From positions 1 through 41,464 of the forward strand of contig JAEEHY010000290.1 of the NCBI GenBank assembly GCA_016281085.1: a stretch of DNA of 41,464 nt. The letters are read 5' to 3'. This DNA comes from Lachnospiraceae bacterium (GTDB lineage: Bacteria; Bacillota; Clostridia; Lachnospirales; Lachnospiraceae). A program made the position numbers and the translations under genes. The number at the start of each line of letters is the position of its first letter. The first letter of the stretch is position 1. Positions 1 through 41,464 of this stretch are shown here, in pieces. The notes under the pieces were generated by a model. The model did not search any database and was not told the origin of the DNA. It saw only the letters and a program-made list of their open reading frames with translations.

Positions 1-31
1 CCAAACTCAAAACTGATTACGAGGATGACAA

Positions 32-1519
32 ATGACCAACGTACCCAACCTGAAGATCAGTCTCGTCGGCGTTTCCCGTGACTGTTTCCCCGCAGCTCTT
101 ACCATCAGAAGAAGAAAGGCTCTCGTGGATGCATATGCCAAGAAGTATGATGCAGCCGATATTTACGAGTGCCCCGTAACCATCATTGAGAGTGAGATAC
201 ATATGCAGCAGGCTCTTGAGGATGTCAAGAAGGCAGGATGTAATGCGCTTTGCATTTATCTTGGAAACTTCGGTCCCGAGATATCCGAGACAATGCTCGC
301 TCAGCAGTATGACGGCCCGGTTATGTTCTGTGCGGCTGCAGAAGAAGATTATGAGTCGGTTACAACATCGGGACGTGGCGATGCTTACTGCGGAATGCTC
401 AATGCAAGTTACAATCTCGCACTTCGTAATGTTAAGGCTTATATCCCCGAGTATCCCGTAGGTGATGCAGAGGATTGTGCAGATATGATACATGATTTCG
501 TTCCTGTTGCACGTGCCGTATATGCACTGCAGAACCTTAAGATCATATCATTCGGTCCCAGACCTCTTAACTTCCTTGCTTGTAACGCTCCTATCAAGCA
601 GCTTTACAATCTCGGCGTTGAGATCGAGGAGAACTCAGAGCTTGATCTGTTCGAGTCGTTCAACAAGCATGCAGGCGACGCAAGGATAGCTGATGTTGTT
701 AAGGATATGGAAGCTGAGCTCGGAGAGGGCAATAAGAAGCCCGAGATTCTTGAGAAGCTTGCTCAGTATGAACTTACTCTTACAGACTGGATCGACGGTC
801 ATAAGGGTTCAAAGGAATTCGTTGCCATCGCAGGTAAGTGCTGGCCCGCATTCCAGACACAGTTCGGATTTGTTCCCTGCTATGTTAACTCACGTCTTAC
901 CGGACGCGGCATCCCCGTATCCTGTGAGGTTGATATCTACGGCTGCTTAAGTGAGTACATCGGAACCTGCGTAAGTGACGATATCGTTACTCTTCTTGAC
1001 ATCAACAACTCAGTACCGAAGTGCATGTACGAGGACAGCATCAAGGGTAAGTTCGATTACAAGCAGACCGATACATTCATGGGCTTCCATTGCGGAAATA
1101 CCTGCTCGAAGAAGCTTACAAAGGGCGAGATGAAGTATCAGGCCATCATGGCTCGTTCACTTCCCGTAGAGGTTACGAACGGAACGCTCGAAGGCGATAT
1201 CGTTCCCGGACCTATCACCTTCTACCGCCTGCAGTCAACGGCAGACAACATCCTTCGCGCTTACGTTGCAGAGGGTGAGGTTCTTCCTGTGGCTACAAGA
1301 TCCTTCGGTGGTATCGGCGTATTCGCTATACCTGAGATGGGACGTTTCTATCGTCACGTACTTATCGAGAAGAATTATCCTCATCACGGAGCAGTTGCTT
1401 TCGGACATTTCGGAAAGGCACTGTTCGAGGTATTCAAGTACATCGGCGTTAAGGTAGATGAGATCGGTTACAATCAGCCGGCTTCGGTTCCTTATCCTAC
1501 AGAGAATCCTTTCAAGTAA
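32..1519 (+). CDS. L-fucose/L-arabinose isomerase family sugar isomerase (COG2407-like); substrate not assignable
   Basis: 495-aa ORF with GAGGA 6 nt upstream of the ATG. Overall length and the C-terminal FYRL...YPHHGAVAFGH region fit my recollection of FucI-like isomerases. The family call is from memory, not a search. Confidence 0.65.
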   Translation: MTNVPNLKISLVGVSRDCFPAALTIRRRKALVDAYAKKYDAADIYECPVTIIESEIHMQQALEDVKKAGCNALCIYLGNFGPEISETMLAQQYDGPVMFCAAAEEDYESVTTSGRGDAYCGMLNASYNLALRNVKAYIPEYPVGDAEDCADMIHDFVPVARAVYALQNLKIISFGPRPLNFLACNAPIKQLYNLGVEIEENSELDLFESFNKHAGDARIADVVKDMEAELGEGNKKPEILEKLAQYELTLTDWIDGHKGSKEFVAIAGKCWPAFQTQFGFVPCYVNSRLTGRGIPVSCEVDIYGCLSEYIGTCVSDDIVTLLDINNSVPKCMYEDSIKGKFDYKQTDTFMGFHCGNTCSKKLTKGEMKYQAIMARSLPVEVTNGTLEGDIVPGPITFYRLQSTADNILRAYVAEGEVLPVATRSFGGIGVFAIPEMGRFYRHVLIEKNYPHHGAVAFGHFGKALFEVFKYIGVKVDEIGYNQPASVPYPTENPFK

Positions 1520-1554
1520 GATATATGATCGTATAGATATATACGACAGTTGAC

Positions 1555-1588
1555 GGAAAAGGGTGTCGCTTATGCGGCACCCTTTTCC
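1555..1588 (+). terminator. Stem-loop after the isomerase gene (15-bp stem with one G-U, 4-nt loop)
   Basis: ggaaaagggtgtcgc-ttat-gcggcacccttttcc, 36 nt after the stop codon. The U-tract is weak (ttttcc lies inside the stem end). Confidence 0.45.
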
Positions 1589-1737
1589 CGCCTGTACTGT
1601 TGAAGTGTATCTGATTGAAATAAAAAACTGTTTGCGTTACACTTATAGAGGACATAATTTCTGCCAAAAGCAGGGGTGTGTCATGCGGAACGATTGGAGA
1701 ACAGTGGGACAGGCAGTGTGAAGAGAATATGAAAACA

Positions 1738-2691
1738 ATGAAAATAACAGCGCTTGAGTGTAAAAATGTAGGCTCGGATATAGATCTGTCAGGGTTTGTT
1801 TCTCTGGGGGAATTTACATCATACGAAACAACAAATGTCAGGGAGCTTGAAGATAGGGCAAAGGATGCGGATATCCTTATCATAAACAAGCTTCCCATAA
1901 ACGAAGCAACAGCAGGCAGTCTTGACAGGCTTAAGCTGCTCTGTGTTACGGCGACGGGATATGACAACGTTGATGTGGAATATCTTCGAAGCAGGGGCAT
2001 AAAGGTGTGTAATGCCACCGGTTATTCAACAGACTGTGTTGTTCAGCATACATTTGCGTCTCTGTTCTATTTATACGAGAAGCTGCGTTCATATGATGAT
2101 TACGTGAGAAGCGGGGAGTATTGTAATTCTCCGATATTTACGTATTTTGGTGAGAGATTTAACGAGCTGTCCGGCAAGACCTGGGGAATTACGGGGCTGG
2201 GAAACATAGGCAGGAAGGTGGCGGCTGTTGCAACGGCGTTCGGCTGCCGTGTGGTGTATTATTCAACATCCGGCAATAACAGCTGCAAAGAATATGAGCG
2301 GCTTGAATGGGATGATTTTCTTAAACAGTCGGATATCATTTCCATACACGCACCCTTAAATGACAGGACAAGGAAGCTGTTTTCACATGATGCTTTTGAC
2401 AGGATGAAGGATACGGCATATCTTGTAAATATGGGAAGAGGACCGATAGTTGATGAGATTGCGCTGGTGGATGCAATAAAAAAAGGGAAAATAGCGGGAG
2501 CGGCACTCGATGTGATCGACGGCGAACCGATGAGTAAGGACAGTCCTCTGCGTGAACTGTCAGACTGCGACAGGCTTCTGGTAACACCTCATATCGCATG
2601 GGCTTCCGTGGAGGCAAGGACCCGTCTTATGCATGAGGTGTATCTTAATATAGAAGCGTATCTTAAGGGAGAAGAACGGAACATAGTCTGA
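1738..2691 (+). CDS. D-isomer-specific 2-hydroxyacid dehydrogenase (glycerate dehydrogenase / hydroxypyruvate reductase-like)
   Basis: NAD-binding GITGLGNIGRKVA motif and a C-terminal TPHIAWAS catalytic-His region. The ORF opens at 1678, but the MKITALE start at 1738 (alternative ATG at 1729) fits family N-termini better. Confidence 0.8.
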   Translation: MKITALECKNVGSDIDLSGFVSLGEFTSYETTNVRELEDRAKDADILIINKLPINEATAGSLDRLKLLCVTATGYDNVDVEYLRSRGIKVCNATGYSTDCVVQHTFASLFYLYEKLRSYDDYVRSGEYCNSPIFTYFGERFNELSGKTWGITGLGNIGRKVAAVATAFGCRVVYYSTSGNNSCKEYERLEWDDFLKQSDIISIHAPLNDRTRKLFSHDAFDRMKDTAYLVNMGRGPIVDEIALVDAIKKGKIAGAALDVIDGEPMSKDSPLRELSDCDRLLVTPHIAWASVEARTRLMHEVYLNIEAYLKGEERNIV

Positions 2692-2739
2692 TCTGCATTT
2701 ATTGATTTATGCTTCTGATTGTGATAGAATTCATGGAGC

Positions 2740-2778
2740 GAGACAAAGGGGTTTTGAAGGTCCCTTTGTCTCTTTGTG
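2740..2778 (+). terminator. Rho-independent terminator after the dehydrogenase gene
   Basis: gagacaaaggg / ccctttgtctc gives a perfect 11-bp stem, followed by tttgtg. Confidence 0.6.
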
Positions 2779-2821
2779 AACGTCAAATAACATTGCGAAT
2801 ATTAAAAGATCGGAGAGAATC

Positions 2822-4105
2822 ATGAAAGCCTACAGGGATATGACAAAGGATGAGCTGCGTGCTCTCAAGGCGGAACTGGAAAAGGAATACAGGGAAGAGG
2901 AGGCAAAGGGTCTCAAGCTGAATATGGCGCGAGGCAAGCCGGGCCTTTCACAGCTCGAGATAGCCATGCCCATGCTCGATGTTATGAACAGTAACTCGGA
3001 TATGCATACAATACTGGGCACAGATACCCGTAATTACGGAGACCTGGACGGTATCGGTGAATGCAGGCGTCTGATGGCTGATATGATGGAGGTTGAGAAG
3101 GACAACGTGATCGTCGGAGGTAATTCGAGCCTTAATCTTATGTACGACATGGTTGCCCGTTCATACTGCTTCGGAGTAAGGGGAGGGACACCCTGGTGCA
3201 AGCTCGACAGGATCAAGTTCCTGTGTCCGGTTCCGGGATATGACAGGCACTTTAAGATAACCGAGCAGTTTGGCATAGAGATGATAAATATTCCTTTATC
3301 CGAGACAGGTCCCGATATGGATATGGTTGAGGAATATGTGAACAACGATCCTGCAGTAAAGGGAATATGGTGTGTTCCCAAATATTCCAATCCCACAGGT
3401 ATTTCTTATTCGGATGAAACGGTGAAGAGGTTTGCGGGGCTTAAACCCGCAGCAGAGGATTTCAGGATTTACTGGGACAATGCATACTGTATTCATCATC
3501 TTTATGATGATGATCAGGATGAGATACTCAACATCCTTGAAGAGTGTAAGAAGGCCGGAAATCCCGATATGGTATTTATCTTTGCTTCTACATCCAAGAT
3601 AAGTTTCCCCGGATCGGGCGTTTCGGCGGTAGCTTCATCTATAGATAATGTCGAGTGGATACTCAAGCTTATGGGCGTACAGACGATAGGACATGATAAG
3701 ATAAATCAGTTGAGACATGCGAGGTTCTTCAAGGATATCGACGGACTCAGAGCTCATATGAAGAAACACGGTGAGCTGCTTCGTCCCAAATTTGCCGCAG
3801 TTACGGATACACTTGAGAAGGAACTGACGGGACTGGGTATCGGAAGCTGGGTTAATCCAAAGGGAGGATATTTCATTTCATTTGAAGCTCTTGACGGCTG
3901 TGCCAAGAACATAGTAGCCAAGTGTAAAGCTTTGGGTGTTACACTGACAGGTGCGGGTGCCACCTATCCGTATGGTAAGGATCCCAAAGATTCCAATATC
4001 CGTATAGCACCGACATTCCCGTCAACAGAAGAAATGAAGGATGCCGCAAGAGTGTTCGTATTATGCGTGAAGCTGGCGAGTGTGGAGAAGTTACTGGAAG
4101 AATAA
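2822..4105 (+). CDS. PLP-dependent aminotransferase (class I/II fold)
   Basis: 427-aa ORF with a GGAGAG RBS. The STSKISFPGSG segment fits the SxSK PLP-lysine motif, and the length and N-terminal helical extension are typical of clostridial aspartate-type aminotransferases. Confidence 0.75.
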   Translation: MKAYRDMTKDELRALKAELEKEYREEEAKGLKLNMARGKPGLSQLEIAMPMLDVMNSNSDMHTILGTDTRNYGDLDGIGECRRLMADMMEVEKDNVIVGGNSSLNLMYDMVARSYCFGVRGGTPWCKLDRIKFLCPVPGYDRHFKITEQFGIEMINIPLSETGPDMDMVEEYVNNDPAVKGIWCVPKYSNPTGISYSDETVKRFAGLKPAAEDFRIYWDNAYCIHHLYDDDQDEILNILEECKKAGNPDMVFIFASTSKISFPGSGVSAVASSIDNVEWILKLMGVQTIGHDKINQLRHARFFKDIDGLRAHMKKHGELLRPKFAAVTDTLEKELTGLGIGSWVNPKGGYFISFEALDGCAKNIVAKCKALGVTLTGAGATYPYGKDPKDSNIRIAPTFPSTEEMKDAARVFVLCVKLASVEKLLEE

Positions 4106-4193
4106 TCCGGCAGGACGATCAAAGATATTTTCTTTGTGATTTGACTGGTGAATGCTAAGATAATTCAATATAGAAAGTATGAGGTGACAAGAA

Positions 4194-5249
4194 ATGACAA
4201 AGATTGATATTGTATCTGGTTTCCTGGGGGCAGGAAAGACAACCCTTATCAAGAAGCTTCTTAAGGAGGCGCTCTCGGGTGAGCAGGTGGTACTTATCGA
4301 GAATGAGTTCGGAGAGATAGGAATTGACGGAGGTTTCCTTAAGGAGGCAGGTATTGAGATCACGGAGATGAATTCAGGCTGTATCTGCTGTTCGCTTGTA
4401 GGCGACTTCGGCACGGCACTTAAGGAGGTTCTCGATAAATACAGTCCGGACAGGATACTTATAGAGCCTTCGGGTGTTGGTAAGCTTTCGGATGTCATGC
4501 GTGCGGTTGAAGGCTCGACAGGTGTTGAGGGTGTTCATCTTAACAGTGCGGTGGCTGTGGTTGATGCCAAGAAATGTAAGCCGTATCTGCGTAACTTCGG
4601 TGAATTCTTTGAGAATCAGATCGAGCATGCGGGAACCATTATCTTAAGTCGTACGGGTGATATGACGGATGAGAAGGTAAATGCCTGTGTTGCTCTTATA
4701 AGGGAGCACAATCCCAAGGCAACGATAATCACAACACCCTGGGATAAGCTTGAAGGAAGTAAGATATTGGAGACAATAGAGGATGCCAAGGATCTTGAGG
4801 CTGAGCTCATGAAGGAAGTAATGGAGATGCATGATGAACACGAGCATCATCATCATGACCATGACCACCATCATGATCACGAACAGCATCACGATCACGA
4901 TCACGGCGAGGAATGTACCTGCGGCTGTCACGACCATGACCATGATCATGATCATCACCATCATCACCATGATGCGGATGAGGTGTTTACATCGATCGGT
5001 ATTGAGACATCAACCAAATATACGGCAGATAAGGTTAAGGAATGTCTGGAAGAACTTGACGATACATCCAGATACGGAACCATACTCCGCTGTAAGGGAA
5101 TGCTTCCCACAGAGGGAGACAGGTTCATCCATTTTGACTATGTGCCCGGTGAGTGTGAGGTAAGAGACGGAGCGGCAGAGGTAACAGGTAAGATATGTGT
5201 GATCGGATCTGAGCTTAAGGAAGAAGCCATACGTGATCTGTTTAAATAA
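4194..5249 (+). CDS. COG0523 / CobW-family G3E GTPase metallochaperone with an internal His-rich tract
   Basis: Walker A GFLGAGKTT, the canonical GCICC (GCxCC) metal motif, a CobW_C-like C-terminus (ILRCKGML...), and a GAGGTG RBS. Confidence 0.85.
   Translation: MTKIDIVSGFLGAGKTTLIKKLLKEALSGEQVVLIENEFGEIGIDGGFLKEAGIEITEMNSGCICCSLVGDFGTALKEVLDKYSPDRILIEPSGVGKLSDVMRAVEGSTGVEGVHLNSAVAVVDAKKCKPYLRNFGEFFENQIEHAGTIILSRTGDMTDEKVNACVALIREHNPKATIITTPWDKLEGSKILETIEDAKDLEAELMKEVMEMHDEHEHHHHDHDHHHDHEQHHDHDHGEECTCGCHDHDHDHDHHHHHHDADEVFTSIGIETSTKYTADKVKECLEELDDTSRYGTILRCKGMLPTEGDRFIHFDYVPGECEVRDGAAEVTGKICVIGSELKEEAIRDLFK
4830..4973 (+). other. His/Asp-rich low-complexity coding tract with an embedded CTCGC, inside the COG0523 gene
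   Basis: Translates to HDEHEHHHHDHDHHHDHEQHHDHDHGEECTCGCHDHDHDHDHHHHHHD. The cat/cac/gat repeats also create spurious ORFs in other frames. Confidence 0.9.
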
Positions 5250-5338
5250 GCATCACGACCGTGGACGGATATACGTATTACGGAGTAATATGGTAATTCC
5301 ATGTAAAGACAGAAATATCAGTATTCAGGGAGGCAGAC

Positions 5339-6271
5339 ATGACCTCAGTATTTATAATCAATGGCTTTCTCGACAGCGGAAAGACGGATTTTATCAACTA
5401 CACAATAGCTCAGCCCTATTTTCAGGACAGGAAGGCTACTCTCCTTATTGTATGTGAAGAGGGAGAGAATGAGTACGCTCCGGCTGTTCTTGAGAAAACA
5501 CGTACAATAATGGAAGTGATCGAGGATGAGGATGATTTCAATGCGAAGAATCTGATGGAGCTTGAGAAGAAGTACAAGCCCGGACGTATAGTCATCGAGT
5601 TCAACGGCATGTGGATGCTCAAGAACCACAAGCTTCCGTGGAATTGGAAGATTGAGCAGCAGATAACAATGATAAACGGAGCTACCTTTGAGAGTTATTT
5701 CAGCAACATGAAGTCACTGCTTGCGGAACAGATAAGAGGATCCGAGCTGATCATCATGAACCGCTGTGACGGACTGGATGAGAAGATAGCATCCTATAAG
5801 CGGAATATCAAGGCACTCAATCAGGGAGCCGACATCATATTCGAGAACAAGGACGGTGAGATGAACGTAACACTGGAAGAGGATCTTCCGTATGATCTTA
5901 CCAAGGATCCCGTGGTCCTGGATGATACAGGCTACGGAGTGTGGTATATAGACGCCCTTGATAACATGGACAGATATAAGGGACGCACCATCGAATACAC
6001 AGGTATGGTGCTCCATCCGCCACAGTTCCCTAAGGGTTACTTCGTTCCCGGAAGGATGGCAATGACATGCTGTGCCGAAGATATAGCTTTCCTTGGATAC
6101 GCATGTAAATATGATAAAGAGGACGAACTTACAAACAGGCAGTATATCAAGGTGAAGGCCAAGGTAAATATTGAGTATTTCGATGACTATGGCAAGGAAG
6201 GCCCGGTGCTGGAAGCAATAAGTATCGAACCGACAGGAAAACCAAAGAATGAGGTCATCTCATTCGTGTGA
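5339..6271 (+). CDS. Divergent CobW-like P-loop protein lacking the GCxCC motif, with a C-terminal domain carrying an MTCCAED motif
   Basis: N-terminal INGFLDSGKT Walker A and a GGGAGG RBS. No CxCC motif where COG0523 proteins have one. The C-terminal ...GRMAMTCCAEDIAFLGY... is reminiscent of the CCxxD domain of DUF1980/TIGR03943 proteins (from memory). Confidence 0.6.
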   Translation: MTSVFIINGFLDSGKTDFINYTIAQPYFQDRKATLLIVCEEGENEYAPAVLEKTRTIMEVIEDEDDFNAKNLMELEKKYKPGRIVIEFNGMWMLKNHKLPWNWKIEQQITMINGATFESYFSNMKSLLAEQIRGSELIIMNRCDGLDEKIASYKRNIKALNQGADIIFENKDGEMNVTLEEDLPYDLTKDPVVLDDTGYGVWYIDALDNMDRYKGRTIEYTGMVLHPPQFPKGYFVPGRMAMTCCAEDIAFLGYACKYDKEDELTNRQYIKVKAKVNIEYFDDYGKEGPVLEAISIEPTGKPKNEVISFV

Positions 6272-6412
6272 TGAACCATTAACCCTGTTCCGGGTTAATG
6301 ACGGAGAGATATATGAGTATTGTATCTGCCGATCATTATCAGTGCTCCGCTTTTGTATACATCCCAGTGAGAAGGCTGCCGGATTATTATAAATAAAACA
6401 AAGGAGAATAGG

Positions 6413-6784
6413 TTGATTATGAAGATTTCAGATTGTTATCCGGTTTTTTACACAAATGATATTGAGGCTCAGATTAAGTGTATCAGTGAGGATTTCGGCT
6501 TCGAAGTAAAGCATAGGCCACAGATTAAGTTTCTGGACTATGCGGTTATGGAAAATGAGAAAAAAAGACGTATTGATATCGTGTGTTCACATTTTCCGGC
6601 TGACCATTTCAATGAGGGATACTTTGGCATGCGGGTAAATGTAGATGATTTCGATGAAGGTCTTTCCTATTTTGAAGAAAAGGGATATTCCTTATTTGGC
6701 GAACCTCATGAAGTGGAAACTTCAATAACCGGTTTGTTGACCAGGGAAGGCGGAGCATATATAATACTTTTCCATCATAAGTAA
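6413..6784 (+). CDS. Small VOC/glyoxalase-fold family protein (tentative)
   Basis: 123-aa ORF with an AAGGAG RBS 6 nt upstream of the TTG at 6413 (alternative ATG at 6419). Size and the alternating beta/alpha pattern suggest a glyoxalase/bleomycin-resistance fold. This is a weak call. Confidence 0.45.
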   Translation: MIMKISDCYPVFYTNDIEAQIKCISEDFGFEVKHRPQIKFLDYAVMENEKKRRIDIVCSHFPADHFNEGYFGMRVNVDDFDEGLSYFEEKGYSLFGEPHEVETSITGLLTREGGAYIILFHHK

Positions 6785-6798
6785 CAGAAAGATAAGTC

Positions 6799-6832
6799 GG
6801 GGGACGTAATGATATACGTCCCCTGAATTTTT
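6799..6832. terminator. Hairpin between convergent genes (possibly a bidirectional terminator)
   Basis: ggggacgta-atgata-tacgtcccc stem followed by gaattttt. It sits between the VOC gene (+) and the ECF S-component gene (-). Confidence 0.6.
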
Positions 6833-7334
6833 ACCGGTTTATGAAGTTTTTGATAAGCGGATAAAGTATAAAAGCTATGATAACACCCGAAGCGGCCTGT
6901 ATGATATTTGCGGGTATGCTTGCGGCTGCTGCGGGACCATATATGATCATTTCATAAACAAAGTATCCTAAAGGAACTATGAAAAGTATTGTCAGGCTGC
7001 CAAGGAAGCTCCTTGCGCGGTCTGATTTTATCCTGCCTGCAAGAGAGCGGTACAGAAATCCGACTGCAAAAGCAGCCAGCCCCTTAATGAGCAGGGTTAC
7101 CGGAGCGTAGAATACGTATCCTCCGACAATGTCTGAGAGTGCCGAACCTATTCCGGCAGCTGCCGCTCCGTATAAAGGACCGAGCACTATGCCCGACAAT
7201 AAAACGAAGGCATCACCGAAATGTATGTATCCGCCCGTGCCGGGTGTAGGTATTTTTATTACATAAGTTGCAATGCAGGTGAGTGCGGCAAACATTGCTG
7301 CGCGTACAAGATTAAGCGTTTTTGTCTGTGTCAT
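6831..7334 (-). CDS. ECF transporter S component (substrate-capture subunit), solitary; substrate unknown
   Basis: Polytopic membrane protein with the GGYIHFGDAFVLLSG signature typical of ECF S components. AGGGAG RBS sits before the ATG at 7334, and the longer ORF reaching 7406 lacks an RBS. No ecfA/ecfT genes are adjacent. Confidence 0.75.
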   Translation of the reverse strand: MTQTKTLNLVRAAMFAALTCIATYVIKIPTPGTGGYIHFGDAFVLLSGIVLGPLYGAAAAGIGSALSDIVGGYVFYAPVTLLIKGLAAFAVGFLYRSLAGRIKSDRARSFLGSLTILFIVPLGYFVYEMIIYGPAAAASIPANIIQAASGVIIAFILYPLIKNFINR

Positions 7335-7377
7335 GCTGTCTCCCTCTTTCGTGAACAGATTTATTCTTTTTTTATAT

Positions 7378-7406
7378 GTTATACGCCCGAAAGAGGTCAA
7401 TGTCAA
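7378..7406 (-). promoter_or_regulatory. Sigma-A type promoter for the ECF S-component gene
   Basis: On the minus strand: TTGACA, 17 nt, TATAAC. This leaves only about a 35-nt leader, so there is no room for a riboswitch. Confidence 0.5.
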
Positions 7407-7547
7407 CGCTATGCGTTATACCGATAAGTTATTGTCGGATATAGGAACTCTTGCAAATAAGGTAAAGTTATGCTATGCTGAACAATGCGAAACGGTTATC
7501 CGGAACAGGTATGTTTCGGAGTTAACTGATAAAGAAACTAGCCATAA

Positions 7548-8870
<1,323 letters not shown>

Positions 8871-8899
8871 TCATCATAAATAAACGTACAACGGAAATG

Positions 8900-8932
8900 A
8901 AAGGATCTGCCTTAACAGGCAGGTCCTTTTAT
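8900..8932 (+). terminator. Rho-independent terminator after eno
   Basis: aaaggatctgcc-ttaaca-ggcaggtccttt stem (one G-U pair) followed by a ttt(t)a tract. It ends only about 10 nt before the cobT ATG. Confidence 0.7.
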
Positions 8933-8942
8933 AGATATAAAT

Positions 8943-10019
8943 ATGGATATTTCAGAAATTAAAATACCGGAAATAAACAAAGACCTGTACAACAGGATCA
9001 GAGAAGGATGGGACAGCGTAGCCAAGCCGCTTGACAGCCTTGGAGAGTTGGAAGCCATAATTGCAAAAATAGGCTCAATAAACGGAACGGTTACACCGGA
9101 TATTTCCAAAAGGGCCCTGATCATCATGTGTGCCGACAACGGCATAGTTAATGAAGGAATAAGCCAGTCGGGCCAGGATGTTACACGCAGTGTTGCAGGA
9201 TGGATGGGTAAGAGGAAAAGCTCTGTCTGTGTTATGGCAGAGAATTCGGGTGTGGATATAATTCCGGTAGATATTGGCATAAACATGGAAGGCACCCCTG
9301 ATGGAGTGCTTGACAGGAAGATACGAAAAGGTACAGGAAATTTCATAAAAGAGCCTGCGATGACCATGGAAGAGCTTGACAGGGCGATCCATACCGGTAT
9401 GGAGCTTGTCAGGGAATGCAGGGAACGGGGATATAAGATACTGGCGACCGGTGAGATGGGAATAGGGAATACGACGACATCTGCGGCAGTATGCGCGGCT
9501 GTTCTCAAATTGTGTGCAGAGGATGTTACCGGACGCGGAGCCGGACTGTGTGATGAAGGTCTTGTACGTAAGGTGGCTGTCATAAAGAACGGAATAGATA
9601 AATACGGTCTGAATGATATCAATCTCAATGTGGAAGGTGAAGCCGGAATAAAGCGTATCATGAGTACGGTAGGCGGCCTTGATATAGCGGGTCTGACGGG
9701 TGTATTTGTGGGCGGTGCCGTATATGGTATTCCGGTTATCATAGACGGCTTTATAAGTGCCGTGGCGGCACTGTGTGCGCAGAGGATATTGCCGGGGGCT
9801 TCACAGTACATGATATGCTCCCATATCGGCAGAGAACCGGGTATGCGTATCGTGCTTGATGAGTTGGGACTTAAACCGGTCATATGTGCGGATCTTGCGC
9901 TTGGAGAGGGTACGGGCGCGATAATGATGTTCCCTCTTCTTGATATGGCATTAAGGCTTTATACGAACGGACTCAGATTCCGTGATACAGAGGTTGAGCA
10001 GTATAAACACTTAATATAA
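8943..10019 (+). CDS. cobT: Nicotinate-nucleotide--dimethylbenzimidazole phosphoribosyltransferase
   Basis: 358 aa with KPLDSLGELE near the N-terminus and the GEMGIGNTTTSAA motif. No recognisable RBS upstream. Confidence 0.9.
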   Translation: MDISEIKIPEINKDLYNRIREGWDSVAKPLDSLGELEAIIAKIGSINGTVTPDISKRALIIMCADNGIVNEGISQSGQDVTRSVAGWMGKRKSSVCVMAENSGVDIIPVDIGINMEGTPDGVLDRKIRKGTGNFIKEPAMTMEELDRAIHTGMELVRECRERGYKILATGEMGIGNTTTSAAVCAAVLKLCAEDVTGRGAGLCDEGLVRKVAVIKNGIDKYGLNDINLNVEGEAGIKRIMSTVGGLDIAGLTGVFVGGAVYGIPVIIDGFISAVAALCAQRILPGASQYMICSHIGREPGMRIVLDELGLKPVICADLALGEGTGAIMMFPLLDMALRLYTNGLRFRDTEVEQYKHLI

Positions 10020-10024
10020 AGCTA

Positions 10025-10054
10025 TTGATTAAAGCAACGTATATGTTTTATAAT
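10025..10054 (+). promoter_or_regulatory. Putative promoter for the orphan 355-aa gene
   Basis: TTGATT, 18 nt, TATAAT, about 50 nt upstream of the ATG at 10104. Confidence 0.4.
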
Positions 10055-10103
10055 TAAAAGCGGTATGATTAAGTGGCATTATTAAAATGCAAGGGGAAAG
10101 CTG

Positions 10104-11171
10104 ATGCTGAACATAGTTGATGCAGGAATGATGAATCTTCCTGTTTTTATAAGAAGATATACCGACTCGAAGGAGTTTGCGGATATGATCCATGGTTATC
10201 GCGAGATAACCGGAGGATATAACTATGCAATAGAGAACCTTACAGAGCTTCCGGTAGACGAAAGATACGCCCGCGTCAGTGATGTAATAGTTACAAGAAA
10301 GAAAGCAATGTATACCTCCTACAGAACACAGGAGGTCTGTCCGGTTACGCTTAATGCATATCTTGTTGATTTCAACAATTACGTAGTGGTCATGTCCACC
10401 GATGCTTCCCATATATACGGCAAGAGAGTTATGAAGGCCGGTTTTAAATCCACGGAATTTGAGCCGATAGGAGTACTTGGGAAGAAGAAGGTGCATGTAT
10501 ATCTTGCGACCAGGTATTATCAGGGGATACTTCCCAAGATCGGATCGGATATAGCGAGGTTTAAGGATGACAGGAAGAAGAAATGCACAGGCTCAAGAGG
10601 TGAAGTGACCTATGATATCAAGCCGGAGCTCATGAAGGCCATGCTTGAATATGATAAGAAGAGGGGTGCCAACAGTCTTAAGTCATGCATAATTCTGACA
10701 TTTGGTAAGATCGTCTGCGGACTTGTTTCGAGAGAAGCCATAATAATAAAGACAAGGCATGAAGGCGGGTTACTCCGCTGGGTACCGATGATCTTCAACA
10801 ATGATGATGATTACAGTGTGCAGTTTACCGATATCAAAGACGTTTATGAGAAGGCTGAGGTATATGACAGCTGCAGTGTTGATATACTTAACAGTGAATT
10901 AAGATACGATTGTGAGGAGTATTCAACACTGTCTTATGAATTTCTTACACAGAATACATATAACGATTTCCTGCGTCAGGTTGAACCGAATAAGACCTAT
11001 TTCATAGATTCCTACGGACATGAGAAAGCACCTGTGGCTGTAAGGCTTGAGATCACAGATACTTCCATGCAGATCACCTATTCGTATGATACGGGTTATC
11101 TTGAAGGAGTTGATATCGGGAAGGTTCATGAGATGTTTCTTGTCTTGATCACCCGTGTCGTTAACACGTAA
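10104..11171 (+). CDS. Hypothetical protein; no domain recognised
   Basis: 355-aa ORF with an AAGGGGA RBS, no transmembrane segment or signal peptide, and ordinary-looking codon usage. I recognise no conserved motif. Confidence 0.6.
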   Translation: MLNIVDAGMMNLPVFIRRYTDSKEFADMIHGYREITGGYNYAIENLTELPVDERYARVSDVIVTRKKAMYTSYRTQEVCPVTLNAYLVDFNNYVVVMSTDASHIYGKRVMKAGFKSTEFEPIGVLGKKKVHVYLATRYYQGILPKIGSDIARFKDDRKKKCTGSRGEVTYDIKPELMKAMLEYDKKRGANSLKSCIILTFGKIVCGLVSREAIIIKTRHEGGLLRWVPMIFNNDDDYSVQFTDIKDVYEKAEVYDSCSVDILNSELRYDCEEYSTLSYEFLTQNTYNDFLRQVEPNKTYFIDSYGHEKAPVAVRLEITDTSMQITYSYDTGYLEGVDIGKVHEMFLVLITRVVNT

Positions 11172-11197
11172 TCTTAGCTTAAGGAGTCCGGAAGTCA

Positions 11198-14100
11198 TCA
11201 GACATCGGACTCCTTATCGCTTATATCGTCAATATCATCAATCGAATCATAATCCCTGTTACCGCTGTGACTGTTTGCAGCGGTTTTCTTTCTGCGTCTC
11301 CTGTTTTTCGCGGAAATGACTGCTATGATCACAATGACTGCAATTATGATAAGAGCAGCTGCTTCATATCCTGCGTATCTGACCAAAGGGTTGACATAGG
11401 TATTCTCGACCATGAATCTTACATCCAGGCCTTGTGTATTAAAGGTCAGATATCTGCCCATGGGAGTGGTTTCGGCTATTTCCATGTCATTACCGTTTAA
11501 AAGCCAGATCCGGACATCCGATGGATTTACACCGGCCGGAGGTGCATAACGGACCAGATGCTCATTACGTACATCATCAGGAATCTCAAGTGTCCATGTC
11601 TCTATAACATTTTCTTCTGTACTGATCCCGCTGACAGTGGATTTGAAATAGTCTCCTTCAATAAATCTTCCGTCTACAAGAACAGCCGACTGTATGTTGT
11701 CACGAAGCTGCATACTTCCCAGGGTTGTTATATATCTGGCTGTTTTTCCTATAAGCTCCGAATCGCTTCTTATATCATTGAGATTTGAATTTTCCCAATC
11801 CCATGAAATGTACTCGCCTTCAGAGATTTCCACCGGAAGTGTTGAGACGGAGGAATCATACTCATAATCTTTTACGGCTATCGGTTTATCATCCAGAACG
11901 AATCTGACCTTAATGGAGCGGAATTCGGAGGGGATATTATCCATGGCAAGAAGTTCGCTGTATGTCACCGGTTCGGCCTTACCGCTGTAGCTTACCCTGT
12001 CGATCCCGGCCTGATCATCCGATACGAAATAATTGTTTTTGATCCTTCCGGTGTTACTGTTATCACCTGCTATGGCACCGAGAAAGCTTTCGGAACTTAC
12101 TATTGTGGGAAGAGAAATACATCCGCTTATGTCATAACCCTTGCCGGCAATACCTCCGATATAGCTGTCTCCCACAAGTATTCCCTTGGTATAGCAATCC
12201 ATTATGGTTGAAAGGGATTCACCTGAAATACCTCCGATATAATCTCCCGAATTGCTCTTCAGCTTGCCGTAATTGTGGCATGAAAGGATGGTTCCCATTT
12301 CCTGAAAACCGCATATGCCGCCTACATGATCCTTTACGCCTTCGACATAACCTTCGTTTTTATCATTTCTCATTACACATTTAGTACGGTAGGTTGTTCC
12401 GGCCGCTGCGTCTTTTATACCTGTGATATCACTTTCAAGGTCAAAGTCGTATTCGATCGCCATTGTTCCGGCAATACCCGATGAGTTGATGTCACCGTAG
12501 ATGCTTCCGTAGTTTATTGAATCTGCAATGGTGGCATCTGTGCAGTCCCTGGCAACGGATACGGAAGTATCTTCATAGACATCCGTGTAATCCTGATCGA
12601 GGACACCGTCGATCGCATCTGCAATCAGGATCATTATGACGTTAAACTGGTCGTTGACCTTGACCATATCATCAATAAGCTGCTGATTGGATGAATTCAT
12701 TTCGTTATTGAGGAGTCCCAGACTGTCGCTCATTCCCTGTATGTTGGCGATCAGACTGCCGGATCTGGCCTGATATTCATCAGATAACCTTGGAAGCGTT
12801 ATTGCCGGCCGGGAGCTCAGATCGGACACTATATCTTTTGTGGCAGATACAGTTCCACCCAAATCCCTTATGGATCGTTTGGTGTGATCTATTGCATATC
12901 GTATATCCCTGCCTGTTGCCTCGCCCATATCGTCTGCATGGGCAATAATATAGCCGGACATATCCTCTACATTGTCAGCTTCGTAATCAAAGAAGCTGGT
13001 ACCGTATTTCTTTTCAAAGTCTTCGTCGGAAATACGTGATATAGCGGCATCTGCAGAACCCTCTGCAGACAGATCCAGTAACTTGTCCTCTTCTCTGTAT
13101 GCTTCATCTGATGAAGGGAAGTCGGTATAAGCGGGAGGCTCGGTACTGCTGTCTTTGTGTGCAAGTCTTGCAACGTTATCATATTCTGAATTGTTTCCTG
13201 ATACAGTATCTGAAAATACGGTTTTTTTGTCGGGCCAGGGTATTTCCCTTCCGTCCCCGTCAAGCAGCACAAGATTGGAACTTGTGGGCCTGTTGCTGTT
13301 TATATATCCGTAATAATAATCCTTATAATACTTATTTTCATTTTCGTCATGGAATTTGCTGTAATCATCTGAGGCCTGTTTGATATTATCCTTTGCCTTG
13401 TTGTAGCTTACCTCTTCCTCCTCTGAAAAATATTTGTGGATATCAAGGTCATCGACAGCATTAACAAGATCGTCCGCAGCACTTGAAATCTCGGTGATCG
13501 AAGACTTTGCCTTATCAAATGCACCTCCGCTTTTGGTCGATTCATTCATTGCATATTCGACACGGCTTAACACTTCATCGCCTTTTTCAGCAATACTGTT
13601 GATATAATTCTCGGTTTCAGTTGACAGATAAGAGGTATCATTAAGTGCCTTGTCGGTAAAACTCTTTACCATATTTAAACGTGCGGTTACAAGATTGGAC
13701 TCACTTCCGGCGTCATTCAGGGTTACATTTACCAGATCATGAAGAGTGTTCATATTGGATGTGAGCTGTCCGACAATGTCCTCGGTTATATCTATAACGA
13801 CATAGGGTTCAGCCTGACCGGCTATTCCGCCAACGTCCTTACGCCCATATATTTCACCGTTGTTTACGCACATGTCAATGAAGCCGTTCTGCCGTCCGGC
13901 TATGCCTCCGATGTTGTAGCCGACATGTTCGTAGCCTACGAGGGAATTGTTTGTACAGCATGTAATGATACCGTGGGAATAGCCGCAGATACCGCCTACA
14001 TCGACAGTGCTGTTAAGTACACTTGTATAGTCCTTTTTGGTGTTGGGGTCAAACAGGTTAAGAATGTTGTTTGAGAATTTATCTATATCAAAATTCTGTA

Positions 14101-14971
14101 CAGAGATAGTTTCGTCAATACTTGAAATATTGACCTTTGAATCATTGATACATCCGTTCAGGGTACCCATATTGTAACCTGTGATACCACCTGTGAAATG
14201 CATACCAACAACATAGCCGCTGCTTTTGCAGCTGCTTATGACACCGGTCTGCTCATTGTATCCGGCAATGCCTCCCGTATAGTCATATCCGTTGACATTT
14301 CCTTCAAAGGTGCAGTTGCTTATCAGGCCGTAATTGTCACCGACTATGCCGCCGGTCGCGAGTTGCTCGCCCGAAGCAACATTGGAACCCTGAACATGAA
14401 GATCCTTTATAACGGCACTTTCCTGGGTGATACAGAACAGTCCGGTATAGCTTCCGCTGTTGGTTATTGATATTCCGGAGATGGTATGTCCCTGTCCGTC
14501 GAAGACTCCGCTGAAGATAGGTATATATTTGAAATCGCTTCCGTCAAGCATTATGTCGTTTTTGAGGATCACATACTTATCCCTTGACCATGTATCAAGC
14601 CTGCAGTTTTTGGCCAGCATTTTCATATCATCAGCATTTTCGATATAGAGGGTTGTTTTATCGTATATATCATTTGCGCTGAGAATACCGCTCACATCTT
14701 CGGCGTATGTCATTTCGTCCGGATCTGACGAGCCGTTTTCGTTATCCCCTGATGAAGAGCTGTCATCCACCCTGATCTCATTACCGTTATCATCAACACG
14801 TATGACTTCAACATTGGGAGCCTTCCCGCTCCCTTCGACTACATTAAGCTTATTTCCTATCCCGGCATGAACGGGTGATGAACAGGATAATATAAGAGAG
14901 AGACTTATGATAAAAGTCATATAGGAGGCAATCCTTCTGTTTGTGCCTGCAGATTTAGTTCTTTTCATCAT
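11198..14971 (-). CDS. Large cell-surface protein with two GLUG-motif beta-helix blocks, a signal peptide and a C-terminal TM anchor
   Basis: GGAGG lies 6 nt before the ATGATG at 14971. The N-terminal signal is MMKRTKSAGTNRRIASYMTFIISLSLILSCSS. There are eleven GGI(A/C/T/V/S)G-type repeats (TGGIVGD, TGGIAGY, VGGICGY and others) in two blocks. The C-terminus has the hydrophobic AAALIIIAVIVIIAVISA followed by KNRRRRKK. Confidence 0.8.
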   Translation of the reverse strand: MMKRTKSAGTNRRIASYMTFIISLSLILSCSSPVHAGIGNKLNVVEGSGKAPNVEVIRVDDNGNEIRVDDSSSSGDNENGSSDPDEMTYAEDVSGILSANDIYDKTTLYIENADDMKMLAKNCRLDTWSRDKYVILKNDIMLDGSDFKYIPIFSGVFDGQGHTISGISITNSGSYTGLFCITQESAVIKDLHVQGSNVASGEQLATGGIVGDNYGLISNCTFEGNVNGYDYTGGIAGYNEQTGVISSCKSSGYVVGMHFTGGITGYNMGTLNGCINDSKVNISSIDETISVQNFDIDKFSNNILNLFDPNTKKDYTSVLNSTVDVGGICGYSHGIITCCTNNSLVGYEHVGYNIGGIAGRQNGFIDMCVNNGEIYGRKDVGGIAGQAEPYVVIDITEDIVGQLTSNMNTLHDLVNVTLNDAGSESNLVTARLNMVKSFTDKALNDTSYLSTETENYINSIAEKGDEVLSRVEYAMNESTKSGGAFDKAKSSITEISSAADDLVNAVDDLDIHKYFSEEEEVSYNKAKDNIKQASDDYSKFHDENENKYYKDYYYGYINSNRPTSSNLVLLDGDGREIPWPDKKTVFSDTVSGNNSEYDNVARLAHKDSSTEPPAYTDFPSSDEAYREEDKLLDLSAEGSADAAISRISDEDFEKKYGTSFFDYEADNVEDMSGYIIAHADDMGEATGRDIRYAIDHTKRSIRDLGGTVSATKDIVSDLSSRPAITLPRLSDEYQARSGSLIANIQGMSDSLGLLNNEMNSSNQQLIDDMVKVNDQFNVIMILIADAIDGVLDQDYTDVYEDTSVSVARDCTDATIADSINYGSIYGDINSSGIAGTMAIEYDFDLESDITGIKDAAAGTTYRTKCVMRNDKNEGYVEGVKDHVGGICGFQEMGTILSCHNYGKLKSNSGDYIGGISGESLSTIMDCYTKGILVGDSYIGGIAGKGYDISGCISLPTIVSSESFLGAIAGDNSNTGRIKNNYFVSDDQAGIDRVSYSGKAEPVTYSELLAMDNIPSEFRSIKVRFVLDDKPIAVKDYEYDSSVSTLPVEISEGEYISWDWENSNLNDIRSDSELIGKTARYITTLGSMQLRDNIQSAVLVDGRFIEGDYFKSTVSGISTEENVIETWTLEIPDDVRNEHLVRYAPPAGVNPSDVRIWLLNGNDMEIAETTPMGRYLTFNTQGLDVRFMVENTYVNPLVRYAGYEAAALIIIAVIVIIAVISAKNRRRRKKTAANSHSGNRDYDSIDDIDDISDKESDV

Positions 14972-17471
14972 CTCCGGCCTCCTTTTCATTGTTTTCGTTT
15001 ATCTGTACAGGCATGCCGGAAACTATGGAGGCAGCCTCTTCTTCGGTGAGTCCGGTAATGTTTCCGGCCTCGACAAAGGCGCTTATATCACCTCTTACCA
15101 CCGCATTCATGGTACCGGTGACCACGCCGTTTATGCGTCCCCTTACGATACCGTTAACACGGTTAAGACCCTGAGCCTCTTTTGTACGTATCGGCATATT
15201 CATTATAAATGCTGTTTTGCTGATTATGGTATCGCCTACAAGCAGGATCTGCGGCAGTACGAACATGGTAATGAATATGGAGATTATTGTGCCTCGTCCG
15301 AGGCATTGTCCTATTCCGTATATAGCACCGTCAGATGTAAGACGACCGATGAGTATACCGGCTACCGCGAGCATGGTTCCCGAAGTTACTATTGTGGGGA
15401 ATGATGCATTCATTGTTTCAATAATTGAGTCGCACCGTCCCCTGGTTGCCCTCAGTTCAGTGTACCTGCCCGCTATTACGATCGCATAGTCGATGTTTGC
15501 ACCCATCTGTATGGAACTTACTATCAGTTGGCTTAAGAAGAAAATATTATCATGCTCCAATGCAGGAACAGAGAAGTTGATCCAGATACTTCCCTGAATG
15601 ACTGCAATGAGAAGCACCGGCATACCGGCCGATTTAAACGTAAACAGAAGTACAACCAGTACAACAAGGATGGATACAATATTTACAACCAGATTATCTC
15701 TGGAAAATGTTTTCTTAAGTTCATACTGACTTACCGATTCACCGACGGTATAGATATTGCTGTGGTAGTATGTATGAGCTATTTCATGCATCTTATCGAT
15801 GAAATCGAAGGTTTCCTGACTTTCCTGCGGAAGGTTCAGATAAACAAGGATACGCGAATAACTTTCTCCCTGCAGCTGTTCCTTTGCAAAGTTGATCATT
15901 CTGTATGCTTCGTCAAGGGTATCTTTTGTTTCTTTATCCAGAGAAACGTATCCCTGGTCTATTTCATCATGTATGAACATGAACATATCGATAAGCGGAA
16001 CCTTGTATGAGGTCAGTCCGTTGACTGCCTTTGCATAGTCCTCATCATTAACGGCATATGCGGCATATATCAGTTCGGCTATTTCGAAATCAATGTCAAT
16101 GAGCTCTGAGAACTGACGCGGTGACAGAGGATCCGTAAGCGTGTAGCCACCCATTGCTTCGGTGTTTGCAAGTCCTGTACAGGATTTTACCTCCCTGCAG
16201 GCTTCCAGTTTCTGGATCAGTCGTTTTTCGTTATCGTAATTGCCTGCCGGAACAACAAGAGCGATCAGGTTATCGCTATTGAAATTGTCGGCTATCATTT
16301 CATCCGCTATCTGTACATCATTTTTTATGGGAGTCTCCAGGGTGGAGTACCCAAATACATACGGACATTTATGCTGTATGATGAAGGCTGCAATGATGGC
16401 TGCGAGAAACAGCGGAGCAACGATAAATCTGGAATGGTAGTCGAATTTACCGACAAAGGGAATATCCGGAATGAAATTCCTGTGCTGGGTCTTTTCCATA
16501 AGAGGAGCAAACAGCATGATTATTCCGGGCATGAGAAGGAATACCGATATAAGGCTTAAGATTATGGCTTTGATCAGTACAACACCAAGGTCCGGGCCTA
16601 TCTGATACTGCATAAAGGTCATCGCTATAAGGCCGCCGATCGTTGTAAGCGAGCTTCCGGATATCTCGGGTATCGCCTTTGTAAGGGCTGTTATCACTGC
16701 CTCACGAGGCTCCTTGTCCCGATGCTCTTCCTTGTATCTGTTAAGGAAAATGACTGCGTAGTCAACCGACAGTGCAAGCTGGAGAACAATGGTCACCGAA
16801 TCCGATACGAACGAAATGGTGCCGAGGAAAAAGTTTGATCCAAGCTGCAGCACCGCACCTGCACCAAATGTGATAAGAAGTACCGGTATCTCTGCATAAG
16901 CCTGTGTGGTAATAAGCAGAACAGTCAGCACAACTATCACTACAAGAACCGATATGACCTGCATTTCTTTGTTAATGAGTTCTGCCTGAATGTCGCCGAG
17001 TGTTGTGGAAAGATATGCATCATAGGGTTCAATAAAGGCCTTTACCTCATCAAGAGGCGGCATAACGGCAGGATCCTTCTCGTCATATTCAAAGGTGATG
17101 TTGAAAAGGGCCGATCCGTTGTTGTAATGAGATTCATCATTATCATACTCAACCCTGAACACACCATCGATATCTTCAAAGGATTTAACCAGTTTGTCCG
17201 CCTGATCGCAGGATATGTTGGCGATCATGACTTTACAGGAGCCATAGGTCTTAAACTCAGTCTCCATTAGATCGAGACCCTGTTTCGTTTCGGTGGATTG
17301 CGGAAGATAAGCCGCCAGAGAATTCTCAACCTTTACCCAGTTCCTTGAAAAGGCCGAGAAAACAGACAATAATATAAATACAAGAAAGAACAGATTGCGT
17401 TTATCTACAATAAATGCACATATTTTAAGCATGGCATTGCCACTGCTCTTTTCAGGAGCTGCAGGTTCCAT
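14955..17471 (-). CDS. MMPL/RND-superfamily membrane transporter with a C-terminal soluble tail
   Basis: 838 aa with GGAGG 9 nt before the ATG. It has two halves, each with a TM helix, a large loop and a TM bundle, as in MMPL proteins. Its stop at 14955 overlaps the downstream gene's start at 14971 by 17 nt. Confidence 0.8.
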   Translation of the reverse strand: MEPAAPEKSSGNAMLKICAFIVDKRNLFFLVFILLSVFSAFSRNWVKVENSLAAYLPQSTETKQGLDLMETEFKTYGSCKVMIANISCDQADKLVKSFEDIDGVFRVEYDNDESHYNNGSALFNITFEYDEKDPAVMPPLDEVKAFIEPYDAYLSTTLGDIQAELINKEMQVISVLVVIVVLTVLLITTQAYAEIPVLLITFGAGAVLQLGSNFFLGTISFVSDSVTIVLQLALSVDYAVIFLNRYKEEHRDKEPREAVITALTKAIPEISGSSLTTIGGLIAMTFMQYQIGPDLGVVLIKAIILSLISVFLLMPGIIMLFAPLMEKTQHRNFIPDIPFVGKFDYHSRFIVAPLFLAAIIAAFIIQHKCPYVFGYSTLETPIKNDVQIADEMIADNFNSDNLIALVVPAGNYDNEKRLIQKLEACREVKSCTGLANTEAMGGYTLTDPLSPRQFSELIDIDFEIAELIYAAYAVNDEDYAKAVNGLTSYKVPLIDMFMFIHDEIDQGYVSLDKETKDTLDEAYRMINFAKEQLQGESYSRILVYLNLPQESQETFDFIDKMHEIAHTYYHSNIYTVGESVSQYELKKTFSRDNLVVNIVSILVVLVVLLFTFKSAGMPVLLIAVIQGSIWINFSVPALEHDNIFFLSQLIVSSIQMGANIDYAIVIAGRYTELRATRGRCDSIIETMNASFPTIVTSGTMLAVAGILIGRLTSDGAIYGIGQCLGRGTIISIFITMFVLPQILLVGDTIISKTAFIMNMPIRTKEAQGLNRVNGIVRGRINGVVTGTMNAVVRGDISAFVEAGNITGLTEEEAASIVSGMPVQINENNEKEAGDDEKN

Positions 17472-17536
17472 GATAAAAAACCTCCGTCTGTAATATCTCC
17501 CCTCATATGTGTTATTGCAAAAGCGGTTATCAATGA

Positions 17537-17565
17537 ATTATATCACTTAACATAATAAGAGTAAA
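17537..17565 (-). promoter_or_regulatory. Putative promoter for the MMPL-GLUG operon
   Basis: On the minus strand: TTTACT, 17 nt, TGaTATAAT (extended -10). Confidence 0.4.
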
Positions 17566-17593
17566 GGTCGAAATTGATATGGCAAATATAAAA

Positions 17594-17622
17594 ATGACAA
17601 ATGTGAGGCATAATGTTATAAT
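17594..17622 (+). promoter_or_regulatory. Putative promoter for mutS2
   Basis: ATGACA, 17 nt, TGtTATAAT (extended -10), about 40 nt upstream of the mutS2 ATG. Confidence 0.45.
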
Positions 17623-17663
17623 CGAAAGAGTAACGTCTAGGTATGATATATTAATTTTCGATA

Positions 17664-20108
17664 ATGAACAGTAAGGTTTTAATTACTTTAGAATATGATA
17701 AAATAATAAAGCTGCTTGCGGACAGGGCCACTTCGGAGCCGGGCAGGCAAAAGTGCATGGAGCTTACGCCGCTCAGTGATCATGACGGAATAAACAGGCT
17801 GCAGCAGGAGACCTTTGATTCGACCGGAAGGCTGTTAAGGAACGGAGATGTAAGCTTTGGCGGCAATAAGGCTGTGGAAGCAAGCATGATGCGGCTTGAA
17901 AAGGGGAGCAGCATAAGCACACAGGAGCTTATGGACATAGCAGGGCTGCTGGAGAATACGGCAAGGGTACGTTCATACGGTCACAGAGGTGATGAAGAAT
18001 CAAAGGACTGCCTGGATGAGATGTTTGATGCACTATCTCCTTTGTCCGGGATTTCTTCTGAAATAAGGCGATGTATCATATCCTGCGATGAGATAGCCGA
18101 TGATGCGAGTCCTGAGCTTAAGAATATACGCCGTCATATAAGGGCAACCCAGGACAGGATACATACCAGGCTTAACAGCATGGTCAACAGTACATATAAG
18201 GCATATCTTCAGGATAATGTGGTGACCATGCGTGAGGGCAGGTACTGTATACCTGTTAAGGCGGAGTACAAGGGCAATGTGCCGGGCATGATACATGACA
18301 GATCATCCACGGCATCAACTCTGTTTATTGAACCTTCGGATATAGTTAATCTTAACAATGAAATAAAGGAGCTTCAGATAAAAGAGGCTAAGGAGATCGA
18401 GGTCATACTTGCATCACTCTCCGCATCCTGCGGTGAGCATACCGAAGAGATAAGGCTTAACCGCATACTTATGACCGAGCTTGACCATATATTTGCAAGA
18501 GGTCGGCTGGCGCTTGATATGAAGGCGACACGTCCGGAATTCAATAAAAACAGGGTGATCGATCTGAAGAAGGCCAGGCATCCTCTTATTGATAAGGGGA
18601 AGGTGGTACCGATCGATATAAGGCTTGGAGATGATTTTGACCTTCTTGTGATAACGGGGCCCAATACGGGCGGTAAGACCGTTGCGCTTAAGACACTGGG
18701 ACTGCTGACTCTTATGGGACAGGCAGGTCTGCAGATACCGGCACTTGACCATTCGCAGTTAAGCGTATTTGATGAGGTGTTTGCGGATATAGGTGATGAA
18801 CAGAGCATAGAGCAGAGCCTGTCCACCTTCTCTTCCCATATGAAGACAATAGTAAATATACTTGAAAATGCGAATGAGGCTTCACTCTGCCTGTTTGATG
18901 AACTCGGGGCCGGAACGGATCCCGTAGAAGGGGCTGCGCTGGCGACTGCGATCCTTGACAGGCTCCATCAGGCAGGAATAAGAACTGCGGCAACAACTCA
19001 TTACAGTGAATTAAAGGTATATGCTCTTCGTGAGGATCGTGTCTGCAATGCAAGCTGTGAGTTCAATGTTGATACGCTTGCGCCCACTTACCGGCTGCTC
19101 ATAGGTGTTCCCGGAAAGAGTAATGCATTTGCGATAGCCGGTAAGCTTGGACTGCCTTCATATATAATAGACAGTGCGAAGGAAAGGATCAGTGAAGCGG
19201 ATGAGAGCTTCGAGGATGTACTTTCGGAGCTTGAAGCAAACAGAGTACTGCTTGAACAGGAGAAGTTGACGATAAGGCAGTACAGGGAAGAGGCAGACAG
19301 ACTAAGGACTGATTATGAGGCTAAAAAGAATAAGCTTAACGAACAGAAAGAACGTATACTTTCCGAAGCAAGAGAAGAGGCCTTAAGGATACTTTCGGAA
19401 GCAAAGGACAGCGCTGACGAAGCCATACGCAACTTCCATAAGAACGGTTCCATTCAGTCGATGGAAAATGAGCGCACCGGACTCAGGGAGAAGATCGGCA
19501 AGATAAGGAATGATATGGGGAAGATATCAGCTGATAAGGCTTCAGCAGGAAAGGCAAAACAGACAGGACGTCCCGTGAGCCGTGATGATATCAAGCCGGG
19601 AGCAGCGGTCAGGATAATATCGATGGATCTTAAGGGTACGGTAAGTTCACTGCCCGATAAAAAGGGTAATCTTTTTGTTCAGTGCGGTATCATGAACATT
19701 AAAGCCGGTATGAATGATATTGAGTTTGTAATGCCGGAGGATAACATAAACTCCGGTTCCGGCAGAGGATATGAGGGCAGCACCGGTAAGAGATCCGGAA
19801 ATAAAAAGAGCGGAAGCAAAGGCGGAGGATACGGTTCTGTATACGGACTGTCAAAGGCAGGCACCATATCCGTAGAGCTTAATCTCATAGGATGTACAAC
19901 GGATGAAGCGATACCGAAGCTTGAGAAATATCTTGATGATGCATACCTGTCGCATCTTGAAACGGTAAGGATAGTACACGGCAAGGGTACGGGTGCATTG
20001 AGAAACGCGGTATGGAATTATCTGAAACGGATGAAATACGTTAAATCATATAAGCTGGCGGAATACGGAGAAGGCGATGCCGGCGTAACCATAGTAACAT
20101 TCAAGTAG
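17664..20108 (+). CDS. mutS2: Endonuclease MutS2 (MutS domain V ATPase plus C-terminal Smr domain)
   Basis: 814 aa with Walker A GPNTGGKT, the DELGAGTDP motif, a coiled-coil linker and a C-terminal Smr region (VRIVHGKGTGALR). Confidence 0.95.
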   Translation: MNSKVLITLEYDKIIKLLADRATSEPGRQKCMELTPLSDHDGINRLQQETFDSTGRLLRNGDVSFGGNKAVEASMMRLEKGSSISTQELMDIAGLLENTARVRSYGHRGDEESKDCLDEMFDALSPLSGISSEIRRCIISCDEIADDASPELKNIRRHIRATQDRIHTRLNSMVNSTYKAYLQDNVVTMREGRYCIPVKAEYKGNVPGMIHDRSSTASTLFIEPSDIVNLNNEIKELQIKEAKEIEVILASLSASCGEHTEEIRLNRILMTELDHIFARGRLALDMKATRPEFNKNRVIDLKKARHPLIDKGKVVPIDIRLGDDFDLLVITGPNTGGKTVALKTLGLLTLMGQAGLQIPALDHSQLSVFDEVFADIGDEQSIEQSLSTFSSHMKTIVNILENANEASLCLFDELGAGTDPVEGAALATAILDRLHQAGIRTAATTHYSELKVYALREDRVCNASCEFNVDTLAPTYRLLIGVPGKSNAFAIAGKLGLPSYIIDSAKERISEADESFEDVLSELEANRVLLEQEKLTIRQYREEADRLRTDYEAKKNKLNEQKERILSEAREEALRILSEAKDSADEAIRNFHKNGSIQSMENERTGLREKIGKIRNDMGKISADKASAGKAKQTGRPVSRDDIKPGAAVRIISMDLKGTVSSLPDKKGNLFVQCGIMNIKAGMNDIEFVMPEDNINSGSGRGYEGSTGKRSGNKKSGSKGGGYGSVYGLSKAGTISVELNLIGCTTDEAIPKLEKYLDDAYLSHLETVRIVHGKGTGALRNAVWNYLKRMKYVKSYKLAEYGEGDAGVTIVTFK

Positions 20109-20128
20109 CCTTAAACAGAGGAGAGATC

Positions 20129-20827
20129 ATGGCAACCAAACAGAAAATACTTATAGTAGATGACGACAACAACATAGCGGAGCTTATATCCCTGTATCTT
20201 ACCAAGGAATGCTTTGACACTCAGATAGTCAATGACGGGGAAGCCGCACTTAAGAGCTTTGATACATACAAGCCGGGTCTTGTGCTGCTTGATCTGATGC
20301 TTCCGGGCATAGACGGGTATCAGGTGTGCAGGGAGATCAGAGCAAGATCACAGACACCCATTATCATGCTGTCGGCAAAGGGCGAGATATTTGATAAAGT
20401 ACTGGGCCTTGAACTGGGAGCGGATGACTATATGGAGAAACCGTTTGACAGTAAGGAGCTCGTGGCAAGGGTGAAGGCTGTACTCAGAAGAACACAGGCA
20501 GTCAAGCCGGTAGAGGCTCCGACGGATGTTAAGTGTGTTGAATATCCCGATCTTACCATCAATCAGACCAATTACTCGGTTGTTTATTTCGGAGAGCCTG
20601 TCGAGATGCCGCCGAAAGAGCTGGAGCTTCTCTATTTCCTTGCTTCATCGCCCAATCAGGTGTTTACAAGGGAGCAGCTTCTCGATCATATCTGGGGATA
20701 TGAGTACATAGGCGATACAAGGACGGTTGATGTCCACATCAAGAGACTGCGTGAAAAGATAAAGGACCATGAAATGTGGAGGCTGTCCACGGTGTGGGGA
20801 ATAGGATACAAGTTTGAAGTGAAATGA
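20129..20827 (+). CDS. OmpR/PhoB-family response regulator
   Basis: Receiver domain (ILIVDDD...LLDLMLPGIDG...KPF) plus a winged-helix output domain (RTVDVHIKRLREKI). GGAGAG RBS. Confidence 0.93.
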   Translation: MATKQKILIVDDDNNIAELISLYLTKECFDTQIVNDGEAALKSFDTYKPGLVLLDLMLPGIDGYQVCREIRARSQTPIIMLSAKGEIFDKVLGLELGADDYMEKPFDSKELVARVKAVLRRTQAVKPVEAPTDVKCVEYPDLTINQTNYSVVYFGEPVEMPPKELELLYFLASSPNQVFTREQLLDHIWGYEYIGDTRTVDVHIKRLREKIKDHEMWRLSTVWGIGYKFEVK

Positions 20828-22251
20828 AATACAGAAAAACCTTATACTTAAAGTTCATATTTGCATATCTTGCATTTGGAGCAATAAGTTTCGTACTGAT
20901 AGCTACACTGTTTTCCAGGCTCACCTTCGAGCATCTGCTTAATGATAAGGCGGCTGCCCTTTATAAGGAGGCTACACTTATTTCCACCCGTTATGCGGAT
21001 AATTTCTACAGAGCATCCCTGGAGGCAGAGGATGTCAGGGATCAGCTTGAAGCGATAGACACCTTCACACAGGCCGCCATATGGATAATCAATCCCGACG
21101 GTGAACTGTTGTACAATTCCGAGGACACGTCTGTTGACGAGGAGAATACTGTGGTGATCGGGCATTTTAATCCGACCGATACGGGGAATGATTACTATAT
21201 GCTCGGCAAATTTTACAATTCCTTCGAAGAAGATGTACTCAGTGTGTTTTCACCCATCAATTCGAATTTCCGTGTGCAGGGGTATGTTGTCATGCACTAT
21301 GCACTCAGTAACATTGAGCGAAGCCGTGACAGCCTGATGAATATCTACTATATGGCTCTTGGTATCATGTTTGTACTGTCGCTGCTTGTATTACTTGTGT
21401 TTACGGTTGTAGTGTACAGACCTCTCAAGAAGATAACAAAGGCGACGGAGGAATATGCGGACGGAAATCTTTCACATACCATAGAGGTCGATAAGGATGA
21501 TGAGATAGGACATCTTGCCGCATCGCTTAATTACATGGCATCGGAGCTAAGCAAGGGAGAGGACAACCAGAAGCAGTTCATAGCCAATGTATCACATGAT
21601 TTCCGTTCTCCCCTTACTTCGATAAAGGGTTATATCGAGGCAATGGAGGATGGGACCATCCCTCCTGACATGATGGATAAGTACTTAAAGATAGTACTTA
21701 ACGAGACCGAGAGGCTTACGAAGCTTACCAATTCACTCCTGTCGCTCAACAATCTCAATACGAGAGGGATGCATCTTGACCTGAGTGATTTTGACATAAA
21801 TGCGGTCATCAAGAATACTGCGGCGACCTTTGAGGGTATATGCAAGACCAAGCGGATCAGGTTTAAGCTTGTTCTGTGCGGTGAAAAGCTTTTTGTAAGA
21901 GCCGATGTGGGCAGGATACAGCAGGTCCTTTACAATCTGATCGACAATGCGATTAAGTTCAGCGAGCAGGGATCTGATATCAAGCTTGAAACATCGGAGA
22001 AGAACGACACGATATTCGTATCCGTAAAGGACAGCGGTATAGGTATCCCGAAGGAGAGCCAGAAGCTGGTATTTGACAGGTTTTACAAGACCGATCTGTC
22101 GAGGGGCAAGGACAAGAAAGGTACAGGTCTCGGGCTGGCGATCGTTAAGGAGATCATCAACGCCCATCATGAGAATATAAATGTAATAAGTACCGTGGGA
22201 GTGGGAACGGAATTCATATTTACACTTCCCAAGAGTAAAGTGGAGGGCTAA
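20824..22251 (+). CDS. Sensor histidine kinase (2 TM, extracytoplasmic loop, HAMP, HisKA, HATPase_c)
   Basis: ATGA overlap with the regulator gene. H-box SHDFRSPLTSIKGY, N-box LIDNAIKF and G-boxes DSGIGI / GTGLGLAIV. Confidence 0.93.
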   Translation: MKYRKTLYLKFIFAYLAFGAISFVLIATLFSRLTFEHLLNDKAAALYKEATLISTRYADNFYRASLEAEDVRDQLEAIDTFTQAAIWIINPDGELLYNSEDTSVDEENTVVIGHFNPTDTGNDYYMLGKFYNSFEEDVLSVFSPINSNFRVQGYVVMHYALSNIERSRDSLMNIYYMALGIMFVLSLLVLLVFTVVVYRPLKKITKATEEYADGNLSHTIEVDKDDEIGHLAASLNYMASELSKGEDNQKQFIANVSHDFRSPLTSIKGYIEAMEDGTIPPDMMDKYLKIVLNETERLTKLTNSLLSLNNLNTRGMHLDLSDFDINAVIKNTAATFEGICKTKRIRFKLVLCGEKLFVRADVGRIQQVLYNLIDNAIKFSEQGSDIKLETSEKNDTIFVSVKDSGIGIPKESQKLVFDRFYKTDLSRGKDKKGTGLGLAIVKEIINAHHENINVISTVGVGTEFIFTLPKSKVEG

Positions 22252-22259
22252 GGATTCAA

Positions 22260-22760
22260 ATGCCGCTTAACATTGTGCTTCATGAGCCGGAGATCCCGGC
22301 AAATACAGGAAATATCGGACGTACCTGTGTCGCAACAGGCACAGTTCTTCATCTTATCGAACCGTTGGGGTTCCAACTGACAGAGAAGAATATAAAAAGA
22401 GCCGGCATGGATTACTGGGATAAGCTGGATGTGAGAAGGTATATAAACTATGAGGAGTTCATGGAGATGAACGGACATCCGAAGGTTTATATGGCAACTA
22501 CCAAGGCACACAGGGTATATTCGGAAGTACAGTTTGATAAAGATGCTTTCATAATGTTTGGAAAGGAGAGCGCGGGTATACCGGAGGAAATACTGGTCGA
22601 TAATGAAGAGACCTGTATCAGGATCCCGATGCTTGATGATATAAGATCACTTAACCTTTCCAATTCGGTAGCGGTAATACTGTATGAAGCGCTCCGCCAG
22701 CAGGGATTTTCGTCTATGCGGAAGACGGGAGAGCTTCACAGATTGAAGTGGCTTACTTAA
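22260..22760 (+). CDS. trmL: tRNA (cytidine/uridine(34)-2'-O)-methyltransferase, SpoU/TrmL family
   Basis: 166 aa with N-terminal LHEPEIPANTGNIGRTC and C-terminal LNLSNSVAVILYEALRQ SPOUT knot motifs. Confidence 0.88.
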   Translation: MPLNIVLHEPEIPANTGNIGRTCVATGTVLHLIEPLGFQLTEKNIKRAGMDYWDKLDVRRYINYEEFMEMNGHPKVYMATTKAHRVYSEVQFDKDAFIMFGKESAGIPEEILVDNEETCIRIPMLDDIRSLNLSNSVAVILYEALRQQGFSSMRKTGELHRLKWLT

Positions 22761-22775
22761 AAGAAGGGGCGTCAT

Positions 22776-24263
22776 ATGGATGAAAGAAACAAGAACATTG
22801 TGGATGAAGTAAAGAATGAGAACGGGCTTGCGGCAGAGACAAACAGCCAGAACTTCGAATTCATGACCGAAACAATAAAGGAGAAGCCGATAAGTAAAAG
22901 ACGTATGTTCCTGAATGCGTTGTTTACCTGTATCCTTGCGCTTGCATTCGGTACGATAGCATGCTTTACCTTTGTGTCGTTATACCCCATATTTAATGAG
23001 TGGCTTTATCCGGTCGATGAAACAAAGGTCGTAAGCTTTAAACAGTCTGATGATGAAACGGACGAAATAAGGGAGCCGGGCAACGGGAACGGAACCGATG
23101 CGGATGATAATTCCGGTCCGGATAATGACAGTACAGCTGAGATCACAGATAAGGAAAATGATGACAGGGATCAGGGTGACGATCTGACTGTCAGTGAAAA
23201 TGAGCAGGGAACCGTATCCGTAAATGAAGCGGCACCGGCACCCAAGATCATAACGCAGGTCGTTGAAACCGTTAACAAGGATCTTGAAATAGAGGATTAT
23301 GCCAAGCTGTACCAGCAGATCGGTGAAGTGGCTAATGAGGCACGTCGGGCGGTTGTGACTGTTACGGGCCTGAGTGCCAATACGGACTGGTTCATGAATG
23401 TATATGAGAACAAGCATACGGCAGCAGGCCTTATCATGGCAGAGAACGGAAAGGAGATGCTGATCCTGACACGAACAAGCGTGATAGACACCTCGGACAA
23501 GATAGCGGTAACTTTCTGCGACGGGGCAAGGTATGATGCTGTACGTAAGAAATCCGATCCCAATACGGACATTTCCGTTATAGCAGTAAATTTGGATGAG
23601 ATAAGTAACGAGACCAAGGAGGCCTGCAAGCTTGCCGAGCTGGGAAATACCAATGGATCTTCAATCGACGGAATGCCTGTCGTAGCGCTGGGTGATCCTC
23701 TTGGGGTATCTGAATCGATAGCAATAGGACAGATCACCTCACATACATCAGTAAGAGATATGACCGATACCAATGTATCGATACTTACAACGGATATCTA
23801 CGGAAGTGCCAATGCAAGCGGTGTAATAATAAACATGGCGGGAAAAGTCCTTGGCATAATCACTCAGGACGGTGCTACATCCGATGCCAAGAACCTGATC
23901 CGGGGATATTCGATATCCGATCTTAAGGATAAGCTTGAAAAGCTTTCAAACGGTCAGGAAATAGCCTGTCTTGGAATAATCGGTCTGGATGTTACCGAGG
24001 AGGCGGCTGAGGATTTCGGTGTTCCCATGGGTGCATATGTTAAACAGGTTGTGATCGATTCGCCCGCCATGGAAGCAGGCATACAGAACGGTGATGTGAT
24101 CGTTAAGCTGGGAACAACGGATATCCATTCGTTTTCGGATTATAAGGATGCGATGATCAAATGTCAGCCGGATGACCTTATGATGGTGACCGTCAAACGG
24201 CTGGGAAGAGATGAATATGTAGAGCTGTCATATGAGATCACGCTAGGTAAGCTGAGTGAATAA
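22776..24263 (+). CDS. Membrane-anchored HtrA-like (S1C trypsin fold plus PDZ) protein with a non-canonical catalytic triad
   Basis: One TM helix, an acidic low-complexity linker, a trypsin-like core and a C-terminal PDZ domain (GAYVKQVVIDSPAMEAGIQNGDVIVKLG). The catalytic motifs read ILTRTSVI (normally ILTNxHV) and SANASGV (normally GNSGGP). Confidence 0.75.
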   Translation: MDERNKNIVDEVKNENGLAAETNSQNFEFMTETIKEKPISKRRMFLNALFTCILALAFGTIACFTFVSLYPIFNEWLYPVDETKVVSFKQSDDETDEIREPGNGNGTDADDNSGPDNDSTAEITDKENDDRDQGDDLTVSENEQGTVSVNEAAPAPKIITQVVETVNKDLEIEDYAKLYQQIGEVANEARRAVVTVTGLSANTDWFMNVYENKHTAAGLIMAENGKEMLILTRTSVIDTSDKIAVTFCDGARYDAVRKKSDPNTDISVIAVNLDEISNETKEACKLAELGNTNGSSIDGMPVVALGDPLGVSESIAIGQITSHTSVRDMTDTNVSILTTDIYGSANASGVIINMAGKVLGIITQDGATSDAKNLIRGYSISDLKDKLEKLSNGQEIACLGIIGLDVTEEAAEDFGVPMGAYVKQVVIDSPAMEAGIQNGDVIVKLGTTDIHSFSDYKDAMIKCQPDDLMMVTVKRLGRDEYVELSYEITLGKLSE

Positions 24264-24311
24264 AAATGAGTCATTGGAAACAGTTTATGACTCACTAAGG
24301 AGGAACCGGAT

Positions 24312-25280
24312 TTGAAATATATCGAAACACTGAGGGAAAGCGACAACATAATGGACATATACCTCATAAAGCACAAACAGTCGGCGGTGACCAAGAACGG
24401 AAAGCCTTATGAGAATGTCATTTTACAGGATAAGACAGGAACGATAGATTCCAAGATATGGGATGTTTCTTCAGCCGGCATCGAGGATTTTGATGTGCTC
24501 GATTACTGCATGGTGGGCGGACAGGTTACATCATTTAACGGCCAGCTTCAGGTGAACATCAAGAGGATCAGGAAGGCTAAGGAAGGTGAATATATTCCGG
24601 GTGATTATCTGCCGATGACTACCGGGAATATTGATGAAATGTATAGTGAACTGCTTAAGATCATGTCAGGTATCAATTCCCCGTATCTTAAGAAGCTGTG
24701 CGAGGCATTTTTTAAGGACGATAATGACTTTATAACTGCGTTTAAGAAAAGCTCGGCTGCAAAAAGCGTACATCACGGTTTTGTGGGAGGTCTGCTGGAG
24801 CATACCCTGAGTGTTGTAAAGCTGTGTGATTTCTATTGTACACGTTACAGGATGCTTAACAGGGATCTGCTGCTTACGGCAGCAATGCTTCATGATATAG
24901 GAAAGGTAAAGGAACTGTCGGCCTTCCCGCAGAATGATTATACCGATGACGGACAGCTGCTCGGACATATCGTTATGGGATATGAAATGGTTGGTGAGAA
25001 GGTAAAGAATATAGATGGATTTCCGCATCAGCTGGAGGCAGAGGTCAAGCACTGCATACTGGCACATCACGGAGAGTATGAATTCGGTTCACCCAAGAAG
25101 CCTGCTCTGATGGAAGCTTTGGCTCTTAACATGGCGGACAATCTTGATGCCAAGATGGAAACACTTACTGAGCTGTTTAATTCAACAACCGATAAAGGCT
25201 GGCTTGGTTTCAACAGACTTATAGACAGTAACATAAGGAAGACGGGTGAGTCGGGGGATGCACCTGCCGGTTTGTTTTGA
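24312..25280 (+). CDS. yhaM: 3'-5' exoribonuclease YhaM family (OB-fold plus HD domain)
   Basis: TTG start 8 nt after TAAGGAGGA. N-terminal OB region (NGKPYENVILQDKTGTIDSKIWD) and HD motifs (HHGFVGGLLEHT, LHDIGK, ILAHHGE). Confidence 0.88.
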   Translation: MKYIETLRESDNIMDIYLIKHKQSAVTKNGKPYENVILQDKTGTIDSKIWDVSSAGIEDFDVLDYCMVGGQVTSFNGQLQVNIKRIRKAKEGEYIPGDYLPMTTGNIDEMYSELLKIMSGINSPYLKKLCEAFFKDDNDFITAFKKSSAAKSVHHGFVGGLLEHTLSVVKLCDFYCTRYRMLNRDLLLTAAMLHDIGKVKELSAFPQNDYTDDGQLLGHIVMGYEMVGEKVKNIDGFPHQLEAEVKHCILAHHGEYEFGSPKKPALMEALALNMADNLDAKMETLTELFNSTTDKGWLGFNRLIDSNIRKTGESGDAPAGLF

Positions 25281-25298
25281 TCGAGGTATTGTTCATAA

Positions 25299-26711
25299 AT
25301 GGAATATAAAAAGAACGATATGGTAAGGCTTGAAATAACGGATATGACGGCAGAGGGCATGGGAGTCGGTAAGATTGACGGCTATGCCCTTTTTGTTAAG
25401 GATGCGATCGTAGGCGATGTGCTGGATGTGCGGATTGTCAAGGTTAAGAAGAATTATGGATACGGGCGTGTTGAGAAGATCATCCGTCCGTCATCCGACA
25501 GGGTAAAACCACGCTGCCCGATCGCAAGGCAGTGCGGCGGCTGCCAGATACAGGAATTAAAGTATGATGCCCAGCTTAAACTGAAGCAGAACAAGGTCAG
25601 GAATAACCTTATAAGGATCGGAGGGTTTACACCCGGGCAGACAGATTCCGTCATGGAACTGATGATCGGAATGGACGATCCGTGGAGATACAGAAATAAA
25701 GCTCAATATCCCACAGGTACTGATAAGGAAGGCAACACTGTTGCCGGCTTCTATGCGGGTAGGACTCACAGCATAATCCCGTGTACGGACTGTGTACTCC
25801 TGCCGGAGGAAAATAGTACAATACTTGAGATTGTTCTGGAGCATATGAAAAGACATGGAATTACTGCATATGATGAAAACGATGGCAGTGGCACTGTGCG
25901 TCATGTAATGATACGAAAAGGATTCGCAACAGGCGAGATAATGGTATGTCTTGTTATCACCCATACGGGAAAGAGGAGAGCCGGGGAGGCAGGAGGAGTT
26001 GTCCCTGAAGAATATATAACCGGTCAGAATGAATTGATCTATAAGCTCTGTGAAATTCCCGGTATGAAGTCGGTCTGTGTTTCCGTAAACAATGATAATA
26101 CGAATGTGATCATGGGAAATGAGACACATACACTTTACGGAAGTGATACGATAAATGATATCCTGCTCGATAAGAGGTTTGAGATATCTCCGCTTTCGTT
26201 TTATCAGGTTAATCCGGTTCAGGTTGAGAAGCTTTACGGAACTGCCATCGAATATGCAGGACTTACCGGCAATGAAGAGGTGTGGGATGTATGCTGTGGA
26301 ATAGGTACCATATCCATATGTATGTCAGATAAGGCAAAGTGTGTTCACGGACTTGAGATAGTTCCGGAAGCAATAGAGGACGCAAAAAGAAATGCGGCAC
26401 TCAACAATGCTGACAATGTTGAGTTCATATGTGCGGCGGCGGAGGAATATCTGCCTGCGCATAAGGACCAGATAACAGCGAATGTGGTAGTTCTTGACCC
26501 GCCAAGAAAGGGTATGGACGAGGCAGCGCTTTTGGCCATTGTCGGTATTAAACCGGATAAGATAGTATATGTGAGCTGCGACGGTGCAACCCTGGCCCGT
26601 GACCTTAAATACTTAACGGGATACGGCTATGAACTTAAAAAGGTCAGATGTACTGATATGTTCAGCCAGACAGTTCACATAGAAACCGTCTGTTTGCTGA
26701 CGCGGGATTAG
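25299..26711 (+). CDS. rlmD: 23S rRNA (uracil-C5)-methyltransferase, RlmD/RumA family (TRAM domain, Fe-S cysteines, SAM methyltransferase)
   Basis: N-terminal TRAM domain (GMGVGKIDGYALFVKDAIVGD), a Cys cluster (CPIARQCGGCQ), SFYQVN and VLDPPRKG motifs, and a catalytic YVSCD. Confidence 0.9.
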   Translation: MEYKKNDMVRLEITDMTAEGMGVGKIDGYALFVKDAIVGDVLDVRIVKVKKNYGYGRVEKIIRPSSDRVKPRCPIARQCGGCQIQELKYDAQLKLKQNKVRNNLIRIGGFTPGQTDSVMELMIGMDDPWRYRNKAQYPTGTDKEGNTVAGFYAGRTHSIIPCTDCVLLPEENSTILEIVLEHMKRHGITAYDENDGSGTVRHVMIRKGFATGEIMVCLVITHTGKRRAGEAGGVVPEEYITGQNELIYKLCEIPGMKSVCVSVNNDNTNVIMGNETHTLYGSDTINDILLDKRFEISPLSFYQVNPVQVEKLYGTAIEYAGLTGNEEVWDVCCGIGTISICMSDKAKCVHGLEIVPEAIEDAKRNAALNNADNVEFICAAAEEYLPAHKDQITANVVVLDPPRKGMDEAALLAIVGIKPDKIVYVSCDGATLARDLKYLTGYGYELKKVRCTDMFSQTVHIETVCLLTRD

Positions 26712-26986
26712 TGTTATCAGGCAAAGAAGTAATATCACAGCTTGGGGATGCTTATAAAGTTTCTATAATATATTCATGGAAATTTTTGATCATCCCTTGA
26801 AATACAAAACAGTTTATGTTAACATAATATCGTTGATGGAACGATCGACCGATGATTCGTCCTGGTGGGAAAAGGATTGGACGATGAGATCTTTGGTGAA
26901 GTCACAGACAATTTAATATTTCAATACACATTTGCACGAAGGGAAAAGGATGAGCAAATAATGATTGATCTTTATTATGGATCCAT

Positions 26987-27028
26987 ATCCTCATTCTTTT
27001 TGTATATGCAAATTGAATGAGGATTTTT
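26987..27028 (+). promoter_or_regulatory. Terminator-like hairpin with a U-tract immediately upstream of the hddA RBS (candidate attenuator)
   Basis: atcctcattc / gaatgaggat gives a perfect 10-bp stem with an 18-nt loop, followed by ttttt. AGGAGG follows 6 nt later. Confidence 0.4.
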
Positions 27029-27044
27029 GATTTAGGAGGTTAAT

Positions 27045-28019
27045 ATGATAGTAGCACGCAGCCCGCTCAGGATATCGCTCGGAGGAGGAGGTACCGATCT
27101 TCCTTCATATTATCAGCAGAGAGAAGGATTTCTTATTTCCGCAGCAATTGATAAATACGTATACATTACCCTGCATGAGACTTTTGATAAGGGATATTTC
27201 CTTAAATACTCCAAGTTTGAGCATGTTCAGGAGATTGATGAGATACAGCATCCGATAATCAGGGAAGCGCTTAAGATGCTTAACTGGAACGAGAATCATA
27301 TTGAGATCTGTTCCATGGCAGATATCCCTGCAGGGACAGGCCTTGGTTCATCAAGCAGCTTCACAACAGCGCTTCTTCGTGCTCTTCATACAATGCAGGG
27401 GAATATAGTGAGCACACGTACACTTGCCGAGGAAGCCTGTGAGATAGAGATGAACCGTCTCAAAGAACCCATAGGAAAACAGGATCAGTACATAGCTGCA
27501 TATGGCGGTATCACCTGCATGAATTTTCATAAGGACGGATACGTATGGGTCGATCCGCTCAATATTTCGAAAGAAACCCTGTACAATCTTGAAGACAATC
27601 TCATTCTTTACTTTACCGGGTTTTCGCGTTCGGCGGGAAGCATCCTTAAGGAGCAGGATGATAAGAGCAGGGATAAGAATTCTGATATGCTGAAAAACCT
27701 TGATTTCGTTAAGGATCTCGGTTATCAGAGTAAAAAGGCATTTGAGGCAGGAGATCTTGACGCATTTGCCGACATCATGAATGTACATTGGGAATATAAG
27801 AAGAAACGCTCCGGCGGTATGAGTAATCCTCAGATAGATGAGTGGTATGACATGGCACTTAAGAACGGTGCCAAGGGAGGCAAGATGATAGGTGCCGGCG
27901 GCGGCGGCTTCCTGATGTTCTACTGCGAGGACAAGAGAAGGCTTCGCGAAGCCATGAAGGATACGGGAATGGAAGAGGTAAGGTTCCGCTTTGAAATGGA
28001 AGGCTCAAGGGTACTGTAA
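27045..28019 (+). CDS. hddA: GHMP-family sugar kinase, D-glycero-alpha-D-manno-heptose 7-phosphate kinase type
   Basis: 324 aa with RSPLRISLGGGGTDLPSYY at the N-terminus and the GHMP motif PAGTGLGSSSS. AGGAGG RBS. Confidence 0.85.
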   Translation: MIVARSPLRISLGGGGTDLPSYYQQREGFLISAAIDKYVYITLHETFDKGYFLKYSKFEHVQEIDEIQHPIIREALKMLNWNENHIEICSMADIPAGTGLGSSSSFTTALLRALHTMQGNIVSTRTLAEEACEIEMNRLKEPIGKQDQYIAAYGGITCMNFHKDGYVWVDPLNISKETLYNLEDNLILYFTGFSRSAGSILKEQDDKSRDKNSDMLKNLDFVKDLGYQSKKAFEAGDLDAFADIMNVHWEYKKKRSGGMSNPQIDEWYDMALKNGAKGGKMIGAGGGGFLMFYCEDKRRLREAMKDTGMEEVRFRFEMEGSRVL

Positions 28020-28021
28020 TT

Positions 28022-29458
28022 ATGATGAACGCTGAAGAAGTAAGGTTCAAAAGTCCGGAGGATATGCAGGTTGTAGTCCTGATGGGAGGCCTGGGTACAA
28101 GGCTTAAGGAATTTACCAGGGAGTGTCCGAAGCCTTTGGTTGATGTTGAAGGACGACCGTTCTTTGATTACTCGCTTAAGCTGCTCATGCATCACGGATT
28201 CAGGAAGTTCCTTTTTCTTATCGGCTACCGTGCGGAGATGATCGAGGAATACTACGGTGACGGCAGCAGGCTGGGGATATCGATAACCTACTGTTATGAC
28301 GGTAAGGAACTTCTGGGAACAGGCGGGGCTGTTAAACGAGCGTATGATCATCTTGAGGATGATTTTCTTCTGATGTACGGTGACTCATTCATGGATATTG
28401 ATTATGAGGAAACACTGTACAGATATTTTGAGGGCAGATTACGTGGGATGCGGGCTCTTATGACCGTTCTTAAGAACGGTAACCGTTTTGATAAGTCAAA
28501 CGTGATCATGGACGGTACGGAAATAAAGCTGTACAACAAAAAGGATATCTCTCCCGGAATGGATTATATAGACTACGGAGTGTGCGTTTATGAGAAGAGC
28601 CTCTTTTCGGATGACTACATAAACGGACTGCTCGGCCGGGAAGGTGAAGCGGATAATGACCCTGATAATAAAACCGGTACTTTGACATCGGACAGTGATC
28701 AGTCGGGCAATGCAGATCATCAGAATGTAAAGTTTGATATAGCAGTACTTCAGAACAGACTCAGCATTGATAAACAGATTGCAGCACATATAGTTACGAA
28801 ACGTTTCTATGAAATAGGAAGTCCGACTGCTTTAAATGAATTCAGGAACTATGTGAAGCACAGATTTAATGAAAAACATCCGGCGGTCTTTCTTGACAGG
28901 GATGGTGTTCTTAACGAGATCGTATTCAATGATGATATCGAGCAGATGGATTCCCCGCAGAAGCTGTCACAGTTTAAGGCTTTTCCGGAAGCGGCGGATG
29001 CAATAAAGGCATTCAGGGATAAGGGTTACTACATATTTATAGTGACCAATCAGCCCGGAGCGGCCAAGGGCAAATCACAGCTTAAGACACTGTATGATAT
29101 AAATACGATGTTTATCGAACAGCTGAGTGAGCAGGGAGCAGAGGTTGACGGTGTTTATATGTGCCCGCATTATCCGAAGATGTGTGAGCATACAAAGGAG
29201 AAGTTTCTTATTAAGAAATGCGACTGCAGGAAACCGAAGCCGGGACTTCTGTTTAAGCCGAAGGATATCTACAATATCGATTATGACAATTCATATATGA
29301 TCGGTGATTCGTTTACGGATATAGTTGCGGGAAATGCTGCGGGAGTTAAGACGGTGTTCATAGGAGAACTGAAATGCGATGCCTGCAAGAGGCTGTGTGA
29401 TGTCGAGCCGGATCATATAGTGCATAATGTTTCCGAGGCAGCAAAGATCGTGTTGTGA
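28022..29458 (+). CDS. Bifunctional sugar-1-phosphate guanylyltransferase (HddC-like) / heptose 1,7-bisphosphate phosphatase (GmhB-like) fusion
   Basis: The N-terminal half has LMGGLGTRLK...PKPLV nucleotidyltransferase motifs. The C-terminal half has HAD motifs FLDRDGVLN, VTNQPG, CDCRKPKPG and GDSFTDIVAG. The start lies 2 nt after the hddA stop. Confidence 0.85.
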   Translation: MMNAEEVRFKSPEDMQVVVLMGGLGTRLKEFTRECPKPLVDVEGRPFFDYSLKLLMHHGFRKFLFLIGYRAEMIEEYYGDGSRLGISITYCYDGKELLGTGGAVKRAYDHLEDDFLLMYGDSFMDIDYEETLYRYFEGRLRGMRALMTVLKNGNRFDKSNVIMDGTEIKLYNKKDISPGMDYIDYGVCVYEKSLFSDDYINGLLGREGEADNDPDNKTGTLTSDSDQSGNADHQNVKFDIAVLQNRLSIDKQIAAHIVTKRFYEIGSPTALNEFRNYVKHRFNEKHPAVFLDRDGVLNEIVFNDDIEQMDSPQKLSQFKAFPEAADAIKAFRDKGYYIFIVTNQPGAAKGKSQLKTLYDINTMFIEQLSEQGAEVDGVYMCPHYPKMCEHTKEKFLIKKCDCRKPKPGLLFKPKDIYNIDYDNSYMIGDSFTDIVAGNAAGVKTVFIGELKCDACKRLCDVEPDHIVHNVSEAAKIVL

Positions 29459-29562
29459 AAACTGAGAACCATCATAAAGGATCCGCAGCCTTATGACATT
29501 CGTGATAACGAATGCATACCGCAAGCGGTATCCCTTATGACAAATAAAAAGGAGGGTATAAA

Positions 29563-30120
29563 ATGAGTACAGACTACATTGACAGGTATATGGAGGAGAC
29601 AATGCAGATTGTCAATACCATAGACAGGAATGAAATTGCAAAGGGGATTGATATTCTTAAGAAGCTGAGGGACGAAGGCGGCCGACTGTTTATCCTTGGC
29701 GTAGGAGGAAGTGCAGCCAATGCATCGCATGCGGTGAATGATTTCCGCAAGATAGGCGGTATAGAAACTTATGCTCCGACAGACAATGTTTCCGAGCTTA
29801 CGGCACGCACCAATGACGAAGGATGGGAAACGACATTTGCGGAATGGCTTAAGACATCCAGAGTAAACGACAAAGACTGCATTATGGTATTTTCGGTAGG
29901 CGGAGGATCGGAGACAACCAGTCTCAATATTGTAAATGCACTTAAGCTTTCCAAGGAGAGAGGGGCAAAGGTTATCTCCATCGTATCAAGAACCGGCGGC
30001 TATTCGAAGCAGGTCAGTGATGCATGTGTCCTTATTCCGGTGGTAAGTGAGGAGAGGATCACACCCCATGCCGAAGGGTGGCAGGGAGTCGTATGGCATC
30101 TGATGGTCAATGCACTATAA
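29563..30120 (+). CDS. gmhA: SIS-domain phosphoheptose isomerase
   Basis: 185 aa with GVGGSAANASHAVNDF and SVGGGS SIS motifs. AAGGAGGG RBS. Confidence 0.85.
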   Translation: MSTDYIDRYMEETMQIVNTIDRNEIAKGIDILKKLRDEGGRLFILGVGGSAANASHAVNDFRKIGGIETYAPTDNVSELTARTNDEGWETTFAEWLKTSRVNDKDCIMVFSVGGGSETTSLNIVNALKLSKERGAKVISIVSRTGGYSKQVSDACVLIPVVSEERITPHAEGWQGVVWHLMVNAL

Positions 30121-30152
30121 TAAGTGCGAAGCACGGAACAATCCGTATTATA

Positions 30153-30180
30153 TTGATGTATGATGTATGATGTATATAAT
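30153..30180 (+). promoter_or_regulatory. Possible internal promoter embedded in a 3x GATGTAT heptamer repeat
   Basis: TTGATG, 16 nt, TATAAT, about 40 nt upstream of the transaldolase ATG. Confidence 0.35.
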
Positions 30181-30218
30181 AAAACCTCGAGGGGTAATAG
30201 ACAGAAGGGAGTATAGGT

Positions 30219-30938
30219 ATGAAGTTTGAAGATCTTAAGGTAACAGTGTATGCGGACGGGGCAGATATCGAAGCAATGAAGGAAGAGTACAGGAAGGGAT
30301 ATGTTAAGGGGTTTACGACCAATCCCACGCTTATGAAGAAGGCCGGAGTTAAGGATTACGTTACATTCGCAAAGGAAGCGGTAAAAGAGATCCCCGATCT
30401 TCCTTTATCATTTGAAGTGTTTGCTGATGATTTTGATACAATGGAAAAGGAAGCGGAATACATTTCTTCCCTTGGAAATAATGTGTACGTTAAAATACCG
30501 ATCACCAATTCCAAAGGAGAATCGAGTGTTCCTCTTATTAAAAAGCTTTCGTCAAAAGGAATTAAGATAAATGCAACTGCAATACTGACTCTTGAGCAGG
30601 TTCGCTCGGTGGTGGATGCATTTGCCGAAGGTACCGAAAACATAGTTTCCGTATTTGCGGGAAGGATATTGGATACCGGTGTGGATGCTGTGCCTGTAAT
30701 GAAAGAGGTTACCGAAATATGCAAGGCAAAACCCGGTACACTGTCCCTGTGGGCCAGCTGTCGCGAACTGTATAATATAATCCAGGCAGACCAGTGCGGT
30801 ACTGATATAATAACCGTAACCAACAACATCCTTGCCAAGCTTCCGAACCTTGGAAAGGATCTTACACAGCTGTCCCTGGAAACAGTTCAGATGTTTGTGA
30901 ATGACGGAAAGAGTCTCGGATATTCCATTTTAAAATAA
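30219..30938 (+). CDS. Transaldolase-family protein (short TalC/FSA-like class)
   Basis: 239 aa with the GFTTNPTL motif and a Schiff-base lysine context (NVYVKIPIT). AGGGAG RBS. Confidence 0.8.
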   Translation: MKFEDLKVTVYADGADIEAMKEEYRKGYVKGFTTNPTLMKKAGVKDYVTFAKEAVKEIPDLPLSFEVFADDFDTMEKEAEYISSLGNNVYVKIPITNSKGESSVPLIKKLSSKGIKINATAILTLEQVRSVVDAFAEGTENIVSVFAGRILDTGVDAVPVMKEVTEICKAKPGTLSLWASCRELYNIIQADQCGTDIITVTNNILAKLPNLGKDLTQLSLETVQMFVNDGKSLGYSILK

Positions 30939-31044
30939 GTATGTTTTTATTGTCTCTGAATCTGAATCCGATGCCATGATCTGCGCTTGTTCCTGATTTA
31001 GTACAAGATTTTTAAATAAAAATAAAAAAAATCGCGATTATAAT

Positions 31045-31072
31045 TTGACAAATAAAAAAAAAACGCTATAAT
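31045..31072 (+). promoter_or_regulatory. Consensus sigma-A promoter (TTGACA, 16 nt, TATAAT) with flanking A-tracts
   Basis: Both hexamers match the consensus exactly, the surrounding sequence is A-rich, and it lies about 80 nt upstream of the Lys/Ala-rich protein gene. Confidence 0.65.
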
Positions 31073-31151
31073 ACTGTATATCGTATACAAATTGTTTTAT
31101 TTTACAATAGTTATAAATATTTTTGCGGTGAGAAGTGGAAAGGAGATTGAC

Positions 31152-31556
31152 ATGGCAGAAGTTAAGAAACCTGTAGCAGTTGCTAAGAAAGCTGACGAAG
31201 TTAAGACTGATGCAGTTGAAGCTAAGGTAGAAGCAGCAGCAAAGAAGGCTACAGCAGCTAAGAAGACAGCAGTAAAGAAGGCAGCAGCTCCCAAGAAGGC
31301 AGCAACAGCTAAGGCAGCAGCTCCCAAGAAAGCAGCAGCTCCCAAGAAGGCAGCAGCTCCTAAGAAAGCAGCAGCAGCTAAGGCAGCTGATGTAGTTATC
31401 AAGATCGAGTTCAACGGACAGCAGGTAGATCTCAATGATCTGAAGGCACGTGTAGCTAAAGAGGCAGGTAATGATGCAGTAGCATACTACAACGTTAACG
31501 AAGGAAAGGTATATTGCACAGTTAACGGAGAGCCTAAGGGAGATTTCGAGGTTTAA
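31152..31556 (+). CDS. Small basic protein: histone-H1-like AAAPKK repeats plus a roughly 55-aa C-terminal globular domain
   Basis: AAGGAG lies 6 nt before the ATG at 31152; the ORF-track start at 31092 has no RBS. The sequence MAEVKKPVAVAKK...(AAAPKK)n... is followed by VVIKIEFNGQQVDLNDLKARV...VYCTVNGEPKGDFEV. Confidence 0.75.
   Translation: MAEVKKPVAVAKKADEVKTDAVEAKVEAAAKKATAAKKTAVKKAAAPKKAATAKAAAPKKAAAPKKAAAPKKAAAAKAADVVIKIEFNGQQVDLNDLKARVAKEAGNDAVAYYNVNEGKVYCTVNGEPKGDFEV
31281..31382 (+). repeat. In-frame tandem 18-bp (and 15-bp variant) coding repeats encoding AAAPKK / AATAK
   Basis: gcagcagctcccaagaa(g/a) occurs at 31281, 31314, 31332 and 31350 (the last with one change, cct for ccc), with gcagca(a/g)cagctaag variants between and after. 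Confidence 0.9.
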
Positions 31557-31583
31557 TCCCTGAATAGTATATAAGTAAAGATT

Positions 31584-31620
31584 GCAGCATCGGTTGGGAT
31601 GACCGGTGCTGTTTTTTTGT
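31584..31620 (+). terminator. Rho-independent terminator after the Lys/Ala-rich protein gene
   Basis: gcagcatcggt-tgggatg-accggtgctg stem (one G-U pair) followed by tttttttgttttttt. Confidence 0.8.
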
Positions 31621-31645
31621 TTTTTTCGAAAAATCATTTTTTTTC

Positions 31646-31674
31646 TTGACATAAATCATAGTCAGTGCTATCTT
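31646..31674 (+). promoter_or_regulatory. Promoter of the hrcA operon
   Basis: TTGACA, 17 nt, TATCTT, directly upstream of the CIRCE operator. Confidence 0.6.
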
Positions 31675-31685
31675 ATCTATAGATG

Positions 31686-31712
31686 TTAGCACTCCATGAA
31701 GTTGAGTGCTAA
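31686..31712 (+). promoter_or_regulatory. CIRCE operator (HrcA binding site)
   Basis: TTAGCACTC-N9-GAGTGCTAA is a perfect match to the CIRCE consensus, 45 nt upstream of the hrcA start. Confidence 0.97.
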
Positions 31713-31756
31713 TAACAGAAGAAGATATATATATCGGAAGGGAGGTATAACCCATC

Positions 31757-32818
31757 GTGGAACTGAGTGGCAGACAGGAAACGATATTGTTGACGATCAT
31801 TAAGACGTATCTTGATACAGGGGAACCGGTTGGTTCTAGAACCATATCGAAATACACCGATCTTAATCTGAGTTCGGCAACTATACGTAATGAAATGGCT
31901 GATCTTGAGGAGATGGGTTATATAATGCAGCCGCACACTTCGGCAGGACGTATCCCTTCGGATAAAGGATACAGGTTTTATGTGGATCACCTGATGGCCG
32001 ATAAGGAGCGTGAGGTCGATGAGATGAAGGAAATTCTCATTGAGAAGGCGGACAAGATGGAACAGGTGCTTAAGCAGATAGCCAAGTCATTGTCGGTCAA
32101 TACCAATTATGCGGCGATGATATCCGCACCCAGATATCATCAGAACAAGCTGAAGTTCATACAGCTGTCCCGCATGGGTGACGATCAGATAGTAGCAGTG
32201 ATCGTGGTTGAAGGAAACATTATTAAGAATGAGATCATAGATGTTGAGCAGCTTCTTGATGATGAGACATTACTTAAGCTTAATATATTGTTGAATACAA
32301 ATCTTAACGGATTGTCCATCGAGGAGATATCCCTGGGTACCATCCAGAAGATGAAGGAGCAGGCGGGTATCCACTCGGAGGTCATCAGCAACGTTATAGA
32401 TGCTGTGGGTGAAGCAATTAAGGCTGATGAAGATCTTGAGATTTATACCAGCGGTGCAAACAATATATTCAGGTATCCGGAGCTGTCGGATCACGAAAGA
32501 GCCAGTGAGATAATCTCGGCATTTGAAGAGAAGAAACAGTTATCGGATATCGTATATGAAACATTATCCAATCAGGACGGTGACAGCAGCGGCATTCAGG
32601 TTTTTATAGGAGAGGAATCACCGGTACAGAATATGAAGGATTGCAGTGTCGTAACCGCAACGTACGAGCTTGAAGAAGGAATGCAGGGGACGATAGGTAT
32701 AATCGGACCTAAGCGTATGGATTATGACAAGGTTGTCAAGACGCTTAAGTCGTTAACCAGTCAGCTTGATTCTATATATAAGAAGAAAGACAAAAAAGTA
32801 AAGAAAACGGACGGGTAG
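31757..32818 (+). CDS. hrcA: Heat-inducible transcription repressor HrcA
   Basis: GTG start after GGGAGG. N-terminal LSGRQETILLTIIKTYLDTGEPVGSRTISK winged helix, and first position in the hrcA-grpE-dnaK-dnaJ order. Confidence 0.95.
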   Translation: MELSGRQETILLTIIKTYLDTGEPVGSRTISKYTDLNLSSATIRNEMADLEEMGYIMQPHTSAGRIPSDKGYRFYVDHLMADKEREVDEMKEILIEKADKMEQVLKQIAKSLSVNTNYAAMISAPRYHQNKLKFIQLSRMGDDQIVAVIVVEGNIIKNEIIDVEQLLDDETLLKLNILLNTNLNGLSIEEISLGTIQKMKEQAGIHSEVISNVIDAVGEAIKADEDLEIYTSGANNIFRYPELSDHERASEIISAFEEKKQLSDIVYETLSNQDGDSSGIQVFIGEESPVQNMKDCSVVTATYELEEGMQGTIGIIGPKRMDYDKVVKTLKSLTSQLDSIYKKKDKKVKKTDG

Positions 32819-32839
32819 TCCTGAAAGGAGTGTTATAAA

Positions 32840-33544
32840 TTGGCAGAGATCGAAATAGAAGAAGAGAAGATCAGTAAAGACGAACCGGTTAATGAAGCTG
32901 AGGATGCAGTGCAGGAGACCGGGGAGCAGCCGGGAGATGATATCGCGGACGAAGAGCAGTCCGAAGATACCGGGGATGCCATGGCAGAGGAGGACAGCGA
33001 AGAGACGTCTGAAGATGGAACTCCCGCAGATACCGATGCGGCAGGCGCTTCGGAACCCGAGGGAGGCAAAGAAAAGAAGAAGCTCTTTAAGAAGAATAAA
33101 AAGGATAAGAAGGATGAACAGATAGAGGCCCTTACGGATCAGGTCAAGAGGCAGATGGCCGAATTCGACAACTTCCGTAAACGTACCGAGAAGGAGAAAT
33201 CTTCAATGTACGAAATGGGTGCAAGGTCGGTAATCGAGAAGATACTCCCCGTCATCGACAATTTCGAGCGTGGACTTGATACGGTACCTGAAGATGAAAA
33301 GGACTCTCCGTTCGCGGAAGGAATGAGGAAGATATACAAGCAGCTTATGACCGAGCTTGACGGAATGGGAGTTAAGCCCATCGAGGCACTCGGAGCCGAG
33401 TTCAATCCTGATTTCCACAATGCTGTGATGCAGGTGGAGAGTGAGGAATACGAGAGTGGTCATGTAGCCCAGGAATTGCAGAAGGGCTATATGTACAGGG
33501 ACACCGTGGTAAGACACTCAATGGTAGCGGTGGTAAAGGAATAG
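32840..33544 (+). CDS. grpE: Nucleotide exchange factor GrpE
   Basis: TTG start 9 nt after AAAGGAG. Acidic N-terminal extension, then the FDNFRKRTEKE and VLPVIDNFERG signatures. Confidence 0.95.
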   Translation: MAEIEIEEEKISKDEPVNEAEDAVQETGEQPGDDIADEEQSEDTGDAMAEEDSEETSEDGTPADTDAAGASEPEGGKEKKKLFKKNKKDKKDEQIEALTDQVKRQMAEFDNFRKRTEKEKSSMYEMGARSVIEKILPVIDNFERGLDTVPEDEKDSPFAEGMRKIYKQLMTELDGMGVKPIEALGAEFNPDFHNAVMQVESEEYESGHVAQELQKGYMYRDTVVRHSMVAVVKE

Positions 33545-33584
33545 ATTAACACAGAGTATCAGATATTATCTGAAATAACTATGA

Positions 33585-35492
<1,908 letters not shown>

Positions 35493-35580
35493 ACAAAAGA
35501 TGAGTATATAAGGATTACTTGCCCATCTCATTACGGGGTGGGCAGTAGCCTGTTATAAGAAGATTTTAAGAGGTAGTAAA

Positions 35581-36741
35581 ATGGCAGAAGCAAAAAGGGA
35601 TTACTATGAGGTCCTCGGTGTAAACAAGAACGCCGATGAGGCTGAAATAAAAAAAGCATACAGAACGCTTGCGAAGAAGTATCATCCCGATATGAACCCC
35701 GGTGATAAAGAGGCCGAGAAGAAGTTCAAGGAGGCCAGTGAGGCTTATGCGGTTCTGAGCGATCCCGATAAGAAGAGACAGTACGATCAGTTCGGACATG
35801 CTGCTTTTGATGGCGGTTCGGGCGGCTTTGGCAGCGGATTTGACTTTACGGGTGCTGATTTCTCGGATATATTCGGTGATATATTCGGTGATCTGTTTGG
35901 CGCCGGAAGGACAAGAAGCGGCGGCCCAAGCAACGGTCCGATGAAGGGTGCCAATATACGGACCAGTGTAAGGATCACCTTCGAGGAAGCCTTCACAGGT
36001 GTGGATAAGGAAATAGAGCTTACTCTTAAGGATACCTGTACCAACTGTAAGGGCTCCGGGGCAAGACCCGGGACTTCGCCCGAAACCTGTACGAAGTGCG
36101 GTGGAAAGGGTCAGGTTGTATATACTCAGCAGTCGCTGTTCGGAATGGTGCGTAATGTTTCCACATGCCCGGATTGTCATGGAAGCGGTAAGGTGGTTAA
36201 GGATAAGTGTCCTGAATGTCATGGAACCGGATATATTTCGAACAGGAAGAAGATACAGGTTACTATCCCGCCCGGAATTGATAACGGGCAGAGTGTCCGT
36301 ATCCGCGAAAAAGGTGAGCCCGGTATCAACGGCGGTCCGAGAGGCGATCTGCTGGTAGAGGTGGTTATACAGCGCCATCCCATCTTTCAGAGAAATGATA
36401 TGGATGTCTATTCGACTGCACCCATATCATATGCAATAGCCGCTCTCGGAGGAGAGGTACTTATAGATACTGTGGATGGCAAAGTTATATATGAAGTTAA
36501 GGCAGGTACACAGACAGATACCAGGGTACGCCTTAAGGGCAAGGGAATGCCTTCTCTGCGCAATAAACAGGTGAGAGGTGACCATTACGTGACTCTGGTT
36601 GTACAGGTACCTGATCATCTGAGCTCAGAAGCCAGGGAACTGCTTAAGGAGTTTGACAAGGTAACCGGTGACACTCTTCATGCTGCGTCTGATCAGACGG
36701 AGAACAAGGATAAGAAGAAAAAGGGATTTTGGAACAAGTAG
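35581..36741 (+). CDS. dnaJ: Molecular chaperone DnaJ (Hsp40, type I)
   Basis: J-domain with [10 protein letters not shown], a Gly/Phe-rich region and four CxxCxGxG zinc-finger repeats. Confidence 0.98.
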
Positions 36742-36769
36742 AGTGTATAAAACCATAAATGAAAAATAA

Positions 36770-36812
36770 GCTGCACATAAGAGGTTGATATCTTATGTGC
36801 GGCTTTTTTTTT
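36770..36812 (+). terminator. Rho-independent terminator after dnaJ
   Basis: gctgcacataag / cttatgtgcggc gives a 12-bp stem (one G-U pair) followed by ttttttttt. Confidence 0.85.
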
Positions 36813-36909
36813 GGATGCTTCTGATTCCATAGAATAGCGATTTCATCAGAAATTCAGTATTCGTATTGGACCAGGCTCTGCTGAAATACTGTGAAGCGTT
36901 CGACTTTAG

Positions 36910-36938
36910 TTGCTTTATTCCGGTAAATATTCTATAAT
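36910..36938 (+). promoter_or_regulatory. Putative promoter for the DUF3048-manC unit
   Basis: TTGCTT, 17 nt, TATAAT, about 50 nt upstream of the ATG at 36987. Confidence 0.5.
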
Positions 36939-36986
36939 CAAATACGTTGATTTGAACAGCTGATATTTTATGGAGATCATATACAG

Positions 36987-38174
36987 ATGAAATCAATAAA
37001 GAAGATAAGAATATGTACATATTCCGTTATAATAGCTTTTTTTATTGCGGCATTTGCGATCATCGTGAACGCATATTCAGGAGCGGATGCGGAAGATATT
37101 GCCTCCGTGTCGGATGATGACAGTACCGTCACACAGGCAGAGCCGACAGGAAGACCTACGCCTGAGCCGACCAAGGCACCCTCGACTGATGAAGATACGG
37201 AAGAAAAAGAGGATAACGGACTTAAGGAAGGACAGATGAGGAGTTATCTTTCGGGACTTCCGGTTGATGAAGAGATAGGAAAAAGAAGACCTATAGCAGT
37301 AATGCTTAACAACCTTAAGGCAGCCCAGCCCATGTGCAGCATTTCCGAGGCGGAGGTTGTATATGAATATGTCGTGGAAGGTTCGATCACGAGGCTGATG
37401 GCACTGTTTGATGATTACGAGCATCTCGATAAGATAGGTTCTGTAAGAAGCTGTCGTGAGTATTTTGTATATACGGCTCTTGAATTTGATGCAATATACT
37501 GTCATTACGGTCAGGCAGCCTATGCGGTGGATCTGCTGAACAGCGATTATGTCGATAATCTTAACGGACTGGGTAAGGAAGGAGATACGGTTTACTACAG
37601 GACGACTGACAGGAAGGCTCCTCATAACGCATATACGAGTGCGGAGGGTATAGATGCCGGAATAGAAATGATGGGCTACAGACGTAATCTTTATGAGGAT
37701 TATCAGGGCAAGTTCAAATTCTGTGATCTGGATAAGACTGTTACCAATGAGAACGGAATGGACATTACTCATATGGAGCCCAATTATAAGATAAACAAAC
37801 CCTGGTTTGATTATGATAAGGAAAGAGAACAGTACGGACGTTACCAGTATGACGGACCTCAGATAGATGAGCTTACCGGCGAGCAGCTGTTTTATGACAA
37901 TGTTATCTTCCAGTATAACAACTGGGCTCAGCTTGATGAAAAGGATTATCTGGCTTTTGACTGTCATTCGGGTGGAGTTATACAATATTTTACCAAGGGA
38001 AAGATGGTCGTAGGAACATGGATGCGTGATGCCAAGAGAGCGCATGACGGTAATTATGATCTGTGTCCCATAAGATATTTCGATCTTCAGGGTAATGAGA
38101 TAGAGATAAACAACGGTAAGACCTTCATATGCGTAATACAGAACACAGAAATTGAAAATATAGTTATTGAATAG
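36987..38174 (+). CDS. DUF3048 (YerB-like) secreted/anchored protein
   Basis: N-terminal hydrophobic anchor and a Pro/Thr/Glu linker, followed by RPIAVMLNN...EAEVVYEYVVEGSITRLMALF, which is typical of the DUF3048 family as I recall it. Confidence 0.7.
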   Translation: MKSIKKIRICTYSVIIAFFIAAFAIIVNAYSGADAEDIASVSDDDSTVTQAEPTGRPTPEPTKAPSTDEDTEEKEDNGLKEGQMRSYLSGLPVDEEIGKRRPIAVMLNNLKAAQPMCSISEAEVVYEYVVEGSITRLMALFDDYEHLDKIGSVRSCREYFVYTALEFDAIYCHYGQAAYAVDLLNSDYVDNLNGLGKEGDTVYYRTTDRKAPHNAYTSAEGIDAGIEMMGYRRNLYEDYQGKFKFCDLDKTVTNENGMDITHMEPNYKINKPWFDYDKEREQYGRYQYDGPQIDELTGEQLFYDNVIFQYNNWAQLDEKDYLAFDCHSGGVIQYFTKGKMVVGTWMRDAKRAHDGNYDLCPIRYFDLQGNEIEINNGKTFICVIQNTEIENIVIE

Positions 38175-38185
38175 GAGGAACCATT

Positions 38186-39265
38186 ATGCGAAGCATGAAA
38201 AATACAGCGCTTATTATGGCAGGAGGACGCGGAGAGCGCTTCTGGCCACGCAGCAGAAAGAACCTTCCCAAGCAGTTTCTGTCGTTTACGGACAGTGGGA
38301 AAACAATGATCCAGCTTACGGTTGAGCGTATACTGCCTCTGGTTGATATCGAGGATGTCTATGTTGCTACCAACAGGGATTACAAGCCCCTTGTTAAGGA
38401 ACAGCTGCCCGGAATTCCTGACGCGAATATACTGTGTGAACCTGTCGGAAGGAATACTGCGCCCTGTATCGGTCTTGGGGCAATGCATATATCAACCAAA
38501 TATGATGATGCCGTAATGATGGTACTTGCATCCGATCATCTGATAAAGGATACGGACAGGTTCCGCAGCGTGGTTGAGAGTGCCTGTGAAGTGGCATCAC
38601 AGGGCAGCAATCTGGTCACGATAGGCATTAAGCCCAATTATCCGGAAACAGGTTACGGATATATCAAGTTCCTGCCGGATGAAAAGAATGAAGATGCCTA
38701 CAGGGTAGACCGTTTTGTTGAGAAACCGGAGCTTGAGGTTGCCAGGGAATATCTTAAATCCGGAGATTATTTATGGAACAGCGGTATGTTTGTGTGGAAG
38801 GTCTCCACTGTGCTTGAGGCATTTAAGGGATTCCTTCCATCCACATACAAGGGTCTTCTGGACATTAAGGCATCTATTGGGAAAGATGACGAAGATAAGG
38901 TTCTGGAGGAGGTATTCCCCACGCTTGAATCCATTTCGGTTGATTACGGTATAATGGAGAAGGCAGAGAGTATATATACTATTCCCGGGGATTTCGGATG
39001 GGATGATGTCGGATCATGGCTCGCTGTTTCCCGCATAAAATCATGCGATGAAGACAACAATATCGTGAATGGGAATGCGGTTGTTATAGATACAAAGGAT
39101 TGTATAATCGAAGCATCTGACAAGCTTATAGCAGCCGTGGGCCTTAAGGACATAATAATAGTAGATACGGAAGATGCCACTCTTATCTGTGATAAGGAGA
39201 GTACGGCAGATATTAAGAAGGTGCTTGCGAAGCTGAGAGAGAGTAAGAAGGATAAGTACCTGTGA
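38186..39265 (+). CDS. manC: Mannose-1-phosphate guanylyltransferase (short, nucleotidyltransferase-only form)
   Basis: AGGAGG RBS. Contains LIMAGGRGERFWPRSRKNLPKQF, EPVGRNTAPCI and SGDYLWNSGMFVWK motifs. Confidence 0.85.
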   Translation: MRSMKNTALIMAGGRGERFWPRSRKNLPKQFLSFTDSGKTMIQLTVERILPLVDIEDVYVATNRDYKPLVKEQLPGIPDANILCEPVGRNTAPCIGLGAMHISTKYDDAVMMVLASDHLIKDTDRFRSVVESACEVASQGSNLVTIGIKPNYPETGYGYIKFLPDEKNEDAYRVDRFVEKPELEVAREYLKSGDYLWNSGMFVWKVSTVLEAFKGFLPSTYKGLLDIKASIGKDDEDKVLEEVFPTLESISVDYGIMEKAESIYTIPGDFGWDDVGSWLAVSRIKSCDEDNNIVNGNAVVIDTKDCIIEASDKLIAAVGLKDIIIVDTEDATLICDKESTADIKKVLAKLRESKKDKYL

Positions 39266-39342
39266 TGAGTCTTATCCGGCAGGTTAAAGGGAACATGGAT
39301 ATTCAGGTTCGATCAGCCTGAAGGCAGTATAAAGGAAGATAT

Positions 39343-40296
39343 ATGAAATTTAACAAATATACAATAAAGACAACTACCGAAGCAGAGGACATTATCAGCA
39401 GTTCCTTAATGGATCTCGGGATAGAGGGCGTAGAGATAGAGGACAGGGTGCCGCTTACGGAACAGGAGAAGGCGGCTATGTTTGTTGATATCCTTCCGCA
39501 GGGCGAGGATGATAACGGGATCGCATATCTTAATTTCTATCTTAATGCCGACGAGGATAATACGGGTCTTCTTGAAGAGGTCAGACAGGAGCTTGAAGAT
39601 ATAAAGGGTTATATGGATGCCGGTGACTGTACGATCGAATGTACCGAGCTTGAGGATACTGACTATATAAACAACTGGAAGCAGTATTTCCACCAGTTTT
39701 ACGTTGATGATATACTTATCATACCCTCATGGGAGGAGGTAAGCCCCGAGGATGAGGATAAGATGATAATCCACATCGATCCGGGTACAGCGTTCGGTAC
39801 GGGTATGCATGAGACCACGCAGCTGTGTATACGTCAGCTCAGAAAGTATGTTAATAAGGATACGGCGTTGCTTGATGTGGGTACCGGAAGTGGTATATTG
39901 TCGATAATGGCGTATAAGTTCGGAGCTTCCTGTGCTGTTGGTACCGATCTCGATCCCTGCACCATAGAGGCAGTACAGGATAATATGGAGAGTAACGGTC
40001 TGTCTGAAGCAGGCTTTAAGCTTATCATAGGAAATATAATTGACAGTAAGGAAATACAGGATGAAGTGGGATATGACAAGTATGACATAGTCACAGCCAA
40101 TATACTTGCCGATGTACTGATACCGCTGACGCCGGTTATATTGAATCATATTAAAACGGGAGGAATATATATAACCTCCGGAATAATAGAAGACAAGGAA
40201 CAGGAAGTAACGGAAGCGGTTAAGGAAGCAGGCTTTGAAGTGCTTGAAGTCAACCATCAGGGTGAATGGGTAAGCATAACAGCCAGGAAGTCCTGA
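39343..40296 (+). CDS. prmA: Ribosomal protein L11 methyltransferase
   Basis: 317 aa with IDPGTAFGTGMHETTQLC and LDVGTGSGILSI SAM motifs. Lies downstream of the dnaJ region, as in Bacillus synteny. Confidence 0.92.
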   Translation: MKFNKYTIKTTTEAEDIISSSLMDLGIEGVEIEDRVPLTEQEKAAMFVDILPQGEDDNGIAYLNFYLNADEDNTGLLEEVRQELEDIKGYMDAGDCTIECTELEDTDYINNWKQYFHQFYVDDILIIPSWEEVSPEDEDKMIIHIDPGTAFGTGMHETTQLCIRQLRKYVNKDTALLDVGTGSGILSIMAYKFGASCAVGTDLDPCTIEAVQDNMESNGLSEAGFKLIIGNIIDSKEIQDEVGYDKYDIVTANILADVLIPLTPVILNHIKTGGIYITSGIIEDKEQEVTEAVKEAGFEVLEVNHQGEWVSITARKS

Positions 40297-40312
40297 ATGG
40301 GAACGGTAGAAA

Positions 40313-40343
40313 AGAAACCCCGGTTCAACGAACCGGGGTTTCT
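40313..40343. terminator. Perfect 14-bp hairpin between convergent prmA and the glycyl-radical ORF
   Basis: agaaaccccggttc-aac-gaaccggggtttct. The minus-strand side is followed by TTTTCTAC; the plus-strand side has a weaker T-tract. Confidence 0.8.
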
Positions 40344-40368
40344 TATTCAATAATGATCCTACAGCCTG

Positions 40369-40617
40369 TTAGATAGCCTCATGGAATGTTCTTGAGATAA
40401 CATCTGCCTGCTGCTCGGGTGTTAACTTGATGAAGTTAACTGCATAACCCGATACACGGATAGTAAGCTGAGGATAGTTCTCCGGATGCTTCTGTGCATC
40501 AATAAGAGTATCTCTGTTTAATACGTTAACATTTAAATGATGTCCACCCTTTGTAGCATAACCGTCAAGTAATGATACAAGGTTATCGATCTGCTGCTGA
40601 TTAGCTTCTGCTGCCAT
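40369..40617 (-). CDS. Stand-alone glycyl-radical domain protein (GrcA/YfiD-like), equivalent to the PflB C-terminus
   Basis: 82 aa with AAAGGAGGA 7 nt before the ATG. ...[63 protein letters not shown] matches the C-terminal radical domain of pyruvate formate-lyase, including the RVSGYAV glycine loop. Confidence 0.9.
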
Positions 40618-40643
40618 ATTTTTTTCCTCCTTTAAATTTTTAA

Positions 40644-40862
40644 TTAAGTGTAGTCATCCAGTCCCTGGTGCAGCGTGGGTACGCTGCATGCCAAAGGGGT
40701 TCTGGAACAGTCGGTGCATCCCATGGTCTCAACGTTAACCGCTTTTTCCACTTTATCATCGGTATCAACATTGATATGTCCGACACCCTTGCCGACTGAA
40801 CCGTCTAAGAATGCTACTAAATCGTCAATGTTTTTATTAGTGTTATCATCCATGTGATCCAC
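40644..40862 (-). CDS. 72-aa Cys-containing protein whose N-terminal part is paralogous to the start of the PFL radical domain but which lacks the glycine loop
   Basis: AAAGGAGGTG lies 6 nt before the [26 protein letters not shown] aligns with [23 protein letters not shown] of the next ORF. The tail reads [26 protein letters not shown]. Confidence 0.6.
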
Positions 40863-40882
40863 CTCCTTTATTTCTGTTTAAC

Positions 40883-41464
40883 TTACTTGTTAAGATCAAG
40901 CTCGATATCGCCTGCGAATACCTTATCTTCCTTACCGAGAGCTCCGGGGATGATGGTGAAGGTATTTGAGATACCATCCTGTGCATCCTTGAAAGGAAGC
41001 TTTGATACTGATGCAAGTGAAGCAACAGCACCGTGGGTATCACGGCCGTGCATCGGGTTGGCACCGGGTGCGAAAGGCTGTCCTGCACGACGTCCGTCAG
41101 GTGTGTTACCTGTTGCCTTACCGTAGGTTACGTTAGAAGTAATGGTAAGGATCGAAGTTGTGGGAACACCGTTCCTGTAAGTATGATGACGTCTGATAGC
41201 TGTCATGAACTTATGAACGATCTCCTGAGCGATGCTGTCAACACGGTCATCATCATTACCGTACTTAGGGAACTCGCCTGTTGTCTTGAAGTCTGTGATA
41301 AGTCCGTCTTCATCCCTGATAACCTCAACCTTTGCATACTTGATAGCTGAAAGTGAGTCGGCAACGATCGAAAGACCTGCGATACCTGTTGCGAAATATC
41401 TCTTAACGTCTCTGTCATGAAGAGCCATCTCTGCTCTCTCATAGCAGTACTTGTCATGCATGTA
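40883..41464 (-). CDS. pflB: Pyruvate formate-lyase (formate C-acetyltransferase) catalytic body. The 5' end lies outside the window, and the ORF stops before the radical domain.
   Basis: The frame is open to the window edge. ...[18 protein letters not shown]...SAIKYAKV...[37 protein letters not shown]...[17 protein letters not shown] is collinear with E. coli PflB. It then ends [15 protein letters not shown]. Confidence 0.9.

Follow-up and report, generated by a model that had tools for sequence, protein, structure and literature searches.

Which sugar is made by an operon that encodes the enzyme families of a GDP-heptose pathway together with a transaldolase? The question is raised by a four-gene cassette in a window of 41,464 nucleotides (the whole stretch of DNA that was analysed), whose source is a rumen bacterium. 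The initial annotation saw in it five activities with a dedicated transaldolase, matching the enzyme set of lincosamide GDP-octose biosynthesis. We think that the product of the cassette is probably a GDP-activated cell-surface sugar of seven or eight carbons, and that the route to it is probably set apart from the textbook heptose pathway.

Organisation and transcription of the locus

The four open reading frames assigned to the cassette are all present on the + strand, preceded by a leader and with a repeat-containing spacer before the last gene:

26712..27044, + strand: leader (promoter scan, direct reading, conservation in sister species)
27045..28019, + strand: HddA-like GHMP sugar-1-kinase, 324 aa (Pfam, NCBIfam, motif)
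28022..29458, + strand: fusion of an HddC-like nucleotidyltransferase and a GmhB-like HAD-IIIA phosphatase, 478 aa (domains, TIGR, motifs)
29563..30120, + strand: "type A" SIS isomerase, GmhA-like, 185 aa (SIS_2, PDB matches, residue mapping)
30121..30218, + strand: gmhA-tal spacer with three GATGTAT repeats (direct reading)
30219..30938, + strand: transaldolase of the short TIGR02134 type, 239 aa (TIGR02134, catalytic residues, linkage)

Domain and family matches bear out all five activities (kinase, guanylyltransferase, phosphatase, isomerase and transaldolase). The flanks are also as first described, with YhaM and RlmD encoded upstream and a Lys/Ala-rich protein, then HrcA-GrpE-DnaK-DnaJ, downstream; no glycosyltransferase was found among the open reading frames checked, at about 17.6 to 36.7 kb of the window.

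The leader contains a weak promoter-like site (26797-26825, 9/12 matches in a promoter scan) and, directly 5' of the ribosome-binding site, a hairpin followed by a T-run. It matches no Rfam family over 26712..27044; its 3' part of about 200 nt is 71-78% conserved in sister species, where it lies between an epimerase gene and hddA, and a metatranscriptome contig covering 27008-27172 runs from it into hddA.

The suggestion that tal might be transcribed separately, from a candidate promoter at 30153, is not supported. Elsewhere the gmhA-tal spacer measures about 15-130 nt (about 15-25 nt in many species), and here it is crossed by metatranscriptome contigs from runs X25 and X27, the former with one 7-nt unit fewer. 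Promoter-like sites around it are no more numerous than in shuffled sequences, and the spacer probably has no independent promoter. We read the four genes as a single operon and assign it to a cassette, here named type A, that is widespread but uncharacterised; our literature search found no paper that describes it. That it is non-canonical and primed by its transaldolase we consider highly likely.

Kinase and fusion protein

The kinase has the GHMP_kinases_N and GHMP_kinases_C domains of Pfam, carries the motif PAGTGLGSSSS at residues 95-105 and is 79-99% identical within the genus. Its best NCBIfam match, over the full length, is HddA (NF049969; E 5.5e-51, 174 bits, below the 600-bit cut-off), and it is predicted to phosphorylate C1 of an aldose phosphate.

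In the fusion protein an HddC-like part (about 15-280, with the NTP_transferase domain at residues 15-197) precedes a GmhB-like HAD-IIIA phosphatase (about 285-478, with the HAD-IIIA/GmhB-like match at 285-448), and the protein also matches the HAD_2 and Hydrolase_like domains. The motifs GGLGTRL (22-28), FLDRDG (290-295) and CDCRKPKPG (400-408) are present. At about 205-235 the HddC-like part is interrupted by an acidic insert that is variable and of low complexity, and relatives align as two pieces, one on either side of it; in other phyla nucleotidyltransferase and phosphatase are separate genes. The protein scores above the cut-offs of TIGR01656 and TIGR01662, and below those of HddC (91 vs 300) and GmhB PRK08942 (126 vs 178).

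A divergent isomerase and an ordinary-looking transaldolase

The label "GmhA-type" is right for the fold family of the isomerase and wrong for its active site. The protein has an SIS_2 domain and its best solved relatives are GmhA structures, at an E value of only 5e-11 in a PDB search; against TIGR00441 it reaches 52.9 bits (cut-off 209). Mapped against the GmhA of B. pseudomallei and C. jejuni, its active-site set is H56, D60, R82, E171, Q174 and H179, that is, His/Asp/Glu/His instead of the His/Glu/Gln/His of GmhA, with Gln in place of His178, so that catalytic and metal residues both differ. All of 80 metagenome homologues keep this signature; at 50% identity (E <= 1e-30) the family forms 561 clusters, and at 90% more than 8000. 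Canonical and type A isomerases are found together in one locus or one genome, and in five species canonical-GmhA cassettes coexist with the type A cassette.

The transaldolase belongs instead to an ordinary family; we predict that it opens the pathway by forming a ketose phosphate. It has a TAL_FSA domain, scores 377.2 bits against TIGR02134 (cut-off 281.95), and its residues D13, E66, K92, N118, T120, F146, R149, S180 and R182, a full catalytic set, match those of the T. acidophilum transaldolase 3S0C, with Phe at position 146 where F6P aldolases have Tyr. TIGR02134 members of other taxa occur in PTS sugar operons or alone, and the unlinked relatives found in rumen Treponema branch within the cassette-linked ones. 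This does not refute an octose product, since octulose-8-P can be made by ordinary transaldolases from ribose-5-phosphate (R5P) and fructose-6-phosphate (F6P) (PMC5854111). No other true transaldolase was found in the source genome, which is 88% complete; its second TAL_FSA gene has the Gln and Tyr of the aldolase type.

Linkage of the transaldolase to the cassette

The transaldolase is nevertheless dedicated to the cassette, as first proposed. Gene order is identical in 29/29 other species' loci sampled from the genus; cassette and tal are both missing in two species (G016 and G020) and both present in the other 34. When metagenome loci were seeded on the type A isomerase, 48 of the 52 informative ones had an adjacent transaldolase, against 0 of 21 control loci of the phylum that were seeded on the kinase (Fisher p about 1e-14). 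Seven metagenome loci have a second transaldolase family beside the type A isomerase, and four cassette-bearing genomes also keep a separate true transaldolase. The canonical-GmhA cassettes of the same genus have no transaldolase, and G020, which has such a cassette, has no transaldolase gene at all.

These data bear on the simplest explanation, an ordinary operon for GDP-D-glycero-alpha-D-manno-heptose with a housekeeping transaldolase adjacent by chance. The best family names of the proteins are indeed HddA, HddC, GmhB and gmhA, TIGR02134 is a general family, and no true transaldolase besides tal was found in the incomplete source genome. However, the cassette proteins fall far below the cut-offs of all four equivalog models, the isomerase departs from GmhA where catalysis and metal binding take place, and the coexistence of canonical cassettes in five species points the same way. 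The linkage recurs in at least six phyla and in archaea (including Micrarchaeota), which together with its recurrence in the genus argues that the arrangement is not due to chance; and since species without the cassette have no transaldolase, the gene is not a housekeeping one in this genus. We consider this explanation, already disfavoured, very improbable.

Partner genes

The consumer of the activated sugar was thought to be encoded elsewhere. This is true of the window, but not of sister species, whose operon contains a lipid-carrier GT2 of the PgfS/ArnC type, and the usual partners of the operon are on contig C225 of the source genome. One is a predicted SDR GDP-sugar 4-epimerase, in the operon of most species of the genus; the other is a membrane GGDEF-like protein. 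The best solved relatives of the C225 epimerase are the GDP-sugar 4-epimerase subgroup of Pyrococcus horikoshii PhGal4E_1 (8RDG, 1.3e-76), Archaeoglobus (3EHE, 2.4e-87) and Pyrobaculum (3AW9), a subgroup that prefers GDP-sugars (PMC12171764). In sister species and in Rhizobium the GT2 matches PgfS and ArnC over the full length, and Rhizobium encodes a GtrA-like protein as well; the closest known systems are those of GtrA/GtrB and PgfS/ArnC lipid-carrier glycosylation. The source genome has only paralogues elsewhere, 30-34% identical. In other phyla a Gfo/Idh/MocA oxidoreductase, of the family of LmbL and LmbZ, joins the module.

A different product altogether, either a C9 sugar from a hexose-phosphate acceptor or a soluble nucleotide-heptose-like metabolite outside glycans, would suit a window without glycosyltransferase and an operon whose first gene, in most of the genus, encodes not a GT2 but a membrane protein in which the GGDEF domain is degenerate, and GDP as the nucleotide is our own deduction. 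In other lineages, however, the neighbours of the module are genes for GT2, GtrA, initiating transferase and AglJ-like proteins, as is typical of glycan loci, and we find such a product improbable. Taken together, all readings other than a non-canonical GDP-heptose and a GDP-octose seem unlikely to us.

Heptose or octose?

What the data show directly is which genes are present, with their motifs, their conservation and linkage, and their joint loss; substrates, stereochemistry, nucleotide and acceptor are all our inference. The explanation that we prefer, at somewhat less than an even chance, is a non-canonical GDP-heptose made from sedoheptulose-7-phosphate (S7P). Starting from central sugar phosphates, the transaldolase would convert F6P and erythrose-4-phosphate to S7P as a private supply, and the type A isomerase would turn this into an aldoheptose-7-phosphate. 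As the isomerase departs from GmhA at catalytic and metal positions, this product is probably not D-glycero-D-manno; D-glycero-D-gluco is the natural alternative. The HddA-like kinase would then phosphorylate C1, the GmhB-like domain remove the distal phosphate and the HddC-like domain form the GDP-sugar. By inverting C4, the 4-epimerase (on C225 here, operon-linked in sister species) would yield GDP-D-glycero-D-galacto-heptose from a gluco substrate, and a GT2 of the PgfS/ArnC/GtrB type would load the sugar onto polyprenyl phosphate, from which it would be transferred outside the membrane. The gluco-then-galacto stereochemistry is proposed purely by analogy. Two findings from other organisms count for a heptose: D-glycero-D-galacto-heptose is found in Eubacterium saburreum (Lachnospiraceae) and Thermoplasma (PMC11407970), and HygP of hygromycin B biosynthesis is a GmhA homologue giving a non-manno heptose, D-glycero-D-altro-heptose-7-phosphate, from S7P (PMC10948575). 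HygP thus sets the example of an isomerase of the GmhA family that has another stereochemical outcome and feeds ordinary downstream enzymes; it differs in serving an ADP-heptose route with no linked transaldolase.

The GDP-D-glycero-alpha-D-manno-heptose pathway of Aneurinibacillus thermoaerophilus, Campylobacter jejuni and Burkholderia pseudomallei uses the same four families (GmhA, HddA, GmhB, HddC) and the same logic of isomerase, C1 kinase, distal phosphatase and guanylyltransferase. The type A cassette differs from it in its hard-wired transaldolase, isomerase residues and equivalog scores, in the fusion of HddC and GmhB, and in having a GDP-sugar 4-epimerase as a regular partner.

The alternative, a lincosamide-like GDP-octose destined for an envelope glycan and not for an antibiotic, we regard as a serious possibility, if a somewhat less probable one. 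Here the transaldolase would move the C3 unit of F6P (or S7P) onto R5P, giving octulose-8-P, from which the type A isomerase would form octose-8-P in the manner of LmbN; kinase, phosphatase and guanylyltransferase would act like LmbP, LmbK and LmbO to give GDP-octose, the substrate of an LmbM-like 4-epimerase. In Streptomyces lincolnensis and S. caelestis, LmbR, LmbN, LmbP, LmbK and LmbO build GDP-D-erythro-alpha-D-gluco-octose, and LmbM, LmbL and LmbZ/CcbZ follow (PMC4351081, PMC5854111, PMC12945683). At family level the match is wider than first noted: all five core families, including the initial transaldolase, are encoded in one operon, and the SDR epimerase (LmbM-like, sister species) and Gfo/Idh/MocA oxidoreductase (other phyla) are shared too. 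The cassette differs in lying in a core or glycan context instead of an antibiotic cluster. It also lacks an aminotransferase (the LmbS type was not seen, which counts against an octose) and a lincosamide synthetase, and its isomerase carries no carrier-protein domain.

A cassette that used S7P should have no need of its own transaldolase, but the enzyme has been kept; its absence from canonical cassettes and tie to the type A isomerase, its retention beside housekeeping transaldolases and the convergent recruitment of a second family to the same position fit a substrate that the general pool does not supply, and speak for an octose, as does the coexistence of the two isomerases, which are thus not redundant. 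On the other side, the transaldolase looks ordinary, with the unlinked Treponema relatives nested among the linked ones. One Micrarchaeota locus has the same transaldolase type directly beside a canonical-signature GmhA and heptose-type enzymes; in another the cassette is adjoined by a split transketolase, the enzyme needed if S7P is to be made from scratch. Both loci we count for a heptose. We also count for it that the isomerase family is very common, yet we know of no linear octose reported in any bacterial or archaeal glycan.

Whichever sugar is made, the linkage of the epimerase to the cassette suggests a GDP-heptose or GDP-octose as substrate of that 4-epimerase subgroup.

The four genes and their surroundings

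The initial annotation had placed the four genes of a GDP-heptose-type cassette at 27045-30938. The open reading frames are indeed found there, head to tail on the + strand, with a transaldolase gene (tal) in last position:

27045-28019, +, HddA-like GHMP kinase (hddA), 324 aa; both GHMP kinase domains and their motifs, HddA being the best family match
28022-29458, +, HddC-GmhB fusion, 478 aa; start 2 nt past the kinase stop
29563-30120, +, SIS isomerase, 185 aa; best solved relatives are GmhA structures, at E 5e-11 only
30219-30938, +, transaldolase of the short TIGR02134 type, 239 aa; 377.2 bits against a cut-off of 281.95

The kinase matches the HddA model NF049969 over its full length (E 5.5e-51); its 174 bits fall far short of the cut-off of 600 bits, and canonical loci of the phylum obtain 256-504 bits with this model. 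The N-terminal part of the fusion is a sugar-1-phosphate nucleotidyltransferase (GGLGTRL at 22-28) that reaches 91 bits with the HddC model NF049965 (cut-off 300), a score equalled by several other sugar-1-phosphate nucleotidyltransferase models, and it is split at about 205-235 by an acidic low-complexity insert that is absent or variable in relatives. From about residue 285 there follows a GmhB-type HAD-IIIA phosphatase (FLDRDG at 290-295, zinc loop CPH...CDCRKPKPG), above the cut-off of TIGR01656 and TIGR01662 and at 125.8 against a cut-off of 178 for PRK08942 (GmhB). The isomerase obtains 52.9 bits with TIGR00441, the model of canonical GmhA, below the cut-off of 209.45. The labels gmhA, hddA, gmhB and hddC that annotation pipelines put on such genes probably convey the wrong product name.

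Housekeeping genes lie on both sides: MutS2, a two-component pair, SpoU, an HtrA-like protein, YhaM and RlmD upstream, and a small Lys/Ala-rich protein followed by HrcA-GrpE-DnaK-DnaJ downstream. In the region 31045-31612, the gene of the small Lys/Ala-repeat protein (ATG at 31152) comes with a promoter-like site of perfect TTGACA/TATAAT sequence and with a hairpin that strongly resembles a terminator; the protein has no Pfam family match. Nowhere else in the stretch are metatranscriptome contigs as deep as here, though repeats from related organisms contribute to this depth. The host is an uncultured rumen Lachnospiraceae whose assembly is 88% complete; its closest matches among public contigs come from rumen MAGs.

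A non-canonical isomerase

We take the active-site and zinc residues of GmhA (B. pseudomallei numbering) to be His64, Glu68, Gln175 and His183, plus Glu176 and His178. The window isomerase does not match this set: it has H56, D60, E171 and H179, with G172 and Q174. We aligned cassette isomerases from four phyla with the GmhA of B. pseudomallei and C. jejuni and with the canonical-type copies of two Micrarchaeota loci.

Residues of cassette isomerases (four phyla) at GmhA positions
His64: kept
Glu68: Asp
Ile95: Arg
Gln175: Glu
Glu176: Gly or Ala
His178: Gln
His183: kept

The phosphate loop is changed as well, from STSG in GmhA to SVGGG plus an insertion. This residue set, which we call type A (as we do the cassettes carrying it), is invariant in 80/80 metagenome homologues. 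The family is large: clustering at 90% identity gives more than 8000 clusters, and clustering at 50% identity (E <= 1e-30) gives 561. It ranges over rumen and gut Lachnospiraceae, soil and peat metagenomes, Rhizobium, Lawsonia, Ignavibacteriota, Eremiobacterota and Micrarchaeota.

No other GmhA-like gene was found in the genome of the window. Six other species of the genus (G026, G014, G020, G013, G002 and G001; loci L127-L132) carry in exopolysaccharide loci a paralogous cassette of hddA, an hddC/gmhB fusion and gmhA; canonical GmhA residues are present in five of these, the G020 copy being an Asp68/Glu175 variant, and a transaldolase is present in none of the six. One Micrarchaeota locus has canonical gmhA and gmhB beside a complete type A cassette. 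Since the two isomerase types thus coexist both in species of the genus and in a single locus, they are not redundant. The HddC-GmhB fusions of the window type and of the paralogous cassettes are 28-32% identical, and are therefore two deeply diverged forms of the fusion.

A constant association of the Asp/Glu isomerase signature with a transaldolase was considered, and holds only in part: the species G016 and G020 (L133 and L129) have a third type (Asp68, Glu175, Asp176) with no transaldolase, 29-31% identical to type A and devoid of the Val55, Arg95 and Gln178 positions of the latter. In G016 this gene stands after an epimerase gene, hddC and gmhB and before a WecG/TagA-type transferase gene.

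The transaldolase belongs to the cassette

The initial annotation had let its proposal depend on whether tal is linked in related genomes, and linked it is: the order hddA, fusion, SIS, tal is found in 29/29 fetched loci of the genus, in which the fusion protein occurs in 34 of the 36 other species. Mouse-gut Lachnospiraceae retain this order (1XD8-76, A24_16.AM.DSS and B36_36_MI_H are cultured mouse-gut isolates with the cassette), and it recurs with unfused genes in Ca. Tepidiaquacella (Ignavibacteriota), an Eremiobacterota MAG and a Micrarchaeota MAG (L107). G016 and G020 (91-92% complete) have neither the cassette nor a transaldolase match at E <= 1e-20, and each of the other 34 species has exactly the cassette copy of the transaldolase. 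A second TAL_FSA gene in the genome of the window (contig C119, 1495-2175) has the Gln/Tyr pair of fructose-6-phosphate aldolases; it lies between genes for a glycyl-radical enzyme and a ROK kinase, possibly in a sugar breakdown operon. The fixed gene order, the co-loss and the aldolase type of this second gene lead us to conclude that the transaldolase is not a housekeeping enzyme in this genus, and that it is gained and lost along with the cassette.

With type A isomerases as seed, 80 loci were obtained from a metagenome scan. Of these, 52 were informative (transaldolase visible, or at least 1.7 kb on both sides), and a transaldolase was present in 48 of the 52; the usual order is Gfo/Idh/MocA, hddA, hddC, SIS, gmhB, tal. 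As a neutral control, the HddA model was run against 401 genomes of the phylum, and all 21 other matches were inspected over about 9 kb per side where the contig allowed. In these 21 loci neither a type A isomerase nor a transaldolase was found (0/21 for each), and a canonical-type gmhA was present in nine. The two sets of loci differ in transaldolase linkage with a Fisher's exact p of ~1e-8 to 1e-14. Seven metagenome loci have, in the adjacent position, a transaldolase of another subfamily (26-38% identity, with the Glu/Phe transaldolase set kept), and as this second subfamily adjoins a type A isomerase, the activity was recruited to the cassette at least twice. A second true transaldolase exists besides the cassette copy in Tepidiaquacella, in MAGs of Ignavibacteriae and Eremiobacterota (one each) and in a mouse-gut isolate. 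That a housekeeping transaldolase came to lie beside the cassette by chance is, we think, very improbable.

The 98 nt that separate SIS from tal in the window shrink to about 15-25 nt in many species, which leaves no room for a separate promoter there. The candidate tal promoter initially proposed at 30153 has to be abandoned, the number of promoter-like sites (14) being that of shuffled sequences (12.0 +/- 3.1) and the spacer being unconserved. Metatranscriptome contigs from two bovine runs span the gap; they lend weak support to co-transcription, because they are short, of low depth and possibly due to DNA carry-over, and a single transcript is not proven by such contigs. The spacer contains three exact GATGTAT units (30152-30172), one more than in a contig of metatranscriptome run X25, so that the repeat number differs between strains.

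Before hddA lies a 333-nt leader. Its 3' part (26857-27044) shows 71-78% conservation among sister species, in which it separates the epimerase gene from hddA; this part may be a regulatory element. A riboswitch was considered for this leader, and an Rfam search gave no match.

What kind of transaldolase

The window protein has the score, the Schiff-base lysine and the Asp/Glu/Asn/Thr/Phe/Arg set of TIGR02134 transaldolases: D13, E66, K92, N118, T120, F146, R149, S180 and R182 align to the Thermoplasma acidophilum enzyme (TacTal). It is not a fructose-6-phosphate aldolase (FSA), having Glu and Phe and not the Gln and Tyr of FSA. Nor do the linked transaldolases form a specialised clade, since in a tree of 81 members linkage is clustered but not monophyletic (five changes most parsimoniously, at least two of them forced by well-supported branches). 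Unlinked rumen Treponema transaldolases (L075-L098) nest with linked rumen Lachnospiraceae copies with 96% support, which suggests a transfer between rumen phyla; of the other unlinked family members, some belong to PTS sugar operons (in Lactiplantibacillus and Bacillaceae) and others are solitary genes. With its full catalytic set, the non-monophyletic linkage and such unlinked members, the window enzyme looks like a general transaldolase.

In the phylogenetic placement proposed in the initial annotation the family looks ordinary, which was to speak against the octose idea. This ordinary look tells neither for nor against an octulose product, because ordinary transaldolases yield octulose-8-P from ribose-5-P and fructose-6-P (PMC5854111).

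Partner genes

In most species of the genus, hddA is preceded by two genes, for a membrane protein whose GGDEF domain is degenerate and then for an SDR; in one subclade a GT2 gene replaces the former. The genome of the window has this usual pair on another contig (C225, 18-2108), behind rapZ, whiA and a cyclophilin gene, the membrane protein (358 aa) having SEGSF in place of GGDEF and the SDR ending 17 nt from the contig end; in the closest relative, G030, the pair is likewise apart from the cassette. Among solved structures this SDR is closest to Archaeoglobus 3EHE (E 2.4e-87, 296 bits) and Pyrococcus PhGal4E_1 (8RDG; 1.3e-76, 261 bits), the next GalE-annotated structure outside this subgroup, 4ZRM, reaching 136 bits only. 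By its closest similarity and its SDR YxxxK motif it is assigned, on sequence, to the PhGal4E_1-like subgroup. Such 4-epimerases prefer GDP-sugars, and their natural pathway is not known (PMC12171764). For the cassette, this partner is the sole indication of the nucleotide, and it suggests GDP.

Full-length matches to PgfS and ArnC make the GT2 of the sister species a predicted polyprenyl-phosphate glycosyltransferase; an orthologue was sought in the genome of the window, where paralogues merely 30-34% identical were found. The full module also occurs in named, cultured hosts, Rhizobium sp. CB3060 being one of them. The chromid of Rhizobium jaguaris CCGE525 combines the cassette genes (hddA, hddC, SIS, gmhB, tal) with genes for a GtrB-like GT2, GtrA, an epimerase, a nucleotide-sugar dehydrogenase, an SDR and a Gfo/Idh/MocA protein, Lawsonia intracellularis has the whole module on a plasmid, and in Tepidiaquacella an initiating transferase gene and more GT2 genes follow tal. 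The presence of GT2, GtrA and initiating transferase genes in the modules of relatives makes it most likely that the cassette product is a surface sugar, delivered via a lipid carrier. In a mouse-gut Lachnospiraceae isolate (L071, 9518-15259), the cassette is followed by three genes of the CotH kinase family and one GT52-like gene.

Heptose or octose

That we are dealing with a transaldolase-primed, non-canonical GDP-sugar cassette is common to the readings of its product discussed here, and we hold it with considerable confidence. The likeness to lincosamide biosynthesis pointed out in the initial annotation stands as far as enzyme families go, for all five (transaldolase, SIS isomerase, GHMP kinase, HAD phosphatase and nucleotidyltransferase) are encoded in one operon, and the wider module includes seven of the eight enzyme families of the lincosamide sugar pathway. 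LmbN is a carrier-protein-SIS fusion; in a profile search over 1.84 billion representatives, the fused isomerase proteins inspected among the best 150 were SIS-GmhB, GmhB-SIS, HddC-SIS and other HAD fusions, and none of them had a carrier-protein domain or a transaldolase.

The cassette may make a GDP-heptose from sedoheptulose-7-P (S7P), a reading that in our opinion comes close to an even chance. It is favoured by one Micrarchaeota locus in which the same transaldolase type stands directly beside a GmhA of canonical signature, and by the Micrarchaeota locus L107, where a split transketolase, needed if erythrose-4-P, and with it S7P, is to be formed de novo, and not for octulose, adjoins the cassette. 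Moreover, the GmhA homologue HygP acts on S7P with altered stereochemistry (PMC10948575), and so provides a precedent for a stereochemical change by enzymes of this family. As to the split transketolase itself, its N and C halves are separate genes in L107 (9638-11447; genome of 1.1 Mb), and one occurs twice in the genome of the window, on contigs C140 and C141.

The other reading is a GDP-octose built from octulose-8-P, as by LmbR and LmbN, and not from pool S7P; we consider it possible, if somewhat short of even. In its favour, the transaldolase is tied specifically to type A isomerases and is kept alongside housekeeping transaldolases, a second transaldolase family was recruited convergently, and canonical cassettes need no transaldolase, be it in cells that also carry type A or in G020, which has none; the sharing of seven of the eight lincosamide families points the same way. 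What weighs against it is that, to our knowledge, no linear octose occurs in any glycan, although the type A gene family is very common. We put it forward tentatively that the cassette could be the primary-metabolism counterpart of the lincomycin sugar pathway, making a GDP-activated linear octose from ribose-5-P and fructose-6-P. That it makes something else altogether seems improbable.

Significance

Outside work on lincosamides, full-text searches turned up no paper in which a transaldolase is linked with hddA, gmhA or GDP-heptose genes. What is new here is, first, that almost every species of a rumen genus has the cassette as a core operon, where its gain and loss parallel those of the transaldolase and where transaldolase-free canonical cassettes coexist with it; second, the clean contrast given by the kinase-seeded control, together with a defined and invariant residue signature of the isomerase; and third, a connection, suggested by sequence similarity, of the cassette to the GDP-sugar 4-epimerase subgroup.

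Be the product a heptose or an octose, the epimerase subgroup would gain a candidate natural substrate. If it is a non-manno heptose, a route would have been found to orphan sugars such as D-glycero-D-galacto-heptose. If it is an octose, the envelopes that bear it would be those of a rumen genus of Lachnospiraceae that is nearly ubiquitous, and also those of soil bacteria, Rhizobium, Lawsonia and DPANN archaea. Microbial surfaces would in that case commonly contain octoses that have been overlooked, the sugar pathway of the lincosamides would have been recruited from this old module, and a sugar class known solely from an antibiotic would become a general component of the envelope.
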